A stretch of DNA of 64,000 nt from Candidatus Cloacimonadales bacterium (lineage in GTDB: Bacteria; Cloacimonadota; Cloacimonadia; Cloacimonadales; JAIOQZ01), in NCBI GenBank assembly GCA_963662655.2, contig CAXXTU010000002.1:864001-928000 (forward strand), given 5' to 3'. The notes beneath the pieces were generated by a model, which saw nothing but the letters and a program-made list of their open reading frames with translations, was not told the DNA's origin and ran no database searches. Shown one piece after another: positions 1 through 64,000 of the stretch. Each line of letters starts with the position of its first letter. The stretch's first letter is position 1. The translations under genes and the position numbers were made by a program.

Positions 1-758
1 TATCCGCCTTCCTGAAGCATGTAAATTTGATAGCGAGCGTCGTCGCCATCCTTGCGCAGCCGCTCCAGGCGTGTCATTTTCACCATCGCGATATCCGCTT
101 CCCCGGCCATGAACCTGTTGAACGAGTCCTCTTCCGTATTCGTCAGCATGATCACGTTTGGCTTGATACTGCGCCAGACCTTGGGGAAACCGAACGGACC
201 TGCGAAAGTCGCGGTAAAGCGGTAAAAGGCTTTTCCAAGATTCGTCTTGAAAGGATCGGGAAGAAGGATTGCATCCTTCCAGGCGTGATCTGTCAACGCA
301 CCGAAGGTACGCGGTGGATTTTTCACCAGAACCGTGTCGCAGATGAATCCGACATAGGTAAACTGGTACGGCGTCAGGAAACCTCTCTTGCTCACACGGT
401 GGCGCACAGGAACTCGGTACTCATGCTCGGGGATAAACGGAGCCAGAACGCTATCCTGGCGAATCGTATCGAGGAACACGCCTCCCAGCCCGATGACCAT
501 GTCGATGCCGGGTCGATTTTTATATTTCCGCAAGGTATCGATGATCGCTCCCGCGTTTTCCATCTCGACAAACCTGAGTGAGCAATTCTGCTTCTCTTCG
601 AACGTTCTCCGGGTCGATTCTCCCAGAGTCTCGATGAAATCCTTCGTCGCGAGGATGTTCAAGCTCTTCCGGGCGGATTCTTGCTGTGCCTGCTTGCTGC
701 AGGATAGAAGCGTCACAATCGTCAGGATCATTAAAAAACACGAGAAAAATCGATTCAC
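1..758 (-). CDS. ABC transporter substrate-binding lipoprotein, thiamine-binding (ThiB/TbpA)-like; runs off the window edge
   Basis: Not in the ORF track. Manual translation from GTG at 758 (overlaps the mlaE stop) is open to the edge: MNRFFSCFLMILTIVTLLSC (lipobox)...FEEKQNC...IDMVIGLG...LTPYQFTYVGFICD...PPRTFGAL...LPDPFKTNLGKAF. Confidence 0.65.
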   Translation of the reverse strand, partial: MNRFFSCFLMILTIVTLLSCSKQAQQESARKSLNILATKDFIETLGESTRRTFEEKQNCSLRFVEMENAGAIIDTLRKYKNRPGIDMVIGLGGVFLDTIRQDSVLAPFIPEHEYRVPVRHRVSKRGFLTPYQFTYVGFICDTVLVKNPPRTFGALTDHAWKDAILLPDPFKTNLGKAFYRFTATFAGPFGFPKVWRSIKPNVIMLTNTEEDSFNRFMAGEADIAMVKMTRLERLRKDGDDARYQIYMLQEGG

Positions 759-1546
759 TACATTCCTCCGAATAAAATGGAAGCGACAATGAAGTCCATG
801 AGTAGAATGAAAATGGATGCGTAGACCACCGTCAGCGTCGACGCCCTGCCCACGCCTTCAGCGCCGTTGCGTGCGCGGGAACCGATGAAGCATGCCAGCG
901 TCGTGATGATCAGCCCGAAAACCACCGACTTGATCAATCCACCCCACAGATCGGGGGCGTCGAACATCTTGCGCATATTGTGGAAGAATTCGAATCCGCT
1001 CACGCCATACTTGAATCTCGCGACGAAGAATCCGGACATGATCCCCACGAAATTGGCGTAGACCGTAAGCATCGGCAGCACGATGAAGCCGCCCACCACG
1101 CGCGGAAGATAGAGAAAGTCAACCGGATCGATTGCGAGAATCTCCAGCGCGTCGAGCTGCTCGCTGACCTTCATTGTTCCGATTTCCGCCGCGATAGACG
1201 CGCCCACCCTTCCGGCCAGCACGAGCGCTGTAAGTACGGGAGCCAGCTCGATCATCATCGATTTCCCCACCATCACTCCGATGAGTTCCTCGGGAATGTA
1301 ACCGCTTGTCTGGTAAGTAGCTTGCAAAGAGGTGACCATTCCAGTGAAGCCGGAAGTAACCGTGATCAGCAGGATGGAATCGAATCCCATGCGCTTGATT
1401 TGAACGATGATTTGGTAAAAGCGTTTGGGCAACTTCGGGATGTGGAATATCAGCGATTCGATGAAAAGGACAAATGCTCCGATGTGGCTGAAGAACGACT
1501 GGACCATCAGGCTATCTGAGGGGATCGTAATTGCGGAAACTGACAA
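758..1546 (-). CDS. mlaE: MlaE-family ABC permease
   Basis: ELAPVLTALVLAGRVGASIAAEIGTMKVSEQLDAL signature; true start may be the ATG at 1507. Confidence 0.9.
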   Translation of the reverse strand: MSVSAITIPSDSLMVQSFFSHIGAFVLFIESLIFHIPKLPKRFYQIIVQIKRMGFDSILLITVTSGFTGMVTSLQATYQTSGYIPEELIGVMVGKSMMIELAPVLTALVLAGRVGASIAAEIGTMKVSEQLDALEILAIDPVDFLYLPRVVGGFIVLPMLTVYANFVGIMSGFFVARFKYGVSGFEFFHNMRKMFDAPDLWGGLIKSVVFGLIITTLACFIGSRARNGAEGVGRASTLTVVYASIFILLMDFIVASILFGGM

Positions 1547-2882
1547 TCTCGCCCACGAACTCGAGCTCGACCGATCCCACCGCGCCGTGTCGGTTCTTGC
1601 CGATGATCACTTCGGCGATACCGGGCTTCTCGGTTTCCTTGTTGTAGTATTCGTCGCGATAGATGAACATCACGATATCGGCGTCCTGCTCGATCGCTCC
1701 CGATTCACGGAGGTCGGCGAGGCGCGGACGCTTGTCGTCACGGTTCTCCAATCCGCGGTTAAGCTGCGAGAGAGCGATAACCGGCAACCCGAGTTCCTTC
1801 GCGAGAACCTTGAGCGCGCGGGAAATCTCGGAGATTTCCTGCTGGCGGTTGTCGCGGTTGCGCTTGGACGACATGAGCTGAAGGTAGTCGATGATGATCA
1901 GATCGAGACCGCCAAGTTCGGCCTTCAGGCGACGTGATTTGGCCCGGATATCCAGTGCGGTGTTCGTGCCGGTGTCGTCGATGTAGATATCCTTGGTGTG
2001 GAAGGCGTCGGCGACGCGCGTGATCTCGCGCAGCTTGTCCTGCGTCATGCCGAAACCCTTGAGCATCGAGTCCATCTGGACTTCCGAATTGGACGAGAGC
2101 ATACGCATGAGGATTTCGTCGCTGGCCATCTCCATGGTGAATATCGCCACCTTGAGATTGTGATGCACCGCCGCGTTGAATCCGATGTTGAGCGCGAAAG
2201 CCGTCTTTCCCATGGCGGGACGCGCAGCCAGAACGATGAACTGCCCCTTGCGGAATCCGCCGGTCTTCTTGTCGAGATCGTAGAAACCGGTGGGGACTCC
2301 CAGGACGTTCGTCTTGTTCGCGGCCACATCCTCGATATTCTGAAGCGTCTCGGGGATGATATCCGTAACGCGAACAAAGGATTTCATGTTGGAGCGCTCG
2401 GCGATGCTGAAGATCAACTGCTCGGCCTCATCGATGATGTCGTCGACCGGCATGTCCTGGCGGTAGGCTCCCTCGATGATCTCCGAACTCTTCTGGATCA
2501 GCATGCGAAGCAGCGCTTTTTCCAGAACGATGTTCGCGTGGTAATCGACGTTCGCGCCGCTGAGCACGACGTCCGAAAGTTCAATGATGTACTGCTTTCC
2601 GCCGGCCTTTTCCAGCATATTGATGGAGTCGGCCCCGCTACGGGTCTTCACTTCCGCTTTCTCCAGGCGGTTCATGAGGGTGATAACGTCGATCTCCGTG
2701 TTCTCCTCGAAGAGCTCGCAAATCGCGCGGAAAACAAATTTATGCGGTGTATGATAAAAGTGTTCTTCGGTTAGCTTCTCGATCGCCTTCGCCACGGCGG
2801 CCGGATCGATCAGCATGGCTGAAAGCACGGCAGCTTCGGCGTTGAGGTCTTTTGGAAGCGTACGTTCGACTTTACGGGTCAC
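1512..2882 (-). CDS. dnaB: Replicative DNA helicase
   Basis: AEAAVLSAML N-terminus, Walker A AARPAMGKT, IDYLQL, LSQLNR, DLRESGAIEQDAD, KNRHG. Confidence 0.98.
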   Translation of the reverse strand: MTRKVERTLPKDLNAEAAVLSAMLIDPAAVAKAIEKLTEEHFYHTPHKFVFRAICELFEENTEIDVITLMNRLEKAEVKTRSGADSINMLEKAGGKQYIIELSDVVLSGANVDYHANIVLEKALLRMLIQKSSEIIEGAYRQDMPVDDIIDEAEQLIFSIAERSNMKSFVRVTDIIPETLQNIEDVAANKTNVLGVPTGFYDLDKKTGGFRKGQFIVLAARPAMGKTAFALNIGFNAAVHHNLKVAIFTMEMASDEILMRMLSSNSEVQMDSMLKGFGMTQDKLREITRVADAFHTKDIYIDDTGTNTALDIRAKSRRLKAELGGLDLIIIDYLQLMSSKRNRDNRQQEISEISRALKVLAKELGLPVIALSQLNRGLENRDDKRPRLADLRESGAIEQDADIVMFIYRDEYYNKETEKPGIAEVIIGKNRHGAVGSVELEFVGEIVSFRNYDPLR

Positions 2883-2898
2883 AAATGCTCCTGTTCAG

Positions 2899-3579
2899 TT
2901 ATAGGGAATTATAGACGTCCCGAATGCGTTGCAGATCGATCCACGCGGCCTTTTTCAGCCCCTCGTTTCGCAAAAGCGCTGCGGGGTGATACGTCGCGAA
3001 AGTGCGGATTCCTCGATACTCGTGCTCTCCTGCACGCATGGAACCGAGCGAGGCCGTTGTTTCGAGCAACGCTTGAGCGGCCACGCGACCCAGCAGGACG
3101 ATGATCTTCGGCTTGATGATATCGATCTGCTGGTCGAGCAAAGGACGGCACGCGGCAACCTCTTCCGGATTGGGATCGCGGTTCCCCGGAGGGCGACACT
3201 TCACCATGTTGCCGATGAATATCTCTTCGCGGGTGATGTTGATCGCCTTGAGCATCTTGTCGAGAAGCTGCCCCGCGCGACCCACGAATGGTTTGCCGGA
3301 TAAATCTTCGTCCCTTCCAGGGCCTTCTCCGATGAGCATCATCTTTGCCTGGGGGTTTCCTGCGCCGTAAACGAACTTGGTTCGTTGTTCCGCCAAAACG
3401 CATTTCCGGCAGTTCTGGTTTTCCCGTTCGAAACGGGCAAGCAGCTCTGCCGGATTTCCAGACGGAGTCGTATTTACCTGTTGGAGCGCTTGTTCCAGAA
3501 CGCTCTTATCGATAAATATCTCATCGATTCCCGAAACCTTGAGATAGTCCAGGTAGTTCCGGATCGATTTTCGAATCAT
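2899..3579 (-). CDS. Uracil-DNA glycosylase family 4 (4Fe-4S)
   Basis: CxxC, GEGPG, PFVGRAG, KCRPPGNR, TYHPAALLR motifs. Confidence 0.93.
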   Translation of the reverse strand: MIRKSIRNYLDYLKVSGIDEIFIDKSVLEQALQQVNTTPSGNPAELLARFERENQNCRKCVLAEQRTKFVYGAGNPQAKMMLIGEGPGRDEDLSGKPFVGRAGQLLDKMLKAINITREEIFIGNMVKCRPPGNRDPNPEEVAACRPLLDQQIDIIKPKIIVLLGRVAAQALLETTASLGSMRAGEHEYRGIRTFATYHPAALLRNEGLKKAAWIDLQRIRDVYNSL

Positions 3580-3589
3580 TCTTTATGTA

Positions 3590-3814
3590 CTATTCTTCTT
3601 CGAAATCCGGATCGATGGGTATGTCCGCGATGTAATCGGGAATTTCGTTATCCGCAACATGCTCCAGCGCGGTGATGGTGAGTTTTTCTTCGAACTTGTC
3701 CTTCACCGTGGACGGAAGGTCGCTGAGGCGTCTCACTTCCAGGTTAGCAAGCTGCAGAAAGAGATAATTCATGTTGTGCTTTTCGAGAAAGGTATCAATT
3801 TTAGGATTGTTCAT
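3590..3814 (-). CDS. rpoZ: Small protein, probable divergent RNA polymerase omega subunit
   Basis: Directly downstream of gmk (classic gmk-rpoZ synteny); GGAGG before the ATG at 3814; pattern PKIDTFLEK..NY.....RRL...KLTITALEHV parallels omega PSIDxLLxK..xY...RARQL...KPxxxALxEI. Confidence 0.55.
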   Translation of the reverse strand: MNNPKIDTFLEKHNMNYLFLQLANLEVRRLSDLPSTVKDKFEEKLTITALEHVADNEIPDYIADIPIDPDFEEE

Positions 3815-4445
3815 CCATACCTCCATAGAATATTTCATTTACTTTGCGATACCGGCTCACCCGGTTCTCCTCAGATCGGATGATCGATTCGACCGCTTTC
3901 ACGGCGTCTTCGAGTTCATCGTTGACCACGAGATAATCGAAGTAATTGAGAAATCCGAGTTCCTTACGAGCGTTTTCGAGTCGCAGATCGATCGTCTCCT
4001 GCGAATCGGTACCGCGCTTTTTCAGGCGGTCCTCGAGCGTTTTCAGATCGGGCGGGATCATGAAGATCGTCACCATGGGGAGTCCGCTTCGCATCACCGA
4101 AAGCGCGCCCTGTACGTCGATATCCAGTATTACGTGCCGCCCTTCCATGAGCTGGCCGGTAACGTACTCGCGAGAAGTTCCGTACCAGTTTCCGTGCACG
4201 AGGGCGTGTTCCAGAAACATCTTCTCATCCAGCAACTTCTCGAATTCGTCTTTGCCGACAAAGAAATAGTCTTCCTTATCCTTCTCCGCTCCCCGAGGCT
4301 GGCGCGTCGTGTAGGATATCGAGTAAACGATCGGGATATCCTTCTTAGAGCGGTCTTGCATCACGCGACGCAAAACGGTCGATTTGCCGCCACCGGACGG
4401 CGCGATGAGAATGATGAGAAAGCTGCTTCTGGAATACTCTGTCAT
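3801..4445 (-). CDS. gmk: Guanylate kinase
   Basis: APSGGGKST P-loop, SYTTRQPR, GNWYGT, DIDVQGA. Confidence 0.97.
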   Translation of the reverse strand: MTEYSRSSFLIILIAPSGGGKSTVLRRVMQDRSKKDIPIVYSISYTTRQPRGAEKDKEDYFFVGKDEFEKLLDEKMFLEHALVHGNWYGTSREYVTGQLMEGRHVILDIDVQGALSVMRSGLPMVTIFMIPPDLKTLEDRLKKRGTDSQETIDLRLENARKELGFLNYFDYLVVNDELEDAVKAVESIIRSEENRVSRYRKVNEIFYGGMDEQS

Positions 4446-4454
4446 CTTATTGAT

Positions 4455-4832
4455 TTATTCTTCAATCATTTCCTGATATGCTTCGGCATCCATCAGTTCT
4501 TCGAGTTCTTCCGGATCGGACATCTTCACTTTGATGATCCAGCCGTTGCCGAACGCTGATTTGTTGATGAGTTCCGGCTCGTCTTCCAGAGCTTCGTTTA
4601 CGGCAATCACTTCACCCGACACCGGGCTTACCAGGTCTTCGACCGCTTTTACGGCTTCGACGGAACCAAACGCATCTCCAGCTTCCACTTCGTCGCCGAC
4701 TTCAGGAAGTTCCACATAAACGATATCACCAAGTTCGTGTTGCGCAAAATCGGTAATTCCGATAACGGCATTCTTGCCGTCTTTTTTTACCCACTCGTGG
4801 GATTCCGTGTAAAACAAACCCTTCTTGACCAT
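4455..4832 (-). CDS. gcvH: Glycine cleavage system H protein
   Basis: HEWV, GITDFAQHELGDIVYVELP, lipoyl motif VEAVKAV. Confidence 0.97.
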   Translation of the reverse strand: MVKKGLFYTESHEWVKKDGKNAVIGITDFAQHELGDIVYVELPEVGDEVEAGDAFGSVEAVKAVEDLVSPVSGEVIAVNEALEDEPELINKSAFGNGWIIKVKMSDPEELEELMDAEAYQEMIEE

Positions 4833-4935
4833 ACGTTCCTCCAGAACATCTTTATTTTATAGAAATCAGATACTTATCGTATCGTATCAATCAAACAAAC
4901 GTTGCCGCTGTGTCAAGAAATTATTCGAGGAGATT

Positions 4936-5228
4936 TTATGATTGCTTGTCCTTGCGCGGACCGCCGAACACCAAAGAAGCGATGTCCAGCATCTGCTGTT
5001 TCCAGTCCGATATCTGGTTGGGATGTACGTCGAATTGTACTGCAAGTTCGGCAAGCGTCCGGTCGACCTTGAGCGCGGCCAGAGCCACCTTCACCTTGAA
5101 TGTCGCCGAGTGATTACGTCGTGGTCTTCTCATTCTCTTACTCTTTAAATACTCTCTCTTTCTCTCTGATCAATCGGAGCAAGATTTCCACTTATACGCA
5201 AGTCCTAATTCCCGTGACCACTTCTGTT
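4936..5228 (-). mobile_element. IS3-family insertion sequence remnant (truncated OrfA, no OrfB)
   Basis: ORF 4936-5133, RRNHSATFKVKVAL...TLAELAVQFDVHPNQISDWKQQ, is a typical IS3 OrfA HTH; no integrase ORF follows; the boundary at 5228 is approximate. Confidence 0.8.
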
Positions 5229-5404
5229 TACCCCGAGCTCATATTTGGTTGTGGATTGAGTGTGTAAGAAAATGACCCTGATAATCAATATCAAAAAAGA
5301 TTTGCCAGGATTTCAAATATAAAGATTTTTGAGATGAATAGACTGAATGCAGAAAAAAAGGCTATCGTATAAAGGACTCACTGACCAAGGAACGATAATA
5401 AACT

Positions 5405-6490
5405 ATGCAAAAATACAGGTTCGTGGATTTAAATAATGCTCATTATGACATGTTGCTGGTTTTCATGCGGAAAGTTCATCCCCGCCGCAAACGAATAGAA
5501 GCCTACATTCAACATTTCATCATGGACAATCCTTACCGTTCATCTTCAATGCCTGCTTTGAGGGGGCTGTTATTACTGTGTGATGAGGAGATCGTCGGAA
5601 GCTTTCTATTTCTTCCCTTCATGGCACATACAGAAGGCAAGGAATACGCTGGGGCATTCGGGTATGATTTAATCATTGATGAGCAACATCGAAGAAGGGA
5701 ATTGGGGATTAAGCTTTTTATGTCTGGATTGGCGAAGTTCGAGTGCTTCGCAGCGATCGGTTCATCTCCTTCAGCGCAAAAAGGATACAGAGCTATGAAA
5801 TATATAGAATTACCGCCAGGGTGGTTATTCACTCTCTACCGCACAAAGCTTCTTCATTTTCTGTTCACGACAAAACGAGTTTTTCGCTTCACCTTATTAA
5901 ACAAGCTACGTAACAGGTGCAGAAAACTTTTCTTGGCGATGAAGTACGGAAACCAGTCAAGCGCTCTTCACAAGGATCGGTCATTCCCAGATATAATCTC
6001 AGGAGGAATGTTCTATAAGGTGGAACGTCCAGATAAGTTACGTATACCAAATCCTTTGCCGGATTTGTTATCATTTATTCGCACCAAAGACTTTGCGGAA
6101 TGGGCTTACTTCTCCGACGAACTACCTTGTACTGTTTACCAGAGAAGAGATAGCAACGACTACTTCGTTGCCAGGCTCAGCTATTATAACGACTTACCTT
6201 GCCTAATGTTAATGGACTATCAGGTGTCGGATGTTCAGGATATCCGTGATGTTGTTAGCTCATTTAAAAACCTGATGACCCGGATGTTGATCGATTCAGC
6301 AATATCGATCAGTTCTTTTAAAAATAGCGACGAAGCATTTATTGCCAGTGGTTTCGAAAAAGAACCGTTAAGGACAATCTCCTTTCAAGTGAATTTTGGA
6401 GAACACCCAGGGAAAATTTGTTCCGACAATAGAGAAGCTGCCTTCTTCAACATTATCGATAGCGATATGAGTGGATGCTTCGGCTGGTAA
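5405..6490 (+). CDS. GNAT-fold N-acyltransferase-like protein
   Basis: DEEIVG...DLIIDEQHRRRELG resembles GNAT motif A; visibly AT-richer than the flanks. Confidence 0.55.
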   Translation: MQKYRFVDLNNAHYDMLLVFMRKVHPRRKRIEAYIQHFIMDNPYRSSSMPALRGLLLLCDEEIVGSFLFLPFMAHTEGKEYAGAFGYDLIIDEQHRRRELGIKLFMSGLAKFECFAAIGSSPSAQKGYRAMKYIELPPGWLFTLYRTKLLHFLFTTKRVFRFTLLNKLRNRCRKLFLAMKYGNQSSALHKDRSFPDIISGGMFYKVERPDKLRIPNPLPDLLSFIRTKDFAEWAYFSDELPCTVYQRRDSNDYFVARLSYYNDLPCLMLMDYQVSDVQDIRDVVSSFKNLMTRMLIDSAISISSFKNSDEAFIASGFEKEPLRTISFQVNFGEHPGKICSDNREAAFFNIIDSDMSGCFGW

Positions 6491-6501
6491 GAGGATAAAC
6501 A

Positions 6502-7497
6502 ATGAAGAAGATGAAAAGATTTGTGAAAGGAAAAGCTTTGGGGCTTGCCCAAAGAATCGATCAAAAAGCAGGACAAGCAGCCCACGACAACAGGAAACCA
6601 CCTAAAGGACTCATATCGTTGTTGTTTCATTCCATTTACAAGGATCGCTCTGAAACATCCATTCCGTTACTTGCAAAGAATCAATACATAACCGTTCAGG
6701 ATTTGCAGTATATACTTGAGTGGTTGCTAGAGGCTGGCTGTTCATTTATCTCGCTTGCCGATATCGTCGCCGGAAATCTTAGAAGCGATAGGACTTACGT
6801 CGCTCTAACATTTGACGACGGGTATTTCAATAATACAAGGGCAATACCTGTTATCCAGGAATTTCAAATACCGATGGCGGTCTTCCTTGCTCCGTACTTT
6901 TCATCAAACCAGAGTCTATACTGGTGGGATGCGATTTCTTCTGAATTGGGCTTTGAAACCTACACATCGATGCGTCCCGAAATTCTTCGTAGTCGTTGGA
7001 GCGATATCAAGAAGCAACTGGAGTCGATTAAGACTGATATATTAATGCCGAAGTCTGATTTGCATCGGCCACTCACCGAGGATGAAATAACCGATCTCTC
7101 ACAAAATCCATTGATAACCTTCCACAATCACACGATGCATCATATAACGATGACAGACGCTTATTCTGATGACGAGATTCTTGAGGATATCCGAATCGGT
7201 GAAGAAGAGATTGTTCGCCTGTCAGGGACACCTTCTTCTGCTTTTGCATATCCGGTTAATATTCATGATAATCGAGTGATTGATATCATGGCGAAAACAA
7301 GCCATCATGCCGCTTTTACTGTATCCCCCGGTATTCAGCATTATCCGTTTCCGATAAAATCGCCATCAGCCTTTCATTACCCAAGATATCTGGTTTTTTC
7401 AAATGGAGACAACAAACATCTGGAAAAACAATTAGCCGCAATTCTATCTCCCATATCCGTTCGAGAAAAGCTAGTTAGCTTGATGCGAAAATTTTGA
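6502..7497 (+). CDS. Polysaccharide deacetylase (NodB/CE4)
   Basis: LTFDDGY, HTMHH and FAYP motifs. Confidence 0.88.
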   Translation: MKKMKRFVKGKALGLAQRIDQKAGQAAHDNRKPPKGLISLLFHSIYKDRSETSIPLLAKNQYITVQDLQYILEWLLEAGCSFISLADIVAGNLRSDRTYVALTFDDGYFNNTRAIPVIQEFQIPMAVFLAPYFSSNQSLYWWDAISSELGFETYTSMRPEILRSRWSDIKKQLESIKTDILMPKSDLHRPLTEDEITDLSQNPLITFHNHTMHHITMTDAYSDDEILEDIRIGEEEIVRLSGTPSSAFAYPVNIHDNRVIDIMAKTSHHAAFTVSPGIQHYPFPIKSPSAFHYPRYLVFSNGDNKHLEKQLAAILSPISVREKLVSLMRKF

Positions 7498-7545
7498 TGT
7501 AAGAAACCCGGTAGAAATGTTCTGGATGTTCACGGCTTTGCGTTG

Positions 7546-7580
7546 CAAAGAAAAAGCCGCATCGTGATGATACGGCTTTC
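7546..7580 (-). terminator. Intrinsic terminator of the 2148-aa gene
   Basis: Minus-strand stem AAAGCCGUAUC/GAUGCGGCUUU followed by a U-rich tail; lies between convergent genes. Confidence 0.75.
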
Positions 7581-7599
7581 CATAATATAATTTACATTC

Positions 7600-10500
7600 T
7601 TATTTTAGCATGATCATCTTGCGGATATCCTGAATCGTCTCCTCGGATGAAACAGCCCTGAACTTACAGAAGTAGATTCCCGAAGAAACCGGCTTGGTCG
7701 CTTCGTCTTTTCCATCCCATTTGATGGAGTGGAATCCGGCTTTCAGATCATCGTCATAGAGAACCTTCACAAGCTGACCGCGTGTGTTGTAGATAAGGAT
7801 TTCCACCGATGAATCGTGTTTCAGGCCGAACTTCACCTTGGTCTCGGGATTGAACGGATTCGGGTAGTTCTGATACATGACAGTCTTCTGTGGTTCCACG
7901 CTGCCGATGGTCTGGGATTGGCCCAGCGTGAAGCTGAAGTCCGCAGGATCGGAATCGACATCGATGGACGCTTCAACGCTCTCGTAGCCGTCCTTCTCGA
8001 TGGTTACGCGGTAAAGCTCCATATAGATGCCGGAAATCGTCACAACGCCTTCCTCGTCCGTGTAGAGATTGAACTCCATGTTGTACAGACCGTCTTCGCC
8101 AAACACGCCGATATAAGCGTTGTCGATCGGCGTTTCACCATCGCTTTCGTAAACCGTTATCGTGGCTTCGGCAAAACGTTTGATCGGGATATCGTCCGAA
8201 TAGAGCTGCTCGCTCTCTCCCGACGTATACACGGCGGCAAGGCTGTAGCGATACGTTCCGTCCGGTTCGTCCAGAAGGTCGTCAACGTAGTCGTGAGTTG
8301 TTGTTTGTGCGATTTCCTTCCAGTTACCGTCGTTCAGGCGACGCTTCACCGAGTAATAGGTGAGCTCGCGAGCGCCCTTCATTTGCACGTCCTTTCTTCT
8401 TGAGGACATGAGGTCGCGCCTTGTGACGCTCGGTGTGTATTCTTCCCAGTTCAGGTGTACGCGATAAACCGCATCCAACATCCAGGTGAATTCGAGCGGC
8501 TGGACCGGTGAATGGAGCGCAAGCGGTATCTGCTGGCGCATCATGTTGCCGGCTTTATCGGTCGCGACAAGGTGAATGGAATACTGTCCGTCGTCGCTTC
8601 CGTCGTTCGCGAGCGGTGTTCTGAGTGTCCAGATGACCAGAGAATCCGCATCCACAAAGGGTCCGTACGAATGAAATCCCGAAACGATTTCATCATTAGG
8701 ATCGAACAGGGCTACCTTCGTCAGGTTGGGGGTGTAGTACATCCCCGAGGTTAAGTCGGAGTACTTCACCTGAATCTGGGTAATTCCGGTACTCGATTCC
8801 GTGCTGTCTCCGGTCACTTCACGATAGATGCCGTTCAGGTCGCGGTAGAGGACTTCTATCGGTTCGGGAACGACGGTATCGTACATCATGTATTGATACT
8901 CGTGATAGACCGCGCCCAATTCGTTCTCGGCACGAATGCTGACGGTGTAAAGGCCATCGTCTTCCCCATCCGTGTGAAGCTCGCCGTCCAGCTCGAGCCG
9001 GACGACCATGCTGGAATCCGTGGGTTCGTAATAAAGATCGCCGCCGTGCGGAGAATAAACGGAATCCCCGCTCGGGAAGTACATGCGAATGTAGGTCTTG
9101 TCCCAGTCCTCGACAATCCCGAAGTAATCCTTGAATTCACCTTCCAGCTCCGGAGGATTGAATTCATGCGTATTCACGTAGGTGTAGTCCATTCCCCAAG
9201 GCATCCAGTCAATGAGCTCCGGTGTCGGATCGGATACAAACAGGAATTCATAGGTATAGGTTCTCGAGTTCCCCGCCATATCCGTGGCTTTCAGCGCGAT
9301 CTTGTAGTTCGCCGAGCTATCTTCGCCGGGCACGATCGGATCGTTGAGAATCCAGCGATACTGTCCGCTGACCACTCGTTTGATGCCGGATACGAGGTTG
9401 TCGTCGGAATCCTGGAGCACGAGATAGGTCAGGTTCGGAGCCGGATTCAGCCCGGAGGTCGCATCGTAGAAATTTACCATGATCGAATCGATGCGCCCCG
9501 AGTAATAATCGCTGCGCAGGAAGCCGCGGAGTGGGTTATCCTTGTTCTGGAAATCCACCTTGTTTCGATTGATGCTAACGCTGAATGGTGCCGGCTGTTC
9601 TTCCTTCTCATCCTTTCCTCTCGCGGCGACAGGATAGGAATTCACCTGAAGATTGCTGTAGACCGGCTTGGTGCTGTCGTAAACAAACGAGTACGACATG
9701 GGAATTTCTTCCCCTTCATCGAGCGCTAGATAGACATTCACCTGAAAATTCCCGTCATCGACCCCCGTCAATGAGAGCGGTTCCTGGAATTGAAGATTGA
9801 TCACGGTCGTCGAATCGGTAAACGAGAAGCTGAGCGTTGCGCCGGATCCCTCGCTCGGAGAAGAAGGATCGCCGATGATGTTTCCATCGGGATGCAGCAC
9901 CTCGAGGTAGCTGAGGTTGGCGTTTATGTCTTCCTCGACCAGCTCGTAAACTTCCACGGAAGCATGGTTCACGTTTCCGTTCTGATACGAGAGGTCTGCC
10001 GGGTAGAAATCCGCCTGCACGGTGTTCAGAAGGAACCTAACGCTATCGACGTAGGTGTTACCCGCCAGATCCATCACAGTCGCTTTGATGTAGAATTCCT
10101 TGTTGATCGCTTTGAGCGGCGAATTCATGATGTATCGAACCATATTGGATGATGGCTGGCTGCTTGCTCCGGCGATCAGTTCGTCTTGATCGTTAAAGAT
10201 ACGAACCATACAGGAATCGATGATGATTCCGTAATTGTCGGAAACAGAAGCATCGATCAAAAGAATCGGCTGATTGATTTCTTCTCCGCCATCGATGTAC
10301 TGATAGGTGTTGTCCTCGAGAGACAGACCGATGTTATCGACTTCGGGAAGAATGTTGTCGTAAGAAAATTCGTAGGTTTCGCCGAACGCGACGCCATCTG
10401 TGTTTTCCAGACGATACTCGACGTTGTACTCGCCAATCTGCGCGAGCGGCGAATCGAGGGTCAGGTTCAGCGTGTAGAGCGGATTCTGGCTCGAATCCAG

Positions 10501-13500
10501 ACTCAGGCTCGCGCCTTCCCCATCCTGAACAACGCCACCCGTAGGCGTATGCAGGATGATATACGTATTGTCCGAGTCGTCGTCCACGCCGATCGCTTCG
10601 GTGAAGACAATGCTGATTGTGTTGTCAACAAGCGCGTTGATTACCGAATCCGGCACGGGGACTCGCTGGCTGACCTGCGGTGCGTTCGAGGCCGTCAGAA
10701 GGAAATCGATGCGGCCCATCAGCGCGTTGCCGGCGATGTCCGCTGCCTTGTAGCGCAGTGAATACCCTCCGGAATTATTCTCGTTGACTTCGATCGGATG
10801 GGTTAGAATCCAGACTGCTGTATCGCCTTCGTAGTGAAGCGTGCCGTCTATCTGGTTCCCCGCTCCGTCATGCAGATGAACATACGACTCAGTGGTGTCG
10901 ATCGTCGATGTGACGTCTTGCATATCGATCCTTACCCACTCGACAGAATGGTTGATGATCATGTTGTCGAAAACCGGCGTCTCCGAATCCTGATTGCAAA
11001 TGGTTGCGTTGGAGACAGTGGGCAATCCGCTGTCGAACACGAAATACGTGGTGTCGCGCGTTACGGAACCGCCGCTTTCGCCCTGGAAATTGTCCTGCAC
11101 CGTCCAGCGCACCTCGTATTCTCCATCGCCGAGCGCACTGTTCGGTGTGAAATCGAAGGAATAATCGTCCTCACCGAGACTGGTGAAGGCTCGCGTCCCG
11201 GCCACATAGGTTCCCGAACTATTCAGCACGAGAATCTGGCTGCCGTTGAAGTGGAGCCCCGCTCCCTCGTAATCGTGGACGATCGCCGAGACGTGGTTGT
11301 CGATCAACTCGTTGACCACCGCGCCGTCCGCGGGACTGAAGCTCATGATATCCGGCGGAATAATCGCACGATACTCGAAGTGAACCGAGTCGGTCGTTGT
11401 GGCGCTGTTGCCGAGGAGGTCCGCGCCTTTCACCCACATATCGATATCGAGCTGCTCGATGTCATCGTTGACGATGTAGTCGTAATAATAGGTACTGGAG
11501 GTAGGATTCTGGCGCGTAGCCACATGCCAGCTAACGGTGTTTCCGTAGAGCGAGAAGCCGAACTTCACCGTGTTCTGATCGACGCCAATCCCGTTGTTGT
11601 CGTTCACGTAAGCTCGCACACGGATCGAGTCCTGGCGGAAAAGCGTGTCCGGCGGCGGGAATAGCGGATCGATGAACGGCGGCGAGGAATCAAGATGCAC
11701 CGTCACCGAGTTGGACGCCTCGCCAAGATTGTAGGCCACGTCCCGCAGTTTTACAAAGATGTGATTCTCACCTTCCTCGAGGTTGACCGGGAACTCGAAG
11801 TACCCGGGATAGTCCGGCGTAGTCTGCACGACACCCTGGTAGACGTCGTTGAGGTAAAGCAGCACTTCCGAGGTGATATCGTTGCTGATGCCGCCCATGG
11901 TGATTGCAGGTGTGTTGACGTATGTTTCACCGCCCAGCAGGAAGATGTCCGCGGGTTCCGGGCCAACGTTGTCCACCACGAGCGGAATATGCATGCTGAC
12001 CACGTCCTCGCTGATGGAGACATCCTGGGCCGTCACTTCGACCTGGTATTCGAGCTGATCGTTGGTGGCAACGGGATCCCCCATATAGTTGAGACCGTTC
12101 CAAAGCGTATAGTTCGATGTGGGCGTGTCCACGGCATCGACCAGGGTCGCCACGACCGTATCGGCCATCACATCCCAGACCTTCACGGTTACGTACCCCC
12201 GCTCGGAAACCTGATACTGGATCACCGCCTGATCGAAGTAGCCGTCCAGGTTTTGCGGCGATATCGTTGCCGGATTGACGGTCGATGTTACCTCGATCGG
12301 ATAGTTGTTCACGAGAAGCTCGCCCGATTCCTCCTGGGCGTGCATCGCCTGGTCGGTTACGATCGCGCGGTAGATGTAACGCCCGTCCGGCATGATATCG
12401 TCATCGATGTCGATGTTTCCCGGAATGGTTACGTTGTACATGAAATTCGGCGAGATCATCGTACCCGGATAAAGCGGGTGTTCCACGTTCTGGAAATCGC
12501 CGTAGTATATGTCGTAAAGGCTGTTCAGGCTGTAAGGACTTCCGCCGCCGTTGAAGATATTGAACGTACAGTTACCTTCCACGATGAAGAGCCGGAGGTA
12601 ATCGTAACCGGTGTAGTTGTCTTCGTTGTCGGATTCATGGTCGTCCGAGCCGACCCCCGAGACGGTTAAATACGGGTAGTTGATGGTCCCGATCTTGAAC
12701 ATCGTCGTTCCGGTCTCGATTTCCACACGGTTGTGCACGCTGGTGCCGTTACCGCCGATGATCAGGTCGTATTTCGCCCCGGGAGATAGCGTTACCATAT
12801 GATTCGGTTCACCGCTGTTGACCCGGACCACGAAGACGTACCCGCCATCGGAGAGTTCATTGAAAACCGAGAGATCTGGCTGAGTAATCGTCAGACCGTC
12901 GCCTTCCTCAACGAAATTGGTTGCGACGTCGTTGGGATACATCGGATCGTTCAGCTCGCGCCACAGGTTTACCCGGATCAGGCCAATGTAACTGACGATC
13001 ACATCATCCACCTGAAAACGGACCTGATGGAAGTCGTTGTAGCCGTCTTCATTCGGAGAGAAGGGATTGGGATAACTTGCGAGAATGTCGATAACTGGAG
13101 GCGCGGTATCCACCTTGATATTGAAATCGCAGATGTATTCCGCGGAGCCGATCAGGATCCCCAGCCCGTAGCTTCCATCCGGAACGATTCCGGGATATGC
13201 GCCGTTGTTCGAGCTACCGTCCCAGTCGAATTCGTTCCAGCCTGCGATTGCCTGGACTTGCGTCTCGAATACGGTTACGTTGCTTTCGTTGAAAATATAA
13301 ATGGTGGTTAGCCCATTACCGCTGACGTAATAGTTAATTGTCGTCTCGTCTTTCTGGCCGTCTCCGTCAGGCGAGAAAGGGTTCGGGATCACTGAAACGT
13401 TGGCGACAGCCGGTGACGGAACGAGGATTTCGACCTCGTGCTCGATCGAAAGGCCGCCGCTGTCTTCCGCGGTGAATGTTATCGTCGCGGTGCCGGCCCA

Positions 13501-14046
13501 GTTTCCTGCCGGAGTAAGTGTCACGACGCCACTAATGATCTCGACATCGATAAAGTTGTCACCGTAATAATCGAAGGTGAGAAAATCTCCATATACAATA
13601 TCATAGTCGTCGAAAACGTAGTTCAGGTTCAGACTCGCGTCCACCGAGTTGTACGCCACCGAGTGGTTGTTCACCGGGTTTTCTACGAACGGTGGATCGT
13701 TCACACCGGAAACCGTTATCGTTACCTGATCCGAAACCGTTTCGCCGTACAAATCCTCGGCGATAAAGGTGATTGTTTCAGAGCCGTTCCAGTTCATTTC
13801 GGGGGTCAGTGCCACCAATCCGTTGGTGATTACGATGGCAATCCTCTGGTTTCCATGATAGGAAAAATCCAGCGGGTCGTTGTTCGCATCGTAGAAAACC
13901 TCGTTGAGATTGATGCTAAGGTCGACGGTATCTTCCTCGAAGCTGAAATCGTCGATTGGATTCGCAACGACCGGCGCTACGTTCTGGGCAAACAGGATTG
14001 TGATGCCGGCCAACGTAAAAAACAGGATGAATAATATACGCTTCAT
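7600..14046 (-). CDS. Giant secreted multi-Ig-domain protein with FlgD-Ig/T9SS-like C-terminal tail
   Basis: Signal peptide; cadherin-like VND.P repeats; PNPFSPxxDG modules; repeated ...A.DxAGN Ig units; ends QNYPNPFNPET...SSGIYF...KMIMLK. Confidence 0.85.
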   Translation of the reverse strand: MKRILFILFFTLAGITILFAQNVAPVVANPIDDFSFEEDTVDLSINLNEVFYDANNDPLDFSYHGNQRIAIVITNGLVALTPEMNWNGSETITFIAEDLYGETVSDQVTITVSGVNDPPFVENPVNNHSVAYNSVDASLNLNYVFDDYDIVYGDFLTFDYYGDNFIDVEIISGVVTLTPAGNWAGTATITFTAEDSGGLSIEHEVEILVPSPAVANVSVIPNPFSPDGDGQKDETTINYYVSGNGLTTIYIFNESNVTVFETQVQAIAGWNEFDWDGSSNNGAYPGIVPDGSYGLGILIGSAEYICDFNIKVDTAPPVIDILASYPNPFSPNEDGYNDFHQVRFQVDDVIVSYIGLIRVNLWRELNDPMYPNDVATNFVEEGDGLTITQPDLSVFNELSDGGYVFVVRVNSGEPNHMVTLSPGAKYDLIIGGNGTSVHNRVEIETGTTMFKIGTINYPYLTVSGVGSDDHESDNEDNYTGYDYLRLFIVEGNCTFNIFNGGGSPYSLNSLYDIYYGDFQNVEHPLYPGTMISPNFMYNVTIPGNIDIDDDIMPDGRYIYRAIVTDQAMHAQEESGELLVNNYPIEVTSTVNPATISPQNLDGYFDQAVIQYQVSERGYVTVKVWDVMADTVVATLVDAVDTPTSNYTLWNGLNYMGDPVATNDQLEYQVEVTAQDVSISEDVVSMHIPLVVDNVGPEPADIFLLGGETYVNTPAITMGGISNDITSEVLLYLNDVYQGVVQTTPDYPGYFEFPVNLEEGENHIFVKLRDVAYNLGEASNSVTVHLDSSPPFIDPLFPPPDTLFRQDSIRVRAYVNDNNGIGVDQNTVKFGFSLYGNTVSWHVATRQNPTSSTYYYDYIVNDDIEQLDIDMWVKGADLLGNSATTTDSVHFEYRAIIPPDIMSFSPADGAVVNELIDNHVSAIVHDYEGAGLHFNGSQILVLNSSGTYVAGTRAFTSLGEDDYSFDFTPNSALGDGEYEVRWTVQDNFQGESGGSVTRDTTYFVFDSGLPTVSNATICNQDSETPVFDNMIINHSVEWVRIDMQDVTSTIDTTESYVHLHDGAGNQIDGTLHYEGDTAVWILTHPIEVNENNSGGYSLRYKAADIAGNALMGRIDFLLTASNAPQVSQRVPVPDSVINALVDNTISIVFTEAIGVDDDSDNTYIILHTPTGGVVQDGEGASLSLDSSQNPLYTLNLTLDSPLAQIGEYNVEYRLENTDGVAFGETYEFSYDNILPEVDNIGLSLEDNTYQYIDGGEEINQPILLIDASVSDNYGIIIDSCMVRIFNDQDELIAGASSQPSSNMVRYIMNSPLKAINKEFYIKATVMDLAGNTYVDSVRFLLNTVQADFYPADLSYQNGNVNHASVEVYELVEEDINANLSYLEVLHPDGNIIGDPSSPSEGSGATLSFSFTDSTTVINLQFQEPLSLTGVDDGNFQVNVYLALDEGEEIPMSYSFVYDSTKPVYSNLQVNSYPVAARGKDEKEEQPAPFSVSINRNKVDFQNKDNPLRGFLRSDYYSGRIDSIMVNFYDATSGLNPAPNLTYLVLQDSDDNLVSGIKRVVSGQYRWILNDPIVPGEDSSANYKIALKATDMAGNSRTYTYEFLFVSDPTPELIDWMPWGMDYTYVNTHEFNPPELEGEFKDYFGIVEDWDKTYIRMYFPSGDSVYSPHGGDLYYEPTDSSMVVRLELDGELHTDGEDDGLYTVSIRAENELGAVYHEYQYMMYDTVVPEPIEVLYRDLNGIYREVTGDSTESSTGITQIQVKYSDLTSGMYYTPNLTKVALFDPNDEIVSGFHSYGPFVDADSLVIWTLRTPLANDGSDDGQYSIHLVATDKAGNMMRQQIPLALHSPVQPLEFTWMLDAVYRVHLNWEEYTPSVTRRDLMSSRRKDVQMKGARELTYYSVKRRLNDGNWKEIAQTTTHDYVDDLLDEPDGTYRYSLAAVYTSGESEQLYSDDIPIKRFAEATITVYESDGETPIDNAYIGVFGEDGLYNMEFNLYTDEEGVVTISGIYMELYRVTIEKDGYESVEASIDVDSDPADFSFTLGQSQTIGSVEPQKTVMYQNYPNPFNPETKVKFGLKHDSSVEILIYNTRGQLVKVLYDDDLKAGFHSIKWDGKDEATKPVSSGIYFCKFRAVSSEETIQDIRKMIMLK

Positions 14047-14076
14047 AGCTTAACTCCCATGTAACATAGGCTCTTA

Positions 14077-15870
14077 TCAGGGGCGAACCTGAATGATTTC
14101 AAGGCTTTCGTTATTAACAAGATAGGCAAAGTTATTGGCGATGGTTACCGCTTTCGCGAGGGTGTCCGTTTCGATGGTCGCGATAATATAGGTTCCCGAC
14201 GGTTCTGTGACATCCACGATGATCATACCGTTCGCGCCGTCGGCGATGTAGGCATAGCCCTGGCTGTAAGCCACGGACATAGCGAAACCGCCCGTATCCA
14301 CGCGATTCCACTGAGCAAGGCTGTTTCTGGAGAGCTCTGTCAAGCCGTTCTGGCCGGAGGCGACAAGCAAGCGATCGTTATACATCGCGAGCGAGCGAGC
14401 TTCACCGATCCCGGTCGCCGTTTCGACAATCTCGGGATTGAACGGATCGGATATATCGATCTTTTTCACACCTTCAGCGCCATCGGCAAGGTAAAGGTAG
14501 TTCTGATAAATCTTCAAGCCGTAGCTGATTCCCAGCGTGTTGAGCTGGCTGATAACCCTTGGGTTGGAAGGTTCGTCGTCGTCGAGGGCGATGACAACGA
14601 GGTTGGCCTGTCCGTCCGCGACAAAGGCGTAGGGTTTGTCGTCGATTGTCGTCATCTCCACGTCGTAGGGGATGTCGATGGTTTCGCAGTAACTCAGGAA
14701 AACAGGGCTGGTGATGGAGCTGATGTCGAAGGTGTTCAGACCTCCGTTGTGATTCGTGGCGTACAGGATATCGTTCTTCGCGAAGACGCTCATGCACCTT
14801 CCCGCGAGGTTAATGGTTCCGACGAGAACAGGATTGGACTCGTTCTGAACGTTGACGATCTGAATGCCGTTATACTCGCTGGCGATGAACGCGTACCCTT
14901 CGTAAACGCAGATGTCGCGCCCACCGATCGCCGTAAGGAGCGATCCCTCTTCGCCGATGTTGAACAGCAGGGAAACTTCATCCGAATACGCGGAAAACAA
15001 TGGTTCCCCACCAACAGAATCGGCGTATGCGCGCACACGATACTCGAGTCTCGCAGCGGGAACGCCCACAAAATCAACGTAGGTGGAATCGGCGGTGGAA
15101 GCGATGAGTTCGTATTCGTCGGTTCCCAGCTTGCGCTCCACGAGGAAACCGGTTTGCTGTTCGCTGTTGACGTTCCACATCAGGCCAACCTGCTCCTGCG
15201 AGTACTGTGTTGCGACAAGGTTCGTCGGCGCCGGGAAGGATGGCAGGACGCTATCGTACAGATACTCGGTGCGGGAAAGACCGGAATACGCATAAATTCG
15301 GTACTCCACCTGGGAAGCGAGTTCGACCGAATCGATATAGGTCGTCGAGTTCTCGGCGAGATGAACGTATTCGACCTTCCAGTAGCCGTCGATTTTCTTG
15401 TCGATCTTGTAACCGGCTTCACCGATGGCGTTGTCTTCCCAGGTAAGTTTGAGCGTTTCCTCACTCGCCTGGGTGATGGAGAGGTCCGTAGGAACCGTTG
15501 CTGGAGAGAACCACGCGATCTGCTGAGAGAATTCCGAATAATTGCTGTCTTCGGTATAGTAGGCTCGAACCTTGTAGCTATAGACTACGTTGGAATTGGT
15601 TTCGATTTCATCGATGAATTCTTCGTCGTTGTCTTCCGTAACGGCGTAGGTCGTGTTCCATTCCGCATCGCCTTCCTTACGGGCAATGATGAACAGAAGA
15701 TCGTCGAAGTTCGAACCATAATCCCATTCCAGACGTATCTTACCTTCGGTAACCTTCTCGATCGAAAGGTCGTCAGGCGCGTCGAGATCGTCTTTGTTCA
15801 CTGTTTCACAGCCTGCGATCATCAAGATGACGGCGAGGCCGATAATCAGCAGAAATGCATGTCCCTTCAT
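14077..15870 (-). CDS. Lipoprotein with FN3 domains and LVIVD-repeat beta-propeller
   Basis: Lipobox MIAGC; three FN3-like units (LxW...YxVRAY); YAYIADGANG-type repeats. Confidence 0.8.
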   Translation of the reverse strand: MKGHAFLLIIGLAVILMIAGCETVNKDDLDAPDDLSIEKVTEGKIRLEWDYGSNFDDLLFIIARKEGDAEWNTTYAVTEDNDEEFIDEIETNSNVVYSYKVRAYYTEDSNYSEFSQQIAWFSPATVPTDLSITQASEETLKLTWEDNAIGEAGYKIDKKIDGYWKVEYVHLAENSTTYIDSVELASQVEYRIYAYSGLSRTEYLYDSVLPSFPAPTNLVATQYSQEQVGLMWNVNSEQQTGFLVERKLGTDEYELIASTADSTYVDFVGVPAARLEYRVRAYADSVGGEPLFSAYSDEVSLLFNIGEEGSLLTAIGGRDICVYEGYAFIASEYNGIQIVNVQNESNPVLVGTINLAGRCMSVFAKNDILYATNHNGGLNTFDISSITSPVFLSYCETIDIPYDVEMTTIDDKPYAFVADGQANLVVIALDDDEPSNPRVISQLNTLGISYGLKIYQNYLYLADGAEGVKKIDISDPFNPEIVETATGIGEARSLAMYNDRLLVASGQNGLTELSRNSLAQWNRVDTGGFAMSVAYSQGYAYIADGANGMIIVDVTEPSGTYIIATIETDTLAKAVTIANNFAYLVNNESLEIIQVRP

Positions 15871-16571
15871 TTTTCCTTCCCTTTTTTCATAGGAATTCGC
15901 AGTTCATATACAACGCCCGATTCGACGTTGTTCACGTCGAGCCGGGCGTTGATTTTCTTCGTATAGTATTTCGCCAGTCTCAGAGAATTGACCGGGTCTT
16001 TTTCGCTGTATTCTTCCGGAATCTCGTCAAGTGTCAGCAACGCCGCTACGGGAATCTGCTTCCCATCGTGGCTGATGCGGACAAGTGCGTCTCGTCCGTC
16101 CAATCCGGATTCGATGTTAATTGTTTTGTCATCGTCACACAAATCCAGTGCGTTTTCGAGAATCTCCACGACCGCATTCTGCAAATAGCATGGAATGGTA
16201 TCGATAATGATGGATTCCTGGAGGTTCAGGACGACATCGAGCCGATGCTTGTATTTCATGTTGGCCCGCATGAAGCTGTTGATCTTATCCAGAAGCTCTT
16301 TCAAGTCCATAACAAGCGGCTCGACGTTGGTATCCTTATCCACCATGAACGCTATGGAGGAGAGGATGTCATTGATGCTGTCGAGCTGTTTCGTGATTTG
16401 ATCAAGGCCCTTCAGGTCAGGCATTTTAAACGAAATCAGTTCAATCCTTCCCGTGATTCCCATGAGAGGGGTGTTCAGATTATGAATCACACCGGAAAGG
16501 ATTTTTCCGTACTTCGCCCATTTCCGTAAGTCTTCCAGTATGGCGCTGGCATCGGCTGTAATTTTGTCCAT
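15867..16571 (-). CDS. Histidine-kinase-like protein with degenerate ATPase domain
   Basis: H-box IHNLNTPL and N-box EILENALD present; G boxes not recognisable. Confidence 0.7.
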   Translation of the reverse strand: MDKITADASAILEDLRKWAKYGKILSGVIHNLNTPLMGITGRIELISFKMPDLKGLDQITKQLDSINDILSSIAFMVDKDTNVEPLVMDLKELLDKINSFMRANMKYKHRLDVVLNLQESIIIDTIPCYLQNAVVEILENALDLCDDDKTINIESGLDGRDALVRISHDGKQIPVAALLTLDEIPEEYSEKDPVNSLRLAKYYTKKINARLDVNNVESGVVYELRIPMKKGKEK

Positions 16572-16584
16572 TCAAACTCCGATA

Positions 16585-17805
16585 TTATTTTCCGTGACTT
16601 TCCATCTCTTCTCGAATTGCTTCAGCAAGGCGCTTGACGCCTTCGATATTCTTTTCGATCGACATGAACGAGAAGTTGATTCTCATGGTGTTCTTGCCTG
16701 ATCCATCGCAGTAGAAGTTCGATCCGACCACGAACGCGACTTTCTTCTTGATCGCTCTCATGAAGAGCTTCTCGGAATCCATCCATTCGGGGAGGGTCAT
16801 AAACAGGAACAGTCCACCTTCGGGACGTGTCCAAGTAACACCTTCGGGCATGTGTTTATCAAACTCTGCTAACATGATATCGCGTTTTTCACGATACATC
16901 TTAATAATTTTCTGGATACGCGGTCCTAAAAGGCCCTTTTCGATATAGCGAGCAGCAACGCGCTGCGTGAATGGCGTGGTGCAGAGGTCAACCGCCTGCT
17001 TGGCCACGATGAACTTGTCCAGTATCTTTTTGTCGGCGATGGTCCAGCCAATGCGAAATCCCGGGCAGAAAATCTTGGAGAAAGTACCGAGGTTGATCAC
17101 CTGACCTTTGTTGTCGAGCGCGTAGAAGGTTTTCAGGTGCTCGCCTTCAAAACGGAGCTCGTGGTATGGGCTGTCTTCGACGATCAGAATATCGTGTTCG
17201 TAAGCCAGTTCCAGGATTTTAATACGGCGGTCTTCCGGCATGGTGACGCCGGCAGGGTTCTGGAAATCCGGAATGGTGTAAATGAACTTCGCGCGTTCGC
17301 CGTTGGCGCGCAGCTCTTCAAGCGCTTCTTTCAGTTTGTCGAAGCGCATTCCGAATTCGTCGTGCTCCACACCCACGAATTTCGCGCCGTAGCTGTTGAA
17401 AGCGCTGAGTCCACCGAGATACGACGGCTTGCCGACGATAACCTTGTCGCCGCGATTGATGAAGATTTTGGCGAGAAGGTCGAGACCCTGCTGAGAAGCA
17501 GTGGTGATCAGAACGTTATCGATATCGATATCGAAACCTTCCGCGCGGTAGTTCTTCACGATCTGTTCGCGAAGAAGCTTGTCGCCTTCGGTTGCGCCGT
17601 ATTGCAGGGCAACCTGAGGTTCGTTCTCCATCACCTCGATCATCACGTCCTTCAATTCGCTGATCGGAAATGACTCTGGGGCGGGTAAACCGCCGGCGAA
17701 CGAGATAATCTCCGGGTCCGTTGCGAGCTTAAGAAGTTCGCGAATAGCCGAACGTTTCATTCCACGTGCATTTTCCGATATAACTGCCTCAAAATTCTTG
17801 ATCAT
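16585..17805 (-). CDS. PLP-dependent class I/II aminotransferase (2-aminoadipate/aromatic type)
   Basis: ISFAGGLP, FQNPAG, EDSPY, GTFSKIFCPGFRIGW. Confidence 0.92.
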   Translation of the reverse strand: MIKNFEAVISENARGMKRSAIRELLKLATDPEIISFAGGLPAPESFPISELKDVMIEVMENEPQVALQYGATEGDKLLREQIVKNYRAEGFDIDIDNVLITTASQQGLDLLAKIFINRGDKVIVGKPSYLGGLSAFNSYGAKFVGVEHDEFGMRFDKLKEALEELRANGERAKFIYTIPDFQNPAGVTMPEDRRIKILELAYEHDILIVEDSPYHELRFEGEHLKTFYALDNKGQVINLGTFSKIFCPGFRIGWTIADKKILDKFIVAKQAVDLCTTPFTQRVAARYIEKGLLGPRIQKIIKMYREKRDIMLAEFDKHMPEGVTWTRPEGGLFLFMTLPEWMDSEKLFMRAIKKKVAFVVGSNFYCDGSGKNTMRINFSFMSIEKNIEGVKRLAEAIREEMESHGK

Positions 17806-17857
17806 GATTCCTCCTTTTCGACCATGTCTATGTATTTTGTCATTATAATGCTCTCAT

Positions 17858-19165
17858 TTACAAGTGATCGACGCGATACGCCTCAATCTGCCTCTCGATG
17901 CTGGGAATGAATTCCCGCGGAACCGTGGCCACGATGCGAAAGACGCCTTTTTCCTCGTCGTACGCCTTCTCGTGAACCGTCGCGTTGTCGTACAGGAACG
18001 AAATGATGTTCTGCAACGCCACCGGGACTTCCAGTGTGATCTTTTTCTTTTGCTTTTCGATGAAGTAAAGGATTCGCTCCGTGAGCTCGTCCAGGTTTTC
18101 GTCGAACGCAGCCGAGATGAATACCGCATGCGGATAGATGCCCAGAAGCTTCTTCTTCAGGAAGGCTAGCTGAACCGTCTTGAGCCTGTCCGTTTTGTTG
18201 AACACCATCAGGATATTCTTGCCGTCGACCTTGAGTTCCTTAAGGACGTTCTCCACCGAATGGATGTAATCCATGATCACCGGATTGGAGATATCCACCA
18301 CGTGCATCAGCAAATCGGCTTCGTCAACTTCGATCAGCGTCGAGTGGAACGCTGAAACAAGTGTGTGGGGAAGCTTGTCGATGAAACCGATCGTGTCGGT
18401 CACAATTACGTTTTCGCGCCCTTCCATGAAAAGCGCTCTGGAGGTGGCATCCAGCGTGGCGAAAAGCTTATCCGCCGTGTAGATATCCTCCTTCGTCAAT
18501 CGATTGAACAGCGTGGATTTCCCCGCGTTCGTGTAGCCCACCAGCGATATCGAGAGGTAATCGCTGCGCTTGCTTCGCTTGACGAGCGTCTCCTTCTCGA
18601 TGACCTTGAGCTGGTCCTTCAAGATCGTGATCTTCTTTTTGATTTCCCGGCGGTCGACCTCGATCTGCTTTTCGCCGGGGCCGCGTGTTCCGATACCGCC
18701 CTGAATGCGGGAAAGGTGCTGCCAGAGGTTCCGCAGCTTCGAGTAGTTGTATTCGAGCTGCGCAAGCTCAACCTGGCATTTCGCTTGCTTGGTTCGTGCG
18801 TGGAGCGCGAAGATATCGAGGATCAGCTCAGTGCGGTCCACTACGTTGCAATGCGTCATCTTGGCGATGTTCCTTGCCTGAGCCGGTGTCAGATTGTCGT
18901 TGAAAACCAGCGTTCCCACGCTCTGGCGATCCGCTTCTGCCTTGATCTCCTCGACCTTGCCTTTTCCAATGAAGGTGGCGGGAACCGGTCTGCTCCGACC
19001 CTGAACAAAGGTGTCGACAACTTCCGCTTCGGCCGTGTCGGCAAGCCGGGCCAGCTCCTCCATGGAAAGCGCGTAGGCTTCCTTCGTAGTGGAAGAGGAT
19101 TGCACGCCAATCAGAAAGACGCGCTCTTTTTTCTTTTCAGTATCTAAAAAGTTCGATTCTTTTAT
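17858..19165 (-). CDS. hflX: Ribosome-splitting GTPase HflX
   Basis: IGKGK, QVELAQLEY, GTRGPGE, GYTNAGKST, LFATLD, DTIGF. The frame is open upstream of the GTG at 19105 through KERVFLIGV; the start is uncertain (candidate ATA at 19165). Confidence 0.95.
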   Translation of the reverse strand: MKESNFLDTEKKKERVFLIGVQSSSTTKEAYALSMEELARLADTAEAEVVDTFVQGRSRPVPATFIGKGKVEEIKAEADRQSVGTLVFNDNLTPAQARNIAKMTHCNVVDRTELILDIFALHARTKQAKCQVELAQLEYNYSKLRNLWQHLSRIQGGIGTRGPGEKQIEVDRREIKKKITILKDQLKVIEKETLVKRSKRSDYLSISLVGYTNAGKSTLFNRLTKEDIYTADKLFATLDATSRALFMEGRENVIVTDTIGFIDKLPHTLVSAFHSTLIEVDEADLLMHVVDISNPVIMDYIHSVENVLKELKVDGKNILMVFNKTDRLKTVQLAFLKKKLLGIYPHAVFISAAFDENLDELTERILYFIEKQKKKITLEVPVALQNIISFLYDNATVHEKAYDEEKGVFRIVATVPREFIPSIERQIEAYRVDHL

Positions 19166-19461
19166 TCTTCCTCCGAACTGCTGTAAACCAGCACCTTCTT
19201 GTTTTTCTTTCGCCAGTCGAGATAGGCCTGGCGGATTTCGAGCAACCAGAGCGTCTCCCTGTTTTCATTCTCGAAAGTAACGATATCGAGATGATGGAAC
19301 TTGCCTACCTTCCCCTTGAAGCTTTTCTGAGGGAGCTCGACAACGACCTGGCCGTTTTTGCGTAAAATTGTTATTTCATTGAGAAATACGCCCGGGGCGA
19401 TTTCAACGATTGCCCGAGCTTCAACAGAACCCGAGCTAACATCTCTGAATTTTATATCCAT
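19162..19461 (-). CDS. SpoVG-like nucleic-acid-binding protein
   Basis: EARAIVEI..VFLNEITIL...VVVELPQK...HLDIVTF...EIRQAY follows the SpoVG strand/helix pattern; GAGG before the ATG at 19461. Confidence 0.55.
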   Translation of the reverse strand: MDIKFRDVSSGSVEARAIVEIAPGVFLNEITILRKNGQVVVELPQKSFKGKVGKFHHLDIVTFENENRETLWLLEIRQAYLDWRKKNKKVLVYSSSEEE

Positions 19462-19750
19462 AAAACCTCTCACTTCTTCACGGTTACATGTTCAACACTG
19501 GATTTCACTTTTGTCAAAGGAAATCTGCACAAATGGGATTGACGGTAGTTATTTTAGTAAGTTACGAGCATATTCGGCAGATTTCACAATTGTGTATTCG
19601 CATAGCTATTTTATTTATTCATAATATATTACAAGTATAAGCAAATTTCGTGGATTGCGTTTCTCGATTCAGGATTTTTTTTCTGAAGTTTTATGCAAAT
19701 CGATTTCCATTGCTTCCTGTAATAAATAATGAATATTTCAACGAATAATC

Positions 19751-20716
19751 TCAGCCAACCACTCCCGCCTGAATCAGATCGTGCATGTGCAGCATGCCGA
19801 CCTGCCTTCCATCGTCGTCGACAACGGGGAGCATGGTGATCTTGTTGTCTTCCATCATATTCAGGGCATCCACAGCGAACGTCGCGGGATGGAGGCGCTT
19901 CGGTCGGGCTGTCATGCACTCGACCGCCTTGAATTGCAGGACGTTGCCGCCCTTCTGCATGATCCTGCGAAGGTCGCCGTCGGTGATGATCCCAAGGAGT
20001 TTGTCGTCTTCATCGACGATTCCCGTACATCCCAAGCCTTTAGCGGTCATTTCGACGATCACCTCCTGCATGGAGACGCCGGAATCCACTTTTGGGTTGC
20101 GCTCGCCGGTGTGCATGAGGTCCTCCACGCGCAGCAGCAGCTTTTTCCCGATGGTTCCGCCCGGGTGGAATCTCGCGTAATCCTCCTCGGAGAAATCGCG
20201 CTTTCGCAGCAGCGCAATCGCGATGGCGTCGCCCATCGCCAGGGCAACGGTCGTGCTGGAGGTCGGGACGAGTCCCAGCGGCTCATATTCCTTGGGAACG
20301 CCGCAGTCGATGACCACGTCGGAGGCTTCCGCGAGCCGTGACTCGAGATTGCCGGTGAAGGCGATGATGGGAACCTTGAGGAACTTCATGTATGGCAAAA
20401 TGGAAACCAGTTCCTGCGTGTTGCCGGTGTTCGAAATGGCGATGACCACGTCGTCGCGACTCAGCATTCCCAGATCGCCATGCAAGCCTTCGGCAGCGTG
20501 CAGGAAGATGGCTGTCGAGCCGGTGCTGGCGAGTGTCGCCGCTACTTTCCGGGCGATGATACCCGTCTTCCCCATGCCGGTGACAACGATTTTTCCCCGG
20601 CAGTTCTGGAGGAGCTTTACGGCCTTTTCGACGTTTTCGCCAAGTCGCTCGGAAGCCATGCGGATCGCTTCGGCCTCGAGGTTCAGTTCCTTGCGGATGG
20701 TTTCCAGTATGTTCAT
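19751..20716 (-). CDS. kdsD: Arabinose-5-phosphate isomerase (KpsF/GutQ; SIS + 2 CBS)
   Basis: TGMGKTG, HGDLG, PTSST, FHPGG, ITDGDLRR. Confidence 0.95.
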   Translation of the reverse strand: MNILETIRKELNLEAEAIRMASERLGENVEKAVKLLQNCRGKIVVTGMGKTGIIARKVAATLASTGSTAIFLHAAEGLHGDLGMLSRDDVVIAISNTGNTQELVSILPYMKFLKVPIIAFTGNLESRLAEASDVVIDCGVPKEYEPLGLVPTSSTTVALAMGDAIAIALLRKRDFSEEDYARFHPGGTIGKKLLLRVEDLMHTGERNPKVDSGVSMQEVIVEMTAKGLGCTGIVDEDDKLLGIITDGDLRRIMQKGGNVLQFKAVECMTARPKRLHPATFAVDALNMMEDNKITMLPVVDDDGRQVGMLHMHDLIQAGVVG

Positions 20717-20759
20717 GTAATCTCCGTTATGCCTAATTATTCAATCACTTACACTGCTT

Positions 20760-21562
20760 GTCCTTCGACTCTGTGCAGGATGATACAATGCAACCGATTC
20801 CATTCCATTCGACTCCGCTCAGGATGACAGGGAAGGAATGTGAGATTCCCTCATGGTGACATGGAAGAAATGCTCGACTCCCTCGGGGTGATAAATATTA
20901 GGAAATCCCTCACGGAATTGAAGGGATTTCTTCTTACTGCCATCCTGTTATCTTCTTGCTGTCATCCTGTTTTCTTCTTGCTGTCATCCTGAGCGGAGTC
21001 GAAGGACAAGCAAGAAGAAAATTCATTCTGCTCCAACTTTCCCAAAATTCCTCGCGTTTGTCTCATTCTTGCATTCAGCCAAATCTTTGAGGAGATCGAA
21101 ATCGTTTGCGATCAACGCCTCTTTCTTCCTCCGAGTCCACCCCTTCACTTGCCCTTCAGCCGAGATCGCATCCCAAACATGCTGAAAATCCTGAGAGAAA
21201 ACAAGTTCGACAGGCTTCCGCTTACTTGTGTAGCCGCCTACAATACCAAGATTATGTTGGGAAATCCTTTCTCCAAATCACTTGTCGTGCCCGTGTAGTA
21301 CGATCCATCAGAGCATCTAACAATATACATCCAATAGCTTTTCATACTTTGATCCTGGTATGTAGTACTTCTGCTTTCCTTGAACAAGAAGAAGAGAGTC
21401 CTTCGACTACGCTCAGGATGACAGGGGAGAAATGCACGACTCTCTCATGGTGAGTCCTTCGACTACGCTCAGGATGAAGAGAAACACTCTCGACTTCCTC
21501 ATAAAATAACAGAAAACACTCCCATCGCCCTTCGACTCCGTCCAAGGTGGCAATGGGAGTGT
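20760..21562. repeat. Cluster of REP-like ~26-bp palindromic repeats, consensus GTCCTTCGACTNCGCTCAGGATGACA
   Basis: Copies at ~20760 (degenerate), 20805, ~20872 (degenerate), 20982 (inverted), 21398, 21454 and ~21527 (degenerate); 22-bp tandem units at 20929-20990. Confidence 0.9.
21023..21345 (-). pseudogene. GIY-YIG nuclease (YhbQ/UPF0213-like) with one frameshift, possibly a sequencing error
   Basis: MKSYWMYIVRCSDGSYYTGTTSDLEK/RISQHNLG..GGYTSKRKPVELVF...AISAEGQVKGWTRRKKEALI...; one A is missing in the run at ~21268-21270, and restoring it gives 107 aa. Confidence 0.88.
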
Positions 21563-21575
21563 ATAGCGTCGTATG

Positions 21576-23519
21576 TTAACCCTTCAGGCTCTTGATGTCT
21601 GCTTCGATCTTCTCGATCGCCTTGTCTATCTCGAACGATCCGACATCGCCTTCACCGTGGCGCCGGACGGATACGGTGCTCGTATCCTCTTCCCGCTGCC
21701 CCATGATGAACATGTAGGGTATCTTCTTCAGTTCCGCGTCGCGAATCTTGTAGCCGATCTTCTCGTTGCGGAGATCGATCTGTGCGCGAATTCCGGCTTT
21801 CTTCAGCTTCTTCAGCACCAGATCGCCGTAATGCTCGAAGTTCTCCGAGATCGGAATCACCATCACCTGAACCGGGCAAAGCCAGGTCGGGAAATTCCCC
21901 GCGTGGTACTCGATCAGCGTTCCGAAGAACCTTTCGAGCGATCCGAGCAGCGCGCGGTGTATCATGAACGGTCGGTGCGACTGGTTGTCCGCGCCGATGT
22001 ATTCCATGTCGAAACGCTGCGGCAGATTGAAATCGAACTGGATGGTGCTGAGCTGCCACAGGCGTCCGAGCGAGTCCTTGATCTTGATGTCGATCTTCGG
22101 GCCGTAGAACGCTCCACCGCCTTCATCGACATCGTAATCGATCTTCGCTTCCTCGAGCGCGAGCTTGAGAGCGTCCTGCGCCTTGATCCAGTCGGATTCC
22201 TCGCCCACCGATTTCTCCGGTTTCGTGGAGAGGTATATCTTGAATTCCTCGAATCCGAACGCCCTGAGCATCGAAAGCGAGAAATCCAGGAGCTTCACGA
22301 CTTCTTCGTTCATCTGCCCTTCCGTGCAGATGATGTGCGCGTCGTCCTGGGTAAATCCGCGAACGCGCAGCAATCCGTGAAGTGTCCCGGAGCGTTCGTA
22401 GCGATAGACGGTTCCCATCTCCGCATAGCGAACCGGGAGCTCGCGGTAGCTGCGAAGGCTCGATTTATAGATCATGATGTGGAAGGGGCAGTTCATCGGT
22501 TTGAGATAGTAGTCCTGACCTTCCACCTCGATCGGCGCGTACATCGATTCCGAGTAGAAACCGAGGTGGCCGCTGGTCTTCCATAGGTCGCTGCGCCCGA
22601 TGTGAGGCGTATTCACGAGCTGGTAGTCCGCATCGAAGTGGCGATCTTTCCAGTATTGCTCGATGATGGCACGCATCATGGCTCCATTCGGATGCCAGAG
22701 CACGAGTCCCGCTCCAATCTCGTCCGAGATGGAGAAGAGATCGAGCTCTTTGCCGATCTTGCGATGATCGCGTTTCTTTGCCTCTTCCAGATCCGAGAGG
22801 TACTGCTTCAGCTCTTTCTTAGTGGGGAACGCGATGCCGTAGATGCGCTTGAGCATCTTGTTGCGCTCATCGCCGTGCCAGTATGCGCCCGATGTTTTCA
22901 GAAGCTTGATCGCCTTTATCTTGCCTGTGTGAAGAACGTGCGGGCCGCGGCACAGGTCGGTGAAATCTCCCTGCGAGTAGACCGATATCGTTTCGCCTTC
23001 GGGAAGGGCCTGGATCAATTCGACCTTGTATGGCTCGTCCATCTTCTTGAAGAGGTCGAGCGCTTCTTCGCGACTCACGACCTTACGCTGGTAAGGGAAT
23101 TTCTCCTTGGCGAGTTCTTTCATGCGCTCTTCGATCTGTTCCAGTTCCTCGTCGGTAAAAGCCTGTTCGCGATCGAAATCGTAATAAAACCCGTTCTCGA
23201 TGGACGGTCCGATACCGACTTTCACGTCCGGGAACAACTGTTTCACGGCCTGGGCCATGAGGTGTGAAGCACTGTGCCAGTAAATATCTTTACCCTTATC
23301 GCTTTCGAAGGTGTAGAAAAGGATTACCGCATCATCTACGATGGGTTGCATCATATCGACAAGCTTGTTATTCGCTTCGGCCGCAATTGCCCGAAGCGCG
23401 AAATTCTCGTTGATTCCTTCCGCGATTTCCAGAGGCGTTACTCCGGAATCGAATTCCTTTATGTTTCCATCAGGGAAAGTGATCTTTATCTTCTTTGGTT
23501 CTTCATTAGCCTTTGTCAT
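21576..23519 (-). CDS. thrS: Threonine--tRNA ligase
   Basis: TGS domain, HSASHLMA, DLCRGPH, RDHRKIG, KPMNCP, FYGPKID. Confidence 0.99.
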   Translation of the reverse strand: MTKANEEPKKIKITFPDGNIKEFDSGVTPLEIAEGINENFALRAIAAEANNKLVDMMQPIVDDAVILFYTFESDKGKDIYWHSASHLMAQAVKQLFPDVKVGIGPSIENGFYYDFDREQAFTDEELEQIEERMKELAKEKFPYQRKVVSREEALDLFKKMDEPYKVELIQALPEGETISVYSQGDFTDLCRGPHVLHTGKIKAIKLLKTSGAYWHGDERNKMLKRIYGIAFPTKKELKQYLSDLEEAKKRDHRKIGKELDLFSISDEIGAGLVLWHPNGAMMRAIIEQYWKDRHFDADYQLVNTPHIGRSDLWKTSGHLGFYSESMYAPIEVEGQDYYLKPMNCPFHIMIYKSSLRSYRELPVRYAEMGTVYRYERSGTLHGLLRVRGFTQDDAHIICTEGQMNEEVVKLLDFSLSMLRAFGFEEFKIYLSTKPEKSVGEESDWIKAQDALKLALEEAKIDYDVDEGGGAFYGPKIDIKIKDSLGRLWQLSTIQFDFNLPQRFDMEYIGADNQSHRPFMIHRALLGSLERFFGTLIEYHAGNFPTWLCPVQVMVIPISENFEHYGDLVLKKLKKAGIRAQIDLRNEKIGYKIRDAELKKIPYMFIMGQREEDTSTVSVRRHGEGDVGSFEIDKAIEKIEADIKSLKG

Positions 23520-23565
23520 GGTGTCCTCTTTCTATTCTTTTTCAATACAATCTAATCGGGATTTC

Positions 23566-25011
23566 CTAAAACACTTCCGCCCGTTTCCGAATCCAGGAAA
23601 TCAGCCAGACGATGCCGATGATCAACAGAACCATGCCCAAAATCACCAGCAATTCGAGACGGTAACTATGTTCCTGAACCTTTTTGTGGCTGGAACCGCT
23701 GCTTCCTGATTGCTTTCCGCTCTCGCGCAAATCCTGAGCGATCCTGTCCGCGGCTTTGTCCAGTGCATCCTGCGGACTAAGCACGCCGCGCAGAACCTTT
23801 TCAATTACGTTCTCTTCCAGATGCTTCCGGGCAGAATACCATTCCGCGATCGGTGGCTCGAACGTCGAGTAATTCAACTGATCGTACACCGCCGCGATCT
23901 CGGGATATGTCTCCATTCTTTCTTTCAGAACCGGCTCTTCGAATGCGCTCTTGCGCACCGGCATGTAGTAGGTCATATCCGACCATCTGGCCGTCTGTGG
24001 TGCGTCGGTAAACCATTTCACGAATTCCCATGCCGCTTTTTCCACTTCTGGATCCGGACCCTTGAAAATCACAACGTTCGTTCCGCTGATGATGTTCCGC
24101 TTCGTTTCGCGAACCGGAATTGGGCCGATACCCATGTAGAAGTTAATGCCCGTCAACTGGAGGTACGCCATCGACACGCTGGAGCCTTCCACCATCGCCA
24201 CCTTGCCGGCCAGGAAATCGTTCTGGCCTTCGTAACCGGTGGAGAGGTATGCTGAATGGTCCTCATTGAGCAGCGCGGACAGGAAATTTAGCGCTTCCAC
24301 GCCAGGTTCCTGATTGAACAGAGGGGTCATGCTGTCGGGACTCATGACTTCCCCGCCTGCCTGCAGTAGCAAGTTTTCGAACTGCCACGCACTCACGGGG
24401 AACGTAGTCCCATAGACCTCCGGAACGCCATCGTTGTCTTCGTCAACCGTCAGTTTCCGGCAGTACTCTCTGAACTCATCCCACGTCTGCGGACACGAGT
24501 ACGGATCAAGTCCATGCTGGAAAAAGGCGTCACGGTTGTAGTACATTACACGTACACTTTTATTGAACGGGAAAGCCCACAGCCTCCCGTCGAATGTGTT
24601 GCTCTTGATGAATACGGGATAAATGTCATCCAGCGTCGCCCGGAAAGCGGGATCGTTCTCAATGAACGAATCCATGGCTACAAGCTTGTCAGCTTCCATG
24701 AAATTGGCAATCCACGATTCGAACGCTTGCGCGATATCCGGCTGTTCATCCGCCTGGATACTCGCCATCAACTTTGTCGAAAGCGCCGAGTAGTTACCCA
24801 TGTTGATCGCCTTGATGTGGATATTCGGATGCGTGCTGTTGAAATCCTCAACCAGCTCGATCAGCGCGTCGCCCAGAGGACCGCCCATCGCATGCCAGAA
24901 AACCACCTCTGTCTGCTTCTTCGGCTGCGCACAGATAAACACCGTCAGCGACACGATGGTGAGAGACAGTAAAACCTTCTTCCATTGGATGCCAATATTC
25001 ATTCTTTGCAT
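23566..25011 (-). CDS. ABC substrate-binding protein (sugar/glycerol-3-phosphate type) with C-terminal TM helix
   Basis: FWHAMGG, PFNKS..MYYN, AAWEFVKWF; hydrophobic C-terminal segment followed by RKR. Confidence 0.85.
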   Translation of the reverse strand: MQRMNIGIQWKKVLLSLTIVSLTVFICAQPKKQTEVVFWHAMGGPLGDALIELVEDFNSTHPNIHIKAINMGNYSALSTKLMASIQADEQPDIAQAFESWIANFMEADKLVAMDSFIENDPAFRATLDDIYPVFIKSNTFDGRLWAFPFNKSVRVMYYNRDAFFQHGLDPYSCPQTWDEFREYCRKLTVDEDNDGVPEVYGTTFPVSAWQFENLLLQAGGEVMSPDSMTPLFNQEPGVEALNFLSALLNEDHSAYLSTGYEGQNDFLAGKVAMVEGSSVSMAYLQLTGINFYMGIGPIPVRETKRNIISGTNVVIFKGPDPEVEKAAWEFVKWFTDAPQTARWSDMTYYMPVRKSAFEEPVLKERMETYPEIAAVYDQLNYSTFEPPIAEWYSARKHLEENVIEKVLRGVLSPQDALDKAADRIAQDLRESGKQSGSSGSSHKKVQEHSYRLELLVILGMVLLIIGIVWLISWIRKRAEVF

Positions 25012-25041
25012 GAGATTTCTCCCAATATAACGTTTGCGCGT

Positions 25042-25069
25042 AAAGTAGAATCGGCTCCAGCGGCGTCAA
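25042..25069 (-). promoter_or_regulatory. Putative sigma70 promoter for the SBP-thrS unit
   Basis: TTGACG-16 nt-TACTTT on the minus strand. Confidence 0.45.
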
Positions 25070-25118
25070 TGAATTTTTCGGTTAGGATTTTATCGGAAGA
25101 AACGGTAAAATTCGAATT

Positions 25119-25347
25119 CGTACGCCCGATTCAGCGGCGGGGCGGCGCGTGGGCGTTCGCCCACAGAACGTTTTGCAGGCATATCGATGGTAAATTGCCG
25201 CCTGCAAAACGTTCCCGGAAGCCTCACAGACAATCGGCTGTGCCAACCGGACAACGTCCCGAAAACCATTGCAAGTCTCACATACAGTGAACGACGGCTT
25301 CCGGCGCCGCCCCGCCGCGGGAGCTAGGCTGATTCCGGATTGTGCGC
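25119..25347. ncRNA. Unidentified highly structured element (four-way junction); ncRNA or ssDNA structure
   Basis: Perfect stems 25134-48/25304-18 (15 bp), 25149-64 hairpin, 25166-80/25200-14 (15 bp) and 25216-23/25296-303 (8 bp). Confidence 0.5.
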
Positions 25348-25352
25348 GGAGT

Positions 25353-25382
25353 AAAAAAAAGGACGATCATCCGATCGTCCTT
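25353..25382 (-). terminator. Intrinsic terminator of rocD
   Basis: 10-bp stem AAGGACGATC/GATCGTCCTT, 4-nt loop, 8-U tract on the minus strand. Confidence 0.85.
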
Positions 25383-25403
25383 CAAAATTAATACAGTATA
25401 CGC

Positions 25404-26645
25404 TTACTTGAGCTCGTCAAAAACGCTGCGAATGATCTCAACGCATTCCTTGAGTTGATCTCTCGTAATGACCAACGGCGGTGCAAGACGAATGATGTGG
25501 CGGTGCGTAGGTTTGCAGAGCAGACCTTTGTCCTTGAGGCGCAAGCACACGTCCCAGGCTTCCACATCGTCCTTCGGCTTGACGATGATCGCGTTCAGCA
25601 ATCCTTTTCCACGGACAAGCTCGATCATCGGGGTATCGATTTTCCTCAGTTCATCACGGAGATACTCTCCAAGCTCCTCTGCCTTTTCGGTGAGCTTTTC
25701 GTCACGCACGACTTCCAGCGCAGCCTTGGCAACGACGCATGCGAGCGGAAATCCGCCGTAGGTCGAGCCATGCTCACCCGGCTTGATCACCAGCATGATG
25801 TCGCGGTTCGCGAGTACTGCGGAAACCGGAAGAACACCGCCGGATATGGCCTTTCCAAGGATGAGAATGTCTGGCTTGACCTCTTCCCAATCGCTGGCAA
25901 GGAGCCGCCCGGTACGGGCGATACCCGTCTGGACTTCGTCGGACACGAAGAGCACGTTGTGCGCTTTACATACATCGTATGCCTTCTTAAGATAACCGGC
26001 ATCCGGTACGTTCACACCGGCTTCACCCTGGATCGGTTCCACGATAAATGAACAAACTTCGTCGCCGATTTCGTTCAAGGTTCTTTCGAGGGCTGCAACA
26101 TCATTGTAAGGTATCTTCACGATGCCGGGAAGGTACGGCCCGAATCCGCCGAACGCGTCGGGATCGGTTGAAGCAGAGATAACGCCGAGCGTTCTTCCGT
26201 GAAAATTGTTCTCGCAGAAGATGATCTTCGCTTTGTTCTCAGCGATGCCCTTCTTCTCATAGCCCCACTTACGGCTGAGTTTCATCGCGGTTTCAACGGC
26301 TTCGACACCGGTGTTCATCGGAAGAACCATATCGTATCCGAAGTATTCGGTGATGAATTTTTCGTATTCGCCAAGCTTGTTGTTGAAAAACGCTCTCGAT
26401 GTGAGCGTCAGTTCTTTCGCTTGATCAATCAAAGCTTCGATAATCTTTGGATGGCAATGCCCCTGATTGACGGCCGAGTATGCCGAGAGAAAATCATAAT
26501 ACTTGTTTCCCTCCGGATCCCATACGCAAGCGCCGTCACCTTTAGCGATCACCACGGGCAGTGGATGATAATTGTGTGCACCGTAACGTTCTTCCATTTC
26601 TATAGCTTCAGCGCTTGACACATTTCCGAATTTGAGTTCAGCCAT
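25404..26645 (-). CDS. rocD: Ornithine--oxo-acid aminotransferase
   Basis: [56 protein letters not shown]. Confidence 0.96.
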
Positions 26646-26918
26646 GATTCCTCCAAATTTTTTTCTGATTACCTAGCGCAAAATGCGAAATTGGTTTTTA
26701 TGTCAATGAATTTACCTCTCTTTTTTTCTTTACAACGCGGGGAATTTTGCTAAACGAGGATTCGGAACTAGATTATATCAGAATTTAGAATATCTTATGG
26801 TGCGTTTCACAGACAACCATATTTCTTCACCGTTAACATTGCTATGAGATACTGAATTCTTTGCCCAGAGAATATTAAATTATTCTGGACTATTTTTTGT
26901 TGGAGGCCCGGGAGTTAT

Positions 26919-28484
26919 ATGAATCACAATGATTCGAAATCAATTTCATTCAATGTAGGTAAAATAGATATTGAAATCCAAGAACTCGTGAAATCCGGAT
27001 TGGAAAATAAAACCGAAAATCCGGAACATGCGATCGAATTATATGAAAAAGCATGGCAGCTTTCTCTGCAATACGAATTGGAAAAATATCAATTAGAAAT
27101 CATTCCTCACTTGGGAGGTCTCTATTATAGTTATCAACAAGATAAAAAGAAAATGCTTGATTTGAACATGAGCGCTCTTGCATTGGGCGAGAAAATGGGT
27201 GATGATGATCTGATCGCGAAGTCCATACTGGCTATAACATGGTCTTACCTCAGAACACAAGATTATGTTGAAGCAATTAAGATATTTTTTAAGGGATTTG
27301 ATGCGGTTCAGCGATCAAAAAATGAAAGTCTTAAAGCCAGCCTATACATTAATCTGGCAACCTGCTATATAAAAATCGGCAGCCATGACAAGGCATTGGA
27401 AACGTTATTCATATTACTGAATCTTGGCGAGGAGCTAAATGATCTTCGCATCATTCGTACAGCTTACTGGAATGTACAGCAAATATATTTACAAATCAAT
27501 GATACTGCGAAAGCTGAAGAATTTACATTGAAAGCGATCCAGATTTCGAAGAAGATCGGTGATGACGAGGCTATTGGGGCTCTGAAGATCAATTTAAGCG
27601 TTATCATGGAGAAAAGGGGCAATATGGGAGAAGCTCGGGAGCTGCTCGATCAGAGCATTTCCTGTCTTAAAAATGTGAAAACAAGAGAATCTGATTATCT
27701 GATTGCCATCATCAATCGTGGAATTTTACATAGACAATTTCGTAAGTACGATGACTCTGAGAAAGATTTACTCTTAGGAATTCAAATCGCAGAGAGAATT
27801 GGGAACCGCGAATTGCTTTGTAAAGCATACAATGGTTTGGGACACCTTTATATTGAGATTTCGAAATATGAAGATGCTGAATATTATCTTAAAAAGTCAG
27901 CCTCTCTTTCAACGGAATTGGGAGATCATGAGTTTGACACCGTTGTGAACAAGAGTTTGAGGAAACTTTATGAGAAGCAGGGACGATATAAAGACGCGAT
28001 GAAAGCGATGGATCAAGTGATCAACTTCTCGGAGAAAATTTTCGCCGAAAAACTTGCTTCCCATCTTGCTCAAAACCATGCACTGTTTGAAGTTGAAAGA
28101 ATTGCGAGCGAAAAGAAATACTACCAAAGCCGTTCCGAGGAACTGGAGAAAATGAACCGCGAACTCCAGGATGCCTACAACAAGCTGAAACTCACGCAAG
28201 ATACCGTCCGGGATCTCGAACGCAAGAGCTCGGTCATGGCTATGGCCGTTACTGCGAATCATGAGTTGAATCAACCGCTGATGGTGATCTATGGAAATCT
28301 CGAACTTCTCAAAGGACGCCTTAATCAGGATGATGAGACAAAGATGAAGTACTTCTCGCGGATTGAAAATGCGGTACAGCGTATCGAAAACATCTTGCAG
28401 AAGTATAGAGAAGAGGGCGAATGCCAGCTTACGGAGTACTCTGGATCCACCCTCATGTTTGAATTTGTCAAAACGTCAGATTGA
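26919..28484 (+). CDS. TPR-repeat protein with C-terminal coiled coil and HisKA-like domain
   Basis: Multiple TPR helices; ANHELNQPL H-box near the C-terminus; no HATPase domain. Confidence 0.8.
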   Translation: MNHNDSKSISFNVGKIDIEIQELVKSGLENKTENPEHAIELYEKAWQLSLQYELEKYQLEIIPHLGGLYYSYQQDKKKMLDLNMSALALGEKMGDDDLIAKSILAITWSYLRTQDYVEAIKIFFKGFDAVQRSKNESLKASLYINLATCYIKIGSHDKALETLFILLNLGEELNDLRIIRTAYWNVQQIYLQINDTAKAEEFTLKAIQISKKIGDDEAIGALKINLSVIMEKRGNMGEARELLDQSISCLKNVKTRESDYLIAIINRGILHRQFRKYDDSEKDLLLGIQIAERIGNRELLCKAYNGLGHLYIEISKYEDAEYYLKKSASLSTELGDHEFDTVVNKSLRKLYEKQGRYKDAMKAMDQVINFSEKIFAEKLASHLAQNHALFEVERIASEKKYYQSRSEELEKMNRELQDAYNKLKLTQDTVRDLERKSSVMAMAVTANHELNQPLMVIYGNLELLKGRLNQDDETKMKYFSRIENAVQRIENILQKYREEGECQLTEYSGSTLMFEFVKTSD

Positions 28485-28490
28485 CACGTT

Positions 28491-29567
28491 CTATTTCAGC
28501 AACAATGCCTTCTGAATCGATGTCGATTCCTCCGTGCTCATCCGAATCAGGTAAACGCCTGAGCCAACACCCTTTTCATCATCAGTAGCGCCGTCCCAGA
28601 CGATTCTGTGTGCTCCCTGCCCCATTCTTTCGTTTGACAGGCTCTTGACCTTGCGACCGCGAACATCGAAAATGTCGATCTTCACCTGTTGAGCCTTCGA
28701 AAGATCGAACGCAATGGTTGTTTGGGGATTGAATGGATTGGGCATGACCGTGAATACTGTCGGTGGCGCAGAAATCTCTTCGTCGCCGGTTCCCGTGGAT
28801 TCAATCTCGACCTCCCATACGGTGTCAACCGCATACCTCCCGTCCGATACGGTACAAACAACTTCGTAGTCCCCAGGATCGCTGAAGGTGTAGTTCATGT
28901 TGATGCCGTCACCGGCGTCTTCCCCATTCACCTTCCAGGCGAAGATCGGTTCGATGTCGTTGCCGGCTGCCAGCACCATAAAGAAAAGCATAGTACCTTC
29001 CGGATAGGTCAGTTCCGTTTCCTCGGGGTAAATTCCGTTGATCTGGAAATCGAAGATGCGAATGCTGTCGATCACAACCGGCTCGATCGGCCTGTCATTG
29101 CTGTCTGTTGCAACCGCGCCAATCGCAAAAACGGTATCCATGCCCGAAATGACATTCCCGAAGATCGCGTGATGATCGTCCAGCCAGCTCGTTGCAACAA
29201 GCGTGATGAAATACTGCGAACCGCCCGTGTTGGGACCGGCATTAGCCATAGATAGCACACCGGGGCCATCGTGACGAAGCTCGGGAGTGAATTCGTCGGG
29301 AATCGTGTAGCCCGGGCCACCGGTTCCGTTGCCGTTGGGGCATCCGTCTTGAATCATGAAATCGTCGATGACTCGGTGGAATATCAGTCCATCGTAGAAA
29401 TGATCCCTGGCAAGATCGATAAAGTTGTTGGCGGTTATCGGGACCAGGTCTTCGTGCAGGATGCACCGGAAACTGCCCATGTTCGTTTGCCACTCGGCAT
29501 AGCTCTTTGCCATGACAGGCGCGATCAGAATCGAGATAAGAATCAATAGAATAAAACGCTTATACAT
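28491..29567 (-). CDS. Secreted cyclophilin-type PPIase with PKD-like domain and FlgD-Ig/T9SS-like tail
   Basis: GGAGG then ATG at 29567; signal peptide; FHRVIDDFMIQDG, LSMANAGPNTGGSQYF; PNPFNPQT...SGVYL tail. Confidence 0.9.
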   Translation of the reverse strand: MYKRFILLILISILIAPVMAKSYAEWQTNMGSFRCILHEDLVPITANNFIDLARDHFYDGLIFHRVIDDFMIQDGCPNGNGTGGPGYTIPDEFTPELRHDGPGVLSMANAGPNTGGSQYFITLVATSWLDDHHAIFGNVISGMDTVFAIGAVATDSNDRPIEPVVIDSIRIFDFQINGIYPEETELTYPEGTMLFFMVLAAGNDIEPIFAWKVNGEDAGDGINMNYTFSDPGDYEVVCTVSDGRYAVDTVWEVEIESTGTGDEEISAPPTVFTVMPNPFNPQTTIAFDLSKAQQVKIDIFDVRGRKVKSLSNERMGQGAHRIVWDGATDDEKGVGSGVYLIRMSTEESTSIQKALLLK

Positions 29568-29734
29568 TGGAACCTCCAGTTTTTTTTCATCGTTACGATT
29601 GCTAACAGCCATGATTGTCATCGTCAAGGAAAATTCATTTCACAAAAAAGTAATTGACAGGCGCAAAGCTTCATCCGCCATTATGAAAAAGTAATAATCC
29701 ACTCTCAATCCATTTCATCGACAAGGAGAAACAG

Positions 29735-30271
29735 ATGAAGTACGTCCTATCATTGCTTGTAATTTCGATATTCCTTTTCGCCTGCACACAGCAAGCTGAA
29801 AAACAAGAAAGCACACCTCAAACTCCTGCGCAAGAAACCGAGATAGCCACTCCCGATACACTATCGACTAAAGATACAGCCGTGATGGCGCTCGTCGAAA
29901 AAGCTGTAGCCCTCGTTCTGGAGGAAGGGACGACCGACGATGGTTTGCGGAAAGTGTTCGATCGCTTCGAGGACCCGCAGGGAGATTTCGTCGATGGCGA
30001 CCTGTATCTTTTCGTGTATAATCTGGAAGGCACTGTAATCGCGCACGAGGCGCAGCCACAGTTGATTGGTAAAAACCTTATCGAAAAAGTCGACGCGAAC
30101 GGCGTGAAAATGATTGCGGAGATGGTGCAGATCGCGAAGGAAGAGGGCAGCGGCTGGATCAGCTACCTCTGGCCATACCCGGGAACAGGTGAAATCAAAC
30201 CCAAACGGGCATACATCGCACGGCCGGGCAGCATGGAGATGTTTATCGGCTGCGGTTACTACGCAGAATAG
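29735..30271 (+). CDS. Stand-alone single-Cache-domain lipoprotein
   Basis: Lipobox LFAC; YLFVY..GTVIAH..P.LIGKN...D.NG...GWISYLWP...K Cache_2 pattern. Confidence 0.8.
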   Translation: MKYVLSLLVISIFLFACTQQAEKQESTPQTPAQETEIATPDTLSTKDTAVMALVEKAVALVLEEGTTDDGLRKVFDRFEDPQGDFVDGDLYLFVYNLEGTVIAHEAQPQLIGKNLIEKVDANGVKMIAEMVQIAKEEGSGWISYLWPYPGTGEIKPKRAYIARPGSMEMFIGCGYYAE

Positions 30272-30289
30272 TTTTTCATTCACGTTTAC

Positions 30290-30322
30290 AAGGGTATTCT
30301 CTCCGGGAGGATACCCTTTTTC
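30290..30322 (+). terminator. Intrinsic terminator
   Basis: 12-bp stem AAGGGTATTCTC/GAGGATACCCTT followed by a T-run. Confidence 0.75.
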
Positions 30323-30339
30323 ATTTATATAGTATACGA

Positions 30340-31101
30340 TCAACCCGGAAAAGGAACCAGGCCGAGCGCACCTTTGAAGACATACATGTCCAGAATGAAG
30401 AGAATCGCGAATGGAATGAAGAACAGGATCGCGGTTATCCCACTCGCGAGAAGCGATTTAACGACAGTGGTCACGCGCTTCTTCACCGTGATGCTGATGA
30501 AGAAATAAGCCGGAACCACGATGGTCGTAACGAACGTGGAGTAGTACAGCGCTTCGCTCCAGAAGAGAGTTACCATGAAGATGGAATTGATCAGATTCGC
30601 GTGGCCGATCGAATACATGTTAACGATCAGGTGCTCGGAGAAATTGAACTTCCACTCACGGAAAAACAGCTTCGTCATGAATGCGTACAAAGGCAGCGAG
30701 ATGAGAAACATCGCCGTCATATTGCTGGTCGTCCACAGGTTGACCTCGCTCGCGACGCCGTCCACTTCGACCTTCGCCATGTAGATGTTCTTGGGGTCGA
30801 TCATCATGTTGAGAACCGTCATGAGGGCTGTCGTCCAGAAGAGGTAGCGCAGAGGATCGTAGATCGGCTTGCGCTTCCCGTTGAGGTAATGGCGAATCAC
30901 TCTGCCGGGATTGATCGTTAACTGCGTGATGATAAACAGCATCCCTTTTTCGAAGTCGAACGCGGCAAGTGTTTTTTTCATCATCGAGGTAAAGGTGAAG
31001 CGCTTTGTCGATGCTTCCTGCCCGCAAACAGGGCAGTAATTCCCTTCAAAGTGGTTACCGCAATTGAGGCATGTCACGATTTCATTATCCATTGTAGACA
31101 C
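30340..31101 (-). CDS. DUF3667-type membrane protein with N-terminal zinc ribbon
   Basis: CLNCG....GNYCPVCGQ, PG.VIRHYLNGKR..IYDP; several TM helices. Confidence 0.8.
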   Translation of the reverse strand: MSTMDNEIVTCLNCGNHFEGNYCPVCGQEASTKRFTFTSMMKKTLAAFDFEKGMLFIITQLTINPGRVIRHYLNGKRKPIYDPLRYLFWTTALMTVLNMMIDPKNIYMAKVEVDGVASEVNLWTTSNMTAMFLISLPLYAFMTKLFFREWKFNFSEHLIVNMYSIGHANLINSIFMVTLFWSEALYYSTFVTTIVVPAYFFISITVKKRVTTVVKSLLASGITAILFFIPFAILFILDMYVFKGALGLVPFPG

Positions 31102-31185
31102 CCAAAGTTTTTTTTCTGTAAATACTTTTTTTGGGATGTGTCAAGACGATTTTTATGATAAACGCATTTTTATTACCTAAAATAA

Positions 31186-31213
31186 TTGACAATTCCGGGA
31201 AAAATGATAGTGT
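31186..31213 (+). promoter_or_regulatory. Putative sigma70 promoter
   Basis: TTGACA-16 nt-TAGTGT with a TG extension, upstream of GGAGG and the ATG at 31260. Confidence 0.5.
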
Positions 31214-31259
31214 AAATCATATTGAAACAGAAATTTATTATACACATAATGGAGGAATC

Positions 31260-34013
31260 ATGAAAACAAGCAGAGGGGCTTTACATTTATTGTTTGTTTT
31301 AATCCTGGCTGGCTTGGCATTTGCGAGTCATGCCGCCGACCCACTTTTCTTTGTAACAACCGCGGAAGGAGATACCGTTTTTGCAGTTTATCCTTCCGGT
31401 ATCAAGGTGCGCAACGCCTCAGGCGAAGATATCTTCATCGCCGATCGCGACAGCGTTCGCATCTACGTCGATGAAGACGCGATGCGAACGAGCCGTGGCA
31501 GTTTCGCCATCGGTGGAATTGGAAGCGCGACGCGCGAGCCGGCGACGGAGTACTTCCGCGTGACGCCAGATAGCGTCCGCGTTTATCTGAAGGAGAACAA
31601 CACCCGGACGAGCCGGGGAGGGTTCGCCATCGGTGGCGTTGCCAGCGCGACACGCCCCATGGGAAACCACTTCTTCAATCTCGAGAATTCTCACAGCCCT
31701 GAAATCATCGACCCCAGCGAAGCGCGTATGCTTTGGTATCCCTACAAGGAAGCCTTCCGGGTCGGCCATGTCCTGATCGATTCCCCCGATAGCGTTGGCA
31801 CAAACTCCATCGCAACGGGATACGAGTCGAAAGCGATCGGCGATTACTCCCAGGCGTTGGGATATCAGGCCAGAGCTTACGCGGATTATTCCACAGCGAT
31901 CGGTCTTCATGCCAACGCCCTTGGTGAGAGCTCATTTGCGTACGGCGATCTCGCCGAGGCCAACGGAATCGGATCTTTCGCTTTCGGTTCAGTTGCTCGC
32001 GACACACTCGGTAACGTCATCTACGGCGCGAATCCCACACGCACGAACGGCCATTACTCATTCGCTATGGGTATGGGGGCTCAAACTGGCGGCATATGTT
32101 CCATGGCGATCGGTTTCAATGCATATTCGGAGACAAACAACTCCCTGGCTATCGGTAGAAACTCCTCAGCAACAGGAAACAACAGCGTAGCGATCGGCTA
32201 CGCTGCTGACGCCTCCGAATATAATGCTCTCGCGATTGGTCACTATGCAAATGCTTCCGGTCCTTATTCGGCAGCGTTCGGTTATTCCTCCGACGCAATA
32301 GGCGAATACAGTATGGCGTTCGGTCGCAACTCTTCAGCCGAAGGCAACAACGCCACGGCTATTGGTTGCTACACAAACGCGGATGGCGATTACTCCGTAG
32401 CCCTTGGCCGCGAAACAACTTCGGGAGACTACGGCACGGCATCGGGTTCTCATTCGGATGCATCCGGGATGTATTCGGTAGCGCTTGGACGACAGAATGT
32501 CGCGTCAGGTGAGTACGCCGTAGCCCTGGGTGGATATTCGGAGGCGATCGGCGATTACTCCACCGTTTCGGGACGCCAGTCGAGCGCGCGCGGAGACTAC
32601 GCTGTCTCCCTCGGCGGATTCAATTCGGCGGACTCGAGTTATTCCGTCGCGATAGGATACAATGCGATGGCGCAAAACAAGTACGCTGTGGCCTTGGGGT
32701 ATTACGCAATCGCCAGCGGTTTATACGGATCGTCTATCGGCTGCCACAACACGGCCAGCGGCGATTACAGTTTCAGTACGGGGTACTACAACGAGTCTAA
32801 CGGCATCTATTCCTTTACCGCCGGGCGCGACTGCGTTGCAAACATGAACGCGGCTGTAGCGATGGGCGAAAGCTGTGAAGCGCAGGACGCATGGACAGTT
32901 GCACTGGGCTATCATACGACGGCCAACGGCCAGCACTCCATCGCGATCGGTGATGGCGCAGAAGCGCTGCAATCACATGCGATTGCCATTGGCGAGGATG
33001 TGACCGCCGATGGAATGAACTCCGTCGCAATCGGTAGGAGAGCATCCAATGGCGGGTACTACGGAAGTTTTGTTTTCGGTGATTATTCATCCACAAACAC
33101 GGTGATAAACGACGATTTCAACCAGTTCAAGGTACGCGCGTCCGGCGGATATGTCCTGCATACGAACAGCGGTCTTGAAGAAGCAAAGACCGTTTACATC
33201 GAGGAGAACGACGGCTCCTTGGGGCTCGGAACATCCAGTCCGCTTCACAAGCTCCATGTTGTCGATACGGTATCCAACACGACCGGAACCGACGGAGCGC
33301 TTATCGATATCTACAACCCGACAAGCGGAACGGGCGCAATGTCCGGCATCCGCTTCAAGAGCGGATCGACAACAACAGCGTACAAGGGCGGTATCTTCTA
33401 CAACACGACCACAACATACGATCGCGGAAACATGGTTTTCGCTCTGGCGAACAACATATATTCAACTAACGTCGATCGCGATGACGCTCGAATGGTGCTT
33501 TACTACAACGGCAACGTTGGAATCGGTACACCGGAATCGGAGATACCGAGTGCCAAGCTTAGTGTCAACGGCCACGTGCGCCCGTACGCCGATGCTTCGA
33601 GCGATTTGGGCGGTTCCTCTCAGCGCTGGAGATACGTCTACGCGTCGTACGGCACCATTCTGACCTCCGATCGTCGTATGAAAACCGATATCACCCCGCT
33701 TCGCTACGGACTGGCCTCTGTCATGAAACTCCGCCCGGTTAGCTTCAAATGGAAGAACGACGAAGCGGAAGGAACACAACTCGGCTTGATCGCGCAGGAA
33801 GCACAGGAAGTGATCCCGGAAGTCGTGAAAGTGGGAGATGACGAAGATCAAACGATGGGCATGAACTACACCGAACTGATTCCCGTTCTGGTGAACGCGA
33901 TCCAGGAGCAACAGAAACAGCTTGATGAAGTTCGCAAGGAAGTGGAATTACTCAAGCAGCAACTGGCCGAAGAAAAAAGCAGAACCAGCCACGATGTTGC
34001 CAGTTCCAACTAA
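31260..34013 (+). CDS. Secreted fibre-like protein: YadA-head-like repeats plus C-terminal intramolecular chaperone (Peptidase S74)
   Basis: Signal peptide; ~14-aa SxAxGxxxxAxGxY repeats; TSDRRMKTDI...GLIAQE...NYTELIPVLVNAIQEQQ followed by a coiled coil. Confidence 0.85.
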   Translation: MKTSRGALHLLFVLILAGLAFASHAADPLFFVTTAEGDTVFAVYPSGIKVRNASGEDIFIADRDSVRIYVDEDAMRTSRGSFAIGGIGSATREPATEYFRVTPDSVRVYLKENNTRTSRGGFAIGGVASATRPMGNHFFNLENSHSPEIIDPSEARMLWYPYKEAFRVGHVLIDSPDSVGTNSIATGYESKAIGDYSQALGYQARAYADYSTAIGLHANALGESSFAYGDLAEANGIGSFAFGSVARDTLGNVIYGANPTRTNGHYSFAMGMGAQTGGICSMAIGFNAYSETNNSLAIGRNSSATGNNSVAIGYAADASEYNALAIGHYANASGPYSAAFGYSSDAIGEYSMAFGRNSSAEGNNATAIGCYTNADGDYSVALGRETTSGDYGTASGSHSDASGMYSVALGRQNVASGEYAVALGGYSEAIGDYSTVSGRQSSARGDYAVSLGGFNSADSSYSVAIGYNAMAQNKYAVALGYYAIASGLYGSSIGCHNTASGDYSFSTGYYNESNGIYSFTAGRDCVANMNAAVAMGESCEAQDAWTVALGYHTTANGQHSIAIGDGAEALQSHAIAIGEDVTADGMNSVAIGRRASNGGYYGSFVFGDYSSTNTVINDDFNQFKVRASGGYVLHTNSGLEEAKTVYIEENDGSLGLGTSSPLHKLHVVDTVSNTTGTDGALIDIYNPTSGTGAMSGIRFKSGSTTTAYKGGIFYNTTTTYDRGNMVFALANNIYSTNVDRDDARMVLYYNGNVGIGTPESEIPSAKLSVNGHVRPYADASSDLGGSSQRWRYVYASYGTILTSDRRMKTDITPLRYGLASVMKLRPVSFKWKNDEAEGTQLGLIAQEAQEVIPEVVKVGDDEDQTMGMNYTELIPVLVNAIQEQQKQLDEVRKEVELLKQQLAEEKSRTSHDVASSN

Positions 34014-34025
34014 CGGGGGCCTCTC

Positions 34026-37000
34026 ATGAGATACGCACGTATGAAATGGGGAATTCTCATCCTGCTTTCGCTGCTGTGCAACTCCGTGTTTGGACATGTC
34101 TACATCACGGAGACCGGTAGGGCCGGCACAGGGCAATCGGGGCAGATAAACATCGCTCAGAATTTGCAGAACGACGGTCATTTCGACTATCTCAGCAGCC
34201 ATGTTCGCTTCTTCGGCGACGGGACGAGTCGGATACTTGGCAACTCGGGGCTCTATGTCCAGCGTCTGGTACTCGATAAAACCTCCGGCAGTTACCTGTA
34301 TCTGATGGAGCCGGTGGGCGTGGGAGATTCGCTCCTCTTGAAATCGGGGATCATGACCTTCTCGGGGAGGGCGGAATCTTCCGTTCCTCCGGTTGCGAAC
34401 GAAGCGCGCAAGCTGTCCTCCGGGAAAGAAGCGAGCTCACCATTATCAGCAAGCTCGCGCAAGCAAACGAACCTTTCCAGGCTATCGCAACCGTATGCCG
34501 AGAAGGCGGATTGGGTATTCACGGAAGAATATCCATCGAAAGAAGTCAGCAGCCGGCCACCTTCAATCACAACGCGGGAAGGAAGCCTGACCCTCGGTGA
34601 TTACGCGACGATCCGTCGCGAAGAAGGCGCTCTGCTGGCAACACCCGCGTTGAACGGAACGTACGACCTGATATACCAAAACTCCGTTACGACCGGCGCC
34701 GAGTTAGTGTCCGATCAGGACGCGTTGAATTCGATAATTGTGGATATCCCTTCCGGGACGCTGACCCTCGACAAAGACGCGTGGATCAACGAATCACTGA
34801 TCATCGAGAACGGATCGCTGAATACAGGAAGCTATACACTGACAATGGGCGAATTCGCTCCGGTCGTCGGCTATCCCGATGATATTACTGGAACGATCGT
34901 CGGAGAAGATATACGAGTCAATACTTCATCCTATTCCAACGGTACATTCTATGTGTCGCTGAATTCGGGTACTTCGATCGGTGATTTCAGACAGATGCTG
35001 TACATGAAACCCATCAGCATTGGAACGGTTGAATCGATCGAAAGGCTGTGGTATCTTGACTCTGACATCTGGCCCAACGGCAGAAACATGGTTCTGGGCT
35101 GGCGACGAAACGAGGACAACGGGATCGATCTTTCGCATGTTCAGGTTTGGCGAAGCGACGACCTGGATCGATTTTATGCTTGGGGAGACCCTATCGACAT
35201 GTCCGGCACGGGAAATCTCAGGGCTATCGACGTGAACAACATCGATCGATTCGGTTGGTGGACGATCGGGCACCCAATATTCGGAGTATCGTCCACGACT
35301 ATCGATCTCGGGGACGTCGAGATCGGGCAGGCGGTTTCCAATCCTCTTACCGTTACGAATTACCTGCCCAGCAGCGTATACGGATACATCGTAACGCCTG
35401 ATTGGATTACTCCGATCGAAACAACCCGAAATCGAAGCACCGCTCGAAAGGACCTTGCTCGCGAGGAGGAGAACAGCGTTCGAAACCGTGAATCTCAGTA
35501 CTTCAACATGTACGCCAATGGGGATGTCGATTTCAATCTGATATGTTCCCCCAATACCCCGGGGGAATTCTCGGAAACGGTTCAGGTCATTGTCTATAAC
35601 GAGCTCTATCCCACGCGACTGATCGAGGTGCGCGGCGTTGCCGTGATGCCGGATATCGAGGTAACTCCCGACCAGATCACCCACACGCTTGCGCAAGACG
35701 AATCAGCGTCGCGACAAGTTACCATCCAGAACGCAGGCGATGTCCAGCTCGATTACTCCGTGTATTTCGGCGAAAATCTTCTCGGCACAAGTTTTGAAGG
35801 CGATTTCCCACCGTCGGGATGGACGATGGAGATCGTTTCCGGCGAATATCCGTGGTCGCAAGCAGACGATATCAGCCATGCGGGGACATCCTCTGGCTAT
35901 GGCCGACTGGCATTTCCTGGATGACGCCAGATTGATCAGCCCCGCAGTGACAATCGGGAATTCGGCAGCTCCTTTCGTATTATATCCGCTCGCAGGACGA
36001 TCCATCCTGGGGCGGTATGTTCGATGTCGAATATTCCACTGACGGGACGACGTGGATCAACCTGGAATCCTTCAACCAGAACACCCTCACGACATCTTTC
36101 AGCAAGCGCACGCTCGACCTCTCTTCGCTGAGCGGTTCCACCGTCCAGCTTGCATTCCATGCATGGGAAAACTACTATGCGAACGGAGTCTACCTCGATG
36201 ATGTGAATCTCATCAGCTCATCGACTCCTTCCTGGGCCTACATCGTCGGCGGAAGTCCACACACGGGGAGTATCGCTCCCGGCGGACCGCAGCAAAATGT
36301 GACGATCCAGCTCGATGCGGGTGGATTACCGGACGGAACCTACACGACGGACATCATCGTGGAGAGCAACGATCCCTTCGAGCAGTATGTCGCGATTCCA
36401 TTGACGCTCCATGTCCAGACGCCGGGTATCTCCGTATCGAACAGCTATCTGTTCTTCGGCTATGTCGTTCTCGGTAATAGCTCCACCAGACAATTCTCCA
36501 TCGAGAATCCGGGGAATTCGTACCTGGTCGGCACGCTCTCCGCGCCTTCGCAGTATGAGGTTGCGCTGGCTGGCCGGGATCAGGTAACAAGAGATTCCAA
36601 CCGGCAGAGAGTGGAGTCCGCAAGGATAGAACCCTTTGAAAGCTTCAGCGATTTTTCCGATGGAAGTCAAACGCGAAACAGCATTCTTTTCTCGGTTCCA
36701 GCGGGAGGTTCACGCACCTACGATATCATCTACACCCCGGATGTAATCGGCGACCACGAGGACATTCTCACCATCGCGCACAACGCGCCCGGCGAGGATA
36801 AAACTATTTCACTGTGGTCAACGGTGATAACGCAGCCAACGGTTCTTACGGGTAACGTAACGAGCATCCAACCCTATTCGGCGATCGTTTCGGGGCAGGT
36901 TACGGCAACCGGCGGGATTTCGGTGAGTTCGCGAGGAATCTGCTGGGATACGCAAGTCATGCCGACAACGGACGACCCACACAATCAGGAAGGTTCCGGC

Positions 37001-37399
37001 CTGGGGACGTTCAGCAGCACACTGAATAATCTGATACCAAACACGCATTATTATGCGCGTGCCTACGCTGTAAACGCAGCCGGCACAAGCTACGGTATAC
37101 AAGTCGATTTCACGACGCTATCACTCGGGCCGCCGGAGACACCGGAGAATGTCGTAATCTCTGTGACGGATAGCGGAGTTCTCCTGAGCTGGTCTGAGGT
37201 GACGGATGCGGACGAATATGCGATCTATCGCAGCGACGATCCATCTGCAATAAATTGGGGAACGGCAATCGGAACTACGTCCGGAACGTCCTGGCTGGAC
37301 ATGGAGCCGCTACGTAACGGCAAAGCGTTCTACTTTATAACTGCGGTTCGCAGCGTGCGTATCGAGCGTTCGGATGATTCCGTAAGGCTAAGGGAGTAG
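34026..37399 (+). CDS. Large secreted Ig/adhesin-domain protein split by two frameshifts
   Basis: ORF 34026-35924, a bridging frame (AMADWHFLDDARLISP) and ORF 36017-37399 (LSYYIRSQ..MFDVEYSTDG) form one continuous adhesin-type domain; shifts near 35893 and 35970. Confidence 0.75.
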
Positions 37400-39907
37400 T
37401 TTTTCGATCCGGTAAAGGAAGTTTTCGTAATCTCGGGGAGGATATGTCTTCAGCGTGTCTTCCCCGATTTCTTTTTTCAGACGGCTCAAATGTTTTTCGA
37501 TATCGTAGTTGTCGCGGTAATCCGGTAATTGCGTTGTCTTGCGGAAGAAATACCAGGCCGGCAGGGGCTGATCGTCCATCAGATAGAGCTCCGCGAGCGT
37601 TCGATAGGTCTCGGACAGCAAAGCCTCTTCGTTGTAATCCCAATAGTACTGGAACAGATATTTCCTCGCCTGCGAATAGTCCTTTTCACCATACTTGATC
37701 GCATGGCGCAAGAAGAGCAAATCTCCGGCGTATCGTATCGGGTCATGAACCGCGATGCTATCCAGCGTACTCCAGGCTGCCTTGAACGCCCGCATGTAAA
37801 TCTGATTCTTCGCCACTTTCATCAGGATCGCCGTGGTATCCACGCGGGTCGTGTCGTCGAAGAAGCTGCAATAGATATCGTTTGCCTGCTGATATAGCTT
37901 ATTGTACTCGTAGATACGGGCCAGCGACTCCAGTAAGCTGCGATAGAGCGCGCGATCGAAAACGAGAGTTGAATCCGCCTGTAGCGTGTCGGTATCGGCA
38001 AAAAAGATGTCGAGACTGTCCGATTCGACAACGAGCGAATCGATATCATCCTCGTGCAACTCCGCGATGAGATTCGAGTAAATATCGGATACTTGTTTAA
38101 CATCGAGCCGTAGAGAAATTCTCTCCAGCAGTTCCAGCGCATTCTGCTTCAGGTAATCAGTCTCATCCTTACCGCTATTACCTCTTGCGATGAGGGCCTT
38201 AAGTAACGAGACAGCCCTGGAATCCTTGCCGGAGCCGTAATAAGCGACGGCTTGAAAATAGTGTATGGAGTCCGGATTCCCGATCTGATTCACGAGAAGA
38301 GAATCCGTGAAGGGAATCAATTGATTGTATTCCGCCTGCTCCAGGTAATACGCGATCAAATCGTACGATATTCGCAGGCTGCGCGGGTCTTTGGGATATT
38401 GCGCAATATAGTTACGCAGGAAATCTTCCGTGTTCTCGTACTCTCCAAGCTGGTACTTCGCGTGCTCTTCGCGATAATGGACTTCGCCAGATCCCTCCGT
38501 CTCCATCATTTCGTATAGCGCTTTTGCCTTCTCGTACTGACCGGCCTCGTAGTAGTAGTCGCCAAGGATGCGCGTGTAGCGATCGAACTCCAGCGGAGTC
38601 AGTCGGTTTCGGAATCGTAGCGTCTCCGATTCGAGCGTCTTGTAGTAGCTCAGCGAAACGAGATTGTCGATGTATTGAATCAGGAACTTGTGGTCCAAAT
38701 TCTCGCTGTACCGAGCCATGTTGCGGAAGTATTTTCGCGCGATTTCATGATGCTTCGTGTGGGTGTACAGCGTTGCCAGATTGCGGTTTGCGAGGGAGCC
38801 CCACGGGGCATCCGCGTCGAGGTTCTTCATCCAGTAAAACGCCGAGCTGTTGTACTTGTAGAATCCGTGATAAGCCCAGCCCAGCGCGAAGTTGGCGTAA
38901 TTTTCGGAATGAGACTGAAGCTCACGGAAGCGTTTGAAACTGCCCACTGCGCTCTCATACCTCTTGAAACGGTAGTCCAATTCACCCTTTGCTAGCGACG
39001 ATAGGGCGCTGTTGTAGATGAAGCTCTCCCCCATGCGGCGCATGAACTCGTCCGCTGTCTGATAACGTTTTTGCCGGAACGCGATAAGTGTGCGACAAAG
39101 GTTGCTGCTGTTTGTGTATGGGAGATACAACTCGAGCTGGCTGACCGTATCGTAGCGATTTCGATCTATAAAAAACAGGATGAAGCGTATCAGCGCGTCT
39201 TCGGATAGCACAGAGATATCTTGCGGCAGCCTGGTCTCATTGCCTGTATCGATGGCGATCAACGAAAGGTAATCCGCCGCGATGGTGGGGATGGGCGCGC
39301 TGCTATCACTCGCCAATGCGTCCAGTAATGGAACGGCTTCATCAAATCGATTCTGGAAGTACAGTGCGACAGCCTGGATCAGCTTCGCTTCATCGGGCTC
39401 GAACAAACCGTCCGGCATCACGCTGAGCAGACTCGAGACTTGCTCGAAATTGCCGTTGAGAAACAAGGAGGTGAATATCCGTTTGAGCTCTACCATCTGC
39501 TTGAGGGTATGGAGGCGATCGAATTCCCGGAAGGAGCCTTTTACGTCTTCCAGCTTGCAATCGAGTGCGAAACAGCTTTGCAGGTACCAGTAAATGTAGC
39601 GCGGGAAGAATGTTTCCTGGAATTCACGGGACTGCTGGTGTACGGTGTCGATGTACTCTTGGTATCTCGCGAGGCGGTAAAGGATGTCGAGTTTCAGGAG
39701 AATGTGATACGGCTCTTCGCTGTCGCAATCACGGATGAGTTCATACGCCTCGGAGTACTCCTGGTTTCCCAGCAAACGCGCGGCCTGCTCAAAGCGATCG
39801 GCGCTCAGTTCATCCAGCGAGAGATCGGTTCGATAGCGGTCGTACTGCGCGGCAAAAAGCGATCCGCACATCAACAGCAATATGAGCATTGAACCGATGT
39901 TACGCAT
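37388..39907 (-). CDS. Exported TPR-repeat protein
   Basis: Signal peptide; repeated TPR-like helices (LGDYYYEAGQYEKAKALY). Confidence 0.75.
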   Translation of the reverse strand: MRNIGSMLILLLMCGSLFAAQYDRYRTDLSLDELSADRFEQAARLLGNQEYSEAYELIRDCDSEEPYHILLKLDILYRLARYQEYIDTVHQQSREFQETFFPRYIYWYLQSCFALDCKLEDVKGSFREFDRLHTLKQMVELKRIFTSLFLNGNFEQVSSLLSVMPDGLFEPDEAKLIQAVALYFQNRFDEAVPLLDALASDSSAPIPTIAADYLSLIAIDTGNETRLPQDISVLSEDALIRFILFFIDRNRYDTVSQLELYLPYTNSSNLCRTLIAFRQKRYQTADEFMRRMGESFIYNSALSSLAKGELDYRFKRYESAVGSFKRFRELQSHSENYANFALGWAYHGFYKYNSSAFYWMKNLDADAPWGSLANRNLATLYTHTKHHEIARKYFRNMARYSENLDHKFLIQYIDNLVSLSYYKTLESETLRFRNRLTPLEFDRYTRILGDYYYEAGQYEKAKALYEMMETEGSGEVHYREEHAKYQLGEYENTEDFLRNYIAQYPKDPRSLRISYDLIAYYLEQAEYNQLIPFTDSLLVNQIGNPDSIHYFQAVAYYGSGKDSRAVSLLKALIARGNSGKDETDYLKQNALELLERISLRLDVKQVSDIYSNLIAELHEDDIDSLVVESDSLDIFFADTDTLQADSTLVFDRALYRSLLESLARIYEYNKLYQQANDIYCSFFDDTTRVDTTAILMKVAKNQIYMRAFKAAWSTLDSIAVHDPIRYAGDLLFLRHAIKYGEKDYSQARKYLFQYYWDYNEEALLSETYRTLAELYLMDDQPLPAWYFFRKTTQLPDYRDNYDIEKHLSRLKKEIGEDTLKTYPPRDYENFLYRIEKLLP

Positions 39908-39910
39908 GGT

Positions 39911-40693
39911 TTACGTCCTTTTCTTTTCCTCCGAAGCCAGCAACGCCGCACCATACGCGCCTGTCATCACAGGCTTGGGCGGCGTGAGGAAATCCCTGCC
40001 GAAAACGATCTGTAAGTATTCTTTCAATCCCTGACTCCGAGCCGTACCGCCGGTGAACACAAACTCGGGGGCAAGTGTCAAGCCCGAAGCCATTCCGCGA
40101 ATTCGCCGCGCGATGGAATCGAACACGCCACGGGCGATTTCACCCGGCTTCACGCCCTTCGCCAGGAGACCGATGATTTCCGACTCTGCAAACACAACGC
40201 AGGTGTTGTTCACCTCGACGAGACTCTCCTCCCGCATTGCCAGATCGGAGAGTTTCTCCACATCCGTTTCGAGAATGATGGAAACGGTTTCGAGAAAACG
40301 CCCCGTACCCGCTGCACAGCGGTCGTTCATCGTGAAATCGACCACGTTGCCCGATTCGTCCAGCACAATCGCCTTGGAATCCTGGCCGCCGATGTCGATG
40401 ATACTCCTCGCCTGTGGGTATAACCAGCGAACGCCCCTTGCGTGACATCCGATCTCCGACACCGCTTTTCCCGCAAATGCGCTTTTCCGACCATAGCCGG
40501 TCACGAAAACGCGCTCGATGTCCGATTCGACGAGGCCCAGCGCTCCCAGCGCCGTCTCGAAGAGGGATCCGGCGCTGCGCGTGTGGACGGCTCCCGTGTC
40601 GGTGTAGTCTTCGAAGATAAATTGCTTCCGGCTCGCATCAAATACGGCGAGCTTCGTCGTTCGGGAACCGGAGTCTATTCCAACGGTAATCAT
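39911..40693 (-). CDS. 2-hydroxyacyl-CoA dehydratase activator (ASKHA ATPase, 4Fe-4S)
   Basis: GIDSGSRTTK, TGYGR, DIGGQDSK, MNDRCAAGTGRF, CVVFAESE. Confidence 0.93.
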   Translation of the reverse strand: MITVGIDSGSRTTKLAVFDASRKQFIFEDYTDTGAVHTRSAGSLFETALGALGLVESDIERVFVTGYGRKSAFAGKAVSEIGCHARGVRWLYPQARSIIDIGGQDSKAIVLDESGNVVDFTMNDRCAAGTGRFLETVSIILETDVEKLSDLAMREESLVEVNNTCVVFAESEIIGLLAKGVKPGEIARGVFDSIARRIRGMASGLTLAPEFVFTGGTARSQGLKEYLQIVFGRDFLTPPKPVMTGAYGAALLASEEKKRT

Positions 40694-40696
40694 AAT

Positions 40697-43225
40697 CTAC
40701 GATAGTATATGCGTGAAGTAGTTTTCATCCACGAAGTACTCTTCTGAAACTTCGCGAATATCTTCGAGCGTGACTTTCTCGAGACGCTCGTCGCGTTTCA
40801 GATAGTACTCGTAGCCGAGTCCGAGCGATTCGAGCAAAGAGATCGATGTCGCCTGATGCAGCACGCTTTCTTCGTCCTGCAAGCGATTCCCGCGTATGGC
40901 GTTTTTGGCGATTTCGAGTTCCTCTGCGCTGATCGAATCCGTTTTGCACTGCTGCAAGACGTCGCGGATAACCTGCACGCTGTCCTTCTCGCCGTCCTGG
41001 TTGACCATCGCCCACGCCCGGAAGAATCCGAGCTGTTCCAGGGCCTGGAAGTCAAAATCCACCGAATAAGCCAGTCCGCGCTTCTCGCGCAGCTCGAAGT
41101 ACAGCCGTGAATTCAGATCGCCTCCGAGAATCTGCGATAGCACGTAAAACGTGGTGTTCTTGCGCTTGTCCTCGTACTTGCATCCGAAACCGCCAAGCTG
41201 AATGATAGACTGATCCATCCCCATTTTCTTCCTGCGCAATCTTGTTTCGGAAGAGGCGATGAATACCTCTTGCTTTTCGGTCTGTATCTTGTCCATCGAA
41301 GGCAGTGTCAGCGTTTTTTCCAGGTAGGCAATCGTCTCGTCCTCGGGGAAGTCACCGACAATCGCGACCACCATGTTGTCCGGCCGGTAGTAGGTGTTGT
41401 ACCACTCGACGATCCGCTTGCGCGAGATGTCGCGCAGGTCCTTGATCCTGCCGTAACGGTGCAGAAGATTGCTGTGATTTCCGAAAATCATCTCTTTCCA
41501 GAGCTTGCTGGCGTATTGCTGCGGATGGTCCTTGATGCGGTTCAGCGAGCTGATTACCGTGTTGCGGATGTTGTTGAGATGGCTGCTCGGAAAAAGCGGC
41601 GTCTTAAGGACATCCGCAAGAAGGTCTATGGCGGTGAAAAGTTTGTCTTCAAAGCACTTGCAGCGAATGGTCGTGGATTCGAGGTGATTCGACACGCCCA
41701 GTACGATGCCCTGATCGGAGCAGTACTGCAACATCTGATTGTAGTTGCGTCGCTCGTTTCCGTGAAGCAGCAACGTCGAGGTGAGCTGATTGATCCCCCG
41801 GTTCCCTTCCCGCTCGTTCAATTGGGAGACGTTCACTCCGACCGCGAGCCCAATGGTGGGCTTGCCGGTAACCCGCTTCAAGCAAACCTTCATTCCGCTG
41901 GAAAGATTCGTGATGACGCAGTCTTCCTTGTACTCGATCTTCGGCGAGATCGACGGCGTTTCCCTGGGGAGGACGTTCTTTTTGTGCAAGAGCTCCGATC
42001 CCATGTAGAATATCTGCATGACGTCCGGATAGAGGTATTTGCGAATAACGCGCCTCGTATCGGAGGCGGTGACGCGTGAGATGATCTCGGGCGTCTTGAC
42101 GAATCCCTCCCAACCGATGGTGAGTTCGTCGCTTCCCAGGCTCATTCCAAGCGATTCCGCGTATTCTCCCGTGTATCGATGCTGATGCAGGCTTTCGGTC
42201 TTGACCCGGTCCAGCTCGTCGCTCTTGAGACCGAATTGATAGAGCTCATTCAGCTCTTCGCGAACAATCCAGATGATGCGATAAGGATCGCTACCCTTCT
42301 TGGGATTCATCATGAGGATGGCCATGCCGTCGTAGACTCCGCTGAAAGAGTGGAGCCTCATTCCGTCGATGAGCTTTTCCTGCTCGAAGAGGCGCTGATA
42401 CAGCCGCGAGTTCTTTCCCTGTGCCAGCGCTTTCACCGCCATGTTGTAGGCGTTAAAGTCCTCGTTGGCATCCGAGAAATCCGGTATCGTGAAAGCCAGG
42501 AAACCGTTTGCCAGCTTGCGCTTGTATTGCTTGAATCCAGGCTTCTGGGGCAATGGATCGATGGGCAGCATCGCATGACTGACCTTTCCAGGTTTCCACT
42601 CGCTGAAGAAGCCGCCTGCCATCTCCGTAAACTCGGCGATATTGAAATCGCCGCAAGCAACCACGTAGGCGTTGTTGGGCACGTACCACTTGTGGTAGAA
42701 AAGCATCAGGTCTTCGTATGTCGCCTTGTACAGTGTATCCTCGTACCCGATGATCGGGTGTCGGAGGGGGTTGATCTCGAAATAGTCCAGGGGAATCTGC
42801 TCCAGGAAGAATTCCTCCGGATCGTTGCGATACTGCTTCAGTTCCTCAAGCACCACCTTGCGCTCGGCTTCGAAATCCTCGCGCGAGAATCTCGTCTGGC
42901 AGACGAGTTCGGAGAGGATATGGAGCCCCTCTTTCGTGAAGCGCGAGGGAAGCGTAATGAAGAAGCAAGTCGAGTCGTGCTCGGTATACGCGTTGAGGGT
43001 TCCACCGTAGAAGGAGGCTTTTTCGGCGATGTTGTTGTCGGGGAAATCCCGCGTCGATTTGAACACGAGGTGCTCCAGGAAATGGGAGAATCCCGCTTCC
43101 TCGGGCTTTTCCCAGCAGGAACCCACGCGCACAAAAACCATGAGACTGATCAGCGGATTCGCGTGGGATTCCGACATGATCATGTTCAAACCGTTAGGCA
43201 TTCTATTCGTTTCGATTTTGTACAT
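40697..43225 (-). CDS. M16 (pitrilysin-family) zinc peptidase, two-half fusion
   Basis: Inverted zinc motif HFLEH, NAYT, SRLYFELREKRGLAYSV. Confidence 0.93.
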   Translation of the reverse strand: MYKIETNRMPNGLNMIMSESHANPLISLMVFVRVGSCWEKPEEAGFSHFLEHLVFKSTRDFPDNNIAEKASFYGGTLNAYTEHDSTCFFITLPSRFTKEGLHILSELVCQTRFSREDFEAERKVVLEELKQYRNDPEEFFLEQIPLDYFEINPLRHPIIGYEDTLYKATYEDLMLFYHKWYVPNNAYVVACGDFNIAEFTEMAGGFFSEWKPGKVSHAMLPIDPLPQKPGFKQYKRKLANGFLAFTIPDFSDANEDFNAYNMAVKALAQGKNSRLYQRLFEQEKLIDGMRLHSFSGVYDGMAILMMNPKKGSDPYRIIWIVREELNELYQFGLKSDELDRVKTESLHQHRYTGEYAESLGMSLGSDELTIGWEGFVKTPEIISRVTASDTRRVIRKYLYPDVMQIFYMGSELLHKKNVLPRETPSISPKIEYKEDCVITNLSSGMKVCLKRVTGKPTIGLAVGVNVSQLNEREGNRGINQLTSTLLLHGNERRNYNQMLQYCSDQGIVLGVSNHLESTTIRCKCFEDKLFTAIDLLADVLKTPLFPSSHLNNIRNTVISSLNRIKDHPQQYASKLWKEMIFGNHSNLLHRYGRIKDLRDISRKRIVEWYNTYYRPDNMVVAIVGDFPEDETIAYLEKTLTLPSMDKIQTEKQEVFIASSETRLRRKKMGMDQSIIQLGGFGCKYEDKRKNTTFYVLSQILGGDLNSRLYFELREKRGLAYSVDFDFQALEQLGFFRAWAMVNQDGEKDSVQVIRDVLQQCKTDSISAEELEIAKNAIRGNRLQDEESVLHQATSISLLESLGLGYEYYLKRDERLEKVTLEDIREVSEEYFVDENYFTHILS

Positions 43226-43243
43226 CGTATCTCCGTATGTGAT

Positions 43244-44026
43244 TTACCTTTCCAGACGCCGCTCCACAAACGCATACGCATTGTGGTTGTGTATGGATTC
43301 CATGTTTTCCGCTTCCACTCTGAAATACGTGATCCGCTCGTCGCTCTGCAGCTTCAGCGTCATCTCTCGAATGACATCCTCCACGAAGCGTGGATTGTCG
43401 AAGGCCTTCTCGGTCACGTACTTCTCGTCGACTCGCTTGAGCAGGGAAAAAATCTCGCAACTCGCAGCCGATTCCGCGTACTCGATCAGCTCTTCCAGCC
43501 ATATAAAGTCCTGGTAGGAAACCTTGATTCTAATCATAGAGCGCTGATTGTGAGCGCCGTATTCGCTGATCTCCTTCGAGCAGGGACACAACGTCGTTAC
43601 GGGAACCTCCACGCCGATCATGAGCTCGTAACCCTCCTTGCAGGAGGCCTCGAAGATGCACCGGTACGAGAGCAGCGATTCGATTCCCGATACGGGAGCT
43701 TTCTTGCGCACGAAGTACGGGAAACGGATCTTCGTGAAGGCGGCCTTCGCGTTGAGGGATTCCTTGATATCCTCGAGGAACGGCTTCAAATCGTTGATGA
43801 ACGTCTCTTCGTGGTAGCGGTTGAGCACTTCGATGAAGCGACTCATGTGCGTTCCGCGCTCCGTGTGCGGAAGCTGTACGTAAATGTCCAGATCGGCCGT
43901 CGTATGCTGAATCCGGTTGCTGCGATCCTCAACCACGATGGGGTACTGTATGTTCTTCACGCCAACGCGGTCGATGGTCACGTTGCGTGTATCTGTCTGA
44001 CTCTGAATGTCCGTCTTATTGTCCAT
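43244..44026 (-). CDS. folE2: GTP cyclohydrolase IB
   Basis: GTHMSRF, TTLCPCSKEIS.YGAHNQR, NPRFVED, ESIHNHNAYA. Confidence 0.97.
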   Translation of the reverse strand: MDNKTDIQSQTDTRNVTIDRVGVKNIQYPIVVEDRSNRIQHTTADLDIYVQLPHTERGTHMSRFIEVLNRYHEETFINDLKPFLEDIKESLNAKAAFTKIRFPYFVRKKAPVSGIESLLSYRCIFEASCKEGYELMIGVEVPVTTLCPCSKEISEYGAHNQRSMIRIKVSYQDFIWLEELIEYAESAASCEIFSLLKRVDEKYVTEKAFDNPRFVEDVIREMTLKLQSDERITYFRVEAENMESIHNHNAYAFVERRLER

Positions 44027-45032
44027 CTTCCGATTCCAGCAATTCTTTCACGCCGATGGTCTTCATGGAGATGATCTCGTCGCCGTCCTGGTAGTAGATA
44101 ATCGCGTTGATCTGCTCTCCGTCACGCTTCTCGTTGCATGACTTCGCCAGCTCGATCGCGTTTTCCGGTTCCAGCAGGAACATCGCGGTCGAGAGCGCGT
44201 CGGCGAGCGTAGCATTGGGAGCGATAACCGTCACGGAAATCGTATTTTGCGCAGGGAAACCGGTCTTGGGATTGATGATGTGATGATAGCGGACGCTGTC
44301 TTGAATGAAGAAGCGCTCGTAATCGCCGGAGGTAACCACAGCGCAGTTATCCAGATTGAGTATGGCGATCACATCCTCGCGGTCGCGCGGGTGACGTATC
44401 CCGACTCGCATTTTGCCGGTATCGCCGAAATAGCGGATATCGCCGCCGGCATTGATGTAGCCGGAGACAACGTCATGCTTCTGCAGGTATTCGACGGCAC
44501 GGTCGATGATGTAACCCTTGGCGACGCTTCCGAGGTTGATCTTGAAGCTGGCCGGCTTCGTGAGAATCTGCCCGTCCAGGTTGATTTTATCGAATCCGAC
44601 CTGACTCATGGCCTGAATAAGTGTCGCCGAATCGGGAACGATCTTCTGCTCGAAATCCCAGAGGTCGCTCAGCGCTCCGATGGAAAGGTCGTAGAGCGAA
44701 TCCGTTTTCGCATAGAGCCTTGCGCCCAACTCAAGCATGGACACGACGTCCGGCGATACGGTGAAAGCGTTTGTGTCCGCGCGATTCATCTCATATATTT
44801 CACTGCCCTCCTTGTAGTACGAGAGACGCTCTTCGTACCGGCTCATCAAAGCGAAGGCGCTGTCGACGAGCGCGTCAGCGTCTTTCGAGCAGGTTTCGAT
44901 CGATATCTCGACGAAGGTATCCAGCAGGATTTCAGATTTTTTTGTCTCGTAAGTTCTCGTCGTATACCGCCATGCCGCGAAGGCTATGACCAATATCAAC
45001 AGGGTCAACTGAAGTATTTCTTTACGTTTCAT
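44016..45032 (-). CDS. apbE: FAD:protein FMN transferase
   Basis: LGSVAKGY, NAGGDI, TSGDYERF, HHIINPKTG, ADALSTA. Confidence 0.95.
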   Translation of the reverse strand: MKRKEILQLTLLILVIAFAAWRYTTRTYETKKSEILLDTFVEISIETCSKDADALVDSAFALMSRYEERLSYYKEGSEIYEMNRADTNAFTVSPDVVSMLELGARLYAKTDSLYDLSIGALSDLWDFEQKIVPDSATLIQAMSQVGFDKINLDGQILTKPASFKINLGSVAKGYIIDRAVEYLQKHDVVSGYINAGGDIRYFGDTGKMRVGIRHPRDREDVIAILNLDNCAVVTSGDYERFFIQDSVRYHHIINPKTGFPAQNTISVTVIAPNATLADALSTAMFLLEPENAIELAKSCNEKRDGEQINAIIYYQDGDEIISMKTIGVKELLESEDGQ

Positions 45033-45268
45033 ACCTTTCCTCGTTCAATAATTACATTTACCATAGTTTGTAAGAAAATTATATCGGCGATAATTGTCAA
45101 TGCTTTGTTGGCTGAATCGTAAATCGCGGACGAATAAAAGGTTAATGGCAGGTTGCTATCGTTGCATCAAGATAAATCGAAGCAACGGGAATTTATGCCT
45201 TATTTGATTTATTTTCAATATTTTAGAGTGATAATTGTAATTCATAGGATGATATATATTCACTCATC

Positions 45269-45988
45269 TTACTTATTAGCAGCATATATACGCTTGAGCT
45301 CGGCGATACTTGGCTCTTCCATATCGATCACCGTGAACCCCGATCCGATATCCTTGAGGTAGTGCGCGTCGGAGTTGCGAATCAGGGGATATCTCGCCGC
45401 CATTGGGAAAGCTGCGAGGAATTCATCGTCGTTGCATTTGGCGGTTATACCCAGCGCTTTGATGAGTGGATTGGGCGGAATGAATCCAAGCTGGCTAATC
45501 AGGCTGTAGGTGGTCGCGTTGACATGCGCGGGGAAGCCGAAACCGCCATGATCGTCGATCGATTGTAAGGTCTGATCGAGGTCCCACATGACGGAGTTCA
45601 GAAGCGCTTTTTCCTCGCATCGGACGATGTTCTCTTCGTCGTCCACCACCACCTGATCGCCAAAGTAGTCGGGATCGTTGGGGATTGGCGGAAGCGCTTC
45701 GTACAACTCCCGATCGAAGCTCATCGCCTTCTCCTCGTCGTCGAAGAGCCCGATGACGTGAATCTCTTCCATCGTCTGGATCTCCACGCCCCAGAAGCAA
45801 AATATACCCGCTTTCTCCGCGACGCGATGAAAGACGGAACTGTTCGCCATGGTGTTGTGATCCGTGATGGCAATGACGTCGAGCTTTTCTTCGCAAGCGC
45901 GCTTAATCACGGCTGTCGGAGACATTTCGAGCGAGCCGCAGGGCGAAAGGACGGAATGGATGTGGAGATCACACTTCCATTGTCTCAA
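45269..45988 (-). CDS. PHP-domain phosphoesterase, hydrogenase-cluster type
   Basis: DLHIHSVLSPC, ITDHN, NSDAHYL. Confidence 0.9.
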   Translation of the reverse strand: MRQWKCDLHIHSVLSPCGSLEMSPTAVIKRACEEKLDVIAITDHNTMANSSVFHRVAEKAGIFCFWGVEIQTMEEIHVIGLFDDEEKAMSFDRELYEALPPIPNDPDYFGDQVVVDDEENIVRCEEKALLNSVMWDLDQTLQSIDDHGGFGFPAHVNATTYSLISQLGFIPPNPLIKALGITAKCNDDEFLAAFPMAARYPLIRNSDAHYLKDIGSGFTVIDMEEPSIAELKRIYAANK

Positions 45989-46347
45989 GAAGTGGGCTCC
46001 AGCTTCAATTCCCGGTAGAGCAGTCCCGAAATCTCAAATGTCGTGAGCGGACTCACGATGAGCGCAATACCCTCTTGTTGGGCTTTATCGATGATGGCGG
46101 CTTCCGGCTTGAGGTTCCTGGCGAACACGATGGCGGGAATTCCGGCCAGGGACGCAACCGCGATCACGTTGAGGTGCCGCATGATGGTTATCCAGAGCTG
46201 CCCGTCTTTCGCGTTGCCCATCACATCGCTAAGGAGATCCGAGACGTATCCACCGGTTATCGCGATGTTCTCCATCTCGTCGCTGGGAGTAATAAGCTCC
46301 CCCTGTATGATTTCCGTGAATTTTACAAGGTCAAGTTTCATAGTCAT
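45985..46347 (-). CDS. DRTGG-domain protein
   Basis: GGYVSDLLSDVM...WITIM.HLNVIAVA. Confidence 0.85.
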   Translation of the reverse strand: MTMKLDLVKFTEIIQGELITPSDEMENIAITGGYVSDLLSDVMGNAKDGQLWITIMRHLNVIAVASLAGIPAIVFARNLKPEAAIIDKAQQEGIALIVSPLTTFEISGLLYRELKLEPTS

Positions 46348-46582
46348 TCACTCCAATTTTGTTATTCTGTTATTTGCAGGTGATACTATCTGGAGAGCAA
46401 AATCCATGTAAATAAAAAAAGCAATCTTTTTCGGTTATTACAAACATGGCAGCGGATGCAACGTAGAAATTGTCGTCCGATGCTCCACGCTTATCTTGAA
46501 AAATGAACAGAGTTAAACGATTCGTGAATGAAACCGCGACTTCAAGCAATTCGAGAAAGCTATAACAACAGGAAATTATCCA

Positions 46583-46611
46583 TTGACAACTGGCTTCAAA
46601 TTTCTTATCTT
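46583..46611 (+). promoter_or_regulatory. Putative sigma70 promoter of the signalling cassette
   Basis: TTGACA-17 nt-TATCTT. Confidence 0.6.
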
Positions 46612-46769
46612 ACCATTTGAAATGATGTAACTTACGCATTATATAAATGAGATGCGGAACTCATTGTGGGAGTTGCTGTTGTGGTTGCAGTACACTAATG
46701 GAGTATCTATGCTTTGAGCTCAAATCGCTACTGCCGGTTGTTTTCAATTCCCCAAGACAGGAGAAAAAC

Positions 46770-49481
46770 GTGATAAAAATGCCATTGAAGCTTCTTTATG
46801 TAGATGACGACCCGGAGATGAGGGCAATTGTCGGTGAAATGATGGAATCTCTGGCAGAAACCGTACTCCTCGCCGAGAACGGGCAGGAGGGTCTGGAACT
46901 CTATCATCAGCATCAACCGGACCTGGTGGTGACAGATATCCGAATGCCTGTGATGAACGGCCTGGAAATGATCCGCCGCATCCGCAAGGAAACGCAGGAA
47001 GCACGCTTCATCCTGATGTCGGCACACGAAGAAACGGACATCTTCCTTTCGGCTATTGACATCGGCGTCAATGGCTTCCTCATCAAACCTATCAATGGCA
47101 AGAAACTTGAGTCACTCATCCGCGAGATAGGAAAATCCGCAATACTGGAGAAGCAACTCCGCATCGAGGAACACCAGCGCATTCAGATGCAGAAAGCCCT
47201 CTATCAGAGCGAGCAGCGTCTGCAGATGGCTACCCAGGCCGGACGCGTCGGCGTATGGGAGTGGGATGTGGAAGCTAAGGAAATCTACTTCTTCCCCACC
47301 CTCAAAATGATCCTCGGGCTCCAGGAAAACGATATCGCGTACAAGATAGACAAACTGAGCGACTACCTGCCGGCATACGGCGCGAAAAGCTTCCTCCAGG
47401 CCGGATACGACCATCTGGAAGGGAAGCTGGATCAGCTTGAAATAGAAGAGCGCTTATTATATCCCAACGGCTTGATGCGTTGCGTACTCTTCCGCGGAAA
47501 AGCGCTTTATGACGACAAGGGCATTCCTACCAAAATCATAGGAACGGGAACCGATATTACTCAGCTCCGAATGATCGAAGACAATCTGAAGAATGAAAGA
47601 AACCTCTTCATGCAGGGCCCCGTCGTAATTCTCAGATGGGACAAGAACAATTCGGGCATGCAGCTCGAATACGTCTCGCCCAATTGCGAAGACATCATCG
47701 GATTCTCAAAGAAACAAATCCTATCGGAAGCGGGGGGTTTCGACAATCTCATCCACATGAGCGATCGCAAACGCGTGCAAGAGGAGCGCGAGTACTTCTT
47801 CTCCAAGCCCAACATCATGAATTTCGAGCATGAGCCGTTCAGGATCGTGCACATTGAGGGCGATGTGATTTGGGTGAAGATGTACATCACGATCATCCGC
47901 AACAAGCAAGGCGAATTCACCAACCTGCTCGGCTACGTCGTCGATATCACCGACCAGAAGCGATACGAGCAGGAGCTGCGAATCGCCAAGGATCAGGCGG
48001 AACGCGCCGCTACGGCCAAGAGCGAGTTCCTCGCCAATATGAGCCACGAAATCCGCACCCCCATGAACGCAGTCCTCGGCTTTGCCGAGCTCCTCGATTC
48101 GCTGGTGACCGACGAACGCCAGCGAAGTTACCTTCAATCAATCAAATCCAGCGGCAAGAATCTTCTAACGCTGATCAACGATATCCTCGACCTTTCCAAG
48201 ATTGAAGCCGGGAAACTGGAGCTCCAGTTCGAACCGGTGAGTCTCTACTCCCTCTTCGACGAGATCCGGCACATTTTTAACGTGAAGATTCAGGAGAAGG
48301 GCATCCAACTGTTGATCAACATCGACAGCGAGATACCCAAGAACCTCCTTCTCGACGAGGTACGTTTGCGACAGATCCTTTTCAACCTGATCGGTAACGC
48401 CGTAAAATTTACCGACCGCGGTCACATCAGCCTTTCAGCCGAAAAGCGTTCGGAAAGCGCCGACGGCAGCAAGATCGATCTCGTCTTCGAGATCGAAGAC
48501 ACCGGAATCGGTATTCCTATCGAATCCATCGAGAAGATATTCGAATCGTTCCGGCAACAGGACGGCCAGAGCACGAAGAAGTACGGCGGTACCGGCCTCG
48601 GCCTGACCATCACGAAACGGCTCGTCGAGATGATGAACGGAAGAATCGCCGTACGGAGCGTCCTGAACAAGGGCTCCGTATTCGAGATCGTGTTCAGCGA
48701 CGTCGCGGTATCCTCGAAGGTTGCGAAGACGAAGCGCGAGGATCTATTCGATCCCGACAATATCGCCTTCAAGCCGGCAATGGTTCTGATTGTCGACGAC
48801 ATCGAGAACAACCGTAATCTGGTTAAGGAATTCCTCCTGAATCAACCGCTGACGATTATCGAGGCGGAGGATGGCCAGAAGGCGATCGAAATGGCCAGGG
48901 AATACAAGCCGAAGATCATTTTTATGGACATCAGGATGCCCGTCATGAATGGTGATGAGGCTACGGAGATTTTGAAAAACGATGAAGAGACGAAGGATAT
49001 CAAAGTTATCGCGCTAACGGCTTCCGTGATGAAAAAAGACATTGATCAGATCATGGAGAAGGGCTTCGACTCCTTCCTGAGAAAGCCGGTGCAGCGCCTC
49101 GATCTCCTTAGAGAGCTTTCCCTGCACATCGAGAGCGATCAAACCGACATCGAAGAGCTGGATGTGCCGGAAGAACCGGCAATCTCCCTGGACGACATAG
49201 AGAACCTTCCCGAGAAGCTCGAAGAAATGAAGGAGAAATTCCTCAAGAAATTCGCGTCTGCACAGGCAAGCGGAGATATCGACGAGATCAGTATTTTCGC
49301 CGATCAGCTTCTCGAATACTCCTCCGAAGCGGAGATTCCCCCGGTGGAAGTGTTTGCCAGACAGCTCAAGACACATGTGAACAACTTTGATATCGAACGA
49401 ATGAACAATCTGTTCCAACGCTTTCCAGTATTATTCGAAGAGCTTGAACAAACCTGTAAGGACAGCGGAGGTAGCGAATGA
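46770..49481 (+). CDS. Hybrid sensor histidine kinase (REC-PAS-PAS-HisKA-HATPase-REC)
   Basis: AGGAG before the GTG at 46770; DIRMP receivers; FLANMSHEIRTPMN; GGTGLGL. Confidence 0.93.
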   Translation: MIKMPLKLLYVDDDPEMRAIVGEMMESLAETVLLAENGQEGLELYHQHQPDLVVTDIRMPVMNGLEMIRRIRKETQEARFILMSAHEETDIFLSAIDIGVNGFLIKPINGKKLESLIREIGKSAILEKQLRIEEHQRIQMQKALYQSEQRLQMATQAGRVGVWEWDVEAKEIYFFPTLKMILGLQENDIAYKIDKLSDYLPAYGAKSFLQAGYDHLEGKLDQLEIEERLLYPNGLMRCVLFRGKALYDDKGIPTKIIGTGTDITQLRMIEDNLKNERNLFMQGPVVILRWDKNNSGMQLEYVSPNCEDIIGFSKKQILSEAGGFDNLIHMSDRKRVQEEREYFFSKPNIMNFEHEPFRIVHIEGDVIWVKMYITIIRNKQGEFTNLLGYVVDITDQKRYEQELRIAKDQAERAATAKSEFLANMSHEIRTPMNAVLGFAELLDSLVTDERQRSYLQSIKSSGKNLLTLINDILDLSKIEAGKLELQFEPVSLYSLFDEIRHIFNVKIQEKGIQLLINIDSEIPKNLLLDEVRLRQILFNLIGNAVKFTDRGHISLSAEKRSESADGSKIDLVFEIEDTGIGIPIESIEKIFESFRQQDGQSTKKYGGTGLGLTITKRLVEMMNGRIAVRSVLNKGSVFEIVFSDVAVSSKVAKTKREDLFDPDNIAFKPAMVLIVDDIENNRNLVKEFLLNQPLTIIEAEDGQKAIEMAREYKPKIIFMDIRMPVMNGDEATEILKNDEETKDIKVIALTASVMKKDIDQIMEKGFDSFLRKPVQRLDLLRELSLHIESDQTDIEELDVPEEPAISLDDIENLPEKLEEMKEKFLKKFASAQASGDIDEISIFADQLLEYSSEAEIPPVEVFARQLKTHVNNFDIERMNNLFQRFPVLFEELEQTCKDSGGSE

Positions 49482-50632
49482 ACGACGAGAAATACAGGTT
49501 GCTGTTAGTCGATGATGTGCCCAACAATATAATGGTGGCAGGTAACATCCTGCGGAAAGTGAATTACTCGATCGTCTTTGCGACAAACGGCCAGGAAGCT
49601 CTCAACCGGGTGAAGAAAAACGATTTCGACCTGATCCTCCTGGATATCATGATGCCGGAAATGGACGGCTTCGAGGTCTGCCGCCGATTGAAAAACGATC
49701 CCCGCACGCGCGACATTCCCATCATATTTCTGACGGCGAAAATGGACACGGAAAGCATCGTCGAAGCGTACGATGTGGGCGGTCAGGATTTTGTGACCAA
49801 GCCTTTCAACGAGACGGAGCTGCTCGCGAGAATCAAGGTTCATCTGGAACTTAGCAAATCGCACGAGAAGCTCAAAAACATGAACGATAAACTACAGCAC
49901 GAGATAAAAGAACGCCGGCAACTCGAGGAAGAAATCCGCAAGACGAACGAGGAACTCGAACAGCGTGTCAAAGTGCGTACGGTCGAGTTGAGCAATGAGA
50001 TCGATCAGCGCAAAAAGACAAGCGATGAACTCAAGAAAACCAATGACCGCCTGAATGACCTGATGTTCGAGATCATCCTCACCATGGCGCGACTCGTCGA
50101 GGTTCGCGATCCCTACACCGCCGGACATCAGCATCGCGTATGGCAACTCGCGCATGCAATCGCCAACGAAATGAAGCTCGAGAAAAGCAGCATCGACGCG
50201 CTCCGGGCAGCAGCAATCGTTCACGATCTCGGCAAGATGTATATTCCTAGTGAAATCCTCTCCAAGCCAGGAAAACTCGAACCAGTGGAGTACGAATTCC
50301 TGAAACTGCACCCAACCAAAGGATATGACATTCTGAAAGCGATCGATTTCCCCTGGCCGGTGGCGAAAATCGTTTACCAGCATCACGAACGTATCAATGG
50401 AGAAGGCTATCCTTTGGGGCTTACCGGAGACGAGATTCTCCCCGAGGCGAAAATCATCGCCGTCGCGGATGTCGTGGAGGCAATATCTTCCCATCGTCCC
50501 TACAGGCCGTCTTTAGGCACGGAGTTTGCACTGGAACAGATAAAAAAAGATAGAGGAACCGCTTTTGATCCGGATGTTGTCGATGCGTGCTTGAGGGTAT
50601 TCGAGAACGGCTTCAGTTTCGAAAAGCAATGA
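49478..50632 (+). CDS. Response regulator with HD-GYP cyclic-dinucleotide phosphodiesterase domain
   Basis: DIMMP receiver; RDPYTAGH, HDLGK, HHERINGEGYP, HRPYR. Confidence 0.93.
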   Translation: MNDEKYRLLLVDDVPNNIMVAGNILRKVNYSIVFATNGQEALNRVKKNDFDLILLDIMMPEMDGFEVCRRLKNDPRTRDIPIIFLTAKMDTESIVEAYDVGGQDFVTKPFNETELLARIKVHLELSKSHEKLKNMNDKLQHEIKERRQLEEEIRKTNEELEQRVKVRTVELSNEIDQRKKTSDELKKTNDRLNDLMFEIILTMARLVEVRDPYTAGHQHRVWQLAHAIANEMKLEKSSIDALRAAAIVHDLGKMYIPSEILSKPGKLEPVEYEFLKLHPTKGYDILKAIDFPWPVAKIVYQHHERINGEGYPLGLTGDEILPEAKIIAVADVVEAISSHRPYRPSLGTEFALEQIKKDRGTAFDPDVVDACLRVFENGFSFEKQ

Positions 50633-50646
50633 GGTAAAATTCATAT

Positions 50647-51528
50647 ATGAGCATGAACGAACCGAGTAAAATCGATATCACTGAGTTATTGAAGCAGGTC
50701 AATGGATCGTACATCTCAACGATCCGACAAAGCCTTATGGAGATTTTTCGCGTTATTAACGACCCCGGGACCAGCGCAAGGGATTTAACGGATATCATCG
50801 AGCACGATCCCCCACTCTGCGCGAAGGTCATACGCCTGGCTAATTCGGCGTATTTCGGAACACGCAGATACATAGACGAAATCAAGCAAGCCATTGTGTG
50901 GCTTGGATTCAACACGGTGAAAGAGCTGGCTCTGAGTCAGAAGATATGCGAACTCTTCCACGGCGCGGATCAGGTTATCGGGCATTATTCGCGGATGAAT
51001 CTCTGGAAGCACAGCGCAGCCGTCGCTTTGTGCGGCAAGATGATCTACCGTCGCGAGCTCAGGGACCCGGGTGAATCAGTCTATACCGCCGGATTATTGC
51101 ACGATATCGGAATCATTATTGAAGATCAGTTTCTTCACGAAGACTTTGCGAAGAACCTCCTCGAATCGGAAGAGAAAAAGGAAAATCTATACACGGTTGA
51201 ATTGAGAAACCAGGGTTTGACGCATCAGCGCTTGGGCTTTGCGATCACCGAGAACTGGGGTTTCCCCGAAACCCTCACCTTCGGAATCGGTTATCACCAT
51301 AATCCATTTGTCGCACAGCAGGGCAACAGGCAACTCAATCAGGTTCTTCACATCGCCAATTACATCTGCCAGAGGCTGGACATCGGCTACTCCGACGCGA
51401 TCTACTCCGAGCAGGATACCTACAACGAATGTCTGGGGAATCTGGGAATTGACGAAGTTTCGATCGAGCTTATCAGCGAAGACTTGATGAGCGAAATACT
51501 AAAAATGGAACAAAACGGGTGGTTTTAA
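50647..51528 (+). CDS. HDOD-domain protein
   Basis: DPPLCAKVIRLANSAYF, LWKHS, AGLLHDIG, WGFP. Confidence 0.9.
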   Translation: MSMNEPSKIDITELLKQVNGSYISTIRQSLMEIFRVINDPGTSARDLTDIIEHDPPLCAKVIRLANSAYFGTRRYIDEIKQAIVWLGFNTVKELALSQKICELFHGADQVIGHYSRMNLWKHSAAVALCGKMIYRRELRDPGESVYTAGLLHDIGIIIEDQFLHEDFAKNLLESEEKKENLYTVELRNQGLTHQRLGFAITENWGFPETLTFGIGYHHNPFVAQQGNRQLNQVLHIANYICQRLDIGYSDAIYSEQDTYNECLGNLGIDEVSIELISEDLMSEILKMEQNGWF

Positions 51529-51531
51529 AAA

Positions 51532-52870
51532 GTGGCTGAGAAAACGAAAGACCAAATCATTGACGAATTGAAACAGCGCGAAAGGCTTCTGGAAACCAAG
51601 CTCCGGCATTTGGGAAACGATCTGGCAATGACGCGCCACGAGTATGAAGTAGCTGCAAACAAATACATGGAACTGATGAAAAGCCTCGAGGCTACAAATG
51701 CTGAACTGGCCCGAAAGAACCAGTTGATTACCGACCAGAACTTCGAAATCCGCGAGCAGCGCAATGAGCTGAAAACGCAATACCGATTCCTCCAGATCCT
51801 GCTTGACGATATCCCAAATCCGATATTCTACAAGAATCGCAACGGCGTCTATATCGGCTGTAACAAGGCATTCAAATCGTTCTTTGGACGCAAAGAGGAA
51901 GAGATCATCGGCAGAACGGAATATGATTTCTTTTCATCGGATATCGCCGATTACTATACGGAGCAGGATCGTGAATTGATGGCGACCAGCGGTGTTCAAC
52001 GCTACGATGCCAAAGTGATGGATAAAAATGGGAATCTTCACGACATTCTATACAACAAGAACGTGTTCTACGATCTCGAAGGCCGCGTGGCGGGTATCAT
52101 TGGCGTCATGGAGGACAACACGGATGTTCGCGAGGCGAACAAAGCGCTGATCGATTCCGAACGGAATTTAAAAGAAGCGAACGCCGCCAAAGACAAATTC
52201 TTCTCGATAATCGCCCACGCCCTGAAGAATCCATTGAACGCATTGCTACTCACCAGCGAGTTCCTTTCTCAGAAACTCACCTCGTTACCTCCCGCAAAGC
52301 AGCAGAGTCTCATCGACAATATTACGGACTCTACCAAGCGTCTCTCCAACCTGCTGGAGGACCTCCTCACCTGGGCGCGTACGCAGGTTGGCAAAATGCC
52401 GTTCTTCCCCGAGCAAATCGATCTGTATCAGATTGCCGAGGAGTGCATCGAGTTGTACGAATCGAACATCCGCGAGAAGCTCATTGATCTGACGAACGAG
52501 CTGGAGCCGGGCGACTACGCGTACGCCGACAAGAACATGATTCGGACGGTCATCAGGAACTTCATTTCGAACGCGATCAAGTTCTCCTACCGCGGCGGAA
52601 AGGTAACGATCGCGCGATCCACGAGCGAAGATTACATCGAGCTTACGGTTGCTGACAAGGGGGTTGGTATTTCCGATGAAGACAAGAACAAGCTGTTCCG
52701 AATCGATACGCATTTCACTTCACGCGGGACGGAAAACGAGATTGGAACTGGCCTCGGCTTGCTGTTGTGTTGCGAATTCGCGCGATCAGAATCGGGGCAA
52801 CGTATCCGTGGAGAGTCAGGAGGGTGAAGGCAGCACCTTCAAAGTCATACTGCCGAGAAGGGAAATCTAA
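51532..52870 (+). CDS. PAS-domain sensor histidine kinase with a frameshift near the C-terminus
   Basis: KFFSIIAHALKNP, NAIKFS, GTGLGL; the terminal DQNRGNVSVESQEGEGSTF lies in another frame after ~52783. Confidence 0.85.
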
Positions 52871-54146
52871 TCCTGATCTTGTTCCTGTGACTTCCTGCGT
52901 CGCATCAATACAAGGCAATCTTCCATTCCGGCCTTACCCATAACGATATCTTCCGCAAGCGCCATGCAAGTGGGAGATCCGCAAGCGCTGCAATTCAATC
53001 CGGGCAATTTGGAATTGATTTCGTTGATCTGCTTCATCTTGTAGATAGCCTGCTTGATATCCGTATCGAGGCTGTGCATAGAGCGGGGGCTCGAGCGGCA
53101 ATATCCCGAACTTCCCATCAGCAAACAAGTCCATCAGGTAGGACTCATCGAGATTGCCAATTTTCTCGTTGGTCAGCGAGCGTTTGATACGGCTTGCAGC
53201 CACAAATGGGTCTTCTACATTCAAGTTCCCGCCTACGCATCCCTGGATGCAGTTCCAGCAGACGATATAATCGAAATTCTCGATCTGCTGGTTCTCGATG
53301 GCCGCAAGTATCCGTGTAACGTTTTTTACGCCACTCACCGCCATTGTTTTGATGCGCTTGTCCCCAACCTGATCCGATTTCATTCCGGAAATCGCCCAGG
53401 TGTGGCCGATGGACAGCGGGTTCGGTTTGCTTCATTCCGTTATCGGGGACAACGGAGAGTATTTTATTGTAAATATCCTTGATAGAGAACGCGCCTTCCT
53501 CGATCTGCTTGTAAGCAGCCTCCGGCTGATGTACGGCCGTCACATGCGCGATGCAGGGAACGATCTGGAAGATGCCGATTTCGTTTTCCTTGAGCCCTTT
53601 CTGCTCCATCGTTTTTTGCCTGTAGTAGCGTGATAAAATACTCATGGGAGCTTCGAGGGGAAGAATGTGATCGAGCAGAGAAGGGAAACGAACCTGGATC
53701 AATCGCACGACCGCCGGGCAACTACTCGAAATGAGCGGCCTGATATCCGGATTCCTATCGATGGTCTCGCGTACGAGGCGCAGCATCAGATCCGCTACTT
53801 CCGCTTCATCGGCCACTTCGTCGAATCCGAAATCCTTTACCGTGCTTCTCGCCTTTTCGTAGCCTATGTTTTCCTTGAACTGAGAAGCAAAGGCCGAGGA
53901 AAGAATCGCGATCTTGTACTTATACCCATGGATGATGTCCAGCGAATCGGCTTTGGGCTTCAACGCGTCGTACGGACAGGTCATGATGCATCGTCCGCAG
54001 TCGATGCATCGGTTTCCATCGATTCTCACTTTTCCATCTCGAACGCGGATCGCTTCTGTTGGGCAAACGCCCACGCAGTGCGTACATCCGGTGCATTTTT
54101 CCTTCACGATCTGAATCGCATGAAAATAATTCTCGGTATTTTCCAT
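52867..54146 (-). CDS. [FeFe]-hydrogenase-large-subunit-like FeS protein (2x4Fe-4S + H-cluster-like domain + FeS), two frameshifts
   Basis: CTGCTHC..CP, CIDCGRC..CP, SSSCPAV, VPCIAH, CWNCIQGCVGG and LPGLNCSACGSPTC spread across three overlapping frames (shifts near 53420 and 53087). Confidence 0.85.
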
Positions 54147-54156
54147 CTAACGGTCC

Positions 54157-54648
54157 CTAAAAGTAAATGATAACTTCTAACCTTGTATTCTCTCCCTTGG
54201 CGGAAACGATATGCATCACATCGGAGTTCTTCTTGATGTTCGGCAATCCCAGGCCGGCCCCGAAACCCATCTCGCGGACTTGCTCGTCGGCCGTTGACCA
54301 GCCGGGCGTCATGGCCTTGTCGAGGTTCTCGACACCTGGTCCCTGATCCTGAAGGATGATGTATACCCGATCACCGTAAATGTTCGCGGTGATCGTTCCA
54401 CCGTAGGAATGAGCGATTATGTTGATCTCTGCTTCGTATGAAGCGATCGCAACGCGCCGGAGGATTTTGGAATCCACTCCCAGCCGTTTCAATAATATCT
54501 TGATGTTCGCAGAGGCCTTTCCGCCGTTGACAAAGTCCCGCGCCTCGATCTCCAGATGATGAATCATCTCCGGTTCCGGAGAGGTTTCGAGAAATGTACG
54601 AGACTCCGTTTCGTCAATTCCTTCTGCGAAATGCCAGTACTCAGCCAT
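54157..54648 (-). CDS. Anti-sigma-factor-type Ser/Thr kinase (RsbT/W-like HATPase)
   Basis: YEAEINIIAH, DQGPG, GFGAGLGLPNIK. Confidence 0.88.
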   Translation of the reverse strand: MAEYWHFAEGIDETESRTFLETSPEPEMIHHLEIEARDFVNGGKASANIKILLKRLGVDSKILRRVAIASYEAEINIIAHSYGGTITANIYGDRVYIILQDQGPGVENLDKAMTPGWSTADEQVREMGFGAGLGLPNIKKNSDVMHIVSAKGENTRLEVIIYF

Positions 54649-54994
54649 CAATTTTGCAGCTCCGCAGCCCGGCATTGTAAAGTAATCCGCTTGTTTTATA
54701 CAACGTATAATGCGTTAGAACCAAAGGTAAATCCCTCTCCTCAGCCATTTCGATCAGCTCTTCCGCGGGACGTTTTCCACGTACGAAAACGATACCCAGA
54801 ACGTCGATCATATCCGAAAGACGAATTATCTGCGGATTGGTTAACCCCGTCAACAATAAAGTTGCTTCTTTTGTGCAGTGCAGGATATCGCTGATTAGAT
54901 CCGATCCAAACGCACATGATATTTCCTGTTCCAAATCGGTATTGGAAGTCAGGACTTCGCCGTCGAGCGCTTCTACAATGTCTTTAAGCTTCAT
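54641..54994 (-). CDS. DRTGG-domain protein
   Basis: GSDLISDIL..LLLTGL.NPQ..VFVRGK. Confidence 0.85.
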   Translation of the reverse strand: MKLKDIVEALDGEVLTSNTDLEQEISCAFGSDLISDILHCTKEATLLLTGLTNPQIIRLSDMIDVLGIVFVRGKRPAEELIEMAEERDLPLVLTHYTLYKTSGLLYNAGLRSCKIDG

Positions 54995-55014
54995 TGTCCT
55001 TCCTTTTCTTATCT

Positions 55015-55650
55015 TTAACGTTCGTCAAAACGTATAACGCCCCTCTTTTTCAGTGAGCAGATATTCGTTTCAAAACCGGAGAGTCTCTCAAAGAAATCCT
55101 CCAAAGAATTCGAGTTATCAATGGTCAAATCTGCTATTTTATTTTTTTTGTCAATATTCGTTTGCGACCTGATTCTATTTTTAACCGCCTCTTCATCGAG
55201 ACGATCTCTCTCGATGATTCTTCGAAGACGAATATCTTCATCAGCGATTACCAGCAATATAAAATCTACACAGGGGTCCAGCTTGCTTTCGAAGAGCAGC
55301 GGGATCTCGACAATCACGACATCATCATTCATCTGGTCGATGCGAGCTTGAAGCTCTTTACGGATTTCAGGATGCACGATTTGGGAAAGTTGGTCAAGCT
55401 TTTGTTGATCGCCGAAGACACATTCGCCCAGTTTTCTGCGATGAACCGTCCCATCTTCATTGAGGATGCCAGTTCCGAAAACCTTCGTCAGTTGCTCGAT
55501 CACAAACGGTTTCAGCAGCGCTTCATGCCCGAGGATGTCTGTCGATATCACCGGATACCCGCGTTCGGTGAACCACTTCGCAGCCAGGCTCTTGCCCGAA
55601 CCGATATTCCCGGTCAGCCCGATGATGAGCGGTCTGCTATCTCGTCTCAT
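55015..55650 (-). CDS. coaE: Dephospho-CoA kinase
   Basis: IGLTGNIGSGKS, IVHP, EIPLLFE. Confidence 0.95.
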   Translation of the reverse strand: MRRDSRPLIIGLTGNIGSGKSLAAKWFTERGYPVISTDILGHEALLKPFVIEQLTKVFGTGILNEDGTVHRRKLGECVFGDQQKLDQLSQIVHPEIRKELQARIDQMNDDVVIVEIPLLFESKLDPCVDFILLVIADEDIRLRRIIERDRLDEEAVKNRIRSQTNIDKKNKIADLTIDNSNSLEDFFERLSGFETNICSLKKRGVIRFDER

Positions 55651-56379
55651 CGGCCAGGACCTGAGCGAGTTTTTCCTTGGGAATGTCCGTATCGATCACG
55701 CCGTGCTTGGCGGTGGATATCTTCCCCGTCTCCTCCGAGACAACGATCGCCAGCGCGTCCGTTTCCTCCGTCGCGCCGATCGCAGCCAGGTGCCGTGTCC
55801 CGAACTTCTGTACGGCTTCGACATTCTGCGACAGCGGAAGAACCACTTTCACCGCGAGGATGCGGTCGTCGCGAAGGATCACCGCGCCATCGTGGAGGAC
55901 GGTTTTGCGATTGAAGATGGTCAGTAGGAGCTTCGCGCTGAGCTTCGCGTCGATCAATTCGCCGCTGCTGACGTAGTCGTTGAGCTTCTGTTTGCCTTCG
56001 ATGAGGATGAGCGCACCGGTTCTGCGGAAGGACATCGACATGATCGCTTCCTGAAGCGGCGAGTAGATGAACTTCTTGCGCGGCAGGAAGTAGGAATTGA
56101 TATTCTGATCGCCGAACTTCTTGATCATCTCGCGGATCTCAGGCTGGAAAATCACTACGAAGGCGATGAACCAGTAATCGCTGATGAGCTTGAAAATGGT
56201 CATCAGCTAAGTGTCATTTCGAGCATCACGGAAGCGAGATAGAGCACGAGAACCAGGAAGAAGCCGATCAGAATCTGATAGCCGCCGCGTCGCTTGAGCG
56301 CCTTCATCACACGATAGATAATCGCGCTTACAAGGAGGATGTCAATCACGTCTTTCAGGGTCGGGATAAAGAAATTCAT
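55637..56379 (-). CDS. cdaA: Diadenylate cyclase CdaA/DacA with a 1-nt frameshift near 56207
   Basis: The ATG at 56379 overlaps the folP stop and encodes DVIDILLV TM helices; the downstream frame has FQPEIR, LHDGA and GTRHLAA. Confidence 0.9.
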
Positions 56380-57575
56380 CTGGTTTCCTTTACGGCATCG
56401 AGCGTATCGATCAGCTCACGATGCTGTTTGACATCGTGTACGCGGACGATATCCACACCCGCGTTGTGAGCGAGGGATGTCGTCGCAAGGCTACCCATCA
56501 GGCGTTCTGCCGGATCGGATTCGTAGATTCTTCCGATGAAACTCTTTCGCGATGCGCCCAGTACGATGGGCAGACCGAAGGCCTTGAACTCGGAGAGCTT
56601 CTTCAGGATGATCAGGTTATCCTCGTGCCGCTTTCCAAAACCGATTCCCGGATCAAGAACGATGTTCGTCACGCCGCCTTGCTCGCAGTGGCGGATTCGC
56701 TCCTGAAAAAAGCCCATGATCTCCTCGATCGTGTCGCCGTACGACGGTTCCTTCTGCATATCGCGCGGTGTTCCCAGCATGTGCATGAGGATCGCGGGAA
56801 CATCTGGATATTCGGCAAGGCAAGCCGTCAATTCCGGGTCGAAACGCAGCGCGCTGATATCGTTGACGATGGACGCGCCTTTCTCGATGGCAGCTCTCGC
56901 CACCTCCGCCTTGGTCGTATCGACGGAGATGATCGTGTCCGGCCTGCGTTGCAGGATCTCCTCGATGACGGGCAGGATTCGCGCTTTCTCTTTTCCGGCG
57001 TCAACCGCCTCGGATCCTGGGCGCGTGGACTCCCCGCCGATATCGATGATATCCGCGCCGTCGTCCAGCATTTGCACCGCGTGATCGGCTGCAACGCGCG
57101 GGTCGACGAACGAACCACCGTCCGAGAAAGAATCGGGCGTGACATTGAGAATCCCCATGATGCGCACGCGTTCTAGCATAAGCGTTTGATTGCGACATTG
57201 AAGGCTTTTATCACATCTTCCAAGCTCCTGCTTGAGAAGCTTTTGCAGGCTAATGGATATCTCGGGCAATCCGAAGATAATTTGATGATCCAGTTTGCGA
57301 ACGAGCTTGCGAATTTTATCGGCATTCCCCAGCAGGATGACGTCGCTAACGGGAACTGTCCCGTTGACTACGCCGCGCGCCACGGCCGCGTCACCTCCAA
57401 CGGAGAGCATCTCCTGCTTTAGGATGTTCGCCGCGCCAAGACGTACGTTTGTCAGCTTGACGGCCATCTGCAACGCTTTTGGGGCCATCACTTCAACGCC
57501 CTGGCTGGAAACTTGAATTTTATGCAGTTCTCTTCGTGCATCCTCGATGCCGAGAATGGTCAGTTTTCGATTCAT
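56376..57575 (-). CDS. folP: Dihydropteroate synthase with N-terminal extension
   Basis: MGILNVTPDSFSDGG, GGESTRPG, DPGIGFGK, SRKSF, RVHDV. Confidence 0.96.
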   Translation of the reverse strand: MNRKLTILGIEDARRELHKIQVSSQGVEVMAPKALQMAVKLTNVRLGAANILKQEMLSVGGDAAVARGVVNGTVPVSDVILLGNADKIRKLVRKLDHQIIFGLPEISISLQKLLKQELGRCDKSLQCRNQTLMLERVRIMGILNVTPDSFSDGGSFVDPRVAADHAVQMLDDGADIIDIGGESTRPGSEAVDAGKEKARILPVIEEILQRRPDTIISVDTTKAEVARAAIEKGASIVNDISALRFDPELTACLAEYPDVPAILMHMLGTPRDMQKEPSYGDTIEEIMGFFQERIRHCEQGGVTNIVLDPGIGFGKRHEDNLIILKKLSEFKAFGLPIVLGASRKSFIGRIYESDPAERLMGSLATTSLAHNAGVDIVRVHDVKQHRELIDTLDAVKETR

Positions 57576-57618
57576 GTATTTCTGATTTCCTTGCAAATAT
57601 AATAATTGAAATTCAGCT

Positions 57619-58332
57619 TTACTTCAACACAAAAAGGAACGTGATTGATCCAGTCTGGGCCTTGTCGCCCGTCACCGGATTGAATTTCCATGCTGCGAGC
57701 GCGTCTGTAGCAACTTTATCGAATATGCCACCGGCCTTCTTCGTGACGATGATATCCGTAACCGTTCCCTCCGGCAGCACCTTGAACTGAATGCGCACTT
57801 CGGCGTTACGCTGCTCGCCTCCGGGATACTCGGGGATCACCTCGTTGAGAATCTCGCGCGATAGAATCTCTCCTTCGAGAAGATAACGCGATTCCATGTC
57901 ACCACCACTCTGCGCCTGATTCAGCAGATCGGCCAGGTAGTTGTCGGAAGCTGTCGTCGAGGGCGCATCGGACACGTCCGTTGCGTTCTCGGAGATCGAG
58001 CCGTTTTCGAGGTTGCTGCTGACCGGCTCAAGGGCTTCTTGCTCGTCCACGAACTTGTAATCAGCCGCGTTGATCGATTTCTGAGGCATGGATGCCTCTT
58101 TGAGCGTCACGTCCTCATCGATCTGAACGCGATCAAGCCGCTCCGGAAGCTTGCCGGTCTCCGGCTGCTTCACAGCGTTTCCCGGCTGGTAGGGATCCGC
58201 GTGGAACTCGATGAGATTCAACTGCTGGATCACCGGCTGCGGATGCATCTGGATGTGTATCAAAAGCGCAACGACGATGAGCGCTGCGTGAAAGAGTGCG
58301 GAAATCAGCCAGGCGGTCTGCGTTCTGCTCAT
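57619..58332 (-). CDS. tonB: TonB-family energy transducer
   Basis: N-terminal TM with SALFH; C-terminal PEYP...G.V...WKFNP domain; follows exbBD. Confidence 0.8.
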   Translation of the reverse strand: MSRTQTAWLISALFHAALIVVALLIHIQMHPQPVIQQLNLIEFHADPYQPGNAVKQPETGKLPERLDRVQIDEDVTLKEASMPQKSINAADYKFVDEQEALEPVSSNLENGSISENATDVSDAPSTTASDNYLADLLNQAQSGGDMESRYLLEGEILSREILNEVIPEYPGGEQRNAEVRIQFKVLPEGTVTDIIVTKKAGGIFDKVATDALAAWKFNPVTGDKAQTGSITFLFVLK

Positions 58333-58745
58333 GGTCTCTCTTCCGTCTGGACGATCTGCGTCCCGATGAAGAACTGGCTGGTTCCCGAGCGTTTGGCGAT
58401 TTCCAGGAGATCGACCACGTACTTCAGCGGCACGTTCTCGTCGGACTTGATCACCACCACCTGCTCGGGATCGTTGATCAGCATCTCGCGGAGTCTCTCG
58501 GGGAGCATCTCGCGCTCCGTTGCATTCTCCTCGTCGTTGAGATAGATTTCCAGATTCTCGCTCAGAGTCACCGTAATGCGGTCGCGATACTGGCTCTCTT
58601 TGGAGGATGCGGAGGGAAGGTTCACCTTGATTCCCGACTGGGTGATGAAGCTCGAGGAGATCAGAATGAAGATCAGCAGCAGAAAGATGATGTCCGTAAA
58701 GGAGATCAGCGCTACAGATGTTATTCTTTTCTTGGTTACTCTCAT
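58329..58745 (-). CDS. exbD: ExbD/TolR-family protein
   Basis: FTDIIFLLLIF, VNLPSA, IKSDENV. Confidence 0.9.
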   Translation of the reverse strand: MRVTKKRITSVALISFTDIIFLLLIFILISSSFITQSGIKVNLPSASSKESQYRDRITVTLSENLEIYLNDEENATEREMLPERLREMLINDPEQVVVIKSDENVPLKYVVDLLEIAKRSGTSQFFIGTQIVQTEERP

Positions 58746-58746
58746 G

Positions 58747-59415
58747 TTACTTCGCCTTGCCGATCAGGATAATGAACTCGTTGATGGTATCGTCCATCAG
58801 GCTGCTGATCGATTCGATCTTGCCCACGAAGAAGTTGTGCAGCAGGATCGCCAGAATGCCCACGGTCAAACCGCCGATGGTCGTGATCAGCGCTTCCCAG
58901 ATTCCGCCGGCCAGAAGGCTGATATCCACACCGCCGCCGGTTGCCTGAATCTTCATGAATACGTTCACCATGCCCGTTACCGTTCCCAGGAATCCGATCA
59001 GCGGTGCGACCGCTGCAAACGTCGAGAGCGTCCCGAGATTCTTCTCCAGCTTGTGGATTTCCACCTCGGCAGCCGTGTGCATGGTCTGCTTGGTCGCTTC
59101 CACACCAACCTCGAGCGCTTTCAGTCCGCGACTTAGCACCGAGGCGATCGGGCTTTCAGGATTGGAATCGGCTACTACGATGGCACGCTCGATTTGATCT
59201 GCCCGAACCAGATCGATGATTTCCATCGATATGACCCCAATCCCCTTTCTCGCTGCGCGGAACCGGAGCCACCGCTCGATGATGATGATAATCGATATAA
59301 AAGAAATCAGCAGAAGAACGATCATGAGTGGACCGCCCTTTGCCGCCATTGTAAAGATGTTCATCGATGCAGCACTCTGAATGCTGTCGGCAACTGCCTG
59401 TGCGTTTAAATCCAT
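58747..59415 (-). CDS. exbB: MotA/TolQ/ExbB proton channel
   Basis: APLIGFLGTVTGM, AGGIWEALITT. Confidence 0.92.
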   Translation of the reverse strand: MDLNAQAVADSIQSAASMNIFTMAAKGGPLMIVLLLISFISIIIIIERWLRFRAARKGIGVISMEIIDLVRADQIERAIVVADSNPESPIASVLSRGLKALEVGVEATKQTMHTAAEVEIHKLEKNLGTLSTFAAVAPLIGFLGTVTGMVNVFMKIQATGGGVDISLLAGGIWEALITTIGGLTVGILAILLHNFFVGKIESISSLMDDTINEFIILIGKAK

Positions 59416-59549
59416 GTATCCTCCGAAGGTCGTTGTCTCGTTTACACGATCTGGCTGATTATTCAGCTTCTTGTCAATAGAATTCGGTGTGCTTCAAACA
59501 TTGTTTGCCCTACGAACATTTAACGTACGCTGACGCCTTTTGTTACGCG

Positions 59550-59730
59550 AAATAGTAATGGAAACTTGTCCATGGATCGAGAGCGTGACAGATTCGTTCA
59601 ATCTTCCCTTTCAACGTGGTGTTCCACATCGTTTTATTGCGTTCGATAGTCTCGATGATGTGGTATATCCACTTTGAAAGGGAAGATTGGGCGAAGATGC
59701 CATGCTCGGTTGAACATTGCTGTATTCCTG
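59550..59730 (+). ncRNA. Candidate small RNA forming a long imperfect hairpin
   Basis: Arms ~59552-59632 and 59655-59723 pair, with a 15-bp perfect core 59600-14/59674-88; by manual count about 10 G.U versus 1 A.C opposition on the plus strand. Confidence 0.55.
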
Positions 59731-59735
59731 CCATT

Positions 59736-59772
59736 AAAAAAACCGCCCGACGATTCTGCCGGGCGGTTTTTA
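59736..59772. terminator. Bidirectional intrinsic terminator
   Basis: AAAAACCGCCCG/CGGGCGGTTTTT stem with an A-run on the left and a T-run on the right. Confidence 0.85.
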
Positions 59773-59786
59773 ACAAACTATCTCAT

Positions 59787-61034
59787 TTAAAAGGATCGAT
59801 AAAGGATGTGAAGTCCACCGCTACCGGCAGCCACAAAAATCCATTCGTTGTAAGCCTTCACAAAGTTGACGGAACCGTTGAAATCGAATTGTGCGATCGG
59901 CGTGAGTTCCTGGTTCGTCGGAGTCCCTGTAGGACGTGCGAACACATACAGTCCGTCTTCACCGTTGGCGACATAGATGTAATCGTTGTCGACCGTAACC
60001 GCGTTGGTCAGGCCGTTGCCCGGGCGGTTGAAGTAGAACATTGGATCCGGTTCTGTATTGTCTGCGCCTGCAGAAACGTCGAACGCCTTGAATCCACCTT
60101 CACCCATCGCTACGTAAGCAACGTTGTCTTTTAGATCGCACCATAGCTTTGCATAGTAAGGCGCTGCCAGACCAATGTTGTAAATAATCGGTTCGTGATC
60201 CGAATCGGTTGAACCGACATCGTAAATATGAAGATTCGATTGCTCGCCTGCTTCCAGCACGAGGTGATCGGAATGGATTTGATTACCGGTGATGGCAATA
60301 CCTTTCGCGTTGTCATAACGGTCTTCTTCCACGATCTCCATGTAGTTGCTGCTGTTCAGGCTATGGCAGAACGCACCGCCGTCCGTACGGGATGTGGTCG
60401 AGTAAAGCCAGTTTGCCGAACGACGTACACCCTTGGCCACCGATGATGGAACATCATAAAGGTGCGAGGTGTATGGGCTTGGGAATTTTCCGCTCGAAGA
60501 GAGAATAACTTCTTCGATGACAGCCGGTGAGTTGAGTCCGTAAGGATCCGGATCGATCGCTGATGCCATCCAGAAGCGTCCAGTATTCTGGAAATCGGCT
60601 GCGACAGCCTGTACGTCCGTATCATTGAAGAGCGCTTGCGATACGACGACTGGATGGTAGACGTTGCTCAGACTGACGATTTCAACACCGCCACGCCATT
60701 CTTCGCCTTCCGTATTGTAGCCGATATATGCCTTGCAGACGCAAGGATCGAGATATGCAAAACAAGCCTGAACCTGATCGTCGCCCACAAAAGGCGCATC
60801 CACAGAAGCAATCCAGATTAGCGGCGGAACCGTACGTTCGCCACCAAGCAGTTCGTTGTTTACGATTGTCACTCTTTCATTGAGGCTTCCTTCATCGTTG
60901 TTCACGACAACATTCGTACCCTCGCGCAAGGACTGATTGATCTCGTCAGCCACTTCGTCGCCTGTTGATCTCTCAGCACATGATACGATGAACATAACCA
61001 ATCCTGCTATTAACAAGATCATCGCTTTTTTCAT
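59787..61034 (-). CDS. Lipoprotein with LVIVD-like beta-propeller
   Basis: Lipobox IVSC; repeats AYVAMGEGG, IYVANGEDGL, IFVAAGSGGL. Confidence 0.75.
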   Translation of the reverse strand: MKKAMILLIAGLVMFIVSCAERSTGDEVADEINQSLREGTNVVVNNDEGSLNERVTIVNNELLGGERTVPPLIWIASVDAPFVGDDQVQACFAYLDPCVCKAYIGYNTEGEEWRGGVEIVSLSNVYHPVVVSQALFNDTDVQAVAADFQNTGRFWMASAIDPDPYGLNSPAVIEEVILSSSGKFPSPYTSHLYDVPSSVAKGVRRSANWLYSTTSRTDGGAFCHSLNSSNYMEIVEEDRYDNAKGIAITGNQIHSDHLVLEAGEQSNLHIYDVGSTDSDHEPIIYNIGLAAPYYAKLWCDLKDNVAYVAMGEGGFKAFDVSAGADNTEPDPMFYFNRPGNGLTNAVTVDNDYIYVANGEDGLYVFARPTGTPTNQELTPIAQFDFNGSVNFVKAYNEWIFVAAGSGGLHILYRSF

Positions 61035-61169
61035 GTTTTTATTCCTCCGTGTTGAATTACTTTTTTTTCACCAGATAAGCTATTTTGCTCCGCTTTCGTG
61101 TCAAACAAAAAAAGGAGGGAAAGTGATTGCCGTTCAAAAACATGAAACGGGAGGTTCCCCAATCCTTTA

Positions 61170-61201
61170 CAGAAAAGCCCGCACCAGACTCGATACGGGC
61201 T
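61170..61201 (-). terminator. Intrinsic terminator
   Basis: Minus-strand stem AGCCCGUAUC/GGUGCGGGCU followed by a short U-run. Confidence 0.65.
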
Positions 61202-61222
61202 GTTTTATTGAACGGTATTTTT

Positions 61223-61846
61223 TTACTTAGCCTTCGGATTTATCGTATGATAGCCTGTCAATTCGGCTTGCTCCAGCACATGACCGTCGATCGCCTTCAT
61301 GAGATCAGTGCCGTAGTATTCTTCGGGTAAATCCACGCGAGGAACATCCAGGGCAAAGACGATGAAGTCATATTCGTGAATTAGCGAATCGTTCCACGGA
61401 GGACACGGCCCGTCATATCCGCCGTACAATCCCTCCATCGATTCATCGCCTTTGAACCAGCTCGTGTAATCGTTGATCCCTGCAAATCCATGCGGCGACT
61501 CCCCAAACGGTTTACCTTTGGCAGTCACACCCCGGCAAACTTCACCTTCCCTGATTTCACGGACTTCGGGCGGGATATTGGTAAGCAGCCAGTGATAGAA
61601 ATCCACCCGAGGCAAATCCTCCGGCACGAATCGTCCTTCCTGGTTCACATCGTCCGGCTTCGAAGGCACGGTTCGATCGATGCATGCTAGCGCAAACGAT
61701 TTCGTCCCTTCCGGAACATCCACCCATGCGATGTGCGGATTGACGTTATCGGAAAAGGTCACGTGCGTCTCTTCGTGATACTTTCCCATTACGTATCGCA
61801 ACGGGATCATCTCTTTATGCTTGATCGAGTTACTTACGATCCTCAT
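61223..61846 (-). CDS. YbhB/YbcL (PEBP/Raf-kinase-inhibitor-like) protein
   Basis: PEGTKSFAL, FYHW, YDGPCPP, HEYDFIVFALD. Confidence 0.92.
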   Translation of the reverse strand: MRIVSNSIKHKEMIPLRYVMGKYHEETHVTFSDNVNPHIAWVDVPEGTKSFALACIDRTVPSKPDDVNQEGRFVPEDLPRVDFYHWLLTNIPPEVREIREGEVCRGVTAKGKPFGESPHGFAGINDYTSWFKGDESMEGLYGGYDGPCPPWNDSLIHEYDFIVFALDVPRVDLPEEYYGTDLMKAIDGHVLEQAELTGYHTINPKAK

Positions 61847-61866
61847 TTATACCTCCATGTTCGAGG

Positions 61867-64000
61867 TTATTTCAGCATGAGCATTTTCTTCACTTCACTG
61901 CGATTCGATGTGCTCAGCTTGTAAAGGTAAACGCCACTGCCGACAGCCCTGCCATCGGTATCCTGGCCCTTCCAGGTTGCCCGATGAATTCCGGCATCCA
62001 TGTTTTCGTCAACCAGTGTGCAAACCTTCTGACCGCGAATGTTGAATACTTCCAGCTTCACAGGAGATGCATCGGCTATCGAGAAGGCGATATCCGTCTC
62101 CGGATTGAATGGATTCGGATGATTCTGCGCCAGCCTGAACACAGGCGCGGCGTCTTCCACATCCTCTGTATCTACCGATTCATGCAGATAGTAGTTCATG
62201 TATCCGGCAACGCACTGGGAATTGTTCAGCCTGAACTTGTTGTCCAGGAACATGCACCAGTAGTTGCTGGCAGGAATCTCGAACAAGGTCGATCCATCCG
62301 CCACACCGGTGTGACTGTGGAAAGCCTCGAAATTGATTCCCATTTCATAGAAGAGGTAGTTGTCGCTCGTTGCGGTAAAGCAATTGACAACGCCCCGATC
62401 CTCGAGCTCCTTGTAGAATACGGGTCTCTCACCCACTTCGTCGATGTCGTCCCAGGTAACAATCCCCTTGATCACCTGGCTGACCGTCTCGAAAGAGATC
62501 ATCATCCGGTAATCGTCGATTGCATCCTCGGGGGGATTGGAATCCACGTTCATGTTGACTGGCATGGTTCCCGCCACGGGCATCTGGAACGCATACTCGC
62601 CACCATCTACTGTATCTTCCTGCAACAGGAGGTATTCCCCGCCTGCTTCGGGATTCGTTCCGATCGAAGTCTCGACACGAGCGTAATACGTATTGCCTTC
62701 ACCCACGATGAACTCATGCTGACCGTTTTCGTCCGTGAAAGCAACCATGTCGGCGGTAAGACTACTGTTGATTGCAAGAATGATCCTGGCTCCGTCCACG
62801 GGATTGCCGTTCGCGTCGAGAACATTGACCGTAATCGACGCCTGCCCTTCCGAGTAGCGATCCGTCACGGAGGTCAGGAAACCGTCGCTTCGAATCTCGA
62901 ACACGGAACCGAACACCTTTCCCCACCCGTTTTCGTAAACAAGTGGCGTGTTGATGTAGCCGTTCACGGGTTCCCACTGGACCCATCCATCTTCCCAAAA
63001 CTCGTTCCATGTGTGGTCAGACGACATGGAAAGGATGCCGGTACAAGGCATGAGCGCGGTACGTGCCGCCGCGGTGGTGATATCAGCGTGCTCGCCGCAC
63101 CTTCCGTAGTGTTTGCGATAGATGCGCACCGGCTGATGCGGTCTTTCGCTGTCCGAAGTGAATTCCATCACGGCATTCACCCAGTTTTGTAACGTCCCCA
63201 GAGCATCCGTCACCGATCCGTCTCGGGCCCACATCACTTGCGCATTTGCCAGTTGTTCGCTCAGAAGCGGATAGCCTTCATCGGCGTGGTTGTAGAAGAA
63301 ATCCCTCCAGAAAACGCCGTCCGGCGGATCAGCGATATTGTTGATATGCGTCGTGTTGGATTCTGCCAGAGCCGGGTCGATGTAAGCAGGGATGTCGTCT
63401 GTGATCTTCGGATGGACCAGATACCAGTAGTAAACGTCCCTCGGGACCTCCACCGTTACCTGGTTGCCGCTTTCGTCTATCTTGATGTAGCTCGTGGTCG
63501 AGTAGTAATCGTCATCCGTCGCGGAGCTTCCATGATCGACAATCTCCACGTAGCTCAGATCCTGATCGATCTCGTAAATCAGTTCCGCGTTTTCCACGAA
63601 CAACTGCGGATAGGCGTAATCAGACTGGAGGTACACAGTTGAGGTGTGCGCCACGCAGAAGGCGATCTCGTCGATATAGGGATCGTCTGCTTCGTTGATG
63701 ATGGCAGCCCAGACGTCTTGATTGAGTGGCGAGAGGTTGCAGAACACATTCCGCAGCGCAGGCCGGAGCCATCTCGGTGAGCGCTCGACCGCCTGTTGGG
63801 CCGCCTCGCCGAGTTCTTCGAGATTGGATACGACCGATACTTCGTTCGTGTTAGGCCAGAACTTCATCCCGTAGTTTTGATCTGCACCCAGATAGAAGTC
63901 GAATTCGAGGGAGTCGGATAAATTCCATTCGTCCCGATCGAATGATGTGGTCGATTCCTGCCTCTCCTTATGAGCGGGTTCTCCTCGAAGAGCGGCGCCA
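61867..64000 (-). CDS. Secreted transglutaminase-like protein with FlgD-Ig/T9SS-like tail; 5' end outside the window
   Basis: GRCGEH...DHTWNEF core; QNHPNPFNPET...SGVYLY tail; the frame stays open upstream of 63867 to the window edge. Confidence 0.8.
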   Translation of the reverse strand, partial: GAALRGEPAHKERQESTTSFDRDEWNLSDSLEFDFYLGADQNYGMKFWPNTNEVSVVSNLEELGEAAQQAVERSPRWLRPALRNVFCNLSPLNQDVWAAIINEADDPYIDEIAFCVAHTSTVYLQSDYAYPQLFVENAELIYEIDQDLSYVEIVDHGSSATDDDYYSTTSYIKIDESGNQVTVEVPRDVYYWYLVHPKITDDIPAYIDPALAESNTTHINNIADPPDGVFWRDFFYNHADEGYPLLSEQLANAQVMWARDGSVTDALGTLQNWVNAVMEFTSDSERPHQPVRIYRKHYGRCGEHADITTAAARTALMPCTGILSMSSDHTWNEFWEDGWVQWEPVNGYINTPLVYENGWGKVFGSVFEIRSDGFLTSVTDRYSEGQASITVNVLDANGNPVDGARIILAINSSLTADMVAFTDENGQHEFIVGEGNTYYARVETSIGTNPEAGGEYLLLQEDTVDGGEYAFQMPVAGTMPVNMNVDSNPPEDAIDDYRMMISFETVSQVIKGIVTWDDIDEVGERPVFYKELEDRGVVNCFTATSDNYLFYEMGINFEAFHSHTGVADGSTLFEIPASNYWCMFLDNKFRLNNSQCVAGYMNYYLHESVDTEDVEDAAPVFRLAQNHPNPFNPETDIAFSIADASPVKLEVFNIRGQKVCTLVDENMDAGIHRATWKGQDTDGRAVGSGVYLYKLSTSNRSEVKKMLMLK

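What the first reader, a model, noticed from the sequence alone, without database searches (positions are those of the whole stretch)
20982..21423. GIY-YIG nuclease gene enclosed by 26-bp inverted repeats: candidate REP-associated element with a non-RAYT enzyme
Seen: TGTCATCCTGAGCGGAGTCGAAGGAC (20982-21007) and GTCCTTCGACTACGCTCAGGATGACA (21398-21423) are inverted copies with one mismatch. They tightly bracket a ~107-aa GIY-YIG gene that the ORF track misses because of one homopolymer indel. At least five more copies lie around it in the thrS-kdsD spacer. Established: REP/REPIN clusters flank HUH RAYT genes, which mobilise them, and GIY-YIG proteins are nickases/endonucleases. Inference: this is an analogous repeat-plus-enzyme module in which a small GIY-YIG nuclease recognises or spreads its own palindromic repeats.
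Basis: partly seen in the sequence, partly recalled or inferred. Interest (0 to 1): 0.85.

Follow-up and report, generated by a model that had tools for sequence, protein, structure and literature searches.

The report
Broken Ssn-like hairpin-flanked nuclease gene
A small, now broken nuclease gene sits between two mirror-image copies of a DNA repeat scattered through this genome; the layout matches the Ssn nucleases published in 2025, but the protein group and repeat differ, and the intact enzyme likely cuts single-stranded DNA at these repeats and may help spread them.

Summary
Observation confirmed. A 107-codon GIY-YIG gene (21345-21023, minus strand), broken by a one-base deletion that is probably real, lies between inverted 26-bp repeats. 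The repeat has 49 copies genome-wide, and no RAYT was found in this genome. A same-genus genome has the gene intact at this site; another has an empty spacer and one copy. Across phyla, 89 of 95 homologous ORFs have this repeat type within 330 bp, against 0 of 54 other small GIY-YIG genes, and the repeat stem covaries. The concept is not new: Chenal et al. 2025 described repeat-flanked GIY-YIG ssDNA nucleases (Ssn/NTS) and already suggested a domesticated mobile element. This protein, however, lies outside the Ssn clade, scores closer to YhbQ/UPF0213, and its repeat fails the published SRM pattern. It is an uncharacterised Ssn-like branch. Cutting and repeat spreading are untested. Some copies in a relative travel inside a MITE and are targets of an IS110 element. 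The scan noted this same system earlier in several other genomes. Verdict: new variant of a known kind; interest 0.4.

The parts
21023..21345 (-). Small single-domain GIY-YIG nuclease gene (107 codons if whole), frameshifted; member of the KGW[STR]RxKKEAL clade
   Evidence: Pfam PF01541 on both halves; orthologue intact in same-genus G001; tree and profile scores
21268..21270 (-). Homopolymer run holding the one-base deletion, at codons 26-27
   Evidence: Alignment to G001; same letters in Logan contigs
21398..21423 (-). Upstream repeat copy, tag (TGTCA) pointing away from the gene
20982..21007 (+). Downstream repeat copy, inverted relative to the upstream one
20970..21021 (.). 12-bp inverted duplication of flanking DNA around the downstream copy (20970-20981 and 21010-21021)
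   Evidence: 12 of 12 matches; fold z = -4.2 for 20965-21025
20927..20969 (+). Two tandem partial copies (flank plus first 10 nt of the repeat), 22-nt period
   Evidence: (D5)
21454..21479 (-). Additional repeat copy (3 mismatches)
21516..21562 (-). Terminator-like hairpin after thrS whose loop holds a decayed repeat copy (21527-21552)
   Evidence: I19; z = -6.4; same stem with a short loop in G001, G002, G003
20804..20829 (-). Additional repeat copy (3 mismatches)
20760..20785 (-). Additional repeat copy (4 mismatches)
   Evidence: ORF list; orthologues adjacent to the kdsD-like gene in relatives
19751..20716 (-). kdsD/KpsF-like gene downstream of the cassette (name recalled; no family scan run)
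   Evidence: ORF list

Best explanation
This is a broken copy of a repeat-flanked GIY-YIG nuclease cassette from a protein group separate from the published Ssn family, whose intact enzyme likely binds the repeat as a folded single DNA strand and cuts next to it. Shown: the gene and repeat travel together across phyla; the cassette occupies many unrelated neighbourhoods; here it sits in a spacer that is empty in relatives; the fixed part of the repeat is a tag plus a covarying 3-4 bp stem, while the distal hairpin varies. Inferred: the stem continues through tandem G-A pairs to a GNA-triloop cap, a DNA-type fold (recalled chemistry); cleavage is site-specific on ssDNA as for SsnA; nicks at repeats, repaired by host enzymes, seed new copies. 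The repeats here would now be orphans, like REPs left after RAYT loss.
For: Repeat within 330 bp of 89 of 95 clade ORFs (62 on both sides), and the other 6 show variant copies by eye; 0 of 26 Ssn-like, 0 of 15 YhbQ-like, 0 of 13 other GIY-YIG ORFs. The pattern was drawn from L001-L040; it still holds in 37 of 40 loci L041-L080. Pseudomonadota sample without the centre genome: 10 of 11 gene-bearing genomes have 8 or more copies, against 11 of 239 others. Own phylum without G000: 14 of 23 against 9 of 177. Same genus: gene present with 45, 29 and 91 copies; gene absent at this site with 1 copy. Stem pairs complementary in 229 of 234 matches: CCT/AGG 185, GGT/ACC 27, GCT/AGC 17. Tag-outward inverted layout in 43 of 60 two-sided loci. 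Paralogues in one genome carry different repeat variants (G002; G058). Y7, Y17 and E64 sit at the positions mutated in SsnA (Y6, Y17, E64; by numbering, SsnA itself not aligned). pN 0.22 against pS 0.78 over 94 codons versus G001. At least 11 neighbourhoods among 21 own-phylum loci.
Against: No activity data for any member. A single copy has no stable Watson-Crick fold (z about 0), so the structure rests on covariation and non-canonical pairs. 11 of 21 repeat-rich Pseudomonadota genomes and 9 of 23 repeat-rich own-phylum genomes showed no intact gene (one of five rechecked has a broken one; many are incomplete and only 19-23 candidates per genome were scored). Five divergent own-phylum homologues lack the pattern (16 of 21 clade-scoring loci have it). 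Three same-genus genomes share one insertion site, so the cassette is old and not moving here. In G002 many copies ride in a MITE. Genomes are related, so the 2x2 counts overstate independence.
Confidence: 0.7

Rival explanations
1. The enzyme recognises the repeats but serves only the host (restricting or trimming incoming or fork ssDNA, as SsnA does in Neisseria transformation); the repeats multiply by other routes such as MITE carriage, recombination and slippage.
For: SsnA lowers transformation with NTS-bearing DNA (PMC11893778). A roughly 290-bp MITE with terminal inverted repeats and 11-17 bp target duplications carries two copies at 12 aligned G002 loci and one G000 locus; 38 such ends in G002. 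14 of 49 copies have a partial tandem copy 15-25 nt upstream (5% at random sites), which slippage can produce.
Against: The MITE ends were found in only 2 of 5 genomes checked plus G000, while gene and repeat co-occur across phyla; the cassette is patchy and changes neighbourhood, unlike a stable host gene. This rival is compatible with the binding and cutting part of the best explanation.
Confidence: 0.35
2. It is a plain member of the published Ssn (cd10448) family with a repeat variant that the SRM pattern misses.
For: Same size, same layout and a similar GTCA-type tag; clade and Ssn are sisters in the larger tree (95/96); one Ssn-like gene in G030 is flanked by a related TCCT-GA...GA-AGGA repeat (L123); a placement of the window protein beside Ssn is not rejected (p-AU 0.25).
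Against: The Ssn-like clade (100/100 and 100/99) excludes the window protein; the NPxWxDL C-terminus of NTS-flanked proteins is absent; the G001 orthologue scores 137 bits on the clade profile, 85 on YhbQ-like and 67 on Ssn-like; SRM pattern flanks 0 of 95 clade ORFs and 7 of 26 Ssn-like ORFs.
Confidence: 0.12
3. It is an ordinary YhbQ/UPF0213 or Slx1-like structure-specific repair nuclease, and the repeats were placed around it by a RAYT or IS transposase.
For: Closest solved structures are UPF0213 proteins 1zg2 and 1ywl by sequence (E 3.5e-11) and by fold (E 4.7e-5); a clade-plus-YhbQ grouping is not rejected (p-AU 0.36); an IS110 transposase gene lies within a repeat copy in G002.
Against: 0 of 15 YhbQ-like genes, including E. 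coli yhbQ, have the repeat; no Y1 transposase found in G000 and none of 15 Y1 loci in relatives has a copy; the IS110 splits the repeat at a fixed point, so it uses it as a target, and it has no homologue in G000.
Confidence: 0.07
4. The frameshift is an assembly error and the gene is active in this organism (this changes the gene's status, not the nature of the system).
For: Homopolymer indel; no other stop or shift; the supporting contigs come from one sample at depth 3-5 and may share the assembly's reads; the G002 copy is also shifted in an assembly where thrS is shifted too.
Against: Two runs agree without gaps; 1 break in 67 orthologues.
Confidence: 0.15

Closest known systems
Ssn nucleases with NTS/SRM repeats (SsnA of Neisseria meningitidis, CDD cd10448; Chenal et al. 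2025, PMC11893778; read: main text parts 1-5 of 11, passages, supplement list, files 7 and 12, word search of 14 supplement files; figures not seen)
   Same: About 100-aa single-domain GIY-YIG gene between copies of a tagged hairpin repeat that is dispersed genome-wide; catalytic Tyr/Tyr/Glu positions; the paper already compares repeat-gene-repeat to IS200/REP elements and suggests domestication.
   Different: Separate protein group without the NPxWxDL tail; repeat fails the SRM pattern, has a short covarying stem followed by GA...TCGA and a variable distal hairpin, and shows no conserved base after the stem like the NTS cytosine; no biochemistry; this copy is broken.
CGTC-tagged REPs (Di Nocera et al. 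2013, PMC3733652; read: abstract and passages; Figure 2 with the consensus sequences not seen)
   Same: [quoted passage not shown]
   Different: Described stems are 8-9 bp with 4-5 nt loops and a CCA tail; this repeat has a 3-4 bp Watson-Crick stem and a variable inner hairpin. Overlap with a described subset cannot be excluded without the figure.
   Same: Enzyme gene flanked by its repeats; doublets; orphan repeats in genomes without the gene.
   Different: RAYT is an HUH enzyme that can cut and rejoin; a GIY-YIG nuclease only hydrolyses (established knowledge), so spreading would need host repair.
YhbQ / UPF0213 GIY-YIG proteins (E. coli yhbQ; PDB 1zg2, 1ywl)
   Same: Closest solved structures and higher profile score than Ssn.
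   Different: No flanking repeats in 15 of 15; lack the KGW[STR]RxKKEAL motif.

Membership tests
Ssn (cd10448) | Small single-domain GIY-YIG protein under 150 aa | tested here: met
   107 codons; PF01541 only
Ssn (cd10448) | Gene flanked by hairpin repeats that are dispersed in the genome | tested here: met
Ssn (cd10448) | Flanking repeat matches the published SRM or NTS pattern | tested here: not met
   None of 16 SRM matches in G000 is a copy of the repeat; 0 of 95 clade ORFs flanked by SRM; positive control 7 of 26 Ssn-like ORFs (corrected pattern)
Ssn (cd10448) | Falls inside the clade of NTS-flanked proteins | tested here: not met
   Ssn-like clade 100/100 and 100/99 excludes it; anchors are unnamed NTS-flanked proteins, not SsnA itself; about 100 columns only
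Ssn (cd10448) | Best CDD hit cd10448 | not testable with these tools
   CDD not available; NCBIfam has no model for it
Ssn (cd10448) | Site-specific cleavage of ssDNA only, next to the repeat | not testable with these tools
   Needs an in vitro assay
YhbQ/UPF0213 | Sequence and fold closest to UPF0213 proteins | tested here: inconclusive
   Nearest PDB hits are UPF0213, but no Ssn structure appeared to compare; trees favour Ssn as sister (95/96; 72/80) without rejecting YhbQ (p-AU 0.36)
YhbQ/UPF0213 | Gene without flanking hairpin repeats (as seen in the comparison set) | tested here: not met
   0 of 15 YhbQ-like versus 89 of 95 clade ORFs
REP-RAYT | HUH/Y1 transposase gene associated with the repeat | tested here: not met
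   No PF01797 in G000, 98.95% complete; no copy in 15 Y1 loci of relatives
CGTC REP families 1-4 | CGTC/TGTC/CCTC tag at one end | tested here: met
   Tags CCTCA, CGTCA, TGTCA dominate
CGTC REP families 1-4 | 8-9 bp stem, 4-5 nt loop, CCA tail | tested here: not met
   Sequence shows a 4-bp TCCT/AGGA stem around 12 nt; no stable canonical fold; family consensus figure not seen

The most novel reading that the evidence does not exclude
A second, widespread lineage of site-specific ssDNA nucleases that reads a non-canonical DNA hairpin base (tag, short stem, tandem G-A pairs) while tolerating any distal hairpin, and that is the missing propagating enzyme of this CGTC-like REP family: it nicks the lagging-strand template at repeats, and host repair creates new copies, giving a REP system driven by a hydrolytic nuclease instead of an HUH transposase.
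Probability: 0.3. Interest if true: 0.65.

Novelty: new variant of a known kind. Interest (0 to 1): 0.4.

Why it matters
How tagged REPs without a RAYT arise is an open question (PMC3733652), and Ssn enzymes are the only site-specific ssDNA nucleases described in the paper read (PMC11893778). This clade adds a second enzyme-repeat pair with a different recognition element, present in an estimated few thousand stored genome stretches (about 4500 pattern matches). The genus gives a natural series for testing: intact gene, broken gene, empty site. The interest is limited because the concept is published, this copy is broken, and the scan has noted the same system in other genomes.

Tried and rejected
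SRM counts used a mis-transcribed pattern (one extra N per gap) and are discarded; one search replaces them. NCBIfam gave no family. No RNA holder listed. One weak sigma-70-like site, at chance level and not in front of the nuclease gene. A metagenome scan for the MITE end gave 6 matches that look like chance, with no transposase; the MITE's transposase was not found. The 1.66-kb elements in G002 first looked like the autonomous partner but are MITEs with an IS110 inserted. Filled/empty comparison of 40 repeat loci of G001-G003 against G000 gave few syntenic pairs, too diverged to define insertion points. Inverted flank duplications (8 of 49 copies, cross-pair rate 0.4%, 0 of 5000 permutations) were considered as a nick-and-fold-back signature, but about half belong to the MITE family and template switching explains them without a nuclease, so they are not counted as support. 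Strand bias (41 of 60 copies with the tag strand equal to the leading strand, p = 0.006) is weak and confounded by doublets and gene direction. AU tests did not resolve whether Ssn or YhbQ is the sister group. Literature searches that found no description of this clade or repeat: and a word search of the Ssn supplements; subscription papers and figures are not covered.

Full report
Observation. The two arms are as described: 20982-21007 and 21398-21423, inverted, one mismatch. Between them, on the minus strand, a gene runs from 21345 to 21023. It is one base short of 107 codons, and both halves match Pfam GIY-YIG. Against the intact orthologue of a same-genus genome it shows one 1-nt gap at 21268-21270. 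The short form is also in contigs of two public runs of one sample, which may be the source of the assembly, and the assembly shows only 1 frame break in 67 orthologues. I therefore take the gene as a recent pseudogene: pN 0.22 against pS 0.78 over 94 codons shows earlier constraint. The repeat has 49 copies at up to 4 mismatches, where shuffled versions have none at up to 5. The only other GIY-YIG match in the genome is a 613-aa ORF, UvrC-sized, and no Y1/RAYT transposase was found.

Relatives. The thrS-kdsD spacer is 859 bp here. G001 has the gene intact at the same site (105 aa), between two direct copies of a roughly 200-bp repeat doublet. G002 has it too, shifted, in an error-prone assembly. 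G003 has a spacer of about 110 bp with no gene, and ten more distant loci have short spacers without repeats. Copy numbers are 45, 29, 91 and 1 for G000-G003; one other of the 31 genomes has 13 and also has a clade gene; 26 have none. Three genomes share one site, so the insertion is old.

The clade and its repeat. Homologues share the motif KGW[STR]RxKKEAL. Their flanks carry a repeat of the form tag-TCA-Y-stem-GAG-(variable hairpin)-TCGA-stem. It lies within 330 bp of 89 of 95 clade ORFs, on both sides in 62; the other six show variants by eye; 0 of 26 Ssn-like, 0 of 15 YhbQ-like and 0 of 13 other small GIY-YIG ORFs have it. The pattern came from the first 40 loci and holds in 37 of the next 40. 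The stem is complementary in 229 of 234 matches, in three versions. In 250 Pseudomonadota genomes, 10 of 11 with a clade gene have 8 or more copies, against 11 of 239 without. In 200 genomes of the window's phylum the figures are 14 of 23 and 9 of 177. These genomes are related and often incomplete, and only 19-23 candidates per genome were scored. One of five rechecked repeat-rich genomes holds a broken gene. Five divergent homologues in the own phylum lack the pattern. The eight genomes with 30 or more NTS copies have 0-1 copies of this repeat and no clade gene. The cassette occupies at least 11 neighbourhoods among 21 own-phylum loci and at least 34 among 80 others.

Structure. A single copy has no stable canonical fold. 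The conserved GA on each side of the inner part, and the fact that the variable base sits in a C-GNA-G motif, suggest tandem sheared G-A pairs and a GNA triloop. This is inference from recalled DNA chemistry plus the covarying stem.

Other routes of spread, against a simple nuclease story. In G002 a roughly 290-bp MITE with terminal inverted repeats and 11-17 bp target duplications carries two copies at 12 aligned loci; G000 has one full copy and a few variants. Its transposase was not found. Four 1.66-kb versions hold an IS110-family transposase gene inserted at a fixed AG inside the repeat (right junction in 4 of 4, left junction matched in 3). IS elements targeting REPs are known (PMC1525189, search listing only). 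Inverted flank duplications (8 of 49) and upstream partial tandem copies (14 of 49) are real, but slippage and template switching explain them without a nuclease.

Mechanism. Most likely the intact enzyme binds the folded tag strand and cuts ssDNA beside it, as SsnA does (about 0.7). Whether such cuts seed new copies through host repair is open (about 0.4 given cutting). A GIY-YIG enzyme cannot rejoin DNA, unlike RAYT (established knowledge). The weak bias of the tag strand towards the lagging-strand template (41 of 60) fits action at the fork but is confounded.

Comparison with what is known. Chenal et al. 2025 (PMC11893778; main text parts 1-5 of 11, passages, two supplement files, word search of 14; figures not seen) showed that small GIY-YIG proteins of cd10448 cut ssDNA next to their own flanking hairpin repeats, and proposed a domesticated IS-like element. 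This system works like that, but membership tests fail. The repeat does not match SRM. The protein lies outside the clade of NTS-flanked proteins (100/100; 100/99). The orthologue scores 137, 85 and 67 bits on clade, YhbQ-like and Ssn-like profiles. The nearest solved structures are UPF0213 proteins (the model is of homologue P0003, pLDDT 86.7). Whether Ssn or YhbQ is the sister group is unresolved, and CDD could not be run. The tags match those of CGTC REPs, described as lacking a dedicated transposase (PMC3733652, passages), but the stem differs; the consensus figure was not seen. Searches found no description of this clade. Earlier notes of this scan reached the same reading on other genomes; they are unchecked AI notes and were not counted as evidence.

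Verdict. Real, general and testable, but a new variant of a published kind, seen here as a pseudogene. Interest 0.4; if the clade proves to propagate the repeats, 0.65 (probability about 0.3).

Noticed in passing
G002 loci L228-L231, L239, L243-L246, L265-L267; G000:C2:843960-844250: A roughly 290-bp MITE with terminal inverted repeats and 11-17 bp target duplications, inserted 14-18 bp from a TGTCAA hexamer (a sigma-70 -35 box on the other strand) in most aligned copies; it carries two copies of the hairpin repeat. Its transposase was not found.
   Followed up: partly
L237:805-1818, L304, L305, L306 (G002): An IS110-family element (PF01548 plus PF02371) inserted at a fixed AG core inside the hairpin repeat; a half repeat followed by a similar left end remains at G000:C2:1833240.
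   Followed up: partly
L107 and L109 (G003:C3:646008, C4:1603532): A small GIY-YIG ORF (about 85 aa) inserted in what reads as 23S rRNA (recognised by eye), in two identical copies, bracketed by a 15-bp inverted repeat.
   Followed up: no
L106 (G004) and L110 (G002): Small GIY-YIG ORFs of another group embedded in arrays of decayed tRNA-like repeats.
   Followed up: no
window 21516-21562: The hairpin after thrS holds a decayed repeat in its loop; G001-G003 have the same stem with a short loop resembling the repeat's ends, so the repeat either entered the loop or shrank to it.
   Followed up: partly
L257 (G001:C1:1986333-1986375): One repeat copy nested inside the variable hairpin of another repeat variant.
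   Followed up: no
L287 and L288: Clade-scoring GIY-YIG domains inside open frames of 904 and 911 aa, without flanking repeats.
   Followed up: no
L123 (G030): An Ssn-like gene flanked by a repeat with the same tag, TCCT/AGGA stem and GA...GA motif but without the extra T, a possible link between the two repeat types.
   Followed up: no
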